Source of the DNA: Eisenbergiella tayi | GTDB taxonomy: Bacteria; Bacillota; Clostridia; Lachnospirales; Lachnospiraceae | Length of the DNA stretch: 64,000 bases | Reading direction: 5' to 3' | Assembly: GCF_001881565.1 (NCBI RefSeq) | Contig: NZ_MPDJ01000001.1 | Location: 125,966-189,965, forward strand | Part shown: positions 1 to 64,000 of the stretch, piece after piece | Position numbering within the stretch: the first letter of the stretch is position 1 | How the letters are laid out: the number at the start of each line of letters is the position of its first letter | Position numbers and translations under genes: made by a program | Notes under the pieces: model-generated | The model's database searches: none | Seen by the model: the letters and a program-made list of their open reading frames with translations, nothing else | What the model was told of the DNA's origin: nothing

Positions 1-117
1 ACCGTCCATCTGAGCCAGTGTCAGGTTATAATTTGTAAGATAATCAGTCCAGGGAATGAAGTAAATCTCCAGTTCCGCATTTACTTTCTCGGTAAGGATT
101 TTGTTTAATTCGGTCAT
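1..117. repeat. Exact duplicate of 6414..6530 (internal segment of the solute-binding protein gene) at the contig start
   Basis: Window 1..117 is identical base for base to 6414..6530. Identity ends exactly where the adapter-like sequence begins. Confidence 0.9.
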
Positions 118-123
118 AATTTC

Positions 124-161
124 CTGTCTCTTATACACATCTAGAGGTGGATAAGAGACAG
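124..161. other. Back-to-back Tn5/Nextera mosaic-end (ME) adapter sequences marking a chimeric library or assembly junction
   Basis: CTGTCTCTTATACACATCT (exact ME reverse complement, 124..142) is followed directly by AGAGGTGGATAAGAGACAG (ME forward with 2 mismatches, 143..161). The ME is a synthetic Tn5 end that does not occur in natural IS50. Confidence 0.9.
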
Positions 162-308
162 GGATTCCTGCATAGCCGGCTGAGGGGAAGGCATCCATCC
201 GGACGGCAGTCCCCCAATCGTTGGCCGGAAGGGACAGGGGCTTGTGCGATGTTTGAGTCACCACTACATAAAAATCATTCGGAAATTACTCCGGCGAAAG
301 GACACAGC

Positions 309-917
309 ATGGAATTTGATTCATTGGAAATCCGCAGGCTCTTGGCAGCCCTTACGGATCGTACACGAAAGGGGGCGCTTCACTGGGAGGTGATGGAATA
401 CGATCCCATCTGCTTCATGACGGAAATGGGAATTGAATTTGATGGATCGGAAACGGAAAATTTTGCACAGAACATTGCTTTCAGCTGCCGCCTGAAAAAG
501 GGGCGCTCTATCTGGCTTGAAGTATATGAGTCCATAGGATTTCCTTCATCAGGCGGCTTCCCTTCCCTGAAGGAAGGCCCCTCACTGCGGGGGCTGGGCT
601 TCTATACCATGCGCTTTCTTTCCTCCTCGGGAAAAGTCATGTACCAGTCCGAACGTATCGTCTGCAAAAGGGAACAGCAGCTTCTGATCTGCTGCCTTGT
701 CGATGCCGTTTTTCAGGATACGGAACCTTTTTTCCTCCGTGTTTCCAGGAATAATACGATACCGTTTCAGAAATACCTGCGGCACCATGATCCCAGCGGC
801 GGGCTGGAAAACCATCCCCTGGCCCAGCTTATGAAAAGATTTTATCACGATAACCGGTGCATGGACTTTCATCTGCTGGCAATGAGCTGCGCGAACGGAA
901 GAAAAAACGGGAAATAA
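309..917 (+). CDS. hypothetical protein, convergent with the AraC gene; start uncertain
   Basis: Long ORF 147..917 whose 5' end runs into the adapter junction. Internal ATG at 309 follows a GAAAGGA ribosome-binding site. Ends in the shared bidirectional terminator. No recognisable domain. Confidence 0.3.
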   Translation: MEFDSLEIRRLLAALTDRTRKGALHWEVMEYDPICFMTEMGIEFDGSETENFAQNIAFSCRLKKGRSIWLEVYESIGFPSSGGFPSLKEGPSLRGLGFYTMRFLSSSGKVMYQSERIVCKREQQLLICCLVDAVFQDTEPFFLRVSRNNTIPFQKYLRHHDPSGGLENHPLAQLMKRFYHDNRCMDFHLLAMSCANGRKNGK

Positions 918-947
918 CCTTTCGGTCACTTCCCGTTTTTTCTTCCG
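896..947. terminator. Bidirectional rho-independent terminator between convergent genes; 18 bp stem with A6 and T6 runs
   Basis: cggaagaaaaaacgggaa (896..913) pairs with ttcccgttttttcttccg (930..947). The loop carries both stop codons. The stems encode the identical C-terminal NGRKNGK of both convergent ORFs. Confidence 0.7.
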
Positions 948-1864
948 TTCATTCCTTCCCTGGCATATTCCGTGGGGGATTTTCCGGTATATTTTTTAAA
1001 GACTCTGCTGAAATAATACTCGTCAGGGAATCCGACACTCTCTCCAATCCTGGACATCTTCAGAGGTGAATTCAGAATAAGCGCCTTGGCATGATTTATC
1101 CGAACCCGGTTCAGATATTTAAAGATGGTCTGTCCCGTTACCTTCTTAAACGTCCGGTTCATATAATCGAAATTGCCGCCGAACTCTTTTTCCAGGGACT
1201 GTCCTGTAATATCTGCCGCATATTCCCTGTTCAGGTAATTCAAAAGCTCCTGCACATTCCGGTAAGAACGGGGCTGCTTCTCCACATAGGCCACCGTTTC
1301 CTCCGTCACGCAGCTTCTGCTTATTTCCACGAAGGCCTCCAGCACCTTACAGGCCAGCAGAATTTTATAATTTTCCAGCTGGGTGATATTCCGCTCCATC
1401 GCTTCATTCAGAAGCTCCGTCACCTTCACCAGGCTGCTGTAATCATGGATATGATAGCTTTTCGGAAGGTAAAGGCTCTGGCCTTCACACTTTTCATAGC
1501 TGAAAATATCACTCTGGACAGAAGCCTGCCTGTTTTCCAGCAAAAGCTTCTGCAGTCCTTTTTCTGTCTCTTCTTCAAGGGGCTCCATATCCGGATGCCG
1601 GAAATGCACGTAGAAATACTCACACCAGGAGGCCTTCACACCCACATGGATATATCTTGGGTCCAGCACATACATATCCCCCGGCTGGAGCGTTACCGTT
1701 TCTCCGTTTTCCTCCAGATACATGACCCCTTTTTTTATCAGATATACAATATATTCGTCTGCCTTTCTGCGCCTGTGCACATAGGGCGGCTCAATCACCA
1801 CCGAATCTGCCAGTCTGACCGAAGGCAGATACTGCAGGTTTATCCGGTAAAACATATAAACCAT
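926..1864 (-). CDS. AraC family transcriptional regulator (cupin sensor plus C-terminal AraC HTH)
   Basis: 312 aa. N-terminal cupin-like region. C-terminal tandem HTH with the AraC signature (FKKVTGQTIFKYLNRVRINHAKALILNS...EYYFSRVFKKYTGKSPTEY). Confidence 0.85.
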   Translation of the reverse strand: MVYMFYRINLQYLPSVRLADSVVIEPPYVHRRRKADEYIVYLIKKGVMYLEENGETVTLQPGDMYVLDPRYIHVGVKASWCEYFYVHFRHPDMEPLEEETEKGLQKLLLENRQASVQSDIFSYEKCEGQSLYLPKSYHIHDYSSLVKVTELLNEAMERNITQLENYKILLACKVLEAFVEISRSCVTEETVAYVEKQPRSYRNVQELLNYLNREYAADITGQSLEKEFGGNFDYMNRTFKKVTGQTIFKYLNRVRINHAKALILNSPLKMSRIGESVGFPDEYYFSRVFKKYTGKSPTEYAREGMNGRKNGK

Positions 1865-1901
1865 TTCCCTTTCCCGGCCGGTTGAAGCGCTCGTTCCGTC
1901 T

Positions 1902-2936
1902 TCACTTCAGCTGTTTGCAGGAATCACGGATTACCAGGCCCGACTTCACCATCTGTACCCGGGGAGGCTCTTCATTATGGATGGCTTTTATCGCCGTTTC
2001 TATCAAAAGCTTGCCGAATAGCTTATAATCATAACCCACGCAGGTCAGCCTGGGCATGCAGGTTTCCGCAATATAGGTATTATCAAAGCTCACCACGGAC
2101 ACATCCTCCGGTATCCGCATGCCCTGCTCCCTGAGCGCCCGTACAATCCCCACCGCCGTGAAGTCATTGATGGCGATGATCGCGCTGGGCATGGGGTGAT
2201 CCTCTCTGATAAACCGGTACATCGCGGCACTGCCGCTTTCGATATCATAGCTGCTTCCATCTACAATGTATTCCTCTCTGACAGGAATTCCATACTTCCG
2301 AAGCATCTGACGGTAACGCAGCCTTTTATCCAGTGTGGATTTAACATTATCACGTCCGCCCATCAGAGCGATATCCTGATGGCCGTTTTCAATGAGAAAC
2401 TGCATCAGCAGCTCCATGGACTGCCCCTCGTCGATATTCACCTGGTAACAGTCCGCGCCGTCCAGCTTACCCGTAATCAGAATCGGCGTCGTGTTTGCCA
2501 CTCTGTTGATGTTTTCCACATAGCTGGTATCGGATACCAGCTCATCCACTTTTCCGCCGATCTGGATAATAGCATCCACCCTCTGCCCCGAAAACTTTTC
2601 CAGATAGGAAACCTCCATCTCGTTGCTCCCCAGGGAATTGCACAATAAAAGCAGATAGCCGTTTTCATTCGCCGCTTTTTCGCATTCCACCGCCATAGTC
2701 GCATAAAACGGGTTCCGTATGTCGGAGACCATCAGGCCAATCATCTTGGTCTCCACACTGCTTAAGCCTCTTGCCAGCGCGTTGGGCCTGAAATCATACT
2801 TCCTGATCAGAGCCTCCACTTTGCTCTTCTTTTCTTCACTCACCTTCGCATTGCCTGTAAGGACTCTGGAAACCGTGGCCGGTGATACGCCTGCTTCTTT
2901 TGCAATTGTATATATACTGATCGTTTCTTTTTCCAC
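1902..2936 (-). CDS. LacI family transcriptional regulator
   Basis: 344 aa. N-terminal LacI HTH (YTIAKEAGVSPATVSRVLTG). Periplasmic-binding-fold sugar sensor domain. GTG start after a GGGGGAGGA ribosome-binding site. Confidence 0.9.
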   Translation of the reverse strand: MEKETISIYTIAKEAGVSPATVSRVLTGNAKVSEEKKSKVEALIRKYDFRPNALARGLSSVETKMIGLMVSDIRNPFYATMAVECEKAANENGYLLLLCNSLGSNEMEVSYLEKFSGQRVDAIIQIGGKVDELVSDTSYVENINRVANTTPILITGKLDGADCYQVNIDEGQSMELLMQFLIENGHQDIALMGGRDNVKSTLDKRLRYRQMLRKYGIPVREEYIVDGSSYDIESGSAAMYRFIREDHPMPSAIIAINDFTAVGIVRALREQGMRIPEDVSVVSFDNTYIAETCMPRLTCVGYDYKLFGKLLIETAIKAIHNEEPPRVQMVKSGLVIRDSCKQLK

Positions 2937-3171
2937 TTTATTCCTCCCCCGTTTTCAGTTTTCCTGCACAAATTACCAATCTGCGCCTTTTTGAAACCGG
3001 TATCATTACTATTTTTATTATAATACATACCCGGGAATTAACCAAGTCTTTTCAGAAAAAAATCGGTAAAATACAAATTTTCAAAAAATCCTGCTCTTGT
3101 ACGTTATTCCGGCACGCTTACAGACAAATTTGAAGGTTTTCCGAACAAAGCTTCCATTACCATTCCTGATT

Positions 3172-4923
3172 TTATCCTATATCCGGCTCCGCCTTCAGGC
3201 TGATCTCAGGAGCCGTCTTTCCATCTGTTTCAAATAAAATAATTTCATTCCTGCCTTTTTTAAGCAGCGGCGCAGGAATATACAGCCGCTTCTGCGGCCC
3301 TATTTCCCAGAACCGTCCCAGATTGAATCCGTTGAGGAAGGCACAGCCTTTTCCCCAGCCGCCGAAATCCAGGAAGGTGTCTCCAGCTTCCTCCACCTCA
3401 AAAACAAACTTATAAAAGCCCGGTGTCCCTTCTTCATAGCCTTTTGAAAAATCCAGCTTTTCCAGATTATTAAACGGCAGTGTATACATTTCCCAATTAT
3501 AATGCATATGGCCGTTGAGCTGCACGCAGCCTGCAATTCCTTTGCGCTGGGATTCCATGAGGGGACCGAAATTCACACGGCCCATATTTTCCACCAGAAT
3601 ATCCAGAAGAGCGCCGGATTCAAAATCTGCCTTTACCTCCGCTTCTTTTAGCAGTTCCCTGTCATAAAGAGTGATCAGCGGCTTTTGATCCACAAAGATA
3701 TTCGCTCTGTCATTCGCTCCCCACAGACGGATTTTTTCCAGGTTCTGCTCTCTTTCCAGCGCTGAACGGTACAGGATGTAACCGTAGCTCTGATCCAGTT
3801 TTTCCATGGGAATCGGGAACGTATTGCTTACGGGTGAGGAAAGATCGTCAAGTACCCGGAACAGGCTTACCTTCTCCTGTACCTTCAGGGCGCCGTAATC
3901 TTTCTTTTTTATATCCGTTGAAAAAGTTACCTGGGGAAGCTGTGTGTATTTTCCGATAACTTCTCTGTATTTGTCATATTTAACGGTAAAATCTCCGGCT
4001 TCCGTCAGCACCGCATCATAATCATAGCTGGTGACATCCGGGGTCAGTTCATCATAATAATTGGAGCCATTCATAAAACCGAAATTGGTTCCGCCTTCAA
4101 ACATGTAGATATTTACATGTCCCATCTCCAGCATTTTATCCAGATCTTTTGTGCTTTCTTCCAGGTTTCCGCGCATGTGCCCGCCGTTTCCCCAGTGATC
4201 GAACCAGCCGACCCAGAACTCCGTGCACATAAGAGGGCCGCCCTCTGTGTACTTTTTAAGCACCTCAAAACGCTCTTCTGTCTTGGAACCGAAGTTTCCG
4301 GTGGGCAGCACGCCGGGAAGCCTTCCGCAGGAAAGCGACTCATCCATTGGACCGTCGGAGGTTACCAGCGGTACCTCGGCGCCATTATCCAGCATAAGCT
4401 GTTTCATGGTTTCCATATACCGGGTATCATCGCCATAGTAGCCGTATTCATTTTCCACCTGCATCAGGATAACAGGGCCGCCGTGGTGAATCTGCAGGGG
4501 AACGAGTATGGGAAACAATACGCTGTAGTATTCACGGACGGCTTCCAGAAATGGTTCATAACAGCCGCGAAGCCGCATGCCGTCTTCCTTCAAAAGCCAG
4601 GCAGGAAGGCCGCCGAACTCCCATTCCGCGCAGATATAAGGGGAAGGGCGGACAATGACATATAAACCCAGCTCCTGGGCAAGCAGGATAAACCTGCTGA
4701 TATCCAGCATACCTTCGAATACGAATTTCCCTTTTTGGGGTTCGTGCATATTCCAGGGGACATAGGTTTCCACTGTATTCGCCCCCATCGCCTTCAGCTT
4801 CTCAAGCCTGTCACGCCAATATTCGGGAACGATTCTGAAATAATGAACCGCTCCGGATATTATTTTAAAAGGTTTGCCGTCCAAATAGAAATCATCCCTG
4901 ATTTCAAAAACTCCTTTTTTCAT
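3172..4923 (-). CDS. Glycoside hydrolase family 35 beta-galactosidase
   Basis: GH35 catalytic signature GGPVILMQVENEYG. About 580 aa TIM-barrel protein. Start chosen at MKKGVFEI after an AAGGAG ribosome-binding site (ORF extends to 4953). Confidence 0.85.
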   Translation of the reverse strand: MKKGVFEIRDDFYLDGKPFKIISGAVHYFRIVPEYWRDRLEKLKAMGANTVETYVPWNMHEPQKGKFVFEGMLDISRFILLAQELGLYVIVRPSPYICAEWEFGGLPAWLLKEDGMRLRGCYEPFLEAVREYYSVLFPILVPLQIHHGGPVILMQVENEYGYYGDDTRYMETMKQLMLDNGAEVPLVTSDGPMDESLSCGRLPGVLPTGNFGSKTEERFEVLKKYTEGGPLMCTEFWVGWFDHWGNGGHMRGNLEESTKDLDKMLEMGHVNIYMFEGGTNFGFMNGSNYYDELTPDVTSYDYDAVLTEAGDFTVKYDKYREVIGKYTQLPQVTFSTDIKKKDYGALKVQEKVSLFRVLDDLSSPVSNTFPIPMEKLDQSYGYILYRSALEREQNLEKIRLWGANDRANIFVDQKPLITLYDRELLKEAEVKADFESGALLDILVENMGRVNFGPLMESQRKGIAGCVQLNGHMHYNWEMYTLPFNNLEKLDFSKGYEEGTPGFYKFVFEVEEAGDTFLDFGGWGKGCAFLNGFNLGRFWEIGPQKRLYIPAPLLKKGRNEIILFETDGKTAPEISLKAEPDIG

Positions 4924-5134
4924 TTCCACTTCTCCTTTTCCCTCTGCTGCCATCTATTCTAAAGATAATGAGGATACCGGGTTCCAGAGGACACAGATAT
5001 TCCATATTATCAGTCTTATCGAATTCAAAAGTTTTCCCTGCCTTTAAACAGCCGCTTATTATGCAAATTGCCGGCTGCATACCGGAGTATGCGGCCGGCA
5101 ATAGGCTGCGTGCTGTTAATCAGAAGTTTCCTTC

Positions 5135-6805
5135 TTATTTATACAGTGCATCGAACTGTGCCTGCAGTTCTGCTGTTACATCTTCAATACCAGCCTGTTT
5201 CAGGGCTGCCTGCATTTCTGCAACGATATCTTCAGCGGATCCGGAATATTTACCGAAAGCAATCTGTTTCATATAGTTTACATATGTTTCATTTACATTG
5301 TTGATCTTTGCCTGGATATCATCTACTTCGGGAACGAACTGGCCATAAGGATAGTCAATCTTAATGGAATCATATTCGTTATAAAGTGCATCGATCTTAT
5401 CCCATGCTCTTGTCGCGTCTCTGATTTCCAAATCATCATTACGTCCCCACCAGAAATTGGTTGTTCCGTTGATGTTGTCTGTATCTGCATTGTATCCTTC
5501 AGGTTCAACACGGAGACCTTCGTCATTTACATCCCATGACACACCCTTAATACCATAGCAAAGCAGCTGATAGCATTCCGGATCATTTCTCAGCAGGTCA
5601 TAAACCATAAGTGCTCTTTCCGGGTTGGCGCTTCCTGCTGAAACTGCCATTGCACCGTGAGTAATGGACAGAGCGGTTACGTTTCCTGTCTCTTCACCGA
5701 AATAGAAGAAACCGGATTCTGCGTTAGGATCATCCTGATAAATCTTATTCTGGCTGGTAGGGCTTACTAAATCTGTCCAGGTCTGGGTATGATGCTGATC
5801 CGCTGCGGTCTTGCCGACACGATAGTCATCACGGGCTGTGGTAGAACCAACATTCAGAACGTCTGTCCTCCAGACACCGATATTATCCCATTCCTTCATC
5901 GTCTTTGCAAACTCAACCATCATATCTGTATCTGTATAAGCGGGAGTTGTAACTGTATACAGGTCATCTCTTGTACCGCCCCAGAGTGCGCCGGTGCTGA
6001 TACCGTCAATGGCTACAAAATTAGTATGGGAAGAAACCCAGCCGCCTGCCAGCTGTGTATGATGTGTTCCATCGGAATCCCAGGGGATCATGTCAGGATA
6101 AGTTTCCTTTACATAACGGAAGTATTCTGTCATATCTTCCCAGCTGTCAACCTTATCCAGTCCTGCAGCTTTCGCCCAGTCAAGACGGTAAATGAAACCA
6201 TGGTTGGTCCACTGTGCATAGTTATCTTCCGGCATCAGATAAATCTCGCCGTTATATCTGCACATATCCCAATGTTCAGGGCTTACGCTTTCCCATGTTT
6301 TAGGAGCATAGGTTTTAAGCATATCTTCGGACAGTTCCAGGAATGCGCCGTTCTTGGAATTCGGCCATGCATCCAGCCAGTCGGAAGCAGTTCCGACCAG
6401 GTCTACGGTACCGTCCATCTGAGCCAGTGTCAGGTTATAATTTGTAAGATAATCAGTCCAGGGAATGAAGTAAATCTCCAGTTCCGCATTTACTTTCTCG
6501 GTAAGGATTTTGTTTAATTCGGTCATCATTTCTTCGTATTTTGCTTCTGTTCCTGAAGGCCTGTCACCAGTTGTCATATAGGTGATCTTCACATGCTCAG
6601 ATGTGTCCACATTTGCCCACGGGTCAGAAGAATCTGCTGATGTACCGGCACTTGCCGAATCATCTGCTGCTGCGCTGTTATCGGCTTCTGCCGTATCTGC
6701 TGCAGCCCCGTTATCCGTAGTTGTCTGGGAATTGCTGTTTCCACAGGCGGCAAGGCCTGTTACCATAGTGGCCGCCAGTAAAATTGCGAGTAATTTCTTT
6801 TTCAT
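5135..6805 (-). CDS. ABC transporter extracellular solute-binding lipoprotein (LplA-like, carbohydrate)
   Basis: Lipoprotein signal MKKKLLAILLAATMVTGLAAC with a lipobox. Acidic Ser/Ala-rich linker, then a large family-1 solute-binding fold. Followed by two LplB/LplC-type permeases. Confidence 0.8.
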   Translation of the reverse strand: MKKKLLAILLAATMVTGLAACGNSNSQTTTDNGAAADTAEADNSAAADDSASAGTSADSSDPWANVDTSEHVKITYMTTGDRPSGTEAKYEEMMTELNKILTEKVNAELEIYFIPWTDYLTNYNLTLAQMDGTVDLVGTASDWLDAWPNSKNGAFLELSEDMLKTYAPKTWESVSPEHWDMCRYNGEIYLMPEDNYAQWTNHGFIYRLDWAKAAGLDKVDSWEDMTEYFRYVKETYPDMIPWDSDGTHHTQLAGGWVSSHTNFVAIDGISTGALWGGTRDDLYTVTTPAYTDTDMMVEFAKTMKEWDNIGVWRTDVLNVGSTTARDDYRVGKTAADQHHTQTWTDLVSPTSQNKIYQDDPNAESGFFYFGEETGNVTALSITHGAMAVSAGSANPERALMVYDLLRNDPECYQLLCYGIKGVSWDVNDEGLRVEPEGYNADTDNINGTTNFWWGRNDDLEIRDATRAWDKIDALYNEYDSIKIDYPYGQFVPEVDDIQAKINNVNETYVNYMKQIAFGKYSGSAEDIVAEMQAALKQAGIEDVTAELQAQFDALYK

Positions 6806-6894
6806 ACTCTACCTCCGTTTCCATTCGTTAATTGTTCCTTTATATGATCTCTGCTCACCTGCAGAGTAAGAACCGTATTCTTTTAATATGTAAA

Positions 6895-7821
6895 TTAACC
6901 TTTAACCGCACCAACCGTAATACCGCTTATAAAATATTTCTGTACAAACGGATACAGGAGAATGATAGGGCCTGTTGCCAGCACGGCATTCGCCATTTTA
7001 ACACCTTCCTGAGGGATATCCACTACGTTAACAAACTGTCCGGCAACTGAGTTCTTCAAAGCGTCGATTTTGTTAACAACCTCGTACAGTGTATACTGCA
7101 GCGGCTTAATAGCCACCTTTGTACTGAGGAACAGGGAAGACTGGTACCATTCATTCCAATAGCTGAGGGCAAGGAACAGGCCGATAGTAGCCAGTGCAGG
7201 CTTAAGCATGGGGAGTATCAGGGCTGTGAAAATTTTCATATCCCCGGCGCCGTCAATTTTACCCGATTCCGTAATCTCATGGGGTATCGCCTTTACGAAG
7301 TTTTTCATCAGTATTATCAGCCACGGTGACATCATCAGGGGCAGCAATACTGCCAGATAGCTGTCTTTCAAATGATATGTCTGTGTCATCAGCAGATAAT
7401 AAGGAGCCAGACCTGCTGAGAAAAGGCTTGTAAAATAGATATAGAAGGAAATCGCATTACGGAAAGGGAAATCCTTTCTCTGGAGCGCGTAGCCTGTCAT
7501 GGAAATAATAGACAGCCCCAGGAAGGTACCCACCCCGGTCATAACTATAGTTAATATGTAAGATTTCCATATGTTTCCGTTTTTTGTAACCATCTGATAA
7601 GCTTCCAGAGAAAATCCCTTGGGAATGAGCTGTACCCCTTCTGCATGGATGATGGCTTCGTTTGTAAAGGACGTTCCTATAATAAGCAGGAATGGAATGA
7701 TACAGGCCAGTGCATAAATGGTGATTAATATATAACCGGCCCCTCTGATTACTATATCTGATTTTCCGAGCTTGACCTTAGCTCCGGACATCTGTAAATC
7801 CATATCTTGTTTCTTTGCCAT
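6895..7821 (-). CDS. Carbohydrate ABC transporter permease (LplC/YtcP-like)
   Basis: 308 aa. Six TM helices. MalG/BPD-type permease fold. Operon position after the LplB-like permease. Confidence 0.8.
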   Translation of the reverse strand: MAKKQDMDLQMSGAKVKLGKSDIVIRGAGYILITIYALACIIPFLLIIGTSFTNEAIIHAEGVQLIPKGFSLEAYQMVTKNGNIWKSYILTIVMTGVGTFLGLSIISMTGYALQRKDFPFRNAISFYIYFTSLFSAGLAPYYLLMTQTYHLKDSYLAVLLPLMMSPWLIILMKNFVKAIPHEITESGKIDGAGDMKIFTALILPMLKPALATIGLFLALSYWNEWYQSSLFLSTKVAIKPLQYTLYEVVNKIDALKNSVAGQFVNVVDIPQEGVKMANAVLATGPIILLYPFVQKYFISGITVGAVKG

Positions 7822-7840
7822 GATTGACCTCCATTTTTAC

Positions 7841-8803
7841 TTAGAACAGGGAATAATCCGGTTCAATTTTCTTCACAATATAATTGACTACCATAACAAT
7901 TACAAATCCGATTATGGACTGGTACAGGCCTACCGCAGAAGCAGTCGAGAAGTTGAAATCTGTCATGGTTGCCCGGTATACGAAGGTCTCAATAATATCT
8001 GTGGTTCCATACAAAATGGAGTTGGATCCGATTATGTTATAGAATAAACCGAAGTTGCCTTTTACAATGCCGCCCAGCGCGAACAGTATGAGAATTACAA
8101 TCGTGGGCTTCAGGGAAGGAAGGATGATATAGCGGATTTTCTGGAATCCGTTGGCTCCGTCTACTCTTGACGCTTCAATCATTTCGGCATCAATACCCAT
8201 AATAGCTGCAAAATATACTACGGAGTTATATCCGGTCTGCTGCCACAGATAAATGATTACCATCAGTACCGGCCATACTTTCGGGTCGGCATAGGGCTGC
8301 CATTTTTCCATTCCCAACGTAGTCAGGATACTGTTTACAAAACCGGTATCAAAGTTCAGGAGGCTGTATACAAGCAGGCCTACCAGAACCTGCGATATAA
8401 AGTAAGGAAGAAACATCATCGTCTGTGATACTTTCTTAAACCATTTGCTTCTCATTTCATTCAGCAGTATCGCCACAAATACAGCCAGAAGATTTCCAAG
8501 CAGAATGAATGCCAGGTTATAAAGCAGTGTGTTTCTGGTAAGTGTCAGCAGCTTACCTGACTGTGCCAGGAATTCGAAGTTCTGCAGACCTACAAATTTG
8601 CTTCCGAAAATGCCGTTTCGGTAGTTATATTTTACGAAAGCCACCCAGATTCCCGGCAGCGGCATATAGCTGAATGCGAAGAAAAATATAATCGCCGGAA
8701 GACACATAAAAATCAGTACCCGATAACGGACAACATTTTGGAAAAACGTCCTTTCCTTTCTTCTTGGCGCGGCAACTGTCGCTTTCGATTTCTCTTTACT
8801 CAA
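7841..8803 (-). CDS. Carbohydrate ABC transporter permease (LplB/YteP-like)
   Basis: 320 aa polytopic membrane protein with a basic N-terminus, typical of LplB. TTG start 9 nt after GGAGGA. Confidence 0.8.
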   Translation of the reverse strand: MSKEKSKATVAAPRRKERTFFQNVVRYRVLIFMCLPAIIFFFAFSYMPLPGIWVAFVKYNYRNGIFGSKFVGLQNFEFLAQSGKLLTLTRNTLLYNLAFILLGNLLAVFVAILLNEMRSKWFKKVSQTMMFLPYFISQVLVGLLVYSLLNFDTGFVNSILTTLGMEKWQPYADPKVWPVLMVIIYLWQQTGYNSVVYFAAIMGIDAEMIEASRVDGANGFQKIRYIILPSLKPTIVILILFALGGIVKGNFGLFYNIIGSNSILYGTTDIIETFVYRATMTDFNFSTASAVGLYQSIIGFVIVMVVNYIVKKIEPDYSLF

Positions 8804-9280
8804 TCTCTTTTCCTCCTGCTACTCATAAATTCCGATAAGCTTACTAATGAATCTTTTCTTGAAACCCATTTCATGAGATAATTATATGTAATAGCTTTCT
8901 AAATGTCAACAGCTTGCACATAATATTTTTTGTTTTTTATGTTTTTTGTACATTTGGTATAAAATCATGTGTTTTGCAGAGCTTAAAGGGCGTGTTTTTT
9001 GTTTATTTTTTAGTATTTATTCTTTTCAAAAGTTCTGCTCTGTAAGAAAATCGGCTTTATTTCAGAAACCGATTTCATATCATCACCTATCTTATCTCTT
9101 TTTGAACAATACTTTTTCTGAAAACTGGTACTTTGATTACCTGATAGTAAAAAAACACCGTAAATTCATATTTATAATGAATTTACGGTGTTTATAAGTC
9201 CTCTATTTCGTCAACCGGGTGAAATAGCAGTTCTGCAACTGATTTCATCCGTATAAAAGGCAAGAAACATTATAGCTGTT

Positions 9281-10435
9281 TTACCAGTACTGTTCCCAAT
9301 CCTTTGACAACCTGGTCAACGCCTCCATATAAAAATAATCTCCCCAGGAGTTGCATTCATCCACACCGCAGTGGTTGCAGGTATTGTAAGGAGAATGGTT
9401 GGAATAGGTGCTGTGGAGCACCAGGCCGTTGGAAGTTTCGTGATCCTTTACGGCATAATTGTCATAAATGGATTTCATGATTTCAGATGCTTTTGTCCTG
9501 TAATAGTCAGCATCTTCTTCCGGCAGGTACTTCGCCATTTCCAGCATACCGCAGGCCGCTATGACAGCAGCGGAGGAATCCCTGGGCTGATCGGAACCGT
9601 CGGTAAATTCAAAATCCCAGTAGGGTACCAGATCCTCCGGCAGGTGTTCCAGGAAATAGCCGGTTACGGTACGAAAAGCATCCACATATTTGGCCTCTTT
9701 GGTGTACCGGTAGCCCAGCGCCGTTCCGTAAACACCCCAGGCCTGTCCTCTTGCCCAGGCGGATCCGTCTCTGTAGCCCTGGCAGGTAGCCCCGTGATCC
9801 GGTTCTCCGGTTTCCATATTGAAGAAAAAGGTATGCCAGGTGGAACCGTCCTCGCGGATGACATTGGCTAAAGCGGTATGGATGTGTTTTTCTGCTATAT
9901 CCCTGTACTTGCTGTCACCGGTTTCTTCGGATGCCCAGTACAGAAGCGGGAGGTTCAGAAGGCAGTCGATGATCAGGCGGTAGTTTTCCGGGGCATTCAT
10001 AGCGCCCCAGGCCTGGATGAATTCTCCTTTTTCATGAAAACGGCTGATGAGCTGGTCTGCGGCTTTGATCGCCGCTTCTCTTCCTGTCCGGTTTCCTGTG
10101 AGTTTCCAGGCTGCAACGCAGGACGGGGTGTATAAAAAGCCCATATCGTGGTGGTCTACCATGATTTTGTTATCGATGCGGCGGAGGTAGTCCTTTACCT
10201 GTATCTCCGCCGCTTTCCGGAAGGCCTCATCTTTGGTATGTTCATAGGCAAGCCATATTTCTCCGGTCCAGAATCCGTTGGTCCAGTCCACGTTATCGAT
10301 GGGCTCGTAGAAATGATTCACGCTGTAGGCATTCTGGAATTTATCCGTAAACTGCGGCAGATACTTTTTTATCTGCGCGGCGGAAAAATCCAGCGCCTGT
10401 TTGATTTCCCCCTGGGTTAATTTCTGATAATCCAT
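9281..10435 (-). CDS. ugl: Glycoside hydrolase family 88 unsaturated glucuronyl hydrolase
   Basis: Blocks shared with characterised unsaturated glucuronyl hydrolase: NVDWTNGFWTGEIW, DHHDMGFLY, IQAWG...IIDCLLNLPLLYWASEETGD, RGQAWGVYGTALGYRY, WGDYFYMEALTRL. Confidence 0.85.
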   Translation of the reverse strand: MDYQKLTQGEIKQALDFSAAQIKKYLPQFTDKFQNAYSVNHFYEPIDNVDWTNGFWTGEIWLAYEHTKDEAFRKAAEIQVKDYLRRIDNKIMVDHHDMGFLYTPSCVAAWKLTGNRTGREAAIKAADQLISRFHEKGEFIQAWGAMNAPENYRLIIDCLLNLPLLYWASEETGDSKYRDIAEKHIHTALANVIREDGSTWHTFFFNMETGEPDHGATCQGYRDGSAWARGQAWGVYGTALGYRYTKEAKYVDAFRTVTGYFLEHLPEDLVPYWDFEFTDGSDQPRDSSAAVIAACGMLEMAKYLPEEDADYYRTKASEIMKSIYDNYAVKDHETSNGLVLHSTYSNHSPYNTCNHCGVDECNSWGDYFYMEALTRLSKDWEQYW

Positions 10436-10458
10436 AAGCTTCTCCTTTTCTTCTTTCC

Positions 10459-10735
10459 GTCAGAGTTCACAGCAGCCCTATGCATCGTATATTCCTCCGG
10501 CCGGCTTGCCTTCCCGCTGCGTTTTCCCTCTCCGGCGGGTCTATATACCTGCGCAGGCACGTTCTCACTCTGCTAAAAACGCAGCGGTACTAAGATTGTA
10601 CAAAACACAATCTAAGAACCGGCGTTTTTAGAAGGCCTTTGCAGGGTATACAGACCCGCCGGAGAGGGAAAACGCAGCGGGAAGGCAAGCCGGCCGGGGG
10701 AATATACGATGCATAGGGCTGCTGTGGACTCTGAC
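10459..10735. repeat. Long-hairpin intergenic repeat element, copy A: ~83 bp inverted arms (2 mismatches) around a conserved asymmetric core
   Basis: The left arm 10459..10540 is the reverse complement of the right arm 10652..10735. The core 10541..10651 is the reverse complement of the cores at 35961..36068 and 59753..59846. GC-rich in an AT-rich intergenic region. Confidence 0.8.
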
Positions 10736-10943
10736 TTTTTTACATACTGCAGCAATTGGTTGCTGTAATGATAATTGTATCATATCATCTTGCGGTGTCC
10801 GGTGTCCAGAGTGAGGCTGAAAATGAAGTGCGGATGAAATAGGGGCGAATGAAAAGGCTTGAAAATGCCTTCGGCGGCGGGGATGGGCGGGAGGCGGGAG
10901 CGGTTAGTGATGACAATATTTAAGAGGAATTATTTTTATGTGC

Positions 10944-10995
10944 TTGACATTGGCTGGGGGGTGAGTTATTGTATTATTATATTAATACAATAACT
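10944..10995 (+). promoter_or_regulatory. Candidate sigma-70 promoter for the CPBP gene, overlapped by a perfect 13 bp inverted repeat (operator-like)
   Basis: TTGACA at ~10944, 17 nt spacer, then TATTGT. The inverted repeat is gagttattgtatt-N8-aatacaataactc at ~10962..10995. Confidence 0.4.
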
Positions 10996-11022
10996 CAACA
11001 AGCAAACTTAAGGAGGTTCTTT

Positions 11023-11631
11023 ATGGATATGGTATCGATGTTTTTTAATGTGATTTCTCAGGTTCTTATGTTCTCTCTGATTCCTTTTATATGGTGGCTG
11101 GTTACGGCGAGACGGAAGGAAAATTTTTTCTCGTGGATCGGGCTGAAGGGTGTCAGGGGCAGCTGGCTGGCTGTGGGCGGGTGTATTTTGTTTTTCTTCG
11201 TGCTTTGTGTTGTTTCGCAGGTGTGGTGGATTCCTCATCTGCTGCCGGCGAATGCTACGGTGCAGAGTTCTTATGCAGGGATGGGATGGAGCGCTTTTCC
11301 CTCTGCCTTTCTTTTTGGGATGATTCAGACGGGGCTTTCGGAGGAGATTTTGTTCCGGGGGTTTATTGGGAAAAGGTTGATTGCTAAGTTTGGGTTCGCT
11401 GTGGGGAATGTGGTCCAGGGGCTGTTGTTCGGGGCGCTTCATGGGGTTATGTTTTTCTTTGTGACTACGCCGTTGAAGGCTTTGGTAATTACTTTGATTA
11501 CGGGGTTCAGCGGGTGGCTGCTGGGGTGGCTGACGGAAAAGGGATCCGGAGGATCTATTGTGCCTGGGTGGATGGCGCATGGGGTGGGGAATCTGGTGCT
11601 TTCTATGGTGCAGGCGTTTGGGTGGCTGTGA
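11023..11631 (+). CDS. CPBP family intramembrane glutamic endopeptidase (CAAX protease / Abi family)
   Basis: Motif 1 EEILFRGF. Motif 2 FGALHG. Conserved His in MAHGVGN. Multiple TM helices. AAGGAGG ribosome-binding site 6 nt before ATG 11023 (ORF extends to 10969). Confidence 0.75.
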   Translation: MDMVSMFFNVISQVLMFSLIPFIWWLVTARRKENFFSWIGLKGVRGSWLAVGGCILFFFVLCVVSQVWWIPHLLPANATVQSSYAGMGWSAFPSAFLFGMIQTGLSEEILFRGFIGKRLIAKFGFAVGNVVQGLLFGALHGVMFFFVTTPLKALVITLITGFSGWLLGWLTEKGSGGSIVPGWMAHGVGNLVLSMVQAFGWL

Positions 11632-11644
11632 TGATAAGGGGAGA

Positions 11645-11671
11645 CGGGCAGGGGCGCTGGCGCTGCCTGCC
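11645..11671. repeat. 27 nt direct repeat, copy 1 (cgggcaggggcgctggcgctgcctgcc); small GC hairpin
   Basis: Exact match to 12927..12953 in the same orientation. Lies just after the CPBP stop codon. Confidence 0.7.
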
Positions 11672-11813
11672 GTTCCTTTGGGTTTGCATCCGCCCATTTA
11701 ATCCGCTTTCGGGGATGGGCGGATGTTCTGCGGCCACTGGTTTAACGGCTCCGCTGCCGTGCAGCAGGTGCACGGCAGGGTCTGAACGGTAACCGGTTGC
11801 CTGCCGCCGCGGT

Positions 11814-12837
11814 TTACTCTCCGTCTGACGCAGTCAGCAGCTCTAATATGGCGTTCACCTCGTCTAACTCCAGATAGCAGGTTATCATGGTATAGTAGCA
11901 GGCTCCATCGGACCACTCGGAAACAATAACCCCTTCTGAAGGGCCGGTCATTTGAGCTATTTCCACGTTTATCCCGTTATGTTCCACGGGTTGGAAATCT
12001 TCATCGTCAAATTCAGTTTCTCTTTGGCGGCCGGTGATAAGATCAATGCTGGTATATACAAGGCCGCATTTATATGAAATAAAACCGGATTCGGTGTCGT
12101 CCGTAATTCCGAAATACACAGGCTCGAAATGGTCGTAGCCTTCGGGGAGTTCCAATATGGCAATTCCTAATTCTTCCTCTAGCTGCTTCGTATCCTCCCG
12201 GGGGGTGGTTCCGGGATAGGTTCGTTCAAAGCCGATCTGTTCCAGGTAATTTCGCTGTGACATCTGGCTGAGTTCGTATATGTATTCATTGATAAAGTCG
12301 TTTTCATTGATGCCCGTTACGGTAACGGCGTAGGAGTAGTCAGCGTCTTCCCACCATGCGATGAAGGTGTCATCTGATTTCCCGTAATGGCAGGGCATGC
12401 CGTCGTATTCCAGCTCTTTATAGGCCACATCGTACCAGCCGGTAATGTCTCCGGAGCCTTCCTGCTGGCGGATGACAACGTCTCTGCCGGCAACCTTGCA
12501 TTGGATTTCTCCCAGGGTGCCGTCAATTATGTAGTAGTGAGGGTCTTCTTCTGCGTAGTAGGCGGGAAGGTCCAGCATGGTGAAGGAGAGCGTGGACTGG
12601 AGTTCCATTATATCCGACATTTCTTCCATGGGGTTGGGGAGGGTGATTTCGTTGGCGGGTTGGGTGGAAGGCGATGAGGATATGGGTTCCTGAATTTCCT
12701 GAGTTTCCTTCGTTTCCTGAGGGATGGGCTGGGCGGAGGCAGGGGTACAGGCGGGGAGCAGAAGGGGGATAAGGAGGAGGGGGATAAGATGAATGGGACG
12801 GGGGGATGGGGTGGGGGTGTTTTTAGTTTTTTTTCAT
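11814..12837 (-). pseudogene. Putative proline-rich lipoprotein; start codon and lipoprotein signal are 1 nt out of frame with the body through an A8 homopolymer (phase-OFF or sequencing error)
   Basis: AGGAG ribosome-binding site then ATG at 12837. ATG AAAAAAAA reaches a stop after 4 codons. With 7 A's it reads MKKTKNTPTPSPRPIHLIPLLLIPLLLPACTPASAQ... (lipobox LLPAC), continuous with ORF 11814..12629. Confidence 0.5.
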
Positions 12838-12926
12838 AGGGGGCTCCTTTCCTATTTTGGTTTTTGGGTTTTGGGGTTAATGGTATTATAGGGGGGAGAG
12901 TGCACCAAAAGAGTATCAAAGGGAAG

Positions 12927-12953
12927 CGGGCAGGGGCGCTGGCGCTGCCTGCC
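12927..12953. repeat. 27 nt direct repeat, copy 2
   Basis: Identical to 11645..11671. Lies upstream of the lipoprotein start. Confidence 0.7.
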
Positions 12954-12995
12954 CTGGGGAGGTGGGGTGTTGGGGGAGGCCGGCGGTGTACAGCC

Positions 12996-13100
12996 TATGA
13001 AAACAACGGATGGTCCGCAGAGCGAGCCATCCGTTGTTCAAGAAGCGAAAGGAAGGACCGGAGGGAGAGCGAGCTCTTCCTCCGGTCCTTCCTTTCGCTT
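12996..13100 (-). terminator. Tandem hairpins downstream of gltD (terminator region)
   Basis: Hairpin 1 aacaacggatgg...ccatccgttgtt (13002..13038) has a T-run on the minus strand. Hairpin 2 has a 22 bp stem (13042..13063 with 13079..13100) and a T-run on the plus strand. Confidence 0.6.
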
Positions 13101-13113
13101 CTTTTCGCACCGC

Positions 13114-14607
13114 CTACTGGGGCGACACGTTTGTATACCCCATCAGACTCTCATCAACTTCTCTTGCTGCTTCTCTGCCTTCTCTTATGGCCCACACGAC
13201 AAGTGATTGACCTCTGTGCATATCGCCTGTAACAAATATTTTATCAGCGTTTGTCTTATACTTTCCGTCTTCCGTCTTAACATTAGTGCGTGCATTGAGT
13301 TCTACTTTAAATGCGTCGGTAATGTATTTTTGGCTTCCCAGAAATCCGGCTGCGATGAGTACGATGTCGGCATCGAGTATTTGTTCGGTGTCGGGTATTT
13401 CTTTCATGTTCATTCTTCCGGTTTTTGGGTCTTTTTCTTGTTTTAGTTTTACGATTTTAACGGCCTTGAGGTTTCCGTTTTTGTCTTTGATGAATTCCTT
13501 GACTGTGGATTCATAAATTCTCGGGTCGTGGCCGTAGAGGGCTATTGCTTCTTCCTGGCCGTAGTCGGTTTTGCAGATTTTGGGCCATTCGGGCCAGGGG
13601 TTGTCTTCGGCTCTCTGGTCGGGGGCTTTGGGCATCATTTCTATTTGTGTCACGGATTTGCAGCCGTGGCGGATGGATGTTCCCACGCAGTCGTTGCCGG
13701 TGTCGCCGCCTCCGATGATGATGACATTTTTGCCTTTTGTCTCCACGTATTTTCCGTCGGTGAAGTTGGAATCGAGGAGGCTTTTGGTGTTGGCAGTAAG
13801 GAAATCAACGGCAAAGTAGATTCCTTTTGCGTCGCGGCCGGGGGCGTTCAGATCTCTGGGGTTGGATGCTCCGCAGGCAAGTATGATGCGATCGTATTCC
13901 TTCAGGAGCTGGGAGGGTTTGATGTCTTTTCCCACGTCAATTCCGGTGAGGAAGGTGACGCCCTCTTCTTCCATGATTTTTACTTTGCGCTGTACGATAT
14001 CTTTTTCCAGTTTCATGTTGGGTATTCCGTACATGAGCAGGCCGCCGATACGATCGGAACGTTCGTAAACGGTGACTGTATGGCCTCGTTTGTTGAGCTG
14101 GTCGGCGGCTGCCAGGCCGGAGGGGCCGCTTCCTATGACAGCCACTTTTTTGCCGGTGCGCTGTTTAGGTGGTTTGGGGGCGGCATAGCCTTTTTCGTAG
14201 GCATTTTCAATGATGGCGTATTCGTTTTCCTTGGTGGAAACGGGTTCGCCGTTGAGGCCGCAGGTGCAGGCCGCCTCGCAGAGGGCGGGGCATACGCGGG
14301 CCGTAAATTCGGGGAAATTATTTGTCTTTTTCAGGCGTTCGTAGGCCTGTTCCCAGTTTCCGGTGTATACCAGGTCGTTCCATTCCGGCACCAGGTTGTG
14401 CAGAGGGCAGCCGGACGCCATTCCGCAGAGCATCATGCCGGACTGGCAGAAGGGCACGCCGCATTCCATACAGCGTGCACCCTGAAGCTGCTGTTCCTCT
14501 CTGGACAGGTGCTGGTGGAATTCATTAAAGTGTTTGATTCTGCTCGCCGGTTCTTCAGCACGGCTTACTTTTCTATCATAATCCATAAATCCGGTTGGTT
14601 TTCCCAT
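13114..14607 (-). CDS. gltD: Glutamate synthase (NADPH) small subunit
   Basis: N-terminal 4Fe-4S cysteine clusters. FAD/NAD Rossmann motifs VAVIGSGPSGLAAA and IIGGGDTGNDC. Typical MGKPTGF start chosen, with a GAGGAAG ribosome-binding site (ORF extends to 14673). Confidence 0.9.
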   Translation of the reverse strand: MGKPTGFMDYDRKVSRAEEPASRIKHFNEFHQHLSREEQQLQGARCMECGVPFCQSGMMLCGMASGCPLHNLVPEWNDLVYTGNWEQAYERLKKTNNFPEFTARVCPALCEAACTCGLNGEPVSTKENEYAIIENAYEKGYAAPKPPKQRTGKKVAVIGSGPSGLAAADQLNKRGHTVTVYERSDRIGGLLMYGIPNMKLEKDIVQRKVKIMEEEGVTFLTGIDVGKDIKPSQLLKEYDRIILACGASNPRDLNAPGRDAKGIYFAVDFLTANTKSLLDSNFTDGKYVETKGKNVIIIGGGDTGNDCVGTSIRHGCKSVTQIEMMPKAPDQRAEDNPWPEWPKICKTDYGQEEAIALYGHDPRIYESTVKEFIKDKNGNLKAVKIVKLKQEKDPKTGRMNMKEIPDTEQILDADIVLIAAGFLGSQKYITDAFKVELNARTNVKTEDGKYKTNADKIFVTGDMHRGQSLVVWAIREGREAAREVDESLMGYTNVSPQ

Positions 14608-14692
14608 GTCTTCCTCACTTTCTGCCGCTGGCTGCGGTATTTTTCCATGAAAATGACTGTTCAGTCTTTTCACAGTATGAAAATCATGTTGG

Positions 14693-17600
14693 CTATTTTC
14701 TCATGTTGGCATAGAAGGCTTCTATCTGTGCCTGCTCGGCGCTCAGGCCTTTTTCCTCCATCTGTACGATGGTGGTGAGTACCCGTTCATAGTCATGAGA
14801 GATGATTTTCTTGAATTTAGGCAGGTATTCTTCGAAATGCTCCAGTATTTCCTTTCCTTTTTCGGAATTGGTATAGGCCACATGCTCCTGGATCATTTCC
14901 TTGAGTTCCTGTATGTCATATTTGGAGGTGATTTCATGGGAGGAAACCATTTCTTTATTCAGGCGGATGTAAAGGTCATTTCCTTCATCCAGCACATAAG
15001 CGATGCCGCCGCTCATGCCCGCCGCGAAGTTCTTGCCGGTATGGCCCAGAACCACAACGCGGCCTCCTGTCATATATTCACAGCCATGGTCTCCCACACC
15101 CTCCACTACAGCCAGACAGCCGGAATTGCGGACAGCAAACCGTTCTCCTGCCACACCGTTCACAAATACCTTTCCGCTGGTGGCCCCGTACAGGGCTACG
15201 TTTCCGATGATGATATTTTCTTCGGACTTGAAGCGGCTTCCTTTGGGAGGGTATACGATCAGCTTGCCGCCGGAAAGCCCTTTTCCGAAATAGTCGTTGC
15301 TGTCGCCTACCAGTTCCAGTGTAAGGCCCTTGGGAATGAAAGCGCCGAAGCTCTGGCCGCCTGCGCCCTTGCACAGAACGCGGTAGGTATCATCCTCCAG
15401 TGAGGTTCCGAATTTTCTTGTGATCTCGGAACCCAGTATGGTGCCGAAAGCGCGGTCGGTATTGGCGACGTCCACTTCTATGCTGCGTTTCTGTCCGTTC
15501 TCCATAGCCTTGGTCATTTGTTTCAGAAGGACTTTTTCATCCAGTGTCTTTTCCAGGGCAAAATCATATACCTTTTTCGGGTCGAAAATGGAGCCCGGTT
15601 TTCCGGCATAGGGATTGCCCAGAATTCCGCTGATGTCTATTTTTTTCTGGGCCGGGGTCAGGTTTTCTTTTTGGGCAAGAAGATCCGTTCTTCCCACCAG
15701 TTCGTCAACGCTGCGTACACCCAGCTTCGCCATATATTCCCGCAGTTCTTCCGCGATGAAACGCATGAAGTTGATGACATATTCCGGTTTTCCGCGGAAC
15801 CGCTTGCGCAGCTCCGGGTTCTGGGTTGCCACGCCCACGGGGCAGGTGTCCAGGTTGCAGACACGCATCATGACACAGCCCATGGTGATGAGGGGCGCTG
15901 TTGCAAAACCGAATTCTTCCGCACCCAGGATTGCGGCAATCGCCACATCCCGGCCGCTCATCAGCTTACCGTCGGTTTCAATGCGTACCCGCTGGCGCAG
16001 GCCGTTCTGGATAAGGGTCTGATGGGTTTCCGAGAGCCCCAGCTCCCAGGGAAGTCCCGCATTATGGATGGAGCTCTTGGGAGCGGCTCCTGTTCCTCCG
16101 TCATAGCCGGAAATCAGGATGACCTGTGCGCCGGCCTTGGCAACGCCTGCCGCTACGGTGCCCACTCCTGCTTCGGATACCAGTTTCACGGAAATTCTTG
16201 CATATTTATTGGCATTTTTCAGATCATAGATCAATTGCGCCAGATCCTCGATAGAATAAATGTCATGGTGCGGGGGCGGGGAAATCAGGCCGACGCCGGG
16301 TGTGGAGTGCCTTGTTTTGGCAACCCATGGGTATACCTTTCCTCCGGGCAGATGGCCGCCTTCGCCGGGTTTTGCTCCCTGCGCCATTTTGATCTGGATT
16401 TCCTGAGCGCTTACCAGATACTGGCTGGTAACGCCGAAACGGCCGCTGGCAACCTGCTTGATGGCAGAACAGCGGTTTAAGCCGTCCGGGCCTACGCTGA
16501 GGCGTTCCACGTCTTCTCCGCCTTCGCCGGAATTGGATTTTCCATGAAGGATATTCATGGCAATAGCCATCGTTTCATGGGCTTCCTTGGAGATGGAGCC
16601 ATAGGACATGGCACCGGTTTTAAAACGGGTGACAATGGAGTCCACGCTTTCCACTTCCTCCAGGGGAATTCCTTTTTCCGGATATTTGAAATCCATCAGG
16701 CCCCGCAGGTTTTTGATGGAATTTTCGTCATTCACCAGGGCCGTATACTGCTTGAAGAGTTCATAATCCCCTCTTCTGGTGGCCTCCTGCAGTGTATGGA
16801 TGGTGGCAGGATTGTAGAGATGTTCATCGCCGCCGCTTCTCATTTTATGATGTCCCGGGCTGTCCAGAGTGAGATCTGTGGCAAGGCCGAGGGGGTCGAA
16901 GGCCATGGAGTGGAGGGCATCCACTTCCTTTTCCATATCCTCTAAGGAGGTGCCGCCAATACGGCATACTGTGTTCGTAAAGTACTTATTTATCACATCC
17001 TCATCAATGCCGATGGCTTCGAAAATCTGGGAGCCCTGGTAGGACTGGATGGTGGAAATTCCCATTTTGGATGCGATTTTTACAATACCGTTTAAAATGG
17101 CTTTGTTATAGTCATTCACTGCGGCATAGTAATCCTTATCCAGCATTTTGTTGTCGATGAGCTCTTTAATGCTCTCCTGGGCCAGATAGGGATTGATGGC
17201 GCAGGCACCGTAGCCGAGAAGGGTTGCAAAATGGTGGACATCCCTGGGCTCGCCGGATTCCAGAATCAAAGCCACGCTGGTGCGTTTTTTCGTTTTGACA
17301 AGATGCTGGTTCAGTGCGGATACGGCCAGCAGGGAAGGAATTGCCACATGGTTTTCGTCCACCCCTCTGTCGGAGAGGATCAGAATGTTGGCGCCTTCCC
17401 GGTATACCCGGTCCGCTTCCACAAACAGACGCTCAATCGCCCGCTCCAGCTTCGTATTTTTATAATAGGTAATGGGAACAACCGCCGTTTTGAAGCCGTC
17501 TTCCTTCATACTTTTTATTTTCATCAGATCCGTATTGGTCAGAATCGGATTATTTACTTTTAATACATTGCAGTTTTTCGCCTTTTCTTCCAGGACATCT

Positions 17601-19237
17601 CCTTCGGCTCCGATGTATACGGTGGTCGAGGTCACGATGTGCTCACGGATTGCATCGATGGGCGGATTGGTTACCTGGGCAAAAAGCTGTTTGAAATAAT
17701 GGAACAGCGGATGGTAGGTTTTGCTCAGGAAAGGCAGAGGAGTGTCCACACCCATGGCAGCAATCGCTTCCCCACCGTTTTCAGCCATAGGAAGGATGCT
17801 GGTTCTCATCTCATCATAGGTGTATCCGAATGCCTTCTGAAGACGGTGCCTCTCCTCCGCGGAGAACTCAGGAACCCGTTCATTGGGGATTTTCAGATTT
17901 TTCAGCTCCACCAGGTTATTATCCAGCCATTCGCCGTAAGGCTGGCGGGATGCATAGGCTTCCTTGAGCTGGTCATCGTCAATCACCTCACCCCTCCGGG
18001 TATCCACAAGCAGCATCTTGCCGGGGCGCAGACGTTCCTTTACCTTGATTTTGGTAGGCTCGATATCCAGAACCCCCACCTCAGAGGAAAGGATCAGCTG
18101 ATCATCCTCTGTGATCAGATAGCGGGAGGGACGCAGGCCGTTGCGATCCAGAATGGCTCCCATGATATCCCCATCAGAAAAAAGTATGGAGGCCGGGCCG
18201 TCCCATGGCTCCATCATGGTTGCATAATATTGATAAAAATCCCTTTTTGACTGGGACATGGTCTTGTTGTTTGCCCAGGGCTCGGGAATGGTGATCATGA
18301 CGGCCAGAGGCAGATCCATGCCGCTCATCACCAGAAATTCCAGTGTGTTATCCAGCATGGCGGAATCGGAACCGTTGGGGTCAATCGCCGGAAGCACCTT
18401 GTGAAGGAGGCCATGAAGATGCTCGGATTCCATATTTTCCTCACGGGCCAGCATCTTGTCATAGTTGCCCCGGATCGTGTTAATCTCTCCGTTATGGACG
18501 ATAAAACGGTTGGGATGAGCCCTTTCCCAGCTGGGATTGGTGTTGGTGGAAAAACGGGAATGCACGATTGCAATAGCTGATTCGTAATCCTCGCTCTGCA
18601 GATCCGTAAAAAAGGTACGGAGCTGCCCCACCAGAAACATTCCTTTATATACAATCGTCCGGCTGGACAGTGATACTACATAAGTGTTGTCGCTGGACTG
18701 TTCAAAAACCCGGCGCGCCACATAGAGCTTCCGGTCGAATTCAATCCCTTTCGGCGTGTTCGCAGGCTTCTTAACAAACCCCTGCATAATGCACGGCATA
18801 CACTCTACCGCCCTCTGTCCCAAGACATCAGGGACACAGGCCACCTCGCGCCAGCCCAAAAATTCCAGTCCTTCTTTTTCCACGATGATTTCAAACATCT
18901 TCTTAGCCTGGTTTCTTTTCAGCTCATCCTGCGGGAAAAAGAACATGCCTACGCCGTATTCCCTTTCTCCGCCCAGCTGAATCCCCAGAGGCTTTGTCAC
19001 TCTTTTAAAAAATGTATGAGGCACCTGGGTCAGAATTCCCACGCCGTCGCCGGTCTTTCCTTCAGCGTCCTTTCCGGCACGGTGCTCCAGGTTCTCCACA
19101 ATCTTCAGGGCATTTTCCACGGTTGCCCTGGATTTGGTTCCTTTGATGTTTACGCAGGCACCAATGCCGCAGTTATCATGCTCAAACTGCTGTCTATAAA
19201 GCGGTGCTTCGGGAACTTCCTTTTTCACATCAAACAT
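14693..19237 (-). CDS. gltB: Glutamate synthase large subunit
   Basis: N-terminal Ntn amidotransferase with Cys (FEHDNCGIGA). Central and FMN-binding domains. C-terminal GXXDGG beta-helix region. Start MFDVKK after GGAGAGGAG (ORF extends to 19318). Confidence 0.9.
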   Translation of the reverse strand: MFDVKKEVPEAPLYRQQFEHDNCGIGACVNIKGTKSRATVENALKIVENLEHRAGKDAEGKTGDGVGILTQVPHTFFKRVTKPLGIQLGGEREYGVGMFFFPQDELKRNQAKKMFEIIVEKEGLEFLGWREVACVPDVLGQRAVECMPCIMQGFVKKPANTPKGIEFDRKLYVARRVFEQSSDNTYVVSLSSRTIVYKGMFLVGQLRTFFTDLQSEDYESAIAIVHSRFSTNTNPSWERAHPNRFIVHNGEINTIRGNYDKMLAREENMESEHLHGLLHKVLPAIDPNGSDSAMLDNTLEFLVMSGMDLPLAVMITIPEPWANNKTMSQSKRDFYQYYATMMEPWDGPASILFSDGDIMGAILDRNGLRPSRYLITEDDQLILSSEVGVLDIEPTKIKVKERLRPGKMLLVDTRRGEVIDDDQLKEAYASRQPYGEWLDNNLVELKNLKIPNERVPEFSAEERHRLQKAFGYTYDEMRTSILPMAENGGEAIAAMGVDTPLPFLSKTYHPLFHYFKQLFAQVTNPPIDAIREHIVTSTTVYIGAEGDVLEEKAKNCNVLKVNNPILTNTDLMKIKSMKEDGFKTAVVPITYYKNTKLERAIERLFVEADRVYREGANILILSDRGVDENHVAIPSLLAVSALNQHLVKTKKRTSVALILESGEPRDVHHFATLLGYGACAINPYLAQESIKELIDNKMLDKDYYAAVNDYNKAILNGIVKIASKMGISTIQSYQGSQIFEAIGIDEDVINKYFTNTVCRIGGTSLEDMEKEVDALHSMAFDPLGLATDLTLDSPGHHKMRSGGDEHLYNPATIHTLQEATRRGDYELFKQYTALVNDENSIKNLRGLMDFKYPEKGIPLEEVESVDSIVTRFKTGAMSYGSISKEAHETMAIAMNILHGKSNSGEGGEDVERLSVGPDGLNRCSAIKQVASGRFGVTSQYLVSAQEIQIKMAQGAKPGEGGHLPGGKVYPWVAKTRHSTPGVGLISPPPHHDIYSIEDLAQLIYDLKNANKYARISVKLVSEAGVGTVAAGVAKAGAQVILISGYDGGTGAAPKSSIHNAGLPWELGLSETHQTLIQNGLRQRVRIETDGKLMSGRDVAIAAILGAEEFGFATAPLITMGCVMMRVCNLDTCPVGVATQNPELRKRFRGKPEYVINFMRFIAEELREYMAKLGVRSVDELVGRTDLLAQKENLTPAQKKIDISGILGNPYAGKPGSIFDPKKVYDFALEKTLDEKVLLKQMTKAMENGQKRSIEVDVANTDRAFGTILGSEITRKFGTSLEDDTYRVLCKGAGGQSFGAFIPKGLTLELVGDSNDYFGKGLSGGKLIVYPPKGSRFKSEENIIIGNVALYGATSGKVFVNGVAGERFAVRNSGCLAVVEGVGDHGCEYMTGGRVVVLGHTGKNFAAGMSGGIAYVLDEGNDLYIRLNKEMVSSHEITSKYDIQELKEMIQEHVAYTNSEKGKEILEHFEEYLPKFKKIISHDYERVLTTIVQMEEKGLSAEQAQIEAFYANMRK

Positions 19238-19281
19238 AATCTTACTCCTCTCCCTGTGCGTTTTAATCTCTGCTCCTCTGT

Positions 19282-19298
19282 CATCACGTATCCTCAGG
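19282..19298. promoter_or_regulatory. Perfect 8-1-8 palindrome (cgtatcct-c-aggatacg) in the gltB leader; operator candidate
   Basis: Exact inverted repeat ~45 to 60 nt upstream of the gltB ATG, next to a small hairpin with a T-run. Confidence 0.4.
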
Positions 19299-19394
19299 AT
19301 ACGCAAAAAAGGCCGCAAAGAGACTTAAATCCGCCTCTTTGCGACCTGTGGGTTATTATAAAGCAATTTTTATCATTTGTAAACAGGAAATTTT

Positions 19395-19409
19395 TTTAAA
19401 TTATCAGAT
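19395..19409. promoter_or_regulatory. 15 bp palindrome aattatcagataatt, CodY-box-like, with two further TTATCTGA motifs nearby in the gltB promoter region
   Basis: Two symmetric mismatches from the CodY consensus AATTTTCWGAAAATT. Related motifs ttatctgacaat and ttatctgatttc lie at ~19447 and ~19478. Confidence 0.3.
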
Positions 19410-19510
19410 AATTTGATAATATCTTATTTTCGCATAAATTATCTGACAATTTATACATATGTATCCATTATTACTGTAGTTATCTGATTTCATACTCCTT
19501 TTGAAATCAT

Positions 19511-20623
19511 TCAGGACGCATCCTTTCCCACTGTCAGTTCGGAAAGCTGTTCCAGGACACTTTTTCCGCCGTTCAGTGTAATATTACCCACCTTATCACA
19601 GATTTTCTCCAGATATTCCATTTCCTTAAGGCGCATGAGGGTCTTGTTTTCCTCCATCAGCCTCGCCGTATTCAGAAGGCTGCGTGTGGAAGCCACCTCT
19701 TCCCTGCGCATAATGACGTTGGCCTGAGCCTTTTTCTCCGCTACAAGCACGGTGTTCATAATATCCCTGATTTCACCGGGGAGGATGATGTCCTTAATTC
19801 CTGCGTTTACAATTTCCACACAGTATTCTTCCTCATTGGCCTTCATTTTTTCCAGAATGATTCCCGACAGCTCCTCTTTCTGGGAAAGCAGTTCATCCAG
19901 GCGGTATCTGCCCACATGCTCCCGGAGGATGAGCTGGGCACGGGTATAGAGCAGCGAAGCCACACCGTCCACCTTTTCCACCAGCTTTTCCGGATTGGTA
20001 ATCCGATAATTCATCACCACATTCAGGCGCACTCCCACTTTATCCGCGGTAAGGATTTCCTGGCCGGTAATGTCCAGCTGCTGGATTTTCATATTGAAAA
20101 TCTTACAGCTCACCTCCCGGCCGTAGTTCCAGAAATAATACGTGCCCGTGCCCAGACGCTTTTCAAAACGCAAATCATAGTACAGAAGGCCTGTTTCTCC
20201 GTCCTTAATCGTAATCTTCTTGTAGTATTTAGCAGGCATCAAATCCATGTAAATACGGGGAAGGGTATCCTCCATACAGGGCTGGGTAATGTCCACCATC
20301 TGGAATTCGTTCTTTTCATATACATTCCAGAACAATGTTTCCGCCCGGGTGAGCACCTCCCGGTAAGCCTTATTCACAAAACGGAGGGCAATACATTCAT
20401 CAGGAATAACTGCCTTTACCACCCGTGATGCGAAGCCTTTATCCTGCATGAGAATTTCCTCGGGGATGCCGCAGGTTTTTACCTCTCCTGTCATAGGGAC
20501 GATTTCCACCGTATAGCCGAAAGCCCTGGGATATGTATATTTACCGGCTGTAAGCAGACGCAGGAATTTACCGTTCCTGCACAGATAGCCGCATTCCTGT
20601 TCTTTGATAATAAAGTTTGTCAT
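19511..20623 (-). CDS. SPFH/Band-7 (stomatin/slipin-like) domain protein with a ~150 aa N-terminal extension and no obvious TM anchor
   Basis: SPFH-type region VGVRLNVVMNYRITNPEKLV...RDIMNTVLVAEKKAQANVIMRREEVASTRSLLNTARLMEEN. AGGAAG ribosome-binding site. Confidence 0.55.
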   Translation of the reverse strand: MTNFIIKEQECGYLCRNGKFLRLLTAGKYTYPRAFGYTVEIVPMTGEVKTCGIPEEILMQDKGFASRVVKAVIPDECIALRFVNKAYREVLTRAETLFWNVYEKNEFQMVDITQPCMEDTLPRIYMDLMPAKYYKKITIKDGETGLLYYDLRFEKRLGTGTYYFWNYGREVSCKIFNMKIQQLDITGQEILTADKVGVRLNVVMNYRITNPEKLVEKVDGVASLLYTRAQLILREHVGRYRLDELLSQKEELSGIILEKMKANEEEYCVEIVNAGIKDIILPGEIRDIMNTVLVAEKKAQANVIMRREEVASTRSLLNTARLMEENKTLMRLKEMEYLEKICDKVGNITLNGGKSVLEQLSELTVGKDAS

Positions 20624-20849
20624 GTTCTCTTACTTCCTTTCTTGTCTTACTTGTGAAAAAAGCATCCTGCTCCGCTTCCTCACCCATTGGCGGGTCCGAT
20701 TTTCAGCTTCTTTGAAAGCGGGAGGGTGGCATGCGCCGTACCCGGCGCCGCCTGCCTCACGCCCGCCGAAGCGGTATCCAAAGGGACACTGGCCGCAGAA
20801 TGAGACTGCGAAGACGGAACAGTTTCTTTTTTCTGTAATGTGATCGCTA

Positions 20850-21010
20850 TACCCGCTTAGCTACGTGTTGTACACGGTGGGATTCGAACCCACGACAAAT
20901 CATAATCTTTCGGACTTTCCTGACAGGCAGGAATTTATCCTTATGCAAACTGTCCGGAATACCTTTCCGCCAGAGGCGGAGGCACCGGTGAGGCACGCCG
21001 TGTCATCCGG
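20850..21010 (-). ncRNA. tRNA-like fragment (T-arm GTGGG-TTCGAAT-CCCAC plus 3' hairpin) downstream of rtcB; not a complete tRNA
   Basis: Minus-strand ...gtcgtgggttcgaatcccaccgtgtacaacacg. Canonical T-loop and stem, but no matching 5' acceptor strand, D-arm or anticodon arm could be built. No CCA. Confidence 0.3.
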
Positions 21011-21049
21011 TTTCCCGAAAATACACGGCCCTGTAAACCTCCCACAGTT

Positions 21050-22285
21050 TCATCCTTTAATAACGCCAATGGTTTTCAGCCGTTTTACAGGCACCACCAA
21101 ATCGGTCTGGTTATCCATGACGTCTTCGATATTTTTATAGGCAAACCGGCTTTCTTCCGCCACATCCGCCTTTCCCTTTTTTCCCAGAATAACGCCCTGC
21201 TTCTGCAAATCCAGCATGACTTCTTCACAGGTGAAGGCCGCCATGGCTCCCTTCCGGGAATACTGCCGTCCCGCCCCGTGAGAGGAAGAGCAGAAGCTTT
21301 CCGGATTTCCTTTGCCCATCACCACATAGCTGTAGCTTCCCATGGCTCCGGGTATCACCGCCAGTTCGCCGTTCCTCGCCCTGACCGCACCTTTCCGGTG
21401 GACCCATACATTTTCTCCATAATGATTCTCCAGGGCGGCATAGTTATGGTGGCAGTTGATATCGCCGGAAAATTCCAGGGTGAGATCGGTATATTTTCCG
21501 ATCCATTTTTCCAGGATTGCCTTCACGGCCAGCATCATCTTTTCTCTGTTTTCTTTGGCAAAATCCATGGAAAGCTGCATCCAGTTCAAATAATGCGCCC
21601 CTTCCTTTGTATCCACCGGCAGGAAGGCCAGCCGGTATTCATCGGGCACCTGGCTGTACCATCTCTGATTGAGTTCACGCGCTTTGGCATGAAAATAATC
21701 GCAGACGGATTTTCCAAAATGCCGGCTTCCGGAATGAAGCATCACCGCAAGGTATCCGTTATCATCTTCCTGAAGCTCGATAAAATGATTTCCTCCTCCC
21801 AGCGTCCCTATCTGAAAATATCCCGCCTCCAGTTGGCCCAGAAGCTCGGCATCCTCTTCATAACGGTCCATTTCCTCAAACGCGACATCCAGGGTGTAAC
21901 AGGGCATTTCTGTTTTGTGGTGGGCAAAGCCTACCGGAATATTACGCATGATATCCCCGACAATGGCCTGAATCAGGCTGCCATTTCCGGTCATTACATT
22001 TCTGATGTCCTCTACCCGTATGTTCGTCTCGGTATAAGCCATGCCGCAGCCGATATCCACGCCTACGGCATTGGGAATCACCACGCCTTTGGCGGCTATG
22101 ACTCCTCCGATGGGCATGCCCATTCCGGTATGGGTATCGGGCATCAGGCTTACCCATTTATGCAGAAAGGGAAGACGGGATAAATGATATGCCTGTTCCA
22201 TACACCCCTTTTCCAGATCCTTTTCCTCCTTAAGCCAAACCCTGACCGGAACCTTCATGGTGTCCGCATTATACATTACAAACAT
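21050..22285 (-). CDS. rtcB: RNA-splicing ligase RtcB (3'-phosphate/5'-OH RNA ligase)
   Basis: Metal and GTP motifs DTHTGMGMPIGGV, GGGNHFIEL, NCHHN, SSHGAGR. Start MFVMYN after an AGGAAGTGAGG ribosome-binding site (ORF extends to 22351). Confidence 0.9.
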   Translation of the reverse strand: MFVMYNADTMKVPVRVWLKEEKDLEKGCMEQAYHLSRLPFLHKWVSLMPDTHTGMGMPIGGVIAAKGVVIPNAVGVDIGCGMAYTETNIRVEDIRNVMTGNGSLIQAIVGDIMRNIPVGFAHHKTEMPCYTLDVAFEEMDRYEEDAELLGQLEAGYFQIGTLGGGNHFIELQEDDNGYLAVMLHSGSRHFGKSVCDYFHAKARELNQRWYSQVPDEYRLAFLPVDTKEGAHYLNWMQLSMDFAKENREKMMLAVKAILEKWIGKYTDLTLEFSGDINCHHNYAALENHYGENVWVHRKGAVRARNGELAVIPGAMGSYSYVVMGKGNPESFCSSSHGAGRQYSRKGAMAAFTCEEVMLDLQKQGVILGKKGKADVAEESRFAYKNIEDVMDNQTDLVVPVKRLKTIGVIKG

Positions 22286-22683
22286 ATCCTCACTTCCTTT
22301 CTGTTCATTGATCCGGAATACAGGATGTGTATTGTTTACAGATGCCTGCACCGGTTTTTGTATATTTGCAAATGTATCTTGGTTACAGGTTTATCATAAG
22401 GGGAAAATTGGTAATTATCATTTAAAAAAAGTTGCGAGGTTATGGAGAGAAAGAAAATGCTGGTTATACAGGGCTGATTTTTATCTGTAAACAGAGGGAT
22501 TTTAAAGAAGGATGGGTACTCATTTTCACTTGCCTGAAATAAAGTTCGAATTTGTGAGTATAAGAAATGCATATTAATTCGTCCATTTTTATTCCGACTA
22601 TAAGTTTTAAACTATATATACTCTTTTAATAGCATTTGTTATAATAAATTTATGAAATAACTTTTATTCAAGGGGGTATGTTT

Positions 22684-23217
22684 ATGCCGTATGCTCTAGT
22701 AGGATATTTTGATAAAGAAACGGATCATAAGATAAAAAATTTATGGATGTGCCTTGCCGATGCTGGCATTGATGATTATTTATCTAATTCAGAAAATAAT
22801 CCTCATATAAAATTTATGATGTATCAAAATGCAGATATTGATAAAATAAAAGAAGTTCTGTTTAGTCTATCGAAAACTATTTCCAAATTCCCTATTCATT
22901 TTAAGACATATAATTTTTATCCTAACGAAAAACCCTTTATTAGTATAGATATGGCTGCTGCAAAGCAAATTCTGGATTTACAAACCAAAATCAGAAGTGA
23001 ATGTGATCGATATGGTGAATTATTTGGTTTTGATGTATTTAATGAAGGAATATGGAAACCGGACTGTCAGTTGACCATAGAAATCAGTAAAGAAAAACTG
23101 CTTAAAGCAATAGCTATTTTATTAGATACTGAATTACCTTTTAATGGCACACTAGAACGAATCGGTGTGATAGAGTTTCATCCAGCAAAACAATTATTCT
23201 CTTTTGACTTACAATAA
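22684..23217 (+). CDS. Hypothetical low-GC protein; possible degenerate 2H-phosphoesterase (LigT-like) fold
   Basis: ~30% GC against ~50% for neighbours. ~178 aa with two half-motifs in LigT-like positions (PHIKF, QLTIEI). Ribosome-binding site before the second ATG. Strong hairpin terminator follows. Confidence 0.4.
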   Translation: MPYALVGYFDKETDHKIKNLWMCLADAGIDDYLSNSENNPHIKFMMYQNADIDKIKEVLFSLSKTISKFPIHFKTYNFYPNEKPFISIDMAAAKQILDLQTKIRSECDRYGELFGFDVFNEGIWKPDCQLTIEISKEKLLKAIAILLDTELPFNGTLERIGVIEFHPAKQLFSFDLQ

Positions 23218-23247
23218 ACCGTACGCTCCCACTGTTCAGCGCAAAAA

Positions 23248-23285
23248 CGCCGCCCGGTAATGATAAAAACCACTGCCGGGCGGCG
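23248..23285. terminator. Bidirectional hairpin terminator (cgccgcccgg...ccgggcggcg) between the low-GC gene and the HipA-like gene
   Basis: 10 bp GC stem. A-run upstream and T-run downstream on the minus strand. Confidence 0.65.
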
Positions 23286-23330
23286 CTGCACTTTATGAAT
23301 TATCAGTTTTTTAGTGTTTCACTATCTTTT

Positions 23331-24569
23331 TCAGGTTTCCTCCCCGCTGTATGCTACATCCTCCGCCACATCAGCCGCACGGTCATCAATGGGATATAAA
23401 TTTCGTCTTTCAACCACTACCTGAGCCAGCCGTTCCACGCGCCCCCGCAAAGCGGCGCAGAGAGCGTCTGCACGGGTCGTATCGATAAAGAGGGAGCCTT
23501 TTACCAGTTCCCGCAGTTCTTCGTCAATTCCTGCCAGTGCGTCAATATCCAGCCAGTCAAAAGAGGACACCAGCTTAATCTGCTCGTCATGAGTGGTCTT
23601 AAACGGCTTACTGGCTGCCTTTGCCCCGGCGCTTATCATCGTCCATGGCTTGTCAAACCAGAGGGACGTACCGCTGTCGTAAATCGGCGCACAGCCCGTC
23701 CATTCTAATGTGTTGACATTACGGACAGCGCCAAAATTATTCAGATGTCTGTCCTCGTTGACGATCAAATAATCCAATACCAGCATACGATCAAGACTAT
23801 CCCTTACGCCGGGGATACCCAACGCTTCACAGCAGTTCAGATAATGCTGATAAACCGAAACGTGATTGGGTTTTGGCTGTGTCTGATAAATGTGCCATGC
23901 CGTTACCAGCTCCGTATCCGGATCAATGAAATCCTCGCATACACTGTATGGGTAATCCTCCGGTACGGCCAGTGTATAAGGTACATGAGGAATATGCAGC
24001 CGCTCCATGATTCTGCTTGCCAGCACCTCGTTGTACGGCTCCTGCTGAGTCGCGCCGCTGCCGCCTTTAAGCAGAAAGCGTTTTCCATCCATGATCGTCC
24101 ATTTTTTCTTTAACCAGCCATCTGAGGTATTATCCGGTGACATCAGGCTTACCTCTCCTCCGCTGGATGGGTGCCCAAACAGGATATTACCAACATCTTC
24201 AGTAAAGGAATTTTCAAAGAAATTAACTTCATGCCATGAAACCTGTCTGTCGACAGGGCAAATCCAATACTGGTCCGACAGGGAAAGCCCAAGGCATTTC
24301 TCCAATAACGCATGCGGGGAACTGATGTGCAGTTCCTCCAGCGCATGGCGCAGACCGGATCTGCTTGCAGGGATTGCCCGTCCCTGCCACCATGCATTGA
24401 GCGCAGCGCGGTCAATTTTACCCTTTTTTACAGGGATACCCACCGGAATATGGGCCGTGTCAAATAACTCTACAACAGCGGAAACAGAGGCAGTCGCACT
24501 GTCCAGACGGATTTTGGCCACAGGGATTTCCTTATGCATTAAAATGTATGTTTGAATTGTTTCTACCAT
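23331..24569 (-). CDS. HipA-like Ser/Thr kinase family protein with no adjacent HipB
   Basis: HipA C-terminal catalytic motifs VLDYLIVNEDRHLNNFG and YDSGTSL. No XRE-type HipB upstream on this strand (68 bp gap to the next gene). Start MVETIQ after a GGAG ribosome-binding site (alternative 24638). Confidence 0.65.
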   Translation of the reverse strand: MVETIQTYILMHKEIPVAKIRLDSATASVSAVVELFDTAHIPVGIPVKKGKIDRAALNAWWQGRAIPASRSGLRHALEELHISSPHALLEKCLGLSLSDQYWICPVDRQVSWHEVNFFENSFTEDVGNILFGHPSSGGEVSLMSPDNTSDGWLKKKWTIMDGKRFLLKGGSGATQQEPYNEVLASRIMERLHIPHVPYTLAVPEDYPYSVCEDFIDPDTELVTAWHIYQTQPKPNHVSVYQHYLNCCEALGIPGVRDSLDRMLVLDYLIVNEDRHLNNFGAVRNVNTLEWTGCAPIYDSGTSLWFDKPWTMISAGAKAASKPFKTTHDEQIKLVSSFDWLDIDALAGIDEELRELVKGSLFIDTTRADALCAALRGRVERLAQVVVERRNLYPIDDRAADVAEDVAYSGEET

Positions 24570-24705
24570 TTTTCTAACTCCAGTCTTTTGTAGTGTTATT
24601 CTAACGAATTGCAGAAACTTAAACAAGCTGTTTTCCACATCAGCGCTCTACCTTTATCATAGCTTTTCCGGATCCGGTTATCAATGATACAATAAACTTT
24701 TTATA

Positions 24706-25587
24706 TTAATCTTCCAGTATCTCATGAACCTCTTCCGGAGTAATTCCGCATGTCTGCGCGACTTTTGCTTCACTCATGCCCTCCGCAGAAAGCTTTATTA
24801 CTTTTTTAGTCAGCAGAATCCCTTCCCTGAGGCCCTGCTTCTTCCCTTTTTTGATTGCATTCTCTTCAATCGCTTCACTCAGATTGCACATTTCACTCAG
24901 CTCCTCTCCCAGTTCATATTCCATTTTCATTCCGTAATCCCGCTCCAGCGACTCTTCTTTTTCCTTCCTGTCCATTTCTGGTGACAGAAGCGTATTCAGA
25001 AAACCATGGAGTGTTCCTTCGGTCCCCTTCTTAAGTTTATCATACTCGGAATTCGAAAATTCCCGGTCCAGCTGTTCAGACAGCATTCTGGCTCCATAAA
25101 ATATCCCGCGGGTTACAATACGGTATTTTACATAAAATTTCTTCTGGGCCTCCACGTTAATCAGCAGCTTGATTTCCGTTTTTTTGTTCTTGCCCGGCAG
25201 AAAAGCACGGAACCGGATATCGTAGGTTATCGTTCCCTCTCCCGGAACCTTGCTTTCCGTGTTCTCCCCGTTTATGAGCCGGTCATCCATTTTTTCTTCG
25301 CCGGGACACAGCGGTACGCTGGCTATTTCGATATCAGGCTCAATCCAGAGAGTTATTTCCTCCGGGGAATAAGAACGGTACCCCTCAATCGTACCTTTTA
25401 ATATCCGGGCCAGAACCTGCCGGCTCCCCAGGATACGTTTTACATGCTCGTCATACTGTGCCTTTATCCCGGCAGTGTCCAGCTCCCGGGATATCCATGT
25501 CTTTCTCTTCATCCATACCTCCTTGATGCGGCAGGGATCGAAAAAGCCATTTCGCCGGACTTCTGTTTCAATTCCTGCCATGTTCAT
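24706..25587 (-). CDS. Rpn family recombination-promoting nuclease / putative transposase (PD-(D/E)XK, YhgA-like)
   Basis: N-terminal YDEHVKRIL, like the Rpn HDxxFK block. Nuclease-core blocks TYDIRFRA and LINVEAQKK. C-terminal basic KKG-type repeat tail. Confidence 0.55.
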   Translation of the reverse strand: MNMAGIETEVRRNGFFDPCRIKEVWMKRKTWISRELDTAGIKAQYDEHVKRILGSRQVLARILKGTIEGYRSYSPEEITLWIEPDIEIASVPLCPGEEKMDDRLINGENTESKVPGEGTITYDIRFRAFLPGKNKKTEIKLLINVEAQKKFYVKYRIVTRGIFYGARMLSEQLDREFSNSEYDKLKKGTEGTLHGFLNTLLSPEMDRKEKEESLERDYGMKMEYELGEELSEMCNLSEAIEENAIKKGKKQGLREGILLTKKVIKLSAEGMSEAKVAQTCGITPEEVHEILED

Positions 25588-25830
25588 AAAATGTGATTCG
25601 TGGCAGAAACTGCCGGAATGTGCGAACGCACGTGTTTATATAAGACTATTATTATGATACTTTATCATTGTTAGAATGTCAACTTTTCTTTAGATTTTTA
25701 CCTTTTATTTTTGTTCCTTATATTTTCTGTCTTTGTGCCTTCACAGGCCTTTAACACTGACAGGGCATATATCCTTTTCAGTCGGAATATCAAGCATAAA
25801 ATCATTAAACAGAACCTCTGCAAAGGGAAA

Positions 25831-25862
25831 CAGGTAAGGTGCACAAAACAGCACCCTACCTG
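25831..25862 (-). terminator. Hairpin terminator downstream of the GH2 gene
   Basis: caggtaaggtgc...gcaccctacctg stem with a T-rich tract on the minus strand. Confidence 0.45.
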
Positions 25863-25874
25863 CCAAAATTCCCG

Positions 25875-28310
25875 CTATTCTCCCGTTTCGCCGCTTCCGG
25901 CCATTATCTTCAGCGTACACTCCGCCTTCCCTGTCATACCTTCTATAAAAATCCTCAGGCTGCCTGTTTCCCCGACCGTCCGAACCCAGAAAGAAGAGCT
26001 CCCGCCGATCAGCGGGAAACGTGCCGGCCCAATCAATCTGCCCGGGCCTTCCAGCGTCACCTCCACGCACTCCTGAATAAAAGGCATCCGATTGCCCATA
26101 TTATCGATGGCCTCCACCGTGATTCTCGTGGCGTCATAGGTATCCCCATCCGTGAAAAGAACGGTGTCATCCGCTTTCACAGCAATTCCCGCGGCATATT
26201 TTCCTTCCCCGATTTCACGCCGGCAGACAGCCCTGTCATCCAAATATCCCTCTAGCACCAGATTATTCGAAGCGTCACCCCAGCCGCCCGCAGATTTAAT
26301 CACAGTTGTGACCAGCCCTCTCATATCAAGGCCATACTTCTGCGCCATTTTAGCCAGATAAGCGATATCCTCCTGCGTTAATCCGGTCAGTGTCCCTTCC
26401 TTCATTCTCTTTCCCAGATATTCCTGAAACTGCAGTCTGTCTTCCTCAGAAAAAACGGAAAGCACATCCGCTTCCATCAGATGCACAATCATCACCGGCG
26501 GATGCGCAAGATGAGGAAACTCCTCCTTCTGGGGATAAAAATCCGCAACCTGCTTCCCGTTTTTATATACCCTGACAAAATCACAATTCGTCATCACATA
26601 AAAAGGAACCATCCCTCCGCCATCTTTTTCCCCGCGGCTTGCCGCCGTAACAGGCTCCATCACAATCTGCCGCTTCGGATCCTTCTGAGAGGAATAGGCA
26701 TATGCCGCGTATTTGGGATTACGGAACATATCCATGACACCATGATAACAGATCTTATCGCCCGACCCGAAGCATCCATGGGTATGGTAATCGAATGCGC
26801 ACCAGCTTATGCCGCCTGCCAGATCCTCTCTGCCCAGGCTTTCGTTGATCACCCGCAGATGCCGGAGCGTATGTTCTGTCAGACGCTGTTCCTGATCAAA
26901 TCGTTTTGTGGGATACATATGCCCGTTACTCTCGGTAACCAGGAGCGGCACCGGGTATTCCAGGCCGGTTGTATCCGGCTGGGGACGAAAGACCTCTTTC
27001 CCGCCGTCATGTGTAAAATCATTATAGGTATATACATCCTCCAGCAGCTCGCTGCGCTGGATATACCGGGTTCCTCCCGTCTGCCTGCCGCCATCCAGAC
27101 TGTGAGCCAGCGCATTTGTCCGTTCGTAAAAGCTGTGGTCGTCCTGCGATTCATTGATGCGCACTCCCCAGAGCACGATTGAGGGACGGTTGTAATCCCG
27201 GATGATCATATCCTCCAGTTCTTTCAGGGAACGTTCCTTCCACGCCTCGTCACCGATATGCTGCCAGCCCGGAATTTCCTCCATTACCAGTAAGCCCAGC
27301 TCATCACAGGCATCCAGGAAATGCCTCGACTGCGGATAATGGCTGGTCCTTACCATGTTGCATCCCAGTTCCTCTTTCAATACCTGCGCATCCTTCCGCT
27401 GTATCCGGCGCGGCATGGCATAGCCTGCATAGGGCCAGGACTGATGGCGGTTCAGGCCGATCAGCTTCATTTTCCGTCCGTTCAGGAAAAATCCCTCCGG
27501 CGTAAAACGCGCGAGCCGGAATCCAAATCTCTCACGGCAGATATCCCGCTCTTTCGAAACCGCAACTTCGGCTTCTGCCGTATACAGCGCCGGCGTATCC
27601 GGCTCCCATAATTCGATTCCTTTCAGATCCGAAAGGGTAACCAGATATTTTCCTTTCCCCTGCTGCAGGGCAACTTCTTCCGTCTTTTCCCCAACCCTGT
27701 CTCCCTGCGGGGAATACAGCGTCACCTTCACCATAGCTTTACACGCCTGCCGGGCCGTGATTTCACAGCTGCAGTGCAGCGTTTTTTCTTCCTCCAGCGG
27801 TTCGGGGCAGTCCAGAAACAGCCGTGACAGATGCACCGGTTCCGCCGCGGTCAGCCATGCCTCCCGGTAAATGCCTCCATAAGTCAGGTAATCCACCACA
27901 TTGCCAAAGGGCGGGATATCCTTTCGTTCCGTAGAATCCACCTTCACGATCAGGATATTCTCTTCCCCCGGCTTTACCGCTTTTGTCAAATCCACCTGAA
28001 ACGGCGTGAAGCCGCCTTCGTGTCCGCCAACAGGAATCCCATTGCACCAGACTTCGCAGGCCAGCATCACTCCTTCAAATTCCAGCAGAAGGGTTTTATC
28101 CTCCCATTCCCTTTTCACCCGGAAAATCTTCTTATAGCAGCTGATAAACTGACACTCCGCTTCATCAAAACAGTTATAGGGAAGAATTTTGTTGGTATGC
28201 GGCAGCTCCACCTGTACATATCCTTCCGTTTCCGCCGCACCAAACGGATCCGCAGCGTCAAAAGAGGGCTTGTAAAGCCAGTTGTCATTAAATGCAGTTC
28301 TTTCCTTCAA
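25875..28310 (-). CDS. Glycoside hydrolase family 2 glycosidase (beta-galactosidase-like), last gene of the mel-type operon
   Basis: GH2 sugar-binding N-domain. TIM-barrel block NMVRTSHYPQSRHFLDACDELGLLVMEEIPGW. 811 aa. Confidence 0.8.
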   Translation of the reverse strand: MKERTAFNDNWLYKPSFDAADPFGAAETEGYVQVELPHTNKILPYNCFDEAECQFISCYKKIFRVKREWEDKTLLLEFEGVMLACEVWCNGIPVGGHEGGFTPFQVDLTKAVKPGEENILIVKVDSTERKDIPPFGNVVDYLTYGGIYREAWLTAAEPVHLSRLFLDCPEPLEEEKTLHCSCEITARQACKAMVKVTLYSPQGDRVGEKTEEVALQQGKGKYLVTLSDLKGIELWEPDTPALYTAEAEVAVSKERDICRERFGFRLARFTPEGFFLNGRKMKLIGLNRHQSWPYAGYAMPRRIQRKDAQVLKEELGCNMVRTSHYPQSRHFLDACDELGLLVMEEIPGWQHIGDEAWKERSLKELEDMIIRDYNRPSIVLWGVRINESQDDHSFYERTNALAHSLDGGRQTGGTRYIQRSELLEDVYTYNDFTHDGGKEVFRPQPDTTGLEYPVPLLVTESNGHMYPTKRFDQEQRLTEHTLRHLRVINESLGREDLAGGISWCAFDYHTHGCFGSGDKICYHGVMDMFRNPKYAAYAYSSQKDPKRQIVMEPVTAASRGEKDGGGMVPFYVMTNCDFVRVYKNGKQVADFYPQKEEFPHLAHPPVMIVHLMEADVLSVFSEEDRLQFQEYLGKRMKEGTLTGLTQEDIAYLAKMAQKYGLDMRGLVTTVIKSAGGWGDASNNLVLEGYLDDRAVCRREIGEGKYAAGIAVKADDTVLFTDGDTYDATRITVEAIDNMGNRMPFIQECVEVTLEGPGRLIGPARFPLIGGSSSFWVRTVGETGSLRIFIEGMTGKAECTLKIMAGSGETGE

Positions 28311-28415
28311 TTCTCTTCCTTTCTCCGCAGGCGCCGGATATTCTGGCGCCTGCAGTTTCCGATTTTATTTTCCAGCAACTGTAAAGCCGCAATGCAGTCT
28401 TTTTTATCTATAGGA

Positions 28416-29825
28416 TTATTTATCGCTTTCCTTCTGTGCACGGCGTTCCTTGAGCTCCTCCATGATCTGCGCATGCCTTTCCTCCGTCAGGCTGTAGAAG
28501 AACATGGGAATCGCGCCGATCATCATGACAATGCCCGGCAGGAACGAAACCACAAAGTGGAAGGCTCCCATTGTCTGTGCGGACTGTGCCACGTTGGGCA
28601 CGTAGCCGGTCATGGTTAGGACCGCAGCAACGGCAACGCCGACCAGTGCGGATGCAGCCTTTGTAATCAGGGTACGTGTGGAGGTGATCACGCCTTCATT
28701 TCTCTGTCCGGTCATCCATTCCCCATACTCAATCGTATCCGCCGTCATGGAGCTGATTACAACAAAGGATGCTCCTACGCAGAGAATCTGCAGCGCTCCC
28801 ATTAAGAGGACAAGGGGAATGCTTCCATATCCCACCAGCCAGAATATCGCACTGATTACAAGGTTTGCGATCATCAGCCCTAAAAGGGTCTTTTTCTTTC
28901 CCACCAGCTTTGTCAGGAAAGGCGCTGCCGCCGTTCCCAGAAGTATGCTCGGCAGGGTGATCAGGCTCATCAGCGACATCAGCTTTACATCTCCCAGTGT
29001 ATAGGTTGTATAATAATAATTCAATGTCATCTTCATGATAAATGCCAGGTTTATGACAAGGTTGGTAATCATGATACAGAACAGGGGCTTATTGGTAAAA
29101 AGAGATTTGAATGCCAGCGCAAAGCTGAACTTTTCCGTAGGGGCCTGCACATGCTCACGTACCAGCCCGAAACAGGTCAGATACAGAGAACAGCCGACAA
29201 CCGCGAATATGACTGCGGTCATGAAGTATGCATGGGCACTGCCGGTTCCGCCGAAAGCTACCAGCAGGATCGGAATGAGCATATTGCCCACTGTGGTTGC
29301 CAGATTGGTTCCCAGTGTCGCTGTTGTAAATATTTTCGTCCGTTCCGTGGGATCACTCGTCATGGCCGCAGGGAGGCTCCAATAGGGAATATCCACGCTG
29401 GTAAAAGCCATTCCCATCAATATGTAGGTAACCGCTGCATAAATAATATTTCCCATCGTTCCGAAATGGGGCACGGTAAAGTTTAAAACCAGGCAGGCCG
29501 CCACAACGGCCGGCATCCGCAGAAGCCAGCAGCGGTAACGCCCAAACCGGCTTTTGGAGCGGTCGGCCATGATTCCCATCATAGGGTCATTGACCGCATC
29601 CCAGATCCTGGCAAACAGGAAGATGCCTGCCATCACCGCCGGATTCATGCCGAATACATCCGTATAAAAAGCCGTGATAAAGCCGCTCCACAGTGCATAT
29701 ACCGTATTCTGTCCCACGCCGCCCAGGGCGTGCCCAAGCACTTCCTTTCCCGATGCCATGTTTTTGTGTTTTACCGGTTTTTCCATATCCGAACCATACT
29801 TGTTCCGGGTCATTGTTTCACTCAT
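28416..29825 (-). CDS. melB: Glycoside-pentoside-hexuronide (GPH):cation symporter, melibiose permease-like
   Basis: Twelve TM MFS fold. GPH blocks shared with E. coli melibiose permease (ARIWDAVNDPMMG, DIPYWSL). Immediately downstream of melA. Confidence 0.7.
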   Translation of the reverse strand: MSETMTRNKYGSDMEKPVKHKNMASGKEVLGHALGGVGQNTVYALWSGFITAFYTDVFGMNPAVMAGIFLFARIWDAVNDPMMGIMADRSKSRFGRYRCWLLRMPAVVAACLVLNFTVPHFGTMGNIIYAAVTYILMGMAFTSVDIPYWSLPAAMTSDPTERTKIFTTATLGTNLATTVGNMLIPILLVAFGGTGSAHAYFMTAVIFAVVGCSLYLTCFGLVREHVQAPTEKFSFALAFKSLFTNKPLFCIMITNLVINLAFIMKMTLNYYYTTYTLGDVKLMSLMSLITLPSILLGTAAAPFLTKLVGKKKTLLGLMIANLVISAIFWLVGYGSIPLVLLMGALQILCVGASFVVISSMTADTIEYGEWMTGQRNEGVITSTRTLITKAASALVGVAVAAVLTMTGYVPNVAQSAQTMGAFHFVVSFLPGIVMMIGAIPMFFYSLTEERHAQIMEELKERRAQKESDK

Positions 29826-29894
29826 AAGAAATCCTCTCCTTTTTATAGATTACCGGCAGGCCCCGGCACTGCTTCCCCCTGCCTGCCACAACGG

Positions 29895-31268
29895 TTACTT
29901 AAATTCCGGCAGCCAGCTGCCATGCGCCTCGATCAGTTCATCCACCATGCTGCGTATTTCATCCATGGTAAGCTCCGCAGCCGTATGGGGATCCAGCATC
30001 GCCGCCTGGTAAATACATTCCCGGCTTCGTGTCAGCGCCGCGTCCACGGTCAGCTGCTGCATTCCGATATTGCTCATATTCAAAGCCGCCAGCTGGTGCG
30101 GCAGGTTCCCCACATGGCAGGGCTGGATTCCCCCCTGTCCCGCCACGCAGGTCACCTCCACACAGCAGTCCTTCGGCAGGTTTTCAATCAGCCCGTCATT
30201 CATGACGTTTCCTGCGAAGGTAAAGGGCTTCCCTGTCTCCAGCGCCTCCAGAATATAGGACGGATATTCATGGGTACGCGTATGGGTCAGCTTCTCATTG
30301 CCCACCAGCTGATTTTTCAGCTGCTTCCAGTGTTCGATTTGAATCCGGCAGCGCCGGGGATATTCATCCAGGGGGATCTGGTATTTTTCGATCAGCTCCG
30401 GATGGTTTTTCCGGATAAAATACGGCATGAATTCGGCGTTGTGTTCGCTGGATTCCGCGACATAACAGCCGAACTGCTTCATGATTTCAAAACGGACCAG
30501 ATCATCATGCTTCTCAGGAGTAAACTCATAATCCGGATACAGCAGCTGAGGGTAATCCTTCAGCATTTCTTTCGTATAGGGTTTGTAAACAGGGCCTTCC
30601 TTAGCGCGTCTTTTGATTTCCGGATAATAGTCCTCTCCGTTCCGCGTGATTTCCAGCAGCCAGGCCATATGATTGATTCCTGCTATCCTGTACTTCACAT
30701 GATCCTGGGGCAGTCCCAGCCGGTAAAGCAGCTGCGGCACACACACCTGAACGGAATGGCAGATTCCAACCGTCCTTATGGAGGATGACCGGAGCATAGC
30801 CATTGTGAGCATGGCCATGGGATTCGTATAATTTAAAAACAGGGCGTCCGGACAGACCTCTTCCATGTCCTCCGCAAAGTCCAGCATCACAGGAATCGTA
30901 CGCAGCGCCCTGAAAATCCCGCCGATTCCCACCGTGTCCCCGATAGTCTGGCGCAGACCATATTTTTTCGGAATCTCAAAATCCGTCACCGTACAGGGTT
31001 CATATCCGCCCACCTGAATGGCATTGATCACATACCTGGCTCCCCGCAGCGCTTCGCGGCGATCCCTGTATTTGACGATCCTCGCTTTCTGCCCGTTGGA
31101 ATTTTTATTGATATTCGAAAGCATCAGATAAGATTCCTCCAGACGCTCCGGATCAATATCGTACAGTGCATACTCAAATTCCCGTAAAGGCTCCGTCATC
31201 ATACAGTCTCCCAGCACATTTTTGGCAAAAACGGTGCTTCCCGCTCCCAAAAAAGTTATTTTGTCCAT
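29895..31268 (-). CDS. melA: GH4 alpha-galactosidase (NAD+/Mn2+-dependent)
   Basis: Collinear with E. coli alpha-galactosidase MelA: KITFLGAGSTVFAKNVLGD, YDIDPERLEES, GGYEPCTVTDFE, GICHSVQ, MLDPHTAA. Start MDKITF after a GGAGGAAGGG ribosome-binding site (ORF extends to 31349). Confidence 0.9.
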   Translation of the reverse strand: MDKITFLGAGSTVFAKNVLGDCMMTEPLREFEYALYDIDPERLEESYLMLSNINKNSNGQKARIVKYRDRREALRGARYVINAIQVGGYEPCTVTDFEIPKKYGLRQTIGDTVGIGGIFRALRTIPVMLDFAEDMEEVCPDALFLNYTNPMAMLTMAMLRSSSIRTVGICHSVQVCVPQLLYRLGLPQDHVKYRIAGINHMAWLLEITRNGEDYYPEIKRRAKEGPVYKPYTKEMLKDYPQLLYPDYEFTPEKHDDLVRFEIMKQFGCYVAESSEHNAEFMPYFIRKNHPELIEKYQIPLDEYPRRCRIQIEHWKQLKNQLVGNEKLTHTRTHEYPSYILEALETGKPFTFAGNVMNDGLIENLPKDCCVEVTCVAGQGGIQPCHVGNLPHQLAALNMSNIGMQQLTVDAALTRSRECIYQAAMLDPHTAAELTMDEIRSMVDELIEAHGSWLPEFK

Positions 31269-31440
31269 CCCTTCCTCCTTTTCCTTCTTTTTGTTTTGTA
31301 TATTCTGTACACCAAATATAGCACCGTACAAGGAGCTTTTCAGTATCATGAACAGATAGACAAAAACAGGGTGGTTACCGATTCAGACTTTCTGAAATCT
31401 AACCACCCTGTTTTCTCTTTTGGGAATCTCTATTATTTTG

Positions 31441-32487
31441 TTATTGTTCCTTCCGGTATGCTCCGGGAAGCATGCCGTACATATCAGAGAACATCCTGTT
31501 AAAATGTCCTTTATTGGAAAACCCAAGTCCATGGATAATATCATTGACACTTTTATCCGTGTGCTTCAGCTCTTCTGCCGCCCGCTGCAGCCGTATCCGC
31601 CGAAGATTGGAAGAATAATTTTCTCCGGTCATACGCACCAGGAAACGGTTCAGATAATCCGGGTTGAAATGAAAGAACGCGGCAAGGCCCGTCCTGTCCA
31701 CATCGGCAAGATGGTCCTCCATATACTTCAATATTTCAGCCACCAGGTTTTCCTCAATCTCACTTCGGCTCTGATAATGGCAGACGTAATTATGGTTTTC
31801 CGCCAACAGCCCGAACAGACGGACCAGATATCCTTTTATCACCAGATGATGCCCCGGAAGCTTCCTTTCATCCTCTTCCACAATCTGCTCCAGAAGAGCC
31901 TGCACCGGTGCGAAATTCTTCCGTCCGAACCAGATATACTGCTGATCCGTGCGGCCGTACTGGTTTTCCATAAATGCGGCTATTTCCGGATGAGGCGCAA
32001 AAAACCGGGTCAGTTCGCCTTTCAAAAAGCCGGAGGACAAGCCCATAAACAAAACCCTGTCCTCCATCCCGGATATTTCATCCCTGTGAATCACATTCGG
32101 ATTGAGCATACATACCTCTCCGGCCTTCAGCTCATGCAGAACCCCATTTATGGACTGGACATATTTTCCCCGCAGCACGAAAATAAGCTCCAGGTAATCA
32201 TGCCGGTGATAAGGCATCTGATAATGTCTTTCTCCTTCCGGCTGCGGAGACGGCGTTGCCGGATTCATAAAAAAATCTTTTCTGATCACATTGATTTTCT
32301 CTTCCGGAAGAAGCCCCTGCAAAAAACCGGCTCCGCTGTAGCTCTGCAGAATATGCAGCCGGGAAAGATAATCCGAATTTCTGATCTGCCATTCCAGCCT
32401 CTGTTTCTCCCCGGGCGCCGCTTCCCGGTACTCTTTGACCAACTGCCCCAGCTCTATCGCCGGGGCGAACCATGTTTCCATATCCAT
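31441..32487 (-). CDS. AraC family transcriptional regulator (MsmR-like), first gene of the mel locus
   Basis: Cupin-type sugar-binding N-domain. C-terminal AraC HTH (DKSVNDIIHGLGFSNKGHFNRMFSDMYGMLPGAYR). Confidence 0.85.
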   Translation of the reverse strand: MDMETWFAPAIELGQLVKEYREAAPGEKQRLEWQIRNSDYLSRLHILQSYSGAGFLQGLLPEEKINVIRKDFFMNPATPSPQPEGERHYQMPYHRHDYLELIFVLRGKYVQSINGVLHELKAGEVCMLNPNVIHRDEISGMEDRVLFMGLSSGFLKGELTRFFAPHPEIAAFMENQYGRTDQQYIWFGRKNFAPVQALLEQIVEEDERKLPGHHLVIKGYLVRLFGLLAENHNYVCHYQSRSEIEENLVAEILKYMEDHLADVDRTGLAAFFHFNPDYLNRFLVRMTGENYSSNLRRIRLQRAAEELKHTDKSVNDIIHGLGFSNKGHFNRMFSDMYGMLPGAYRKEQ

Positions 32488-32555
32488 ACCTGTATTTCCC
32501 CCCGCCCACTGCCGGACATTGACTGCTCCGGCAGCCTGTGCCAGTAAAAACCGCT

Positions 32556-35174
32556 TTACTGATGATGCTTAATCATTCCTGCCGCCTTGGCAATTTCCAG
32601 AACAATAATAGGAATTAATGCCAGTCCCAGGGCAATCAGATACAGATGTCCGGGAAGGGCTGTCAGGCCGAACACAAGGGCAAACGGAGGGACAAAGGTT
32701 ATCAGCGCAATCAGGAACAGGGACAGCGCCGCCGCGCCGTTCAAATATTTATTGGTAAAGAAGCCGGTTTTGAAAAGGGAATGGTTGGAACGCATATTAA
32801 AAGCATGGAATACCTGTGTGCTTGCCAATACCATAAAAGCCATGGTACGTCCGGCCTCTATCGTGCCGGTTTCGTTCCAGCCGAGCCAGAAGCCGAATAA
32901 GGTCAGCGCCGCAAACATAACACCCTGAAGCACAATCCGGACTCCCAGCCCATGAGCGAAGATTCCCTCATTTTTCGGCTTGGGTTTCTTCTCCATCACA
33001 TCGTCAGGCACCTTTTCCATTCCCAGCGCAATGGCGGGAAGGCTGTCGGTTACCAGGTTAATCCATAACAGCTGCATGGAAAGGAGCGGGCTCTGCTTCC
33101 AGAACAGCATGGAAAGAAATACGGTAAGCACCTCTCCGATATTGGTTCCCAGCAAAAAGGCAACCGCGTGTTTGATATTCCCGTAAATTCCCCGGCCTTC
33201 CTTCACTGCGGATACAATCGTGGTAAAGTTATCGTCCGTCAGCGTCATATCCGCCGCGCCTTTTGCCACGTCCGTTCCGGTAATTCCCATTGCACAGCCG
33301 ATATCGGCCGCCTTCAGTGCAGGCGCATCGTTCACGCCGTCACCGGTCATGGCGACAATCTCACCCTGATCCTGCCATGCTTTCACGATACGGATTTTAT
33401 CTTCCGGAGACACTCTGGCATATACGGATATATGGCGCACCTTTTCGGTAAGCTCCTTTTCACTCATTTCTCCCAGCTGAGCACCGGTAATGGCCTTATC
33501 TCCTTCTTCCAGGATCCCCAGATCCCGGGCAATGGCAGAAGCGGTAACCACATGATCCCCGGTAATCATCACAGGCTTGATGCCCGCCTTCCTGCAGACG
33601 GCAACCGCGTCACGTACCTCCGGACGGGGCGGATCAATCATACCCACCAGTCCCATAAAGGTAAGGCCGTTTTCCAGCTTCTGTATGGTCGGGTTTTCAG
33701 GCACCTCATCAATCTCCTTACAGCCGATCGCCAGCACACGGAGGGCGTCGGAACTCATGGAGTTTACCAGCTCCTGTGCTTTATCCATATCTCCTGAGGT
33801 ACAGATAGGAAGCATGGAATCAAAGGCGCCCTTGGTAATCACCACATTTTTTCCATCTATCCTGCACACCACCGTCATCAGCTTCCTGTCGGAATCAAAG
33901 GGCAGCTCGGTAAGCCTGGGATATTCCTGCGCGAGTTTTTCCTTGGGGCTTCCGTTTTTCATGGCTGCATAAACGATACAGGTTTCCGTAGGATCTCCGA
34001 TATGCTGGATCTCTCCGTCTTTTTCAATAACCGAGCCGTCACAGCAGAGAGAGCCGTACTCCAGAAGTCTTTTGATCTCAGGGGAATCCTGTCCCGAAAC
34101 ATCGGTAAGGCTGCCGCTTGCGGCATCGTAGGCTTTAACCAGGGTCATCCGGTTCTGGGTAAGGGTTCCTGTCTTATCAGAACAGATTACAGATGCGCTC
34201 CCCAGTGTTTCCACGGCGGGCAGCCTTCTGATGATGGCGTTCTGTTTTACCATCCTCTGGACGCCGATAGACAGAACGATGGTAACAATTGCGGGAAGCC
34301 CCTCGGGAATGGCTGATACCGCAAGGGAAACCGCTGTCATAAAGATTTCCATAACCGGAATACCGTCAATCAGGCCTATCACAAAAATGATCGCACATAC
34401 GGCAATAGCCAGAAATCCCAGATACTTGCCCAGCTGTGCCAGCTTCTGCTGCAGGGGAGTCTGTGTATCGCTTTCCCCTTCCAGAAGGCCTGCAATATGT
34501 CCCATCTCCGTATTCATACCGGTGGCTGTCACGACAGCCCGGCCGCGTCCGTAAGCCACGCTGCAACCGGAATAAATCATATTGGCCCGATCTCCCAGAG
34601 GAGCGTTTTCCTTTATCTGAAGAGAAGCGTCCTTCTCACTGGGAACCGATTCCCCTGTAAGCGCGGATTCCTCCGATTTCAGGCTGGCCGATTCTATCAG
34701 CCTGGCATCGGCAGGTATATTATCACCGGCTTCCACAAGAATAATATCCCCCGGCACCACCTGCACGGCATCGATTACCACTTCCTTGCCGTCACGGATA
34801 ACCCTGGCATGAGGCGCCGACATGCTCTGAAGGGCCTCCATGGCCTTTTCCGCCTTGCTTTCCTGCACCATTCCCATGATGGCGTTGAGAATAACAATAA
34901 GCAGAATCAGAAGCGGTTCAAAAAATTCAGATGTTTCATGTCCGTTGCACGCCACAATAAAAGAAACGACAGCCGCAGCGATCAGAATAAGTATCATCAC
35001 ATCCTTAAACTGCTCAAAAAAACGCTGCAGATTCGTTTTCTTTTTCTTAGCCCGCAGCTGGTTAGGGCCGTATTCCCGGAGACGTTCCTCTGCCCGGGTG
35101 CTTGTCAGCCCTTCTGTCCGGCTGCTCTGTAACCCGCTTACTACCGCATCCAACGATTCGCTGTATTGTGTCAT
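32556..35174 (-). CDS. P-type ATPase, P2-type Ca2+(/Mn2+)-transporting
   Basis: DKTGTLTQN phosphorylation site. TGES actuator loop. MTGDGVNDAPALKAADIGCAMG hinge. 10 TM helices. N-terminal cation-ATPase_N. Confidence 0.9.
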   Translation of the reverse strand: MTQYSESLDAVVSGLQSSRTEGLTSTRAEERLREYGPNQLRAKKKKTNLQRFFEQFKDVMILILIAAAVVSFIVACNGHETSEFFEPLLILLIVILNAIMGMVQESKAEKAMEALQSMSAPHARVIRDGKEVVIDAVQVVPGDIILVEAGDNIPADARLIESASLKSEESALTGESVPSEKDASLQIKENAPLGDRANMIYSGCSVAYGRGRAVVTATGMNTEMGHIAGLLEGESDTQTPLQQKLAQLGKYLGFLAIAVCAIIFVIGLIDGIPVMEIFMTAVSLAVSAIPEGLPAIVTIVLSIGVQRMVKQNAIIRRLPAVETLGSASVICSDKTGTLTQNRMTLVKAYDAASGSLTDVSGQDSPEIKRLLEYGSLCCDGSVIEKDGEIQHIGDPTETCIVYAAMKNGSPKEKLAQEYPRLTELPFDSDRKLMTVVCRIDGKNVVITKGAFDSMLPICTSGDMDKAQELVNSMSSDALRVLAIGCKEIDEVPENPTIQKLENGLTFMGLVGMIDPPRPEVRDAVAVCRKAGIKPVMITGDHVVTASAIARDLGILEEGDKAITGAQLGEMSEKELTEKVRHISVYARVSPEDKIRIVKAWQDQGEIVAMTGDGVNDAPALKAADIGCAMGITGTDVAKGAADMTLTDDNFTTIVSAVKEGRGIYGNIKHAVAFLLGTNIGEVLTVFLSMLFWKQSPLLSMQLLWINLVTDSLPAIALGMEKVPDDVMEKKPKPKNEGIFAHGLGVRIVLQGVMFAALTLFGFWLGWNETGTIEAGRTMAFMVLASTQVFHAFNMRSNHSLFKTGFFTNKYLNGAAALSLFLIALITFVPPFALVFGLTALPGHLYLIALGLALIPIIVLEIAKAAGMIKHHQ

Positions 35175-35175
35175 A

Positions 35176-35769
35176 TTATACTCCTCCTCCCTTTTTCAGG
35201 GAACCTGCAGGCAAGTGCATGGCCTGCTCAATAATGGTTATGATCTGCTCCATGGAAAGAAGCTGTTTCCTTGACTGGGCAAGCAGCCCTAAAATAAGAG
35301 TCCGCACCGTTTCCTCAGGATAGTCTATCGTAAGCACCCCGTCCCTTACCCCTTCCTCCAACAGGCGGTTTATCTGCCGCTGCAGCAGTTCATTGGCATC
35401 CTGGGCGATGGAATTGCCGGAAATCACCTCCAGCATATTAGCCAGATTCTTCTCTTCATCACCGGAAAATTGATCAATCATATGCATATACAGCACAATG
35501 AACTCCGATGCCTTCTGATAAAAAGTAAGAGATTCATCGGCCAGGATTCTTTCGGAATCTTCCCTGAGCTCCGACATAACCTCCTTTACCACTTCGTTTA
35601 CAATCTCATCCTTTGACTTGAAATAGTAGTAAAAAAGTCCTTTGGCCACTCCCACCTTATCCACGATCTGGCTGACCTGGGTATTCTTGATCCCGTTCCT
35701 GTCAAACAGTTCCCGGGCGGCTTTTACCAGCTCTGCCCTGCGTACTTCCGGTTCTTTGCTTATCCTCAT
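35176..35769 (-). CDS. TetR/AcrR family transcriptional regulator, translationally coupled to the P-type ATPase
   Basis: N-terminal TetR HTH (ELVKAARELFDRNGIKNTQVSQIVDKVGVAKGLFYYYFKSKDEI). Its stop lies 2 nt from the ATPase start. Confidence 0.85.
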   Translation of the reverse strand: MRISKEPEVRRAELVKAARELFDRNGIKNTQVSQIVDKVGVAKGLFYYYFKSKDEIVNEVVKEVMSELREDSERILADESLTFYQKASEFIVLYMHMIDQFSGDEEKNLANMLEVISGNSIAQDANELLQRQINRLLEEGVRDGVLTIDYPEETVRTLILGLLAQSRKQLLSMEQIITIIEQAMHLPAGSLKKGGGV

Positions 35770-35807
35770 CCTGTCACCTGCCTTACTGCCTTTTTGTGTA
35801 TTATAAC

Positions 35808-35841
35808 AACTGACTGACTTTTTGTAAATAGTTAGTCAGTT
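35808..35841. promoter_or_regulatory. Candidate TetR operator: aactgact-N18-agtcagtt inverted repeat upstream of the TetR-ATPase operon
   Basis: 8 bp inverted repeat. Shares the AACTGA/TCAGTT half-site with the palindrome upstream of the MFS-TetR operon at 57757. Confidence 0.4.
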
Positions 35842-35862
35842 TTGTTTACTGTTTTTTTATAT

Positions 35863-36167
35863 ATCAGTTATAGTTTGCACGTGCCCTGCGCCTTGTGCCC
35901 TCCGCCGGCCGGCTTGCCTTTCCGGTTCGGACTCTCTTCCCGGCGTGCCTGTGTACCCTGCAAAGGCCTTCTAAAAACGCCGGTCCTTAGATTGCGTCCT
36001 GTGCAATCTTAGTACCGCTGCGTTTTTGGCAGAGTGAAAGCGAGTGCAAGCACTCACTGGCGTGCCTGCGCAGGGTACACAGGCACGCCGGGAAGAGAGT
36101 CCGAACCGGAAAGGCAAGCCGGCCGGCGGAGGGCACAAGGCGCAGGGCACGTGCAAACTATAACTGA
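35863..36167. repeat. Long-hairpin intergenic repeat element, copy B: perfect 99 bp inverted arms around the conserved asymmetric core
   Basis: 35863..35961 is the exact reverse complement of 36069..36167. Core 35961..36068 contains aaaaacgccggtccttagattg...caatcttagtaccgctgcgttttt. Confidence 0.85.
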
Positions 36168-36347
36168 TATCATTTTCCCCTAACGGAGTGTTTTTACTCA
36201 ATTAAGATTATCTAAAGAATTCCTTCATAATCTTTATAGGATTTTTTGAATTATGACACACTTCGGACACATTTTTCCGGTATCATAAATGACAGATAGA
36301 TGAACAACAACTTATAAATTTTGTTGAAAACTATCTCCCCCCTCATA

Positions 36348-36387
36348 AGATAAGAAGCCTCCACAAATTGTGGAGGCTTCTTATCTT
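36348..36387. terminator. Perfect 18 bp stem, 4 nt loop hairpin (agataagaagcctccaca-aatt-tgtggaggcttcttatct)
   Basis: Exact inverted repeat downstream of the small minus-strand gene. T-rich flank on the plus side. Confidence 0.6.
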
Positions 36388-36439
36388 TATGGAACTAAAC
36401 AAAAAAATGATGAAATGAATCAGACACACCGATTATGCT

Positions 36440-36658
36440 TTATATTTCATTGTAATTTCTTCTGGCGTAACGCAGCAGTTCGTCAGGAGTGGGTACTTCC
36501 GCTTTGCTGGGGACCTTCTTCTGCCACTTTCTTGTCACACCGTCATCAGGTGTATTCCCGTATGCATATTTCAGAGCCGTCTGCATCTCCTGTTTCACTT
36601 CCTGTACACTCACTCCATATTCTTTAGCCACTTTTTTGTAGATCTTCTTTTTGTTCAT
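36440..36658 (-). CDS. Small hypothetical protein (72 aa), possibly DNA-binding, divergent from the XRE regulator
   Basis: AGGAG ribosome-binding site and a TATAAT -10 upstream. Basic, with a helix-turn-helix-like KKVAKEYGVSVQEVKQEM segment. No confident family. Confidence 0.45.
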   Translation of the reverse strand: MNKKKIYKKVAKEYGVSVQEVKQEMQTALKYAYGNTPDDGVTRKWQKKVPSKAEVPTPDELLRYARRNYNEI

Positions 36659-36807
36659 TGTAATTTCTCCTATGGCATATGTATATTATATGCATCTTTC
36701 TTTAACAATTATAGACGATATCAGCGTATGTTTCAACAATATCAGACGCTATAAATATTCGAAAATAAGCTTGACGTATATTATGATTATCACATGGGAG
36801 GAGGCCG

Positions 36808-37128
36808 ATGATAATGGATGAAAAATTTATTCGTGACCGAATTACCGAGCTTCGACTCCAGAAGGATGTTCCGGAAAGAAAAATGAGTATAGAATTAGGA
36901 CACAGCACCAGTTATATCCATAGTATTGCCTCCGGCCGTGCTTTGCCTTCTATGCCGGAATTTCTTTATATTTGTGATTATCTGGGTGTAACACCAATGA
37001 AATTCTTCAACGAGTCAGAACACACCACGCCAATACAGCAAAGGGCAATCCAATATATCCGCCAGCTGGATGAAGAAGAGGCCAGGCTGATTGTAGATTT
37101 ACTGGAAAGGATTAAAAAAATGAAATAA
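36808..37128 (+). CDS. XRE family helix-turn-helix transcriptional regulator
   Basis: Cro/C1-type HTH (RITELRLQKDVPERKMSIELGHSTSYIHSIASGR). GGGAGGAGG ribosome-binding site. GCATAT-N7-ATATGC inverted repeat in the divergent promoter region. Confidence 0.75.
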   Translation: MIMDEKFIRDRITELRLQKDVPERKMSIELGHSTSYIHSIASGRALPSMPEFLYICDYLGVTPMKFFNESEHTTPIQQRAIQYIRQLDEEEARLIVDLLERIKKMK

Positions 37129-37232
37129 CATCCCGGATTTCTTCAGCTGCTCCCGATCGCCGGACCGGGAGCAGTTTTAGAAAATTCGGACCACTGTATA
37201 ATATCGGCACATATCTTTTCTGATTAAGTTTT

Positions 37233-40028
37233 TTACAGCATGTACTCCGAAGCCGTTTTTGCCGACAGCTTCTGTTTCCTGTTCCCTTTCCGCACGAAAT
37301 CGAAGGAAAACAGGATCATCAGTTCATGGGCCAGCAGCGGAAATGAGGCCAGAAATGCGAGGCGCAGCCACTCTCTTAAGGTCAGATGGGCCGTCCCGAA
37401 GGCCGCTGTAAGAAATGGTATTTCCGTTACGGCAAACTGGAGAAGGAATCCCAGGACACAGGCAGCGATCATCAGTTTATTGTCAAAATGTTTCATCTTG
37501 AATATCGATTTTCTCACGTCCCTCATCCCCACTGCATGAAACAGCTGAGACATGCCCAGAACCGTAAAGGCATAGGTCTGTGCCCGGTTGAGTATGGCTT
37601 CATGCTGAAGCACTGTTGCAAAATTATTTATGGTAAGAGGAATCTGCCTCTCAAGTATCACCGCATAGGGGATGGTAAAAAAGGCCGCAAGGCTGATACC
37701 GGCTATCAGCAGTCCGTAAAAACAGGTACAGGCAAGGCCGCCTCCGGCAAACAGGCTCTCCTTCGGATCACGGGGAGGCCGTCTCATCAGTCCGTCCGCA
37801 TCGTTGTTGTCCACTCCGAGGGCAAGTGCCGGAAGGGAATCGGTAATCAGGTTAATCCAGAGAATATGGCTGGATTTCAAAGGCGAGGCAAGGCCGCACA
37901 GTACGGCGAGGAACATGGTCATGATTTCCCCTAAATTGGAGGAAAGGAGAAAAATAACGGATTTTTTTATATTCTCATAGACTCCGCGCCCTTCCACAAT
38001 GGCTTTTTCTATCGTAGCGAAGTTATCGTCCGTCAGTATGATGTCCGAGGCCTGCTTCGCCACATCTGTTCCCGTCATTCCCATTGCAATCCCGATATCC
38101 GCCGCCTTCAGGGACGGAGCATCGTTGACGCCGTCCCCCGTCATTGCCACAATATTCCCTTTCGCCTTAAAGCCCTTAACAATGCGTACTTTATGTTCCG
38201 GAGATACTCTTGCAAACACCCGCACGGTATCCAGCTTCTGCAGGAAACGTTCCTCATCCAGATGCGCCACAGCCTCCCCGGTCAGACATTGCTCCGGGCG
38301 GCTCACTATCCCCAGCTGCTTCCCTATGGCAAAGGCAGTATCCACATGATCCCCTGTGATCATCACCGTAGATACCCCCGCATCCCGGAAACGGGCTACC
38401 GCACCGGCTGCCTCCGGCCTGGCCGGATCCTTCATCCCCACCATGCCCACAAAGGTAAGGCCTTCCTCCACCGGGCCGCTGCCGCCGACCCGCATGGCGA
38501 TCGCCAGAGTCCTCAATGCCTGGGAAGACATGCTCTCCACCGCCTGCCTGATCTGTTTTCGCTGCTGCTCCGTCAGAGGGACCGTCCTGCCGTAGATCAG
38601 AACGCTGCTGCATTTTTTCAGCACCTCATCCGGCGCCCCTTTTGTATAAGTAACTGTCTGGTTTCCTCTCTGATGAAAGGTAGACATCATTTTCCGGTTG
38701 GAATCAAAGGCCAGCTCCTTGGTACGCGGAAATTCCTTTTCCAGTTCATCCCTGCGCATTCCGAAACGGGCTGACAAATCAAGCAGAGCCAGCTCCGTGG
38801 GATCCCCAATGCGTTCTCCCCCTTCCAGGACACCGTCATTGCACAGGGTCATCCCCTTTAAAAATTCCTTATGCTCTTCCTTCCCCAGATCCTTTTTCCC
38901 AAAAATCTTCTGGTTTGTAAAACAGCTCTCCACCGTCATTTTATTCTGGGTCAGAGTGCCGGTCTTATCGGAGCATACCACGCTCACCGCCCCCAGCGTC
39001 TCTACGGAAGGAAGCTTCCTGACAATCGTATGTACCTTTACCATTTTAGTGACACTCAGGGCCAGACAGATGGTTACTACTGCGGGAAGCCCCTCGGGCA
39101 CCGCCGCCACTGCCAGGGATATGGCGGTAATCAGCATTTCAATCAGATTCCGTTTCTGGAGCAGCGCTATCATAAAGAGGGCCGCGCACAGAAGCAGAGA
39201 CAGAAGGCTCAGTATTTTTCCCAGTTCTCCCAGCCTCTTCTGCAAAGGAGTGAGCTCTTCATGGCTTTCATTAATAAGGGATGCGATTTTTCCGATCTCC
39301 GTATCCATACCTGTGGCAGTCACAATCCCTTCCCCTCTGCCATAGGTCACAATGGTGGACATGAAAGCCATATTATACCGATCCCCTAAAGGAATATGAG
39401 TATCCTTTCTGTTTCCTGCGGCCTTTTTTCCGGCGGCTTCCAGCCCTTTTTCCTCATAAGCCTCTCTGCGTAAGCCGCCTCCTGCCCCTTTTGCGATAAA
39501 GGAAGCATCCTTTTCAATAGGAACCGATTCCCCAGTCAGCGCCGACTCTTCCACCTTCAGGCTGCTTGTTCTGGTAAGACGCAGGTCTGCGGGAACCTGG
39601 CAGCCTGCATCCAGACATACAATATCACCAACCACAAGCTGCGAAGCCGGAATCTCCTTTTCCTTACCCTCCCGGATCACATAAGCATGAGGGCTTGTCA
39701 GCTTCTTCAGGGAATCCAGGGCCTTCTGGGCTTTTCCCTCCTGAATCATACCGACAACAGCGTTCATAAGCACCACCACCGCAATGATCACAGCATCGCT
39801 GATTTCATGAAGCAGAAGGGAAATAACAGCTGCCGCAAGAAGCACATATATCAGCGGATCATTCAGCTGCTCCAGAAAGGATTCCACCACCGTCTTTTTC
39901 CGCGGTTCCTTCAGTTCATTCTTCCCGTTCTCCTCATAACGCCTCGCGGCTTCCTTTTCTGTCAGTCCTTTGTCTATATCACTGTCCAGTTGTACACATG
40001 TTTCTCTGATGCTCTTTGTCTCAAACAC
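37233..40028 (-). CDS. P-type ATPase, P2-type Ca2+/Mg2+-transporting (paralog of 32556..35174)
   Basis: DKTGTLTQNKMTV. TGES. MTGDGVNDAPSLKAADIGIAMG. 931 aa, 10 TM helices. Confidence 0.9.
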   Translation of the reverse strand: MFETKSIRETCVQLDSDIDKGLTEKEAARRYEENGKNELKEPRKKTVVESFLEQLNDPLIYVLLAAAVISLLLHEISDAVIIAVVVLMNAVVGMIQEGKAQKALDSLKKLTSPHAYVIREGKEKEIPASQLVVGDIVCLDAGCQVPADLRLTRTSSLKVEESALTGESVPIEKDASFIAKGAGGGLRREAYEEKGLEAAGKKAAGNRKDTHIPLGDRYNMAFMSTIVTYGRGEGIVTATGMDTEIGKIASLINESHEELTPLQKRLGELGKILSLLSLLLCAALFMIALLQKRNLIEMLITAISLAVAAVPEGLPAVVTICLALSVTKMVKVHTIVRKLPSVETLGAVSVVCSDKTGTLTQNKMTVESCFTNQKIFGKKDLGKEEHKEFLKGMTLCNDGVLEGGERIGDPTELALLDLSARFGMRRDELEKEFPRTKELAFDSNRKMMSTFHQRGNQTVTYTKGAPDEVLKKCSSVLIYGRTVPLTEQQRKQIRQAVESMSSQALRTLAIAMRVGGSGPVEEGLTFVGMVGMKDPARPEAAGAVARFRDAGVSTVMITGDHVDTAFAIGKQLGIVSRPEQCLTGEAVAHLDEERFLQKLDTVRVFARVSPEHKVRIVKGFKAKGNIVAMTGDGVNDAPSLKAADIGIAMGMTGTDVAKQASDIILTDDNFATIEKAIVEGRGVYENIKKSVIFLLSSNLGEIMTMFLAVLCGLASPLKSSHILWINLITDSLPALALGVDNNDADGLMRRPPRDPKESLFAGGGLACTCFYGLLIAGISLAAFFTIPYAVILERQIPLTINNFATVLQHEAILNRAQTYAFTVLGMSQLFHAVGMRDVRKSIFKMKHFDNKLMIAACVLGFLLQFAVTEIPFLTAAFGTAHLTLREWLRLAFLASFPLLAHELMILFSFDFVRKGNRKQKLSAKTASEYML

Positions 40029-40193
40029 ATTCCCACTCCTTTATCTTGTCCTGGAAAGTGACTGTCAAAATCCTTTGCAGCCACTGTCTTATATACATTA
40101 TGAAAAGAAGGACAGGAATATGTCCGAGCCTTTCATTTTTATGACGGGCTTTCCAAAGCTTTCCTTAAGAAGCTTAAGAATTTCTTATATATA

Positions 40194-40222
40194 TTGACAG
40201 CATATATTATACAATCTATAAT
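40194..40222 (+). promoter_or_regulatory. Near-consensus sigma-70 promoter for the PadR operon (TTGACA-17-TATAAT)
   Basis: ttgaca (40194..40199), 17 nt spacer, tataat (40217..40222). About 50 nt upstream of a GGAGGG ribosome-binding site and the padR ATG. Confidence 0.6.
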
Positions 40223-40275
40223 ATACTTAAATCATAGATATAACTACAGAAAATATATACTAAAGGAGGGATTAT

Positions 40276-40593
40276 ATGATATATCCACTCAGCACGCCGC
40301 TGTTGGAGTTCCTAATTTTATCCGTCGTCTCCAGAGACGACAGCTACGGCTACGAAATCAGCCAACAGTTAAAAACCGTTTCCAATACCAAAGACTCCAC
40401 TCTTTATCCCATCTTAAAAAGACTCCAGGAAAATGGTCTGGTGGATACCTACGATCAGCAATTCCAGGGACGCAACCGGAGATATTACAAAATAACGCCG
40501 GACGGGCGGGGAACCTGTGAATATCTGGATAATGAATGGAAAAAGTATGTGGATGCTATAAACGAAATTGCCTATGGAGGTGAGGAAAAGTGA
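40276..40593 (+). CDS. PadR family transcriptional regulator
   Basis: Winged-helix PadR signature (LEFLILSVVSRDDSYGYEISQQLKTVSNTKDSTLYPILKRLQENGLV). Confidence 0.85.
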   Translation: MIYPLSTPLLEFLILSVVSRDDSYGYEISQQLKTVSNTKDSTLYPILKRLQENGLVDTYDQQFQGRNRRYYKITPDGRGTCEYLDNEWKKYVDAINEIAYGGEEK

Positions 40594-41180
40594 ACAGGAC
40601 CGAATATATGAACGCGCTGGAAAAGCGGCTTCGGATTTTGCCAAAAGAAAATTTTAATGAGGCTATGGACTATTTTACAGAATACTTTGAAGATGCAGGG
40701 CCGGAAAGGGAACAGCAGGCCATTCAGGATCTGGGAAGCCCTGATACCGCGGCCGAACAGATAATTACCAATATGGCCATTCATAAGGCCTCTGTCCCGC
40801 AAAAGGGCCTGCGCAGGAATATGAACGCCCTCTGGATCGGCATACTTGCCGTCTGCGCCGTTCCCATCGCGCTTCCCTTTGCACTGATGCTTCTATGTGT
40901 ACTCATCATGTTCCTGCTCTGCATACTGATGGTACTCGCCGCTCTTGCGATGGCCGCCTTTGCTTTCCTGATATGCGGGCCGGTTGCCGTTGCCGCCAGC
41001 TTCACCGTACTCTTTTCTGCTCCCGCCACCGCGATCAGCTGCCTTGGCGCAGGACTGTTCTGTACCGGACTGGGGCTTCTCGCCGTATATGGCGTATTCC
41101 AGCTCTGCCGCTATGTCTTAATCAACCTGGTACGCCTTTTCGGGAATATTTTAAAAAAGAAAGGAGAACGTCATGCGTAA
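40590..41180 (+). CDS. DUF1700 family membrane protein (PadR-associated)
   Basis: N-terminal MNALEKRLRILPKENFNEAMDYFTEYFEDAG, typical of DUF1700. C-terminal TM helices. GTG start overlapping the padR stop. Confidence 0.6.
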   Translation: MNRTEYMNALEKRLRILPKENFNEAMDYFTEYFEDAGPEREQQAIQDLGSPDTAAEQIITNMAIHKASVPQKGLRRNMNALWIGILAVCAVPIALPFALMLLCVLIMFLLCILMVLAALAMAAFAFLICGPVAVAASFTVLFSAPATAISCLGAGLFCTGLGLLAVYGVFQLCRYVLINLVRLFGNILKKKGERHA

Positions 41181-42255
41181 ACGTAATAAATTTTTCATTT
41201 CCTGCGCTGTGCTTTGTGCCGCCGGTCTGCTTCTGTCGGTTCTCGGATGGGTGTTTGGAGGCCGTTTCAACGGTATAGGCTACCAGCCGGGAAAAGGGCT
41301 GACCGTCTTTTCTGCCAACAGCTATGGAAATTCCGAGAACGGCCCCTCAGTCCTTTCCGATACCATCAATGATTTGGAGGCCTTTACCAGCCTGGATATT
41401 AAAATCGATTATGCGGATATCAGCATTCAGCCATCCGACCACTATGGAGTGGAGTACCAGCTTGTCGCCTGGAATCCCCCTGTTATCCAGGTTAAGGACG
41501 GACAGCTTATGGTAAGGGACGGCAAGAGAAATAACAGCAGCCCGGTAATGTTCCTTTCCGGTTTCAATATGACTTTTTCCGGAAGCTGGCCTTCCGCCAA
41601 AGAATATGTGACTGTTTATGTTCCTGCGGATACTTACTTTACGTCCCTGTATGTATCCACCTCTTCCGGAGCCACCAAAATATCCGGACTTCAAGCAAAG
41701 GAGCTTACCATGGTAAATGATTATGGGGATGTCTCTCTCAGCGATATTTCCTGCACCAATATGGATATGAAACTGAGTTCCGGCAAATTCAAGGCGGAAA
41801 ACCTGAACGGGGAAAGCCTGAAGGTATCCAATGATTATGGGGACTGCAGTCTGGATAATTCAACAATTACCGCTGTTACCGCTCTTTCCTTAAGCAGCGG
41901 CAAACTGAAAATCAGCAATTCCTCACTGGGCCGGTTCAGCGCCGACAGCGATTACGGTGATGTGGATTTGAATGAGATTTCCGCATCCGATGCCAGCCTT
42001 AAGCTCAGCAGCGGGAATATGACCGCAGACGCTTTCCTCTTCAGCAATCTTACCGTCAAATCCGACTATGGTTATGTGGATATCGCCCCTGCATCGTCAG
42101 AAAGCTACGGATATGATTTAAAGACCGACTACGGTGAAATCAAAGTGGCCGACCACAAACTGGGTGAGGTTTACTATACCTTTGAGAAAGAATATGAAAA
42201 TTGGATCCGCGTGGAATGCAGTTCCGGTGATATAATTATACGAAATAAAAAGTAA
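41173..42255 (+). CDS. DUF4097 family beta-strand repeat protein (putative adhesin/LiaF-like), third gene of the PadR module
   Basis: N-terminal TM anchor. Repeated DYGDVSL / DYGDCSL / DYGDVDL / DYGYVDI beta-repeat units characteristic of DUF4097. Confidence 0.6.
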   Translation: MRKRNKFFISCAVLCAAGLLLSVLGWVFGGRFNGIGYQPGKGLTVFSANSYGNSENGPSVLSDTINDLEAFTSLDIKIDYADISIQPSDHYGVEYQLVAWNPPVIQVKDGQLMVRDGKRNNSSPVMFLSGFNMTFSGSWPSAKEYVTVYVPADTYFTSLYVSTSSGATKISGLQAKELTMVNDYGDVSLSDISCTNMDMKLSSGKFKAENLNGESLKVSNDYGDCSLDNSTITAVTALSLSSGKLKISNSSLGRFSADSDYGDVDLNEISASDASLKLSSGNMTADAFLFSNLTVKSDYGYVDIAPASSESYGYDLKTDYGEIKVADHKLGEVYYTFEKEYENWIRVECSSGDIIIRNKK

Positions 42256-42344
42256 AATAACGGACCGGGGCAGCTGTGATTACAATCACGTAAGCTGCCC
42301 CGGTCTGTTGTATTTTTCAGTATAGAATACTTCCGATTCTCACA

Positions 42345-44771
42345 TCAGCGGATATCATAGACACTTCTTACTCTTAACCCATCCGGCTTGCCGGAAAGAA
42401 TACGCACTGTTTTTTCCCCGCCGTCCATATCAAAATAATTATCGGATAAAATCAGATCCTCATTCTCATTCCTGATTTCTACACCCTTGGCGTAACATTC
42501 CGCCTGCACCGTTATTGTATCCCCATCGCTGCTCACAGTCAGCCCGGGATCCATGAATTCAAAATACTTCGGCATGGTAAATAATACGCTTCCCTGTGAA
42601 ACTGCGGCACCGTTTTCTTTCAGAGAATAGCTTACATATTCCCTGGACGCATCCAGATCGGGAAGCTCCCATTTCCGTGTCCATTCGGAGGAAAAAGGAG
42701 GGATGGTAAGCATTATATTCTCTCCGTCCAGTTCCCCGCCGCCGACATTTCTCACTGTCCAGGAAACTTCCATATGCTTTTCTTCAAAGGTTTCATTGGA
42801 AATATTGAATCTTACAGACTTTCTGAAATCCGGCTTCTCCGCGTTAATATTCCGCTCCTGTGTCATCCGGCTTTCTTCCTCACAGGAAAGCAGTACCGGG
42901 GCAAAGAATCTTTTTGCATAATAATGAAGCGCTTTCCATCTGCCGTAATAATCAATGGAAGACCAGGAAGCCCCCGGCCAGATATCGTTCAGCTGCCAGT
43001 AAACGGCTCCCATACAGCGTCCTCTGTGTCTGCGCAGATGCTCCACTCCATTTTTTATCGCTTCGGCCTGAAGCATCTGAGAAGCATACAGCAGGGTCGC
43101 AAAGTCAGAAGGATAAAGGTATTCCTGTTCCATATAAGTCATTATCTTACCATTCGCAGAATTATTACGCTGATGCTTTTCCATAACATAAGAAAAAATA
43201 TTTCTGTCCCGGGGAAGGGTAAAGCTTTCCACGGTTTTCATCGTGGGAAACGACTGGAAGCCGAATTCGGAGAGATAGCGGAAATAAAATTTCCGAAACT
43301 CCGTTATGGGCTTTCCTCCATGCCAAACATCCCAATAATGCACATCTCCCCGGTCATAACAGTTCGGATCATCAAAGCCTCCTCCGGATGAAGGGCTTGC
43401 CGGCCAGTAAAAGGTATCCGGATCGTATTCCTTCAGCATTTTGGGAATAATATATTCATACATCTTAAAATAATCACTCATCTGTTTTGGCGTATTTCCC
43501 CATCCGCCGCCGGCCACGAACATTTCCATTTCATTATTGCCGCACCAGAGCGCAAGGCATGCATGATGGCGCATCCTCCGGATATTGTCGGCAAATTCCG
43601 CCCTTATATTTTCCTCAAAGGCATCGGTAAGCTCGTAAACTGCGCAGGCGAACATAAAATCCTGCCAGACCATAAGCCCCAGTTCATCGCAGAGATCCAG
43701 AAAATAATCTTCCGGATAATAGCCGCCGCCCCATACGCGGATGGTATTAAAGTTAGCCATAACACAGCTTTCCAGCAGCTTCCTGGTGCGTTCCTTCCGG
43801 ATCCGCCCGAAAATATTATCCTGAGGGATATAATCGGCGCCCATGGCAAAGACCTGCTGCCCGTTGACTTCCGTGGCAAAGCTTTCTCCATAGGCATCCT
43901 TTTCCCGCCGTATGGTTATGGTGCGCAGACCGATTCTTTTTTTCCAGGTATCAAGAAGCCTGTCCCCCGCAAACAGCCGTATTTCCACTTCATAGAGATT
44001 CGGACTGCCCAGGCCGTTAGGCCACCACAGCATAGGGTTGTCTATCCTGATCTCACGGGGTGAGCCTGTTTCCCTGAGTTTTGCACCGTCCGGAGCCGTA
44101 ACCGATACCTCATAGAATAAAGGAAGGTCTTCCCTGCCGCCTTTTCCCATCTCTGCCTGAATGGCCAGTGTCACATATCCCTCTTCATGCCTCTGCCTGA
44201 TATGAACATCTTCTATCCAGGCAGCATCCCTGTAACACACAGTCACATCCCTGAGAATCCCCCCATCAGGAATCCTGGGCCCCCAGTCCCAGCCAAACAT
44301 AGAATGAGCCTTTCTTATATGGGCAAAGCCGTCCATGGCATCGATACAGCCTTCTGCCCGTACCTTTTCCTGGCAATCCCGGATATAGGAAAGTGCCGGG
44401 CGGAAGAAAATCTCCAGCAGATTTTCTTCCGCCAGAATATCTGTCACCTCATACTCATAAATACGGTGCATGTTTTCCGTATTTCCCAGTTTTCTTCCAT
44501 TAAGATGTATCTCTGTAAGAGTATCCAGGCTTTCAAACCGCAGAATTGCTTCGGAATATTCCTTTTCCTCTTTCCGGAAAACACACCGGTATACAAAATG
44601 ATTCTCCATAATGGCCAGGGCCTTCTTTTCATTATCCCTCCAGTAAGGGTCGTCCAGCCTTCCGCCATCTGTCAGATCCTGGTAAATGGAACCGGGAATC
44701 CTGGCCGGAAGCCAGATATCCTCACCGGCTATTCTCATCTGCCAGTTATTATTCAATTTCTGAATTTTCAT
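42345..44771 (-). CDS. GH2 beta-mannosidase
   Basis: N-terminus [44 protein letters not shown] matches the beta-mannosidase sugar-binding signature. GH2 TIM-barrel. ~808 aa. Confidence 0.7.
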
Positions 44772-44809
44772 TTACAAACCCAAACCTTTCTGATTCCGTT
44801 CCAAACGCC

Positions 44810-46753
44810 TTACACTTCTTTGCCGATAATGTCTGTCAGGGCCTCGAGGATATTGGCAGCCGACCACATATTATAGGTAAACCAGGAACTATAGGGCGTA
44901 CCGTCACTGTACCTTTCGGTTACCAGGCCGTCACTGGGGCACCAGCGTTCGGAAACCACTCCATACCTTCCGTATCCGGTTTTCTCAGGATAGCACTCCA
45001 GGTTCTGCATCAGCCAGACCGTACTGTCATCCGCCCTGGAACGATGATATTCATCTCCGGTCTGATCTGCCAGATATCGTAAATCATCATCTGCGATCAC
45101 CCCCATCGGATGAATATGGGGATTGGATATACTGGTGACTGAACCCCCGCAGGCATTCCAGCCGCTATTTACAGGGGCGTATTCCGGTCTCGTCCGGAAA
45201 CCGTATCTCCACAAATATTCGTAACAGGCGCCGCTCTCCAAATCCTCCAGATATTCCTTCTCTCCGGTTATTTCATGAAGAAGCCTTGTACCGCGGATAA
45301 ACGCCAGATTTCCTTCTTCGTCCACCGCCTTCCAGGTATCCATGGGTGTTCCGTAGCAATTCAATTCCTTTACATATTTCCGGTAAAAGGTTTCAGCTTT
45401 CCGGGCGCTTGCCAGATAGGCTTCTTTTCCGGTCAGCGAATAGGCATAAGCCATACAGGGAAGGAACCAGCAGCCGGCAAAACCGTCCCAGTCCAGCACT
45501 TTTTTCTCCTTCGTACTGTATGTATAACCATAATTTCCATCTTCCCCCTGAAGCATACACATGGTATCCAGCACCTTAAGACAGGTATCCAGCCAGTTTA
45601 CAGGATAGGCCTTCCCTCTCTTTTTCAGGAAGCAGACGGTTTTCAGGATTTCATGAACCGCCTTTCCATTGTTATAGGCACAATGGCAGTCGGAGGCTAT
45701 ATGATACCAAATCCACCACCCGTTCACCAGGGAACCGGAGGAATCAATGGGAGCCACAAGATCGTTCAGCAGGCCGGAAACCGGATTATATGCCCCCACT
45801 ATCTGATCGATTAATTCTTCCCCTGTTTTTGCCTTTCCAAAAGACTCCCGGGAAATCGGAAGCAGTTCCTCCGCCGCCACAAGAGGGCAGGCAAGCTCCC
45901 CGATTCCCGTCCAGCCTATTTCATATACCGGCCTCCATGCTTTCAGTTCGGTGTTTTCCGTCGGTTTACAGGACATATCCGTATAAGCCTGCCACTCCTC
46001 GTTCCAGTTCAGACGGATAAACGCATCCACCATCGCGGCTGCCGCTTCCTGCAGGCTGTTTTTATAAACAGCCCTTTCATGTCTCTTCCCGTATTCTTCC
46101 CGGATCATCTGATGGACTGCCTCTTTCCCTCCGTGAGGATACAGATAAACGGAACCTCCGGCAGATGCCTGCAAGGCATATTCCGAAGTGGGCTCTCCTG
46201 CATTTCCCTTGTCCACAAAGGTGGAAGGGAAATTTTCATAACCAATGGAAACTCCCACCAGCGCAGGGAGGCCTGCCTCTATACCGTTGTGTATGTATCC
46301 GCCCTGCACATCGGAATAGGGATCTATGGAAATACCCACGGAGAGCTCTCCCATGACCATTGCCGTCAGCGGCATGGCCGCTCTGTCCGCCCGGAACGCC
46401 CAGAACGGGGAACAAAACCGGGTTCCCGGGTATTTGTCTGTCAGACTGGGGAACTCTCCCGGCTTAACCCGGTCAATATTATTGTCACCGTAAATATTGC
46501 AGGGAATCACATGGAAAGCTTCCTCTCCTTCTCCCTGCAGCCGGAAACGCAGCCTGGTGTTACAGGATGCCTTTTGTTCCAGCCTGTAATCGCAGCCATA
46601 TTCCGTTTCCGTCAGCCTGAGGGAATAGGCCGCGCCTTCCTTTTCATAGAAAAAACCATTGTCATTTATGGATTCCTCCGGTATATCATACCATTTCCCT
46701 TCCTGGCAATAGCTGCCCTTAAGGGACAGTCCCGTTGCTTTTAATTTATTCAT
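44810..46753 (-). CDS. Hypothetical protein, putative glycosidase-like (family unassigned)
   Basis: ~647 aa, Cys/Trp-rich, no confident family signature. Sits between the beta-mannosidase and its regulator. Start ATG overlaps the regulator's stop as ATGA, after a GGGAGA ribosome-binding site. Confidence 0.4.
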   Translation of the reverse strand: MNKLKATGLSLKGSYCQEGKWYDIPEESINDNGFFYEKEGAAYSLRLTETEYGCDYRLEQKASCNTRLRFRLQGEGEEAFHVIPCNIYGDNNIDRVKPGEFPSLTDKYPGTRFCSPFWAFRADRAAMPLTAMVMGELSVGISIDPYSDVQGGYIHNGIEAGLPALVGVSIGYENFPSTFVDKGNAGEPTSEYALQASAGGSVYLYPHGGKEAVHQMIREEYGKRHERAVYKNSLQEAAAAMVDAFIRLNWNEEWQAYTDMSCKPTENTELKAWRPVYEIGWTGIGELACPLVAAEELLPISRESFGKAKTGEELIDQIVGAYNPVSGLLNDLVAPIDSSGSLVNGWWIWYHIASDCHCAYNNGKAVHEILKTVCFLKKRGKAYPVNWLDTCLKVLDTMCMLQGEDGNYGYTYSTKEKKVLDWDGFAGCWFLPCMAYAYSLTGKEAYLASARKAETFYRKYVKELNCYGTPMDTWKAVDEEGNLAFIRGTRLLHEITGEKEYLEDLESGACYEYLWRYGFRTRPEYAPVNSGWNACGGSVTSISNPHIHPMGVIADDDLRYLADQTGDEYHRSRADDSTVWLMQNLECYPEKTGYGRYGVVSERWCPSDGLVTERYSDGTPYSSWFTYNMWSAANILEALTDIIGKEV

Positions 46754-48963
46754 TCCGCTTTTCTCCCGCTTTTCATTGAACATATGGATGGATCGCGCAG
46801 CCTTCCATCCATTGTTTTTACATATTCTCTGGGCGTCATTCCTTCATTTTTCACAAATGCCCTCTTAAAGGTAATTTCATTTTCATATCCGCAAAGCTGT
46901 GCTACTGCGGGAACATTATAGTTTTCCTGCTCAAAAAATATCTTGGCCTGCTCCACGCGGAGCTTATGCAGGTAATCAATAAAATTCACCTTCATGGTTT
47001 CCTTAAAGACCTTGGAAACCGTAGGCCTGGATACCCGGAAATGATCCGCAATATCCTGCTGGGAAAGTCCGGAAGAGGTAAAATGCGCTTTGACATATTC
47101 CACGATGTCATACCCCAGAGACTTTAGGTTCTGGTTTTCATTAAAGCTTCTCTTCAGGGCCTCCAGGATTTCCAGCAATGCGTCCCACATGTTATCCACA
47201 TCCTGAACCTCTTCTGCTTCCGCATATCCACAGGTATCTCTCTGCAGTTCAAACTGCATGTCCACAGAAAACCGGTAGAACACCTCAAAAAGCAGTCCCG
47301 TAACCTTCCGGGCTTCACCGGGAAGCAGCTGTCTTCTCTGGTTTTCCTCCCTGATATGCCTGCAGATTTCTTCCGCATCTTCAAAATGGCCAATCCTCAT
47401 ATAATTAATAATTTTTATTTCCAGTTCCAGCGGATAGTAATATCTGATTTTATCCGGATTGTTTCCTCCCAGCATTTTTTCCCTCGCTTCATCATATGCC
47501 CTGTGAATTCCCTGGAATCCATGATGGGGCCGCCCGAAATACAGCTCCACATCCATATCCGGAAGCAGTTCATCCACCATGATGCACAGCTGCTCCGTTT
47601 TTCTCAGCAGCGCTTCTTTCCCCTGCTCCGAGGGCAGAATCAGATAATACATACCCTGGGTATGGTACATCGCCACCGGAAAACCGTCCTTGTAGCAATC
47701 CAGCTGAAGCTGCAGCAGCGCTCCGATAAATGCCTTCTGTCGATCCTCTTCCCAAAACGGAAGCAGTATTATCAGATAAGCCATATCCTCCTGAAACCCC
47801 AGATGATACTGCTTTATATGCTCCTTTATCTTTTCCTTTTCACAGGTTCCCTCCAGAAGGCTGCCGAGGAAATCATCCTTTCCAATTTCATAATACTGAT
47901 TGGCCAGGGATTCCATCCCTTCCTTTTCTGTGTTCAGCTCCTGATAGGATTTTTCGATATCTTCAAGGCCATATACATGGTGGGACTTCTTCATTCCGAA
48001 CCGCTCTGCCAGGATGCTGATCGGCCTGTGTGTCAGCCTGGCAAGAAGATAAGAAGCCGCGAACGCAAGCAGCAAAAGGCCGCAGCAGCCTAAAATCAGA
48101 GAATAGGCCGCCGGCCCGCTTCCATTGATATAACTCATATCCACAGTGAATTCATAATTCCAGCGGTACATCCCTGAGGGCACCTCTTTCACAAATATCT
48201 GTTCCCCGGCGGTCTCCGCATCTTTGCTGTTCCATTCATAAACAGGCATACCGTCAAAGGACAGTCCAAACCGGACCGTGTCTGAAACATTGTCCCTGAT
48301 AAACTTGTCAAACAGCTTTCCATCCACATAGATAAGCAAAACCTGTCTCGGCTTGTCATCATACTGCAGCTGCTTCACAATAATAAAATTGTCATAGCCC
48401 GCTTTCACCTGCTCATCGGTATACAGTACCTGGGTACTGTAATTTCCCTTCAGTGCCTCCATCAGTTTATCCAACAGCTCCGGATACAGGCCTACGGAAT
48501 TAAAGTACCTTTCACATTCCCAGAAGGATACCCTGTCTATAGCCATATTTTTCTGAGGGAACAGGACTGCAGTGGATTTGGCAATTTTGAGAATATCGTT
48601 CTCGTTGCCTATTGTCTGGGAAATTTCCTGTTTTTTCAAAGTATCCATCCGGGAATACAAAATATCGGACTGCGTCCCTGCATAACGAATCCAGGTACTG
48701 GATGCGATCTGGGTGGCAATCATATCCACCGTAGAAAACTTTTCATCCACCGCCTGTGTCATCCGTTCCACCTTACGCAGAAGCTCCTGCTGTACGGACG
48801 CCTGTCTTCCTTTTTCCAGCTGAAAGGAAATGATACCCCCAAAAACCAGTATCAGCACCGCCATCAGCCAGAAAAATGTGAGAAACAGATTCCTGAAAAA
48901 CTTATTTTCCCAAAACCCAAACATAACCCCACCATCCCCCGAATTGATACAGCTATTATACAC
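46750..48963 (-). CDS. Membrane-anchored AraC family regulator with extracytoplasmic sensor domain
   Basis: Two TM segments flank a ~250 aa extracytoplasmic region. C-terminal AraC HTH (FKETMKVNFIDYLHKLRVEQAKIFF...FKRAFVKNEGMTPREY). Confidence 0.75.
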   Translation of the reverse strand: MYNSCINSGDGGVMFGFWENKFFRNLFLTFFWLMAVLILVFGGIISFQLEKGRQASVQQELLRKVERMTQAVDEKFSTVDMIATQIASSTWIRYAGTQSDILYSRMDTLKKQEISQTIGNENDILKIAKSTAVLFPQKNMAIDRVSFWECERYFNSVGLYPELLDKLMEALKGNYSTQVLYTDEQVKAGYDNFIIVKQLQYDDKPRQVLLIYVDGKLFDKFIRDNVSDTVRFGLSFDGMPVYEWNSKDAETAGEQIFVKEVPSGMYRWNYEFTVDMSYINGSGPAAYSLILGCCGLLLLAFAASYLLARLTHRPISILAERFGMKKSHHVYGLEDIEKSYQELNTEKEGMESLANQYYEIGKDDFLGSLLEGTCEKEKIKEHIKQYHLGFQEDMAYLIILLPFWEEDRQKAFIGALLQLQLDCYKDGFPVAMYHTQGMYYLILPSEQGKEALLRKTEQLCIMVDELLPDMDVELYFGRPHHGFQGIHRAYDEAREKMLGGNNPDKIRYYYPLELEIKIINYMRIGHFEDAEEICRHIREENQRRQLLPGEARKVTGLLFEVFYRFSVDMQFELQRDTCGYAEAEEVQDVDNMWDALLEILEALKRSFNENQNLKSLGYDIVEYVKAHFTSSGLSQQDIADHFRVSRPTVSKVFKETMKVNFIDYLHKLRVEQAKIFFEQENYNVPAVAQLCGYENEITFKRAFVKNEGMTPREYVKTMDGRLRDPSICSMKSGRKAE

Positions 48964-49026
48964 TTACGCCGGACGCGGAACAACTAAAGTGCTCTCGCTC
49001 CGGCGTTATTTCCGTTATTCTGTTTT

Positions 49027-50760
49027 CTACTGCTGTGCCCTGTCATATCTTTCCTGTGTTATGGAAATTAATTCGTCCAGGCCAAGCTCCTTCATGTCAC
49101 TGATATAAGAATCCCAGTCATCCATGGATGCCTGCCCCAAAATCAGTTTGGTAAGCAGTTCCTGATAATAGGTGTCGAAATCCGCTTTGATTTCCGTCAT
49201 CCGTTCCGTTTCCTCTTCCGTAGCCGCCGCGAGATTGGCTTCCGTATCCATAATGGCATAGCTGTATTTCTCTTCATTCTCATAGATATCCTTGATAACC
49301 TCCGCCTTTTCTTTAAAGCCGGTATCCGGATATCCCATCGTAAGGCCGGCCTCCTCACAGGTAATCAGCTCCTGTGCCCGATCCGTCACCTCTACCCGGG
49401 GAAGAATGGAATTATTTACCCACAGTGCCGGCAGCTTAGACATAATCTGTACCTCACTGATATCATTGGCCGGTAATTTCTTTTTCTTGCCGTCTTCCGT
49501 TACCTCATAGGTATAACCCTCAATACCGAATTCGGAAAGCACGCTGTACTCTTCACTAGCCAGATAATCAAGAAGCTTTCCTATCGCTGCCTTATCTGCA
49601 TTGGATGTTACCGCATACTCATAAGTTCCCTTCTGAATTCCGTTCTGTCTGGTGACAAGAGGATCGATCCCTTCCACTCCCCGGCAGAGTGTCCCTACAA
49701 AATAAGGCGCCGCCTGTCCCTCTTTCACAATGACTCCCGGTTCGTCCCAGGTGGATATCCACCAGCTGCTGATCATGGAAACCTTATTCTCAGCCTTTTT
49801 CTCATTTCCCTGTCCGGAGGTTTCCAGCAGGCCTGCATCACACAGCTTTTTCATAAAGGCAATATAATCCTTCACACCATCCTGGTACCAGGGGCTTGTT
49901 GCCTTTCCTGTATTATAGTCCACAAAACAGGCCTGCGTGCCCAGTCCGAAAAACTGTGCGATACCGTTTCCGAATGTGTTATAGTCCACCGTTACGATTT
50001 CATCCGGCTCCCCGTTCTCATTGGCATCCTGCGTCTGGAAGGCAGAGAGCACTTCAAACAGTTCGTCCGTAGTTTCCGGTTTTTCCAGACCCAGCTTATC
50101 CAGCCAGTCCTTCCGGATCATCGACCCGGTAAAACCGCCCCATACATCGCCATTATAGTCCCCGATTGTACAGGCGGAAAGCCAGTAAATATTTCCATCC
50201 TCCATAACATTCAATTTTTCCACTTCCGATCCGAACCCCGTGGTAAAAAATTCTTTGGCCGTACCGTCGGAATAATTGTCCCAGATATCATTCAGGGCAA
50301 CCAGCTTTCCCTGCTTAACCAGATTCATCAGTGTTTTATAATCCACTGTCCTTTTATTGCTTGTACTTCCGTTGATATTTACGATATCACAGGTAAGTCC
50401 CGCAGCAATCTGAGTCTGCACTACCGTTTCATACTGATCCTCCGGAATCAGATCCAGTTCCAGACGAAGCCCTCTTTCAGCCAGATCGTCCGTCAGCTTC
50501 TGCCACATCTTGCTGTCCCCGTTCACCCAGTCCGATAAATAAACGGCATTTCCGGAATCATCCGTGGCCTTGTTGTCCACGCCAAGAATCTTGATAGTTG
50601 TCAGCTCCTCTCCGGCCTCCGCCGCAGCACTCGCCGCTGCCGATCCGGTTTCCCCGGGTTCCGTGCCGGATTCCTTTGCACACCCTGTAAGCGTACCCGC
50701 TATCATCGCCGCCGACAGCACCGCCGCCCATACCTTTTGGAATTTCTTTGTTCTTTGCAT
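49027..50760 (-). CDS. ABC transporter extracellular solute-binding lipoprotein (carbohydrate)
   Basis: Signal peptide with lipobox (AAMIAGTLTGC). Acidic linker. Family-1 solute-binding fold. AAGGAGGA ribosome-binding site before the MQRTKK start (ORF extends to 50784). Confidence 0.8.
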   Translation of the reverse strand: MQRTKKFQKVWAAVLSAAMIAGTLTGCAKESGTEPGETGSAAASAAAEAGEELTTIKILGVDNKATDDSGNAVYLSDWVNGDSKMWQKLTDDLAERGLRLELDLIPEDQYETVVQTQIAAGLTCDIVNINGSTSNKRTVDYKTLMNLVKQGKLVALNDIWDNYSDGTAKEFFTTGFGSEVEKLNVMEDGNIYWLSACTIGDYNGDVWGGFTGSMIRKDWLDKLGLEKPETTDELFEVLSAFQTQDANENGEPDEIVTVDYNTFGNGIAQFFGLGTQACFVDYNTGKATSPWYQDGVKDYIAFMKKLCDAGLLETSGQGNEKKAENKVSMISSWWISTWDEPGVIVKEGQAAPYFVGTLCRGVEGIDPLVTRQNGIQKGTYEYAVTSNADKAAIGKLLDYLASEEYSVLSEFGIEGYTYEVTEDGKKKKLPANDISEVQIMSKLPALWVNNSILPRVEVTDRAQELITCEEAGLTMGYPDTGFKEKAEVIKDIYENEEKYSYAIMDTEANLAAATEEETERMTEIKADFDTYYQELLTKLILGQASMDDWDSYISDMKELGLDELISITQERYDRAQQ

Positions 50761-50831
50761 AACTTCCTCCTTCTTCTTATTCAATATATTACATCTTTTC
50801 CCCGAAAGGAAAAGGATGAAATCTTAATCGT

Positions 50832-51737
50832 TCACTCTTTTAAAGAGCCCAATACCATACCCTTGACAAAATACTTCTGGAAAAAAGGATAGGTACACAA
50901 CACAGGAAGTGTCGTAAATATAATCATGGCATACTTCAGCTGTGCATTGGAAAGCTGCCTCATGGCCAGTTCTTTGGCCGTTGCCGCATCCATTACCTGT
51001 GTCAGCGTCTGTTTGGATTCCACCAGTATCCTTCTCAGATACATCTGAAGCGGCTGCCATTCCGTATGAGGAAGGTAAAGCATGGCGGAAAACCAGCTGT
51101 TCCAGACACCCACAATCGTATAAACCGCAAGAACCGCAAAAATAGGTTTCCCCAGAGGCACAAATACCTTAAGAAGCACCTGTAACAGGCTGGCCCCGTC
51201 AATCCTTGCCGCCTCCGTCAGAGATTCCGGTATGGAACGGAAATAAGCCTTTACCAGGATGATATTCCATATGGAGAAGCAGGCCGGAATAACCTGGGAA
51301 AATGGGCTGTCATATAATCCCAGTTTTACGATAAGAAGAAAAGAGGGAATCGTCCCGCCTGCAAAATACATGGGAATCAGAAGAAACATGGTTAAAAATT
51401 TTCTTCCCATCAGCTTTTTATAATTCAGGCCGAATGCCACTACCGTGCTTGTGGCAATCATAAGTATCGTGGTAGGTACCACATACAGTACCGTATTGGC
51501 ATATGCCCTCCACATTTTCATATCGGTGACCAGCACCTGGAAGGCGGAAAGATTAAACCCCTTCGGTACCAGATAAACCCGCATGGTTGCGGCATAGGCC
51601 GGTTCACTGAGCGATAAAATAAGGACATAATACATAGGGTAAAGAGTTATGAATGCCGCTATTGCCGCAAGGATATAAAGGACTGCCGTTACAGCCCGGT
51701 TACCCTCTTTGATTTTGTTTTTATTCTGCTTTTTCAT
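50832..51737 (-). CDS. Carbohydrate ABC transporter permease (LplC-like)
   Basis: Six TM BPD-type permease. GAAGGAG ribosome-binding site before the MKKQNK start (ORF extends to 51764). Confidence 0.8.
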   Translation of the reverse strand: MKKQNKNKIKEGNRAVTAVLYILAAIAAFITLYPMYYVLILSLSEPAYAATMRVYLVPKGFNLSAFQVLVTDMKMWRAYANTVLYVVPTTILMIATSTVVAFGLNYKKLMGRKFLTMFLLIPMYFAGGTIPSFLLIVKLGLYDSPFSQVIPACFSIWNIILVKAYFRSIPESLTEAARIDGASLLQVLLKVFVPLGKPIFAVLAVYTIVGVWNSWFSAMLYLPHTEWQPLQMYLRRILVESKQTLTQVMDAATAKELAMRQLSNAQLKYAMIIFTTLPVLCTYPFFQKYFVKGMVLGSLKE

Positions 51738-51757
51738 CCCTGTTCCTTCTCCTTCCT

Positions 51758-52720
51758 CTACCACAAACCGAAACCTGTCAGTTTATTGCTGATTTTATTG
51801 GCCGCATAGGTAAAGGCAAAACCGATGACAGCTGTGAACAATCCTGCAGCCGTTGTATAGCTGTACTGCCCTTCCAGAATACCGAGCCGGTAAGTATAGG
51901 TGCCGATAACATCTGCCACATCATAAGTAGCGGGTGTATACAGCAGCAGTATCAGTTCGGAGTTTGCAGCCAGGATAGCTCCCACCGTGGTAATCAGGTT
52001 GATGGCAATTACTGCCTGCAGTCCCGGAATAGTCACATGCCAGACCTGCTGCCAGCGGTTGGCGCCGTCCAGCTTGGCCGCCTCATAAAGTCCGGGATCG
52101 ATGGAGGATATAATGGAGCAGTACAGAATACTTCCGAATCCGAAATTTTTCCATACATTAGTAATCGTATATATCCATGGAAAGGCGGATGGCTCCACAT
52201 GATAATTCTTCCGGTCAAACCCCAGCAGCATAAGCAGATTTGTTACCAGCCCGTCTGTGTCTATGAACGAGATAACCATGCCTGCCACTACCACAGTAGA
52301 AATGAAATAGGGCATATAGCTGGCCGTCTGGATAAATTTTTTAAAACGGGTATGCTTGATTTGATCCAGCAGCAATGCGAAAAAAATCGGTGCGGTAAAA
52401 CCAAACAGCAGATTCAGGCCGCTTAAGATAAGAGTATTTTTTATCAGCCTTGAAAAATAGTGGCCGGAAATAAATTTATCAAACCACCTTAATCCTACCC
52501 ACTTTACTCCTTCTCCCAGGAACGGGGCTCCCGGCACATAATCCTGAAAAGCTATCACAAGTCCGTACATGGGTATGTAACAGAAAATAAATATCAGTAC
52601 CAGGGTAGGAAGCATCAATGCATAAATCTGCATATTTTCCTTGATAACCCCTCTTCCGTATCTCTTTTTTTCGCCGGGCTTCTTTTGTCTGCCAATAAAC
52701 CCTGCCGTGCTCTTTTCCAT
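51758..52720 (-). CDS. Carbohydrate ABC transporter permease (LplB-like)
   Basis: Polytopic permease with a basic N-terminus. GGAGGA ribosome-binding site. Confidence 0.8.
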   Translation of the reverse strand: MEKSTAGFIGRQKKPGEKKRYGRGVIKENMQIYALMLPTLVLIFIFCYIPMYGLVIAFQDYVPGAPFLGEGVKWVGLRWFDKFISGHYFSRLIKNTLILSGLNLLFGFTAPIFFALLLDQIKHTRFKKFIQTASYMPYFISTVVVAGMVISFIDTDGLVTNLLMLLGFDRKNYHVEPSAFPWIYTITNVWKNFGFGSILYCSIISSIDPGLYEAAKLDGANRWQQVWHVTIPGLQAVIAINLITTVGAILAANSELILLLYTPATYDVADVIGTYTYRLGILEGQYSYTTAAGLFTAVIGFAFTYAANKISNKLTGFGLW

Positions 52721-52852
52721 ATTTATCCTCCAATCCTTTTACCGGCATCCTATCCGCCTTTCTATTTTCCGGCTGTTTGAATGTCCGTTCGACAGGGCTA
52801 AGTATAAGGCTCTTCTTTAAGCTTTTTCAACTGCCAGAAAATTCTGCGGCAT

Positions 52853-52916
52853 GCAAAATGTTCCGGCCGGATTACAGGACGTTTTGGAACATTTTGTTCA
52901 TGGCGGAACATTTTGT
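52853..52916. promoter_or_regulatory. Three copies of GGAACATTTTG(T), one inverted and two direct, in the promoter region of the ABC transporter operon; operator candidate
   Basis: gcaaaatgttcc (52853..52864), ggaacattttgt (52886..52897), ggaacattttgt (52905..52916). Between divergent XRE and transporter genes. Confidence 0.45.
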
Positions 52917-52982
52917 CCGTCTGCTTCCAAATACGCTCCGGCAATACTTTTTTATTAGTCAATACTCCTATATCTATCTGTT

Positions 52983-53210
52983 TTGGGGAAAGGAAAGACA
53001 AATCTTGAAGTGGAACTCATAGGAAAAATGATTGAAGCTCGAGAGAAAAAAAGATATTCACAGAGAGAACTTGCTGAATTAAGCGGAGTGAAACAACCCG
53101 CAATCGCAAGAATAGAAAGTCTGAAATCCACACCACAGCTTGATACCTTGCTCAAGGTACTTGCACCATTAGGGTATACGTTATCCATCACACCTATAAA
53201 AGAGAAATAG
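52983..53210 (+). CDS. XRE family HTH transcriptional regulator (short). Start may be the internal ATG near 53028.
   Basis: HTH RYSQRELAELSGVKQPAIARIE. About 60 to 75 aa. Confidence 0.6.
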   Translation: MGKGKTNLEVELIGKMIEAREKKRYSQRELAELSGVKQPAIARIESLKSTPQLDTLLKVLAPLGYTLSITPIKEK

Positions 53211-53300
53211 GATTACTATAATTTGCCGCAAAAATTAAAAAAGGTACCGGAAGCAACGCAGATTTTTCTGCCGCTTCCGATACCTTTTTGCCTTTTCTTT

Positions 53301-54569
53301 TTAGCTCAGCACACTGTCCTCTCCCTCAGGAAGGATGAATGCCAGAATAATTCCCACAACTGCCGCCAGCGCCAGGCCGGAAATAGTAACGGCGCCGTAT
53401 ACCGGAATGCTGTCGCAGCCGATACCCAGGACAAGGATGATGGCAGCAACCAGAAGGTTGCGGCTGTTGCCGAAGTTCAGCCTGGAGTTAATCAGGATAC
53501 GGACACCTACCGCGGAAATCATACCGTAAAGCACGATGCTGATACCGCCTGTAACAGGGGAAGGAATACTGGTTATAAAGCCGCCGAACTTTCCGAAGAT
53601 ACCCAGAATCATGGCGAATACCGCCGCAATACGGATAACGGAAGGGTCGTATACCTTGGTAACAGCCAGAACGCCGGTGTTTTCCCCATAGGTCGTATTG
53701 GCGGGGCCGCCCAGAAGGCCTGCCAGCGCGGTAGCGAGACCATCGCCCAGAATGGTTCTGTGAATTCCAGGATCCACCATGAAATTCTTTCCTACCACCG
53801 CTCCGTTGGTAGTAATATCGCCCACATGCTCAATCATGGTTACCAGGGCGATAGGCGCGATAGCCAGGATGGCATCCGCTCTGAATTTAGGTATGCACAG
53901 CAGCTGTGCCATAATATCCTTATCCATGAAGGACAGGAAATGAGCTTCCCTTACTGCGGTAAAATCACAGAAGCCAAGAGGCAGACATACCAGGTAGCCT
54001 GCAATGATGGCAAATAAAATGGGCATGAGGTTAAAGATACCCTTTGCGAAAATGGATACACATATTACTACCGTCAGGATAACCACAGTGACCAGTACGG
54101 CCTTCAGGCTGAATTCCCCATTATAATAGAATGCACTGCTGATGGCTGTGCTGCTCAGACGCAGCCCGATTACAATGATGATAGGCCCGGTTACGATAGG
54201 GGGAAGCAGCTTGTTCACCTTTTCATACCCGAAAATCTTGATCAGGCCGGCGAACAATACATAAACCAGACCGGCGATAATCAGTGACCCCTTTACAGAA
54301 GCCAGCTTGTCCATAAAATCCGGATCCCCCATCCTGGAGTCTCCGATAATGGCCATAATACCCGCCATAAATGCGAAGCTGGAGCCCAGGAAAACGGGCA
54401 CCTTTTTCTTTGTGATCCAATGGAACAGCAGTGTACCCAGGCCGGCACAAAACAGTGTGATCGAGGTATTCAGCCCGGTCAGCGCGGGAACCAGTACGGT
54501 GGCCCCGAACATGGCGAGGGTGTGCTGAATGCCCAGAATCAGCTTTTGCCTCATGGTCTTTTCACCCAT
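53301..54569 (-). CDS. NCS2 family uracil/xanthine permease
   Basis: NCS2 signature region QHTLAMFGATVLVPALTG...; about 13 TM helices. Downstream of codBA. Confidence 0.8.
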   Translation of the reverse strand: MGEKTMRQKLILGIQHTLAMFGATVLVPALTGLNTSITLFCAGLGTLLFHWITKKKVPVFLGSSFAFMAGIMAIIGDSRMGDPDFMDKLASVKGSLIIAGLVYVLFAGLIKIFGYEKVNKLLPPIVTGPIIIVIGLRLSSTAISSAFYYNGEFSLKAVLVTVVILTVVICVSIFAKGIFNLMPILFAIIAGYLVCLPLGFCDFTAVREAHFLSFMDKDIMAQLLCIPKFRADAILAIAPIALVTMIEHVGDITTNGAVVGKNFMVDPGIHRTILGDGLATALAGLLGGPANTTYGENTGVLAVTKVYDPSVIRIAAVFAMILGIFGKFGGFITSIPSPVTGGISIVLYGMISAVGVRILINSRLNFGNSRNLLVAAIILVLGIGCDSIPVYGAVTISGLALAAVVGIILAFILPEGEDSVLS

Positions 54570-54663
54570 AATTACATTTCCTCCTCATAAGTTTAATAGT
54601 TAATTGGGTTATTCAAAAGCCGCATTGGCTCTTTGACAATATTAACTTACCTTCCGTCAGCTG

Positions 54664-55899
54664 TCAGAAACAGATTTCTGTCTGCGCAGGAATGGTTTTG
54701 GCAAGCATTTTTCCCTTCCGGAAGGAATACAGGATTTCGCTCTTTTTATTCAGGGCATTGTAGAAATTATCCCCGTTCAGAATAATGAAATCAGCAGGAT
54801 TCATTTCCCGGATTCCGTAGCTTTCTCCCAGGTGAAGGGTACGGGCCGCATTGTGTGTGATGAGCTTATAGGAATTCATGATGTCCTCATAGCCCATCAT
54901 CTGGCATACGTGCAGGCCCATGAACACGGTATCCCTCATATTTCCGGTTCCCAGCGGATACCAGGGGTCGAAAATGTCATCATGGCCGAAGGAAACGTTC
55001 AGGCCGGCCTCCAGAAGCTCTTTTACCCTGGTTACGCCGCGGCGCTTGGGATAGGTGTCCACGCGTCCCTGCAGATGGGTATTCACAAGGGGATTCGCCA
55101 CAAAATTAATGCGGCTCATTTTCAAAAGCCTCATCAGCCGGTTGACATAGGCATTATTATAGGAATGCATGGCCGTGGTATGGCTCGCCGTCACCTTATC
55201 GAACATCTGCATTTCGTAGGCCCTCGCCGCCAGCGTTTCCAGGCCTCTGGATGCTTCGTCATCTATTTCATCACAGTGTACATCCACCAGGCGGTCATAG
55301 CGGTACGCCAGATCCATGGCAAAGTTCAGGGATTCCACACTGTATTCCCGCGTGAATTCAAAATGGGGGATGGCGCCCACACAGTCGGCTCCCATTTTCA
55401 CCGCATTTTCCATCAGCTCTTTTCCGTTAGGATAGCTTAAAATACCTTCCTGGGGAAACGCCACTATCTGAATGGTGATCTCGTCCTTCAGTTCTTCCCT
55501 CAGCTCCAGCATGGCCTCCATAGCCACCAGTGTGGGATCCGTCACATCCACATGGGTTCTTACAAACTGTACTCCGTTTGCCGCCTGCATGCGGATCGCC
55601 CTTCCCGCACGGTCTTTCACGTCCTGTTTGGTGAGCTTCTCTTTTCTCTGACTCCAGCACTCAATTCCTTCAAACAGAGTTCCGGACATATTCCACACCG
55701 GATCCCCGGCGGTCAGGCAGGTATCCAGATGTACATGGGATTCAATGAAGGGCGGCAGAATCATACATCCGGTTCCGTCTATCACCTCTTCTCCCGGCAG
55801 GGCATCTATCCCGGATTCGATTTTTTCAAAAACTCCGTCTGAAACACGGATGTCCGTACATTCCACACTGTTTTCCAGATGAATATTCTTAATCAGCAT
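54664..55899 (-). CDS. codA: Cytosine deaminase (amidohydrolase superfamily)
   Basis: Collinear with E. coli cytosine deaminase CodA: ESHVHLDT, GTLFEGIE, QIVAFPQEGILSYPNG, GAIPHFEFTREY, VHCDEIDDE, TASHTTAMHSYN, NPLVN.HLQGR.DTYPKRRG, FGHDD.FDPWYPLGT. Confidence 0.9.
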   Translation of the reverse strand: MLIKNIHLENSVECTDIRVSDGVFEKIESGIDALPGEEVIDGTGCMILPPFIESHVHLDTCLTAGDPVWNMSGTLFEGIECWSQRKEKLTKQDVKDRAGRAIRMQAANGVQFVRTHVDVTDPTLVAMEAMLELREELKDEITIQIVAFPQEGILSYPNGKELMENAVKMGADCVGAIPHFEFTREYSVESLNFAMDLAYRYDRLVDVHCDEIDDEASRGLETLAARAYEMQMFDKVTASHTTAMHSYNNAYVNRLMRLLKMSRINFVANPLVNTHLQGRVDTYPKRRGVTRVKELLEAGLNVSFGHDDIFDPWYPLGTGNMRDTVFMGLHVCQMMGYEDIMNSYKLITHNAARTLHLGESYGIREMNPADFIILNGDNFYNALNKKSEILYSFRKGKMLAKTIPAQTEICF

Positions 55900-55902
55900 T
55901 TC

Positions 55903-57153
55903 TTATTTCCCTTTCTTATTTACCGCTTCTCCCACCAGGTAACAGATGCAGGCCACAGCCATGCCGTTAATGGATGCGATTCCCACCGGCACCACATTGG
56001 CGATGACCGCGCCCAGGACGACTCCGGCTATGGCAAACCAGTTCACCTCCAGGGTATTTTCCTTATCCTGGGCATAGTCCTCCTTATGGCAGAAAAATCC
56101 CAGCACAAGGATGGCGCCTACCGGAGGAAGGGTGCAGTTGAGAACGTTCAGCCAGCCTGTGAAGTTGTTATAAAGCCAGATAGCGGTGATGGTACCCAGC
56201 GCGCCGGAAATGAGAACCAGCGGGCTTTTCTTTATTTTTGTAATATTGGAGAGGCCAAGTCCTGCGGAATACAGCGCGTTGTCGTTGGTGGTCCAGATAT
56301 TCAGTCCCAGTACGATGACGGCGAACAGCGTGAGGTTCAGGGCGATCATAACCTCAAAAATATCATTTCCGCCCACATACACACCGCTGAATGCGCCGAA
56401 GCAGAACATCAGGCTGTTCCCCAGGAAAAAGGCGATGATGGTTGTCCAGACAGCCGCTTTCGGTGTCTTTGCAAAACGGGCGAAGTTGGGGGTGGCCGTA
56501 CCTCCGCTGACGAAGGAGCCGATAACCATTCCCGCTCCGGTTATGATGCTCAGTCCCTGGCTTTCCGCAAATTTTTCCGTCAGGCTGGCATCCCCGGTAC
56601 GCACCGCGATCACCATGGCCGCAATCCCCAGCATGGCAATCAGGGGCACGGAAATATAGCTTACAATGGTCATGGCACGGATTCCGAAAAAAGCGGAGCC
56701 GGTCATACAGATTCCGGCGACAGCAACCAGAAGCGGAACCATCCAGGGTTTATCCGGCGCGAGCAGCCTGGCTACGGGAATGGCGAACATGGCCACGCCG
56801 ACACCAAACCATCCTATCTGCGTGAAGCTGATCAGCGCGGAAGGAAGGTAAGATCCCTTTTTGCCAAAAGAATGCTGGGCCAGCAAATCCATGGATAATC
56901 CGGTTTTACAGCCAACATAGGCCAGTAATGCCGTATAAATACCAAGAATAATGCCGCCCAGCAGCAAAGATCCGATAAAACCGCTTAAATCAAGTCCGGC
57001 CCCCAGTTCCTGGCCGGTCCACATGCTTGCCGAAAAAAAGGTGAACCCCAGCATAATCATGAACATGGTCACGATATTCCGGCGCGCGTGCCCGGGTACG
57101 GGCATCAGGGAATAATCCGCATCTACTTTTACTTTCTGCTCTTTTGTACTCAA
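55903..57153 (-). CDS. codB: Cytosine permease (NCS1 family)
   Basis: Collinear with E. coli CodB (MLGFTFFSASMWTG, KTGLSMDLLAQHSFGKKGSYLPS, TQIGWFGVGVAMFAIPV). Located 4 nt upstream of codA. Confidence 0.9.
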   Translation of the reverse strand: MSTKEQKVKVDADYSLMPVPGHARRNIVTMFMIMLGFTFFSASMWTGQELGAGLDLSGFIGSLLLGGIILGIYTALLAYVGCKTGLSMDLLAQHSFGKKGSYLPSALISFTQIGWFGVGVAMFAIPVARLLAPDKPWMVPLLVAVAGICMTGSAFFGIRAMTIVSYISVPLIAMLGIAAMVIAVRTGDASLTEKFAESQGLSIITGAGMVIGSFVSGGTATPNFARFAKTPKAAVWTTIIAFFLGNSLMFCFGAFSGVYVGGNDIFEVMIALNLTLFAVIVLGLNIWTTNDNALYSAGLGLSNITKIKKSPLVLISGALGTITAIWLYNNFTGWLNVLNCTLPPVGAILVLGFFCHKEDYAQDKENTLEVNWFAIAGVVLGAVIANVVPVGIASINGMAVACICYLVGEAVNKKGK

Positions 57154-57273
57154 GTCGTTCTCTCCTCTCCTGTCTTTTCCTACATTTCTGTTAAGATTCC
57201 CAAAAAATTCTTTTCCATAAATAGTACCATATCCGGCGGTAGTTCACAACGGTAAATTTTGCGGAAGGGGGTA

Positions 57274-57370
57274 GAAATTGAAACATCCCGTCCCCGCCGC
57301 AGCCCTTGCCTCCCTGCCCTGCTACCCTGGGAGGCAAGGGCGGGCGGCGGGGACGGGATGTTTCAATTTC
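57274..57370. repeat. Stand-alone GC-rich hairpin element: ~43 bp inverted arms with a 15 nt loop
   Basis: gaaattgaaacatcccgtccccgccgc(a)gcccttgcctccc with a loop, then gggaggcaagggc(gg)gcggcggggacgggatgtttcaatttc. Confidence 0.7.
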
Positions 57371-57756
57371 CTTAATATTAGGTAGGGATATGAATGGAGG
57401 AAGGACGGCTCCGGTGGGGAACAGCCTTGTTATTTTATGATCTGTGTATGCTAAGGTTTTATTGGTAAATAAAGAGGGGGCTCTTCATCATTCCCTCAAT
57501 TCCTCGCCAATTTCTGCCGTGTAATGAAATACAGCCAGTCAAAAGAGAAAAGCAGGAAGTGTTCGGAGCTAAACAGGCGGTTTCCTGTCATGGGTAAGCC
57601 GTTCGGCGGTATACTCCTGGCGCACGCCATCCAGGCCCGCATATCGTATCGGCAGAGCGCCGACTTTACATGCAGATATTGACATACTCCCTGATATCTT
57701 AATAAAACGAAAAAAACAGATAAAACACTTGCAGAAATTAATAGTTATGGTAAAAT

Positions 57757-57774
57757 AAACTGAACAGTCAGTTT
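57757..57774. promoter_or_regulatory. Candidate TetR operator AAACTGA-ACAG-TCAGTTT, just upstream of the MFS ribosome-binding site
   Basis: Perfect 7 bp inverted repeat between the -10 region and the Shine-Dalgarno sequence of the MFS-TetR operon. Confidence 0.45.
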
Positions 57775-57802
57775 ATTTTATATATCAGGAGGATATGATA
57801 AT

Positions 57803-59041
57803 ATGCTTATAAACAAAAAATCGAAGTTTCTCTCCGCTGATTCTGTATTCTTTTTCAGCGCATGTATCATTTTGTTTCTTATCAATCAGCTGTATAGTGT
57901 ATTGCAGGTTTCATTGATCATGAAAAGCACCGGTTCCATTTTATTGTTAAGCTCCGTTATGACAGCCATGGTTATCCCCAGGATTTTTATTCTGCCTGTC
58001 AGCGGACTTTTCACAGATAAGCTGGGGATTTTCAAAACACTTATTATCGGAACCGGATTATTAGGCTTACTATTGATTTCCCTCTTTCTTGTGAATCAGG
58101 GCAGCCTTGTGAATGAAAACATCATTTTTATATTTGCCGTTTTGTTCGGAGGGATAAGCGCCGCCATATTGCCGGCGCTCTATTCTGCCATCCCCGTATT
58201 AATGGGCGGGGAGCATCTGCAGAAGGCAAATTCCGTGATGCAGTTCATCAACCAGGGGGCAACCCTGATCGGTCCCCTTTTAGCCGGATTCCTTGTGGAA
58301 AAAACGAGTGATAAAGCGTATCCGATCATGGCTGTCTCCGCCGTCACTGCATTCTTTCTGTTCTGCGGGGTGGGCTGCAGGGAAAACAGACAAGAAAAAG
58401 ACAAGGCTCACGAAAGCGGGACATCCCAACAGGGAGCCTTTAAGGATTTATTGGAACAGCCTATTTTAATATTGTTATTGCTTTTTACAGCGATTCTTAA
58501 TCTGTGCATCATTGGCCCCCAGCAGGTCGGTTTTCCTGTAATCGCCATGAATTGTTTGTCCGAAGGGGTGGACGGGTATACGCGGTTATTGTCTGTGACC
58601 GGCCTGGGAGCATTGATAAGCGCTGTTTTCATCGGAAATATGAAACGGAGGGACAGCACACAGTCCATTCATCTGATCCTATGGTGCGTACTCATACTTG
58701 GAATGATATGGAGCATTTTCAGTTACAGTACTTCCAGGCTGGTGATCATGGTTTCCATATTCACAGCCGGACTGCTTTTGGGAATCATAAACGTATTATT
58801 TCTGACCACAATCCAGCAGCTTACTCCTGCCTTTCTTGTCGGCAGAGTCATGAGCATTCAATTTCTATGCTCCACAGGCCTTCAGCCGGTTTCGTACATG
58901 ATAACCGGAGTACTGCTTGATAAATTCAATATCAATAACCTGTATCTTATCTCCGGCGGCATTATTAGCTTGCTTTCAATCCTGATATTGGTTTATAGTA
59001 AAAAAAACAGGAAATGGATGCGGAGGGTTCCCAGTGCCTAA
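57803..59041 (+). CDS. MFS transporter (putative efflux, DHA-type)
   Basis: 12 TM helices. MFS motif region. AGGAGG ribosome-binding site. Overlaps the downstream TetR gene by 8 nt. Confidence 0.7.
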   Translation: MLINKKSKFLSADSVFFFSACIILFLINQLYSVLQVSLIMKSTGSILLLSSVMTAMVIPRIFILPVSGLFTDKLGIFKTLIIGTGLLGLLLISLFLVNQGSLVNENIIFIFAVLFGGISAAILPALYSAIPVLMGGEHLQKANSVMQFINQGATLIGPLLAGFLVEKTSDKAYPIMAVSAVTAFFLFCGVGCRENRQEKDKAHESGTSQQGAFKDLLEQPILILLLLFTAILNLCIIGPQQVGFPVIAMNCLSEGVDGYTRLLSVTGLGALISAVFIGNMKRRDSTQSIHLILWCVLILGMIWSIFSYSTSRLVIMVSIFTAGLLLGIINVLFLTTIQQLTPAFLVGRVMSIQFLCSTGLQPVSYMITGVLLDKFNINNLYLISGGIISLLSILILVYSKKNRKWMRRVPSA

Positions 59042-59654
59042 AATATCGGATGAAAAAAAGAAACAGCGCCAAACAGATATTTTAAAGACCGCTTTAAAAC
59101 TCTTTTCCCAAAAAGGCTATTATGCCACATCAATAGATGATATCACGAGAGAAGCGGGAATCAGTAAGGGGTTAATATACAACTATTTCAAGAGTAAAGA
59201 GGAGATTTTTTTTGAATTGGCAGAACATTGGAATGAGTTTATGAATAATCCTTCTTTTGAAGATGCCCTGAACCGGGTCATTTACGAAGATATGTCTTTA
59301 TCGGAAAAACTGATCTGTGTCTGGGATGAAACGGTAAACCAATGGACTGCCGAAAATCTGGATTTCGCCGGGATTAAATTTGAATTCTGGCTGGAGTCTT
59401 CCAAAAATGAAGCTCTCAGAGAAAAAATGAAAGAAAAGGCCAAGAACAGCTTAAGCATCGTGGAAGAGATTATTTATAAAACCAAACCGGACATCGAGCC
59501 TGGAATCGCTGCCGCCTTTTCCCGATTGTGGTGGTCACAAATAGACGGATTAGTGGCTTATTTTGTAAGCTATCACATATTACCGCCGCCGGACGAGATG
59601 GCCCAAATCAGAAAAATCATACTGCACCAATGTAAATATCTTGAGCTACAGTAA
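59034..59654 (+). CDS. TetR/AcrR family transcriptional regulator, coupled to the MFS gene
   Basis: HTH ILKTALKLFSQKGYYATSIDDITREAGISKGLIYNYFKSKEEI, paralogous to the TetR at 35176..35769. Confidence 0.85.
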   Translation: MPKISDEKKKQRQTDILKTALKLFSQKGYYATSIDDITREAGISKGLIYNYFKSKEEIFFELAEHWNEFMNNPSFEDALNRVIYEDMSLSEKLICVWDETVNQWTAENLDFAGIKFEFWLESSKNEALREKMKEKAKNSLSIVEEIIYKTKPDIEPGIAAAFSRLWWSQIDGLVAYFVSYHILPPPDEMAQIRKIILHQCKYLELQ

Positions 59655-59666
59655 AAAATGTGGAGG

Positions 59667-59931
59667 CAGATAAAAAATCTGAGAGAGCGGCTCCGTCTGC
59701 CCGGGCTCCTCTCCCGGTTCCTCCGGATGGCCTGCAGCTCGGTAAGGATTCCTGTAAGGGCCGTATAAACACGCCGGTCCTTAGGTTGCGTACTTTGCAA
59801 CCTTAGTACCGCTGCGTGTTTGTCCGAGCGAAAGCGCGCCCTATAAGGAACCTTACCGAGCTGCCGGCCATCCGGAGGAACCGGGAGATGAGCCCGGGCA
59901 GACGGAGCTGCTCACTCAGAATTTTTATCTG
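59667..59931. repeat. Long-hairpin intergenic repeat element, copy C: ~85 bp inverted arms (7 mismatches) with the conserved core carrying compensatory substitutions
   Basis: Arm sequences are unrelated to copies A and B but self-complementary. Core aaacacgccggtccttaggttg...caaccttagtaccgctgcgtgttt keeps pairing through paired changes. Confidence 0.8.
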
Positions 59932-60006
59932 TCATACTCTGATTGTAATCTCGCCCCTGATCCGATACAATAGATACATGACATGGATTCCGGAGGAAGA
60001 TTAAGA

Positions 60007-60768
60007 ATGAAAGAAAAATTATATACCATCCCTTTAAATGACGCCATGAACGCGGAGGATGAATGCCCCTTCTGTTTCATTGAACGGAATGTGGAGCAGG
60101 ATATCATGGATTACGTGCTCGGTTCCTGCGCTTCCTATATGGAAAGCGACACAAGGGAGGCCACGGACAAGGCCGGCTTCTGCCGGATGCATTACAAGAA
60201 AATGTTTGACTACGGCAATACCCTGGGAAACGGCTGGATACTGAAAACCCACTACAAAAAGCTGATTGCGGAAATGAAGGATCAGTTTTCTCATTTTACC
60301 CCGGGAAAAACCTCACTCATGGACAAGCTGAAGGGAAAGCCCTCCGAATCCAACGCTATCGCTTCCTGGGTTGCGGAGAAGGAAAGAACCTGCTATATCT
60401 GTGATTTTTTCACCAAGGAATACGCCCGCTATATGGATACCTTTTTCTATCTGTATAAAAATGATGAGGCTTTCCGCGAAAAACTGAAAAAGAGCAAGGG
60501 CTTCTGCCTCCATCATTTCGGTGACTTATGCAATCAGGCGGACTCCCATCTGAATGACGCGGAGAAGAAGGATTTTTATCCTCTGGTATTCAAATTGATG
60601 GAAGAAAATATGGAACGTGTTTCCGGTGATGTGGACTGGCTTATTGAAAAATTCGATTACCGGAACAAGGATGCCGACTGGAAGACTTCCAAGGACGCGG
60701 TTCAGCGCGGGATGCAGAAGCTGAAGGGCGGGTATCCGGCAGATCCGGTTTATAAAATGAATAAATAG
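60007..60768 (+). CDS. Hypothetical Cys-rich protein with an internal tandem duplication of a CxxC...GFC-x-(M/H)H module (putative metal-binding)
   Basis: Repeat 1 EDECPFCFIE...KAGFCRMHYKKM. Repeat 2 ERTCYICDFF...KSKGFCLHHFGDLC. GGAGGAAG ribosome-binding site (ORF extends to 59983). Confidence 0.55.
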   Translation: MKEKLYTIPLNDAMNAEDECPFCFIERNVEQDIMDYVLGSCASYMESDTREATDKAGFCRMHYKKMFDYGNTLGNGWILKTHYKKLIAEMKDQFSHFTPGKTSLMDKLKGKPSESNAIASWVAEKERTCYICDFFTKEYARYMDTFFYLYKNDEAFREKLKKSKGFCLHHFGDLCNQADSHLNDAEKKDFYPLVFKLMEENMERVSGDVDWLIEKFDYRNKDADWKTSKDAVQRGMQKLKGGYPADPVYKMNK

Positions 60769-60771
60769 AGC

Positions 60772-60833
60772 AAAAAGCCCCGCAGACTGCCTGGCATGGA
60801 TGGATATCCTGCGCGCCTTCTGCGGGGCTTTTT
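60772..60833. terminator. Bidirectional terminator between convergent genes (aaaaagccccgcag...ctgcggggcttttt)
   Basis: 14 bp stem flanked by A5 and T5. Confidence 0.65.
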
Positions 60834-60839
60834 AATGAG

Positions 60840-61823
60840 TTAATCAGGAACGGGGTGTGCCATATTCTTCTGATCCGCTTCCGCAGTTTTCAGAAATTCC
60901 TCAAACGTTAAATCATTTTCGTCAATAAATTCCGCTGCTTCTTTTCCTACATATCTGAAATGCCAGGACTCATACTCAATTCCCGTAATATTTTTCTTTC
61001 CCTTGGGATAACGCAGAATAAAACCATAGCGGGCACAATTTTCGGCAAGCCACATTGCCTCTTTCGTACGCCCCTGACGTTCGTCCAGCATCTGATGGCT
61101 CTTCCCCACAATATCCACAGCCAGTCCGGTATGATGTTCGCTGTAGCTGACAACCGCGTATTGCTCACGGGTTTTATAATAGGCGTCTATGTACGTCAAT
61201 CCCTGATCCATCAGTTCCTCTATCGAACTGCCGAACAAATCAGCCTGTCTCTCATAGCTGCGGTACGCTGAACATACCAGCAAATCCATACCTTCTTCTT
61301 TCGCATCTGAAAGCATTTTTACGAGATCATCCACGATACGGTAGTCTACCTGATGCCCGTCGTCCAATACATCTAACTGAGGCTTAAAAGCGGCCGGCAG
61401 CGGATTCCAGTCGTTTACCAATATGTAATTCCAGTCATCTGTATTTACTTTAAACGGGATTTTTCCGACCCTGTCATTCCAGCCGGAAATCTCCAGGCTG
61501 ATTTTTCTGCCTGCCTCTGAAATTTTCCTTCTGTTTTCCACTGCCTCCGCCTCATACAAAGAGTATGTCCGATGCAGAAGCCCCTGATAATCTTCCATCA
61601 GACGGGAATACTTATAAATCATCCCGCCGAGGCCCAATAAAGGGATTAGGATTAAAAGAACCGTCGTTCCCAAAATTATATGCTTATAAAAAAGTACACT
61701 TCCCCAGTACCTGCTTTTTCCCTTATGCCGATTTCTGTCAGCAGCGACAAGCTTAACAGAAGATTTACCGTATCCTCCCGCTGTTTCCGTACAAAGCTCT
61801 CCGCCCACAGTGGAAAAATCCAT
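60840..61823 (-). CDS. VanY-like D-alanyl-D-alanine carboxypeptidase (peptidase M15B), membrane anchored
   Basis: LVCSAYRSYERQ, EHHTGLAVD and ESWHFRY match the M15B zinc-binding motifs SxYRS...R / EHxxGxAxD / WHxR. N-terminal TM helix. Confidence 0.8.
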   Translation of the reverse strand: MDFSTVGGELCTETAGGYGKSSVKLVAADRNRHKGKSRYWGSVLFYKHIILGTTVLLILIPLLGLGGMIYKYSRLMEDYQGLLHRTYSLYEAEAVENRRKISEAGRKISLEISGWNDRVGKIPFKVNTDDWNYILVNDWNPLPAAFKPQLDVLDDGHQVDYRIVDDLVKMLSDAKEEGMDLLVCSAYRSYERQADLFGSSIEELMDQGLTYIDAYYKTREQYAVVSYSEHHTGLAVDIVGKSHQMLDERQGRTKEAMWLAENCARYGFILRYPKGKKNITGIEYESWHFRYVGKEAAEFIDENDLTFEEFLKTAEADQKNMAHPVPD

Positions 61824-61837
61824 ACCTTTTCCTCCTG

Positions 61838-62527
61838 TTACTCCTCTTTAATTTCTTCAATGCCGCCGATATCGATCATCCCCTTCACGTGTGCCCCATT
61901 GTACATGGAGATGCATTCCGATGAAACATTTCCTTTCACCCTTGCAGACTCGCGGAACTCAACACTTTCCTTTACCATCATATTGCCTTCGCTATGTCCG
62001 TTGAACATCAGCCGTCCTGACGTGATGTCACCCTTAATCCATGAATTATTATCCACTACCATTTCATCGGTCACCTGAATATTGCCGGTGATATTACCCG
62101 ACTGGACACGCATGCTGTCTGCGTAAATATCGCCGATTACCTTACCTGCCAGCAGCAGAGAGCCCTCGCATTTCACATCACCTGAAATCTGCCCAAGAAC
62201 GCGCAGATTTGATTTTGTCCTTACGCTTCCGTCAATTACCATATCCTCCGTAATGATGGATTCATTTTTCAGGGCCGGCACTGTATTTCCTACTGCGGCC
62301 ATATCCGCTCCGGCCTGAACGGGTACCGATGCTTCAACAGTAACTGCCTGTCCTTCTCCGTGCGGTATTCTTTCTTCCTTCATTCCTTCTCCTGCTGCTC
62401 TATCCGGCTCCTCTTTTTTCCCTGATTTTTTTGAGGTCACCTCTGAAATTTTTGCCTTCTGTCCCTCTCCTGAAAAATCAAAACTCAGAATTTCATTAAC
62501 TGCCTTTTTAAAATTGCTTTCCTTCAT
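61838..62527 (-). CDS. Bactofilin-like polymer-forming cytoskeletal protein with a disordered N-terminus
   Basis: C-terminal beta-helical repeats (VIDGSVRTKSNLRVLGQISGDVKCEGSLLLAGKVIGDIYADSMRVQSGNITGNIQV). 14 bp upstream of the VanY-like gene. Confidence 0.6.
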   Translation of the reverse strand: MKESNFKKAVNEILSFDFSGEGQKAKISEVTSKKSGKKEEPDRAAGEGMKEERIPHGEGQAVTVEASVPVQAGADMAAVGNTVPALKNESIITEDMVIDGSVRTKSNLRVLGQISGDVKCEGSLLLAGKVIGDIYADSMRVQSGNITGNIQVTDEMVVDNNSWIKGDITSGRLMFNGHSEGNMMVKESVEFRESARVKGNVSSECISMYNGAHVKGMIDIGGIEEIKEE

Positions 62528-62717
62528 CGTAATACTCCGTTACCTTTCCCTATTGGATTACGTATGAATTATAACAGATATTATTCTCGTTTAGCATATA
62601 TTTATAAAAAGCGACATTGGGGCGACTTTTCGGTGTGAATTTTATGATATACTTGCTGTATAGACGGGTCACAGATATGGAATAACAGATAATATTTATG
62701 TATAAGAGGAATGTAAT

Positions 62718-63392
62718 ATGTATAAGATTCTTTTCGTGGACGATGATGCTGCCCTGCGGAATGTGGTATATCAATACTTTAAAGAACGGCAATATGATAT
62801 CATTTGTACAGCATCAGCGGATAAGGCGGTAAGCTATCTGAAAAGCGCCAGTATTGACTGCGTGATCCTTGATGTTAATCTGCCGGATATGAACGGTTTT
62901 GAGTTATGTACCTCCATCCGGCAGTTTTCCTCCGTACCGATCATATTTTTATCATGCTATACTGAAAATGATGATAAAATCAAAGGCTTTCTGTCCGGCG
63001 CAGACGATTATGTCCCCAAACCATTTTCCCTGAAAGAGCTGGAGCTGCGTGTTAATGTACGAATCCTGCGCCGTTATGAAAACCAGCCGCCGGAGCTGCT
63101 TACATTCGGTGATCTGATCATTGATACAGGCAGGCTCACAGCCATCTGTCACGGAGTTGAATGTACTTTTCCCCGGTTGGAATTCGACATCCTTTCCTTT
63201 TTTGCCCACCATCCCAATCAGTTGTTTACCTACGAACAGCTTTATGACAATATATGGAAACAGCCCATAAATGAAAGCAGGCATAATCTTCAGGCACGCA
63301 TAGGCAAGGTCAGGAAAAAACTCTGTGACATCTGTCCGGAAAAAGAGTATATCCGTACCATACGCCACAAAGGCTACCTGTTTGTCCCCTGA
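62718..63392 (+). CDS. OmpR/PhoB-type response regulator (REC plus winged helix); no histidine kinase adjacent in the window
   Basis: REC domain with DD...D...K residues (ILFVDDD, CVILDVNLPDMNG, KPF). C-terminal winged-helix trans_reg_C. Confidence 0.8.
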   Translation: MYKILFVDDDAALRNVVYQYFKERQYDIICTASADKAVSYLKSASIDCVILDVNLPDMNGFELCTSIRQFSSVPIIFLSCYTENDDKIKGFLSGADDYVPKPFSLKELELRVNVRILRRYENQPPELLTFGDLIIDTGRLTAICHGVECTFPRLEFDILSFFAHHPNQLFTYEQLYDNIWKQPINESRHNLQARIGKVRKKLCDICPEKEYIRTIRHKGYLFVP

Positions 63393-63477
63393 ACCGGAAG
63401 TGATGCCCGGAAGCTTCGGGCAGGATTCTCCTGGCTTTCATGCTGATAAGATATAGGCCTGCTTTACAGGACATAGT

Positions 63478-63951
63478 TTATTTGAATTTACGCACCAGTG
63501 CATTCCCGCAAAATACTGCCGCCAGAATGATGCCTACCGAACCAAAGCCCATAAAAATCTGTTTCCTGCGCTCTTCGGCAACGCCTGTGTCTTCTTCCGT
63601 TATCGCCGCAATCGATTCGGCCGTTTCCTCTGAAGACTCCTGCGTCGGACTGAAGTTTTCCTGACTCTGTCCGGAAGCATTATATTCCTGCGTTTCTTCC
63701 CGTTTTTCTTCATCGGCCGCAAATGATGCGTTCCTGGACTCCTCCTTCCCTTCACCATAAGAAAATACTTCCTTCCGGTATGGATCCGTTTTCTCCTCTT
63801 CCGTTTTCGGTTTCTCTGCTGCGGCTTCCGTCTGCTCTGTTTCCCCTTCCTCATCCGAATAAGGAGTCTCTGTTTCCGGGGATATCCCAACAGTATTCCC
63901 TTCCCCCTCCTTATTTCCTGATACCTTATCCGTTTCCTGCATACCTGACAA
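63478..63951 (-). CDS. Hypothetical acidic low-complexity protein with a C-terminal TM anchor
   Basis: Glu/Thr/Ser-rich disordered region. C-terminal FMGFGSVGIILAAVFCGNALV helix. Ribosome-binding-site-like GGAGGAGG upstream. Confidence 0.35.
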   Translation of the reverse strand: MSGMQETDKVSGNKEGEGNTVGISPETETPYSDEEGETEQTEAAAEKPKTEEEKTDPYRKEVFSYGEGKEESRNASFAADEEKREETQEYNASGQSQENFSPTQESSEETAESIAAITEEDTGVAEERRKQIFMGFGSVGIILAAVFCGNALVRKFK

Positions 63952-64000
63952 TATGGGAGTTCCTCCTCCTCTGCCTCCATGGATGTCACCGATAACCAGA

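Follow-up and report, generated by a model that had tools for sequence, protein, structure and literature searches.

The window analyzed here, a stretch of 64,000 nucleotides (64 kb) from Eisenbergiella tayi, carries in the gap between rtcB and a gene for an SPFH/Band-7 protein a short minus-strand sequence resembling the T-arm of tRNA. The question raised by this locus is whether the element is a remnant of a tRNA gene, a tRNA mimic of the bacterial Y RNA type (YrlA), or a part of some other RNA.

A permuted tRNA-like module between rtcB and the Band-7 gene

The initial annotation had read the T-arm GTGGG-TTCGAAT-CCCAC on the minus strand, and this sequence (GTGGGTTCGAATCCCAC) is indeed present at 20877-20893. 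It is the sole match in the 64-kb window, even when up to 2 mismatches are permitted, and because no match was obtained in 100 dinucleotide-preserving shuffles, it exceeds chance expectation. The hairpin reported directly 3′ of the T-arm was found as well (CGTGT-ACA-ACACG, 20876-20864), and the statement that the element is not a complete tRNA gene agrees with ARAGORN, which detected 0 tRNA and 0 tmRNA in the 64 kb. The initial annotation had been unable to reconstruct an acceptor 5′ strand, a D-arm or an anticodon arm. The anticodon arm is indeed lacking, but a D-arm is present and lies at 20861-20846 of the minus strand (GCTA-AGCGGGTA-TAGC) with a U8/A9-like TA just before it, and the acceptor exists in capped form, as the short hairpin at 20876-20864 is a loop-closed equivalent of the acceptor stem. 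The D-arm is located 3′ of the T-arm and hairpin, which is a permuted order, and a 5-bp stem formed by TGATT (20902-20898) and GATCA (20845-20841) encloses all three and occupies the place of the anticodon stem of tRNA. When 68 nt were folded in isolation, the minimum-energy structure was exactly this four-way junction. The T-arm is part of a circularly permuted tRNA-like module with the fold seen in YrlA RNAs, and its parts are as follows.

20841..20902, minus strand: tRNA-like module in YrlA-type permuted order (partial Rfam match, model R1, covariation, fold)
20902-20898, minus strand: closing stem of the module, 5′ strand
20897-20894, minus strand: variable-loop-like UGUC, 4 nt
20893-20877, minus strand: T-arm
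20876-20864, minus strand: capped acceptor-like hairpin
20863-20862, minus strand: UA (U8/A9-like)
20861-20846, minus strand: D-arm
20845-20841, minus strand: closing stem of the module, 3′ strand

The module matches neither a canonical tRNA, whose ends are open and whose order is acceptor, D, anticodon, T, acceptor, nor a simply truncated one; a D-arm lying 3′ of the T-arm is an order that no truncation can yield, and the module is not a tRNA fragment.

Conservation and covariation of the module

No Rfam family matched the window at its gathering threshold, and no Rfam tRNA match was found in it. A permissive scan gave a partial match to YrlA (RF02553) at 20841-20901 with 38.2 bits (E 7e-7) against a gathering score of 69; the alignment covers the tRNA-like domain of the model (positions 23-86), and the YrlA gathering threshold was reached by none of 16 related loci. 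Of the two families for which an Infernal search had been proposed, YrlA was thus found in part and below threshold, and tmRNA (RF00023) was matched at 12.6 bits over the T-arm only. The tmRNA, Plastid-psbl-rps4 and frameshift-site matches of the permissive scan were rejected, being confined to the T-arm or at chance level.

We built a covariance model of the module, R1, and searched it in the window and in 80 species-level Clostridia genomes, among them those of the cultured [Clostridium] symbiosum ATCC 14940, Anaerocolumna xylanovorans DSM 12503 and Robinsoniella peoriensis. The window contained a single match (73.2 bits, E 1.6e-21), and a match upstream of the Band-7 gene, on its coding strand, was obtained in 75 of the 80 species, a figure valid for this clade only because the 80 loci were selected as relatives of the Band-7 protein of the window. 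In the module alignment 92.5% of the cells pair, compared with 36-49% when the partners are slid, and the covariation score is 0.705 compared with at most 0.115, the pairing counts being somewhat inflated because the model alignment (A3) was fitted to the structure. Double changes occur in 16 of the 19 pairs, and compensatory changes in all four helices. The nucleotides that hold a tRNA in shape are retained across 60 sequences: at the tertiary Levitt pair 15:48, 50 have G:C, 9 have A:U and 1 has A:A; A14 is invariant (60/60), U8 is present in 58 of 60, and there is next to no variation in G18G19, the T-loop UUCRANU or G53-C61. The acceptor-like stem, 5 bp with a 3-nt loop in the window, ranges from 3 to 9 bp in the relatives, some of which have an anticodon-arm-like hairpin, and a few of which are called tRNA by ARAGORN or Rfam. 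The proposal of a YrlA-like tRNA mimic is therefore borne out as to the fold, by the alignment to RF02553 positions 23-86 and the covariation in 75 loci, but not as to a Y RNA in the strict sense, as discussed below.

The module is one domain of a larger structured RNA

The fold of the gap between rtcB and the Band-7 gene, suggested as a check in the initial annotation, gave z = -4.3 for the whole intergenic region. A conserved structured RNA of ~397 nt has the module as its central domain and, as we infer, extends from 21050 to ~20654 on the minus strand. Its other domains are listed below.

20945..21050, minus strand: 5′ domain, a three-way junction (model R2, per-sequence folds)
within the 5′ domain, minus strand: P1, AAACUGU/ACAGUUU, whose 5′ strand overlaps the rtcB stop codon
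within the 5′ domain, minus strand: P2, a hairpin
within the 5′ domain, minus strand: P3, a hairpin with a near-invariant base, GGUGCC (20986-20981) and GGUAUUCCG (20963-20955)
20917..20933, minus strand: extra hairpin UUCCUG-CCUGU-CAGGAA, followed by GUCCGAAAG (folds, locus comparison)
20654..20834, minus strand: 3′ domain (folds, own-partner duplex test)
within the 3′ domain, minus strand: long closing helix, GAAAAAAG..CUGUUCCG.CUUC paired with GAAG.CGGAGCAG..CUUUUUUC
20779-20772, minus strand: near-invariant GGAUACCG, in the 3′ domain
20709-20702, minus strand: near-invariant AAGCUGAA, in the 3′ domain

RNAalifold on the raw MAFFT alignment of the upstream region returned 5 pairs only; for the 5′ domain a structure was drawn by hand from folds of the individual sequences and a trimmed alignment, and was then tested. 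Model R2 of this domain, built without the window and without its closest relative, L001, had its sole match in the window at 20945-21043 of the minus strand (32.9 bits, E 1.6e-7) and matched 55 loci. In a sequence-only alignment 82.7% of the cells pair, compared with 34-46% when slid, and double changes were found in 24 of 29 pairs. The insertion of the extra hairpin together with GUCCGAAAG is common only to the window and L001. As the MAFFT alignment of the 3′ region was structurally inconsistent for the closing helix, an own-partner duplex test was used in place of a covariance model, and the helix was significant in it (p < 1/5000). The motif GGAUACC[GA] occurs in 51 of the 80 loci, at 1.0 per kb versus 0.06 per kb elsewhere. 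Both the 5′ and the 3′ domain are conserved with covariation. In the window the structured RNA ends ~30 nt, and the module 218 nt, ahead of the Band-7 start; the closing helix stops at least 30 nt ahead of the Band-7 ribosome binding site (RBS), with a spacer of variable length. We also considered a T-box reading of GGAUACCG, which resembles UGGUACCGCG, and rejected it, as there was no Rfam T-box match even at E <= 10.

Genes, promoter and terminator of the unit

The flanking genes are those named in the initial annotation, RtcB upstream and SPFH/Band_7 downstream, both on the minus strand. The unit is composed as follows.

21050..22285, minus strand: rtcB, RNA 3′-phosphate/5′-OH ligase, 411 aa (Pfam PF01139, E 5e-109)
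19511..20623, minus strand: Band-7/SPFH ("slipin") gene, 370 aa (Pfam PF01145, E 2e-26)
22393..22438, minus strand: conserved promoter region with which the cassette begins (sequence, promoter-like site 22421-22393)
22438-22431, minus strand: promoter region part CTCGCAAC
22430-22416, minus strand: promoter region part T7-AAATGATA, followed by a 17-nt spacer
22398-22393, minus strand: -10 box TATGAT
19310..19347, minus strand: strong terminator-like hairpin, 15 bp with a T-run, ending the rtcB-RNA-Band-7 unit

The likely start of rtcB is the ATG at 22285, which follows the RBS GGAAGTGAGGA, and the mechanical ORF extends to a GTG at 22351; gene callers on identical contigs also give 411 aa for RtcB, and contig BAABXS010000003.1 of GCA_042853185.1 carries an identical locus. 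The Band-7 protein has no transmembrane segment (maximum hydropathy 0.95). Its AlphaFold2 model (pLDDT 82) predicts three N-terminal beta domains, the SPFH domain and a helix of 62 residues. The sequence matches in the PDB are the cage-forming SPFH proteins stomatin, QmcA and HflK, and a Foldseek search with the model gave the longest structural alignments with the major vault protein (MVP). As judged from its model, the protein is predicted to be soluble and resembles stomatin and the major vault protein. No relatives of it were found in viral contigs, and no defence-system model of PADLOC matched Band-7 or RtcB.

The element aGTTCGCAACTTTTTT(T/G)AAATGAT-N17-TA(A/T/G)(G/A)AT stands in front of the cassette in 62 of the 80 related loci and, where there is no rtcB upstream, precedes helix P1 of the RNA by 50-70 nt. 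This conserved promoter with its GTTCGCAAC element may be controlled by a pair of WYL-domain regulators. A sigma-54 promoter, by analogy with the RtcR-controlled rtcBA, was rejected, because the GG/GC spacing does not fit and the copy in the window has no GG. No intrinsic terminator was found between the RNA and the Band-7 gene in the window.

Among the 80 loci, rtcB is upstream in 44, downstream in 14 (a distant paralogue) and absent in 22, and the RNA remains with Band-7 both in the 22 loci where rtcB is absent and in the 14 with the downstream paralogue. The linkage of the RNA to Band-7 is tight, and tighter than its linkage to RtcB. Recurrent neighbours over the 80 loci are only Band-7, RtcB and the pair of WYL proteins; the other neighbour genes of the window are common to no related locus.

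Possible roles of the RNA

According to the summary given by Wang et al. (2018, bioRxiv 10.1101/312249), Burroughs and Aravind (2016) predicted an association of RtcB, Band-7 and a Band-7-associated tRNA-like RNA, b7a-tRNA, which that summary describes as a comparative-genomics prediction without experimental validation so far. Bacterial RtcB also shares operons with MVP homologues (PMC13404743), and Band-7 is contained in rtc loci of Proteobacteria too, for example PA14_60630 of P. aeruginosa (PMC13086221). We consider it likely that the RNA described here, ~397 nt long with a permuted module and predicted to be co-transcribed with rtcB and Band-7, is a member of b7a-tRNA. The RNA would be transcribed together with rtcB and Band-7 from the conserved promoter upstream of rtcB, and may be the RNA component, as subunit or cofactor, of a cage-like particle of Band-7 oligomers that would work with RtcB. 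Its tRNA-shaped domain could recruit factors that recognise tRNA, such as RtcB and modification enzymes, or alternatively act as a bait for tRNA-targeting nucleases; the net effect would be a coupling of tRNA damage to repair by RtcB. Analogies for such a particle are Ro60 with YrlA and the vault with vault RNA.

Since there is no intrinsic terminator before Band-7, the RNA possibly has no function in trans and acts solely in cis, as a 5′ UTR. The structured region would then be a leader that controls the translation of Band-7 or the stability of the transcript, perhaps through a tRNA-recognising protein bound to it or as a sensor of damage, with no free RNA formed. That the RNA is in every case the element directly preceding Band-7, on its strand and with no terminator in between, fits this, as does the finding that, without an upstream rtcB, the conserved promoter leads straight into the RNA and then into Band-7. 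However, neither a conserved terminator/antiterminator pair nor an RBS-sequestering helix was seen, the closing helix is separated from the RBS by the variable spacer described above, and a tRNA-like tertiary fold with the nucleotides of modification sites is typical of trans-acting RNAs such as YrlA and tmRNA. For these reasons we regard a purely cis-acting leader as unlikely. Roles in cis and in trans are mutually compatible.

A genuine YrlA Y RNA would bind a Ro60 protein (Rsr) encoded elsewhere and tether it to an effector. YrlA is the best Rfam match, the order of the arms and the tertiary pairs are alike, and GUCCGAAAG, 5 nt upstream of the closing stem, resembles the GGUCCGA strand found in metazoan Y RNAs. 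The score is nevertheless below the gathering threshold, which none of the 16 relatives reached either, and model positions 1-22 and 87-114, corresponding to the Ro-binding stem, are unaligned. The flanks of the closing stem form no terminal stem because they fold into other domains, which covary separately; inspection by hand found no Ro-type stem pairing GUCCGAAAG with downstream sequence, the candidate 3′ strand being used in the covarying closing helix. In addition, GUCCGAAAG is restricted to the window and L001, and the strict motif GNCGAAN0-1G (Chen et al. 2014, PMC4201824) is absent. The initial annotation had noted that the window has no Ro60/TROVE gene, and we likewise detected no TROVE domain in the 40 ORFs scanned, which include all ORFs of at least 230 aa; the conserved neighbour is Band-7, beside which YrlA has occasionally been reported (Wang et al. 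2018, bioRxiv 10.1101/312249). We consider a Y RNA in this sense improbable.

Still less credible is that the module is a precursor ligated or circularised by RtcB, that is, a substrate of the ligase instead of a cofactor. A gene for an RNA ligase adjoins the module, and its order is like that of permuted tRNA genes, in which the 3′ half precedes the 5′ half. Against this, the acceptor-like stem of 5 bp (3-9 bp in relatives) falls short of the ~7 bp that RNase P and RNase Z require for recognition (Chen et al. 2014, RNA 20:1715, PMC4201824). Furthermore, the RNA persists in 22 loci without a nearby rtcB, and no bulge-helix-bulge motif was seen.

Finally, the initial annotation had offered a decayed 3′ tRNA fragment, an attachment-site scar bounding the low-GC, HipA-like island beyond rtcB, for which a tRNA-type T-arm without a detectable full tRNA and the low-GC stretch at 22200-23400 with a HipA-like gene nearby could be cited, but this is ruled out by the constant position and orientation of the element relative to Band-7 in 75 of 80 species and by the covariation in four helices and the 15:48 pair, and is further contradicted by the order of the arms, the location inside the rtcB-RNA-Band-7 unit and not at an edge, the different flanking genes in all related loci and the absence of a second copy of the sequence in the window.

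Wider reading and significance

Returning to an RNA that works with Band-7 and RtcB, the observations can be combined into a broader picture, which we put forward tentatively, as its parts are rather unlikely to hold all together. The locus may represent an undescribed class of large multi-domain RNAs of ~400-650 nt that form a bacterial vault-like particle. Such RNAs may begin with a three-way junction in which GGUGCC/GGUAUNCCGG is near-invariant, continue with between one and four permuted tRNA mimics, and end with a 3′ part that has an invariant GGAUACCG hairpin and a long closing helix. Many members may also have a mimic of the anticodon arm with a 7-nt loop retaining U33-G34-U35, the signature of the queuosine tRNAs (Asp/Tyr/His/Asn). 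The RNA and the soluble MVP-like Band-7 protein may jointly constitute the vault-like particle, which may bait or sense anticodon nucleases and pass damaged tRNA to RtcB, under the conserved promoter and, probably, the pair of WYL-domain regulators.

RtcB repair operons are widespread, and their substrates and cofactors in bacteria are poorly known. In dozens of gut Clostridia a tRNA-shaped RNA is kept with a soluble, vault-like SPFH protein, which makes the RNA a concrete candidate for this missing cofactor and one that can be put to experiment. Standard annotation overlooks it, as ARAGORN reports nothing and Rfam offers no match better than one below threshold. Should a particle of the RNA and Band-7 exist, bacteria would have a counterpart of two eukaryotic ribonucleoproteins with functions still debated, Ro/Y RNA and vault/vault RNA, and a simple system in which the proposed link of both to RNA repair could be tested. 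With the models and coordinates of the module, the 5′ domain and the promoter element, such loci can be found and annotated.

Comparison with known systems

tmRNA (RF00023) shares a tRNA-type T-arm with the element, which differs in having no open acceptor end, mRNA-like region or tag peptide.

The vault consists of the major vault protein, vault RNA and the TROVE protein TEP1. The Band-7 partner has predicted N-terminal beta domains, an SPFH "shoulder" and a long helix, as in the vault, and in both cases a structured small or medium RNA is tied genetically or physically to a cage-forming protein. In contrast, Band-7 has 370 aa and MVP ~800-900 aa, and the RNA shows no sequence relationship to vault RNAs; the analogy between the vault and a putative Band-7 particle is drawn by inference, from structure.

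YrlA has the same order of stem, variable region, T-arm, capped acceptor-like stem-loop, D-arm and stem, and agrees with the element in the conserved nucleotides of tRNA and in the covariation of the 15:48 Levitt pair; it is often encoded beside rtcB, as is the element in the window. Unlike YrlA, the RNA has neither the Ro-binding terminal stem nor the GNCGAAN0-1G motif, scores below threshold, and has Band-7 as partner gene instead of an rsr/TROVE neighbour in the window. Y RNAs are 80-130 nt, whereas the present RNA is ~400 nt with the module embedded in it.

b7a-tRNA, which enters this comparison through the summary of Wang et al. (2018), so that the kinship is one of description, is said there to "strongly resemble an authentic tRNA", whereas the element in the window is permuted, has no anticodon arm and is ARAGORN-negative. 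As that summary describes it, b7a-tRNA is, like the present RNA, tRNA-like and encoded beside a Band-7/SPFH gene in an operon with RtcB. Its partner protein is regarded as a homologue of MVP (PMC13404743), in agreement with the Foldseek result obtained here.

Structure of the module

The T-arm GTGGG-TTCGAAT-CCCAC, on which the initial annotation was built, is located at 20877-20893 on the minus strand and is unique in the 64-kb window even when up to two mismatches are allowed; none of 100 dinucleotide-preserving shuffles contained a match. In agreement with the view that this is not a complete tRNA gene, ARAGORN detected no tRNA or tmRNA gene in the window, and no Rfam family reached its gathering score there. 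From 5′ to 3′ along the minus strand, the module is made up of the following parts.

UGAUU: closing stem, 5′ strand
UGUC: linker between this strand and the T-arm
GUGGG-UUCGAAU-CCCAC, 20877-20893: T-arm
CGUGU-ACA-ACACG: hairpin, stacking immediately onto the T stem
UA: dinucleotide between the hairpin and the D-arm
GCUA-AGCGGGUA-UAGC: D-arm of textbook form
GAUCA: closing stem, 3′ strand, last part of the module

A D-arm, which the initial annotation had been unable to reconstruct, does exist and sits on the 3′ side of the T-arm. The short hairpin noticed after the T-arm is the acceptor stem capped by a loop, the closing stem stands at the site of a tRNA's anticodon stem, and the resulting four-way junction is the minimum-energy fold of the isolated 68 nt. 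The module has in common with YrlA RNAs the circularly permuted tRNA-like domain described by Chen et al. 2014 (PMC4201824). When the intergenic region was scanned permissively with Rfam, as had been proposed, the YrlA model (RF02553) gave a partial match at 20841-20901 (38.2 bits, E 7e-7 for that search) that stayed below the gathering score and spanned model positions 23-86, the tRNA-like part only. We are nearly certain that the element is a permuted tRNA-like module.

Conservation across Clostridia

Using an alignment of Band-7 relatives, 80 loci were fetched from a one-genome-per-species collection, all of them from Clostridia and chiefly from Lachnospiraceae and Oscillospiraceae. In nearly all loci the coding strand carries the T-loop motif at a distance of 250-700 nt upstream of Band-7, and the same arm order with differing helix sequences was recovered by script. 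The covariance model of the module, R1, made from 49 modules, had a single match in the window (20838-20905, minus strand, 73.2 bits, E 1.6e-21) and matched upstream of Band-7 in 75 of the 80 loci; in two of the five missed loci the upstream sequence is shorter than 240 nt. The R1-based alignment was fitted to the model and thus favours the structure somewhat, but the margin was nonetheless large: 92.5% of cells pair, against 36-49% with partners slid, 16 of 19 pairs changed on both sides, and the covariation score reached 0.705, compared with a maximum of 0.115.

The tertiary Levitt pair 15:48, which is evidence independent of the helices, was G:C in 50, A:U in 9 and A:A in 1 of 60 sequences, and the related modules show little or no variation at U8, A14, G18G19, G53-C61 and in the T-loop UUCRANU. 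Covariation, the 15:48 pair and the invariant tRNA-type nucleotides therefore indicate an RNA under selection for a tRNA-like L-shape.

Many relatives (L020, L021, L030, L035-L068 and L080 of the 80 loci, e.g. L051:3323-3570) carry tandem modules with two to four T-arms approximately 60-90 nt apart. At L051:3420-3482 the Rfam tRNA model gave a 40-bit call across two adjacent modules, and odd tRNAs were called by ARAGORN in L057, L066 and L080.

Beside the module, many relatives have anticodon-arm-like hairpins with a 4-5 bp stem and a 7-nt loop (e.g. L023:3564-3640, L045:3620-3700, L050, L058, L066). G34-U35 is present in 26 of 69 of them (25 loci), compared with 2 on the reverse strand and 0.7 in shuffles, with the loops CUGUCAA, CUGUAAA, CUGUCAC, CUGUUAA and CUGUGAA. 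The window's RNA has no such hairpin. In one subgroup (L039-L079 types) a complete permuted tRNA results, its parts following in the order anticodon arm, T-arm, capped acceptor and D-like arm.

The larger RNA around the module

The gap between rtcB and Band-7 is about 430 nt in the window and 420-660 nt in close relatives. Folding of the window gap, a check suggested initially, gave a value far below shuffled controls (z = -4.3). Two domains flank the module.

20945-21050, minus strand: 5′ domain, a three-way junction of long-range helix P1, hairpin P2 and hairpin P3
about 20834-20654, minus strand: 3′ domain, with a long closing helix

The base of P3, GGUGCC...GGUAUNCCGG, is near-invariant among relatives. 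For the 5′ domain, a hand-drawn structure was tested on 17 relatives, excluding the window and its closest relative, L001, which had been aligned with MAFFT by sequence only. Pairing was found in 82.7% of cells, compared with 34-46% for slid partners, and double changes in 24 of 29 pairs; the covariation score was 0.445, the highest control value being 0.164, and none of 500 shuffles matched the observed values. The covariance model from this alignment, R2, had its sole window match at 20945-21043 (32.9 bits, E 1.6e-7), and in 55 loci, many of which had not been part of the seed, it matched a copy directly upstream of the tRNA-like module.

For the closing helix of the 3′ domain, pairing with the own partner averaged -27.5 kcal/mol, compared with -20.4 kcal/mol with 5′ strands of other species; the own partner ranked 1-3 of 21 in 16 of 21 sequences (permutation p < 1/5000). 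The near-invariant GGAUACCG inside this domain is shared by 51 of 80 loci, with a density of 1.0 per kb compared with 0.06 per kb elsewhere; the internal structure drawn for the domain is provisional. Neither flanking domain had an Rfam match. Because both are conserved and covarying, the whole gap appears to be a single structured RNA, about 397 nt long.

The window and L001 share an inserted hairpin, UUCCUG-CCUGU-CAGGAA (20917-20933, minus strand), which is followed directly before the module by (G/C)UCCGAAAG (20904-20916, minus strand). We take the latter to resemble the GGUCCGA strand of metazoan Y RNAs; it is without a partner strand, and its conservation stops at these two loci. An extra hairpin after the module, aacauCUACCAAauguu, is present in L001 and missing from the window.

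Organization of the cassette

As initially annotated, the minus strand encodes both neighbours of the element, RtcB upstream (PF01139, E 5e-109) and the SPFH/Band_7 protein downstream (PF01145, E 2e-26). The order of the unit is promoter, rtcB, RNA, Band-7, terminator.

22438-22393, minus strand: promoter element, window copy, at the cassette head whatever the first gene is
19511-20623, minus strand: Band-7/SPFH gene (PF01145)
19347-19310, minus strand: strong terminator at the end of the unit

No terminator-like site was found between the RNA and Band-7 in the window. The promoter element, aGTTCGCAACTTTTTT(T/G)AAATGAT, 17 nt and the -10 box TA(A/T/G)(G/A)AT, is found at the cassette head in 62 of 80 loci: upstream of rtcB where rtcB is the first gene, and 50-70 nt before helix P1 in loci without upstream rtcB, in several of which the -10 box ends about 5-10 nt before P1. 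Within the promoter region, GTTCGCAAC forms a near-palindrome with its centre near -49; it may be a regulator site. The mechanical rtcB ORF starts at GTG 22351 (-); ATG 22285 (-), preceded by a good RBS, yields the 411-aa RtcB that gene callers give on identical contigs and is probably the start, the 5′ UTR from the promoter then being about 100 nt long.

A close RtcB is encoded upstream in 44 loci, a distant one (~29% identity) downstream of Band-7 in 14 (L039, L044, L045, L049, L052, L055, L062, L065, L066, L069, L070, L073-L075), and none inside the fetched flanks in 22 of 80. The RNA is retained in all three groups; its link with Band-7 is closer than its link with RtcB.

Related loci that lack the close RtcB thus have other RNA-repair genes, the distant RtcB paralogue in those 14 and, at L019:2912-3442(+), a Tpt1/KptA RNA 2′-phosphotransferase that takes its place directly upstream of the RNA. 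In L028 the RNA follows rtcB as usual (923-1122) and Band-7 (L028:4001) lies about 2.9 kb further, which suggests an insertion between them. In about 60 of 80 loci (among L002-L080, e.g. L009:1884-3128(-) and 917-1924(-); L079:1369-2616(+) and 2616-3527(+)) the cassette is adjoined, divergently or co-directionally, by a WYL-domain protein of ~414 aa and a partner of ~300-335 aa without Pfam match, which are likely regulators. By tblastn neither is in the 64-kb window, though the promoter element is kept.

The window has a low-GC stretch (33-36%, 22200-23400) with a 179-aa ORF without family match (22678-23217, plus strand); beside this stretch are a HipA_C-like kinase matching the PADLOC candidate system PDC-M03A (23331-24638, minus strand) and a 293-aa ORF without match (24706-25587, minus strand). 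In other genomes the cassette is not accompanied by any of the three. An identical Band-7 protein in an unchanged rtcB/HipA-like/gltB neighbourhood is indexed in 1172 blocks of the assembly collection (e.g. L081-L083), including metagenome assemblies and the NCBI genome GCA_042853185.1, and the organism therefore appears widely sampled.

Alternative readings

It is possible that the RNA acts purely in cis, as a leader. The Y-RNA-like reading of the initial annotation stands in so far as the element is a tRNA mimic, but not as a strict Y RNA: the Rfam YrlA score is under threshold in the window and 16 relatives, the Ro-binding stem is unmatched, the strict GNCGAAN0-1G motif is missing, and the flanks of the closing stem are part of other covarying domains. 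In line with the initial note of no Ro60/TROVE gene in the window, none of the 40 window ORFs scanned, including all of at least 230 aa, had a TROVE domain. An att scar or 3′ tRNA fragment is ruled out by the D-arm downstream of the T-arm, by compensatory changes over 75 species and by the fixed place inside the rtcB-to-Band-7 unit while every other neighbour varies, the window's gltB, HipA-like, orf179 and orf293 genes being absent from the flanks of all related loci.

Comparison with known systems

Burroughs and Aravind are said to have proposed in 2016 a role as scaffolding cofactors for SPFH/Band-7 and Rot/TROVE modules, each with a cognate RNA, reportedly 'a novel tRNA-like molecule' and Y RNAs. 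The element, which standard annotation overlooks, likely belongs with the computationally predicted Band-7-associated tRNA-like RNAs. Wang et al. 2018 (bioRxiv 10.1101/312249) summarise the work of Burroughs and Aravind on these RNAs and describe experimental validation as lacking, and a 2026 preprint (PMC13404743), where it cites Burroughs and Aravind 2016, refers to RtcB in operons with bacterial MVP homologues. What deserves follow-up is the architecture of the larger RNA, together with the promoter element and the UGU-loop hairpins, all of which the 2016 paper may or may not already contain.

The Band-7 protein has no membrane-spanning hydrophobic segment (maximal 19-residue Kyte-Doolittle mean 0.95), and the C-terminal half shares homology with stomatin, QmcA and HflK, whose structures are 16- to 26-mer assemblies. 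Its AlphaFold2 model (pLDDT 82) has three N-terminal beta domains, the SPFH domain and a 62-residue helix, and matched cage-forming SPFH proteins in Foldseek (E 1e-13 to 1e-7). The longest alignments were to major vault protein, over the full length of the predicted structure (414-479 columns, query-normalised TM-score 0.45-0.50, E ~2e-8); stomatin, HflK/C, prohibitin, erlin and flotillin likewise align with the predicted structure. No relatives were found in viral contigs, and no PADLOC model matched the protein.

A tRNA-shaped domain within a conserved multi-domain RNA is coupled genetically to a soluble, cage-family Band-7 protein and usually to RtcB. A particle or cofactor mechanism is proposed for the RNA and Band-7, at slightly less than even chance. 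The RNA would be the RNA component of a Band-7 particle, and its tRNA-like domain would recruit proteins recognising tRNA shape, such as RtcB or modification enzymes; alternatively, it could be a bait for tRNA-directed nucleases. U33-G34-U35 marks the Asp, Tyr, His and Asn tRNAs, which are recognised by tRNA-guanine transglycosylase and colicin-E5-type anticodon nucleases, and the UGU-loop hairpins of the relatives, not of the window, hint at such a damage-repair mechanism. Either role of the tRNA-like domain would link tRNA damage to repair, in a manner comparable to Ro60-YrlA and vaults.
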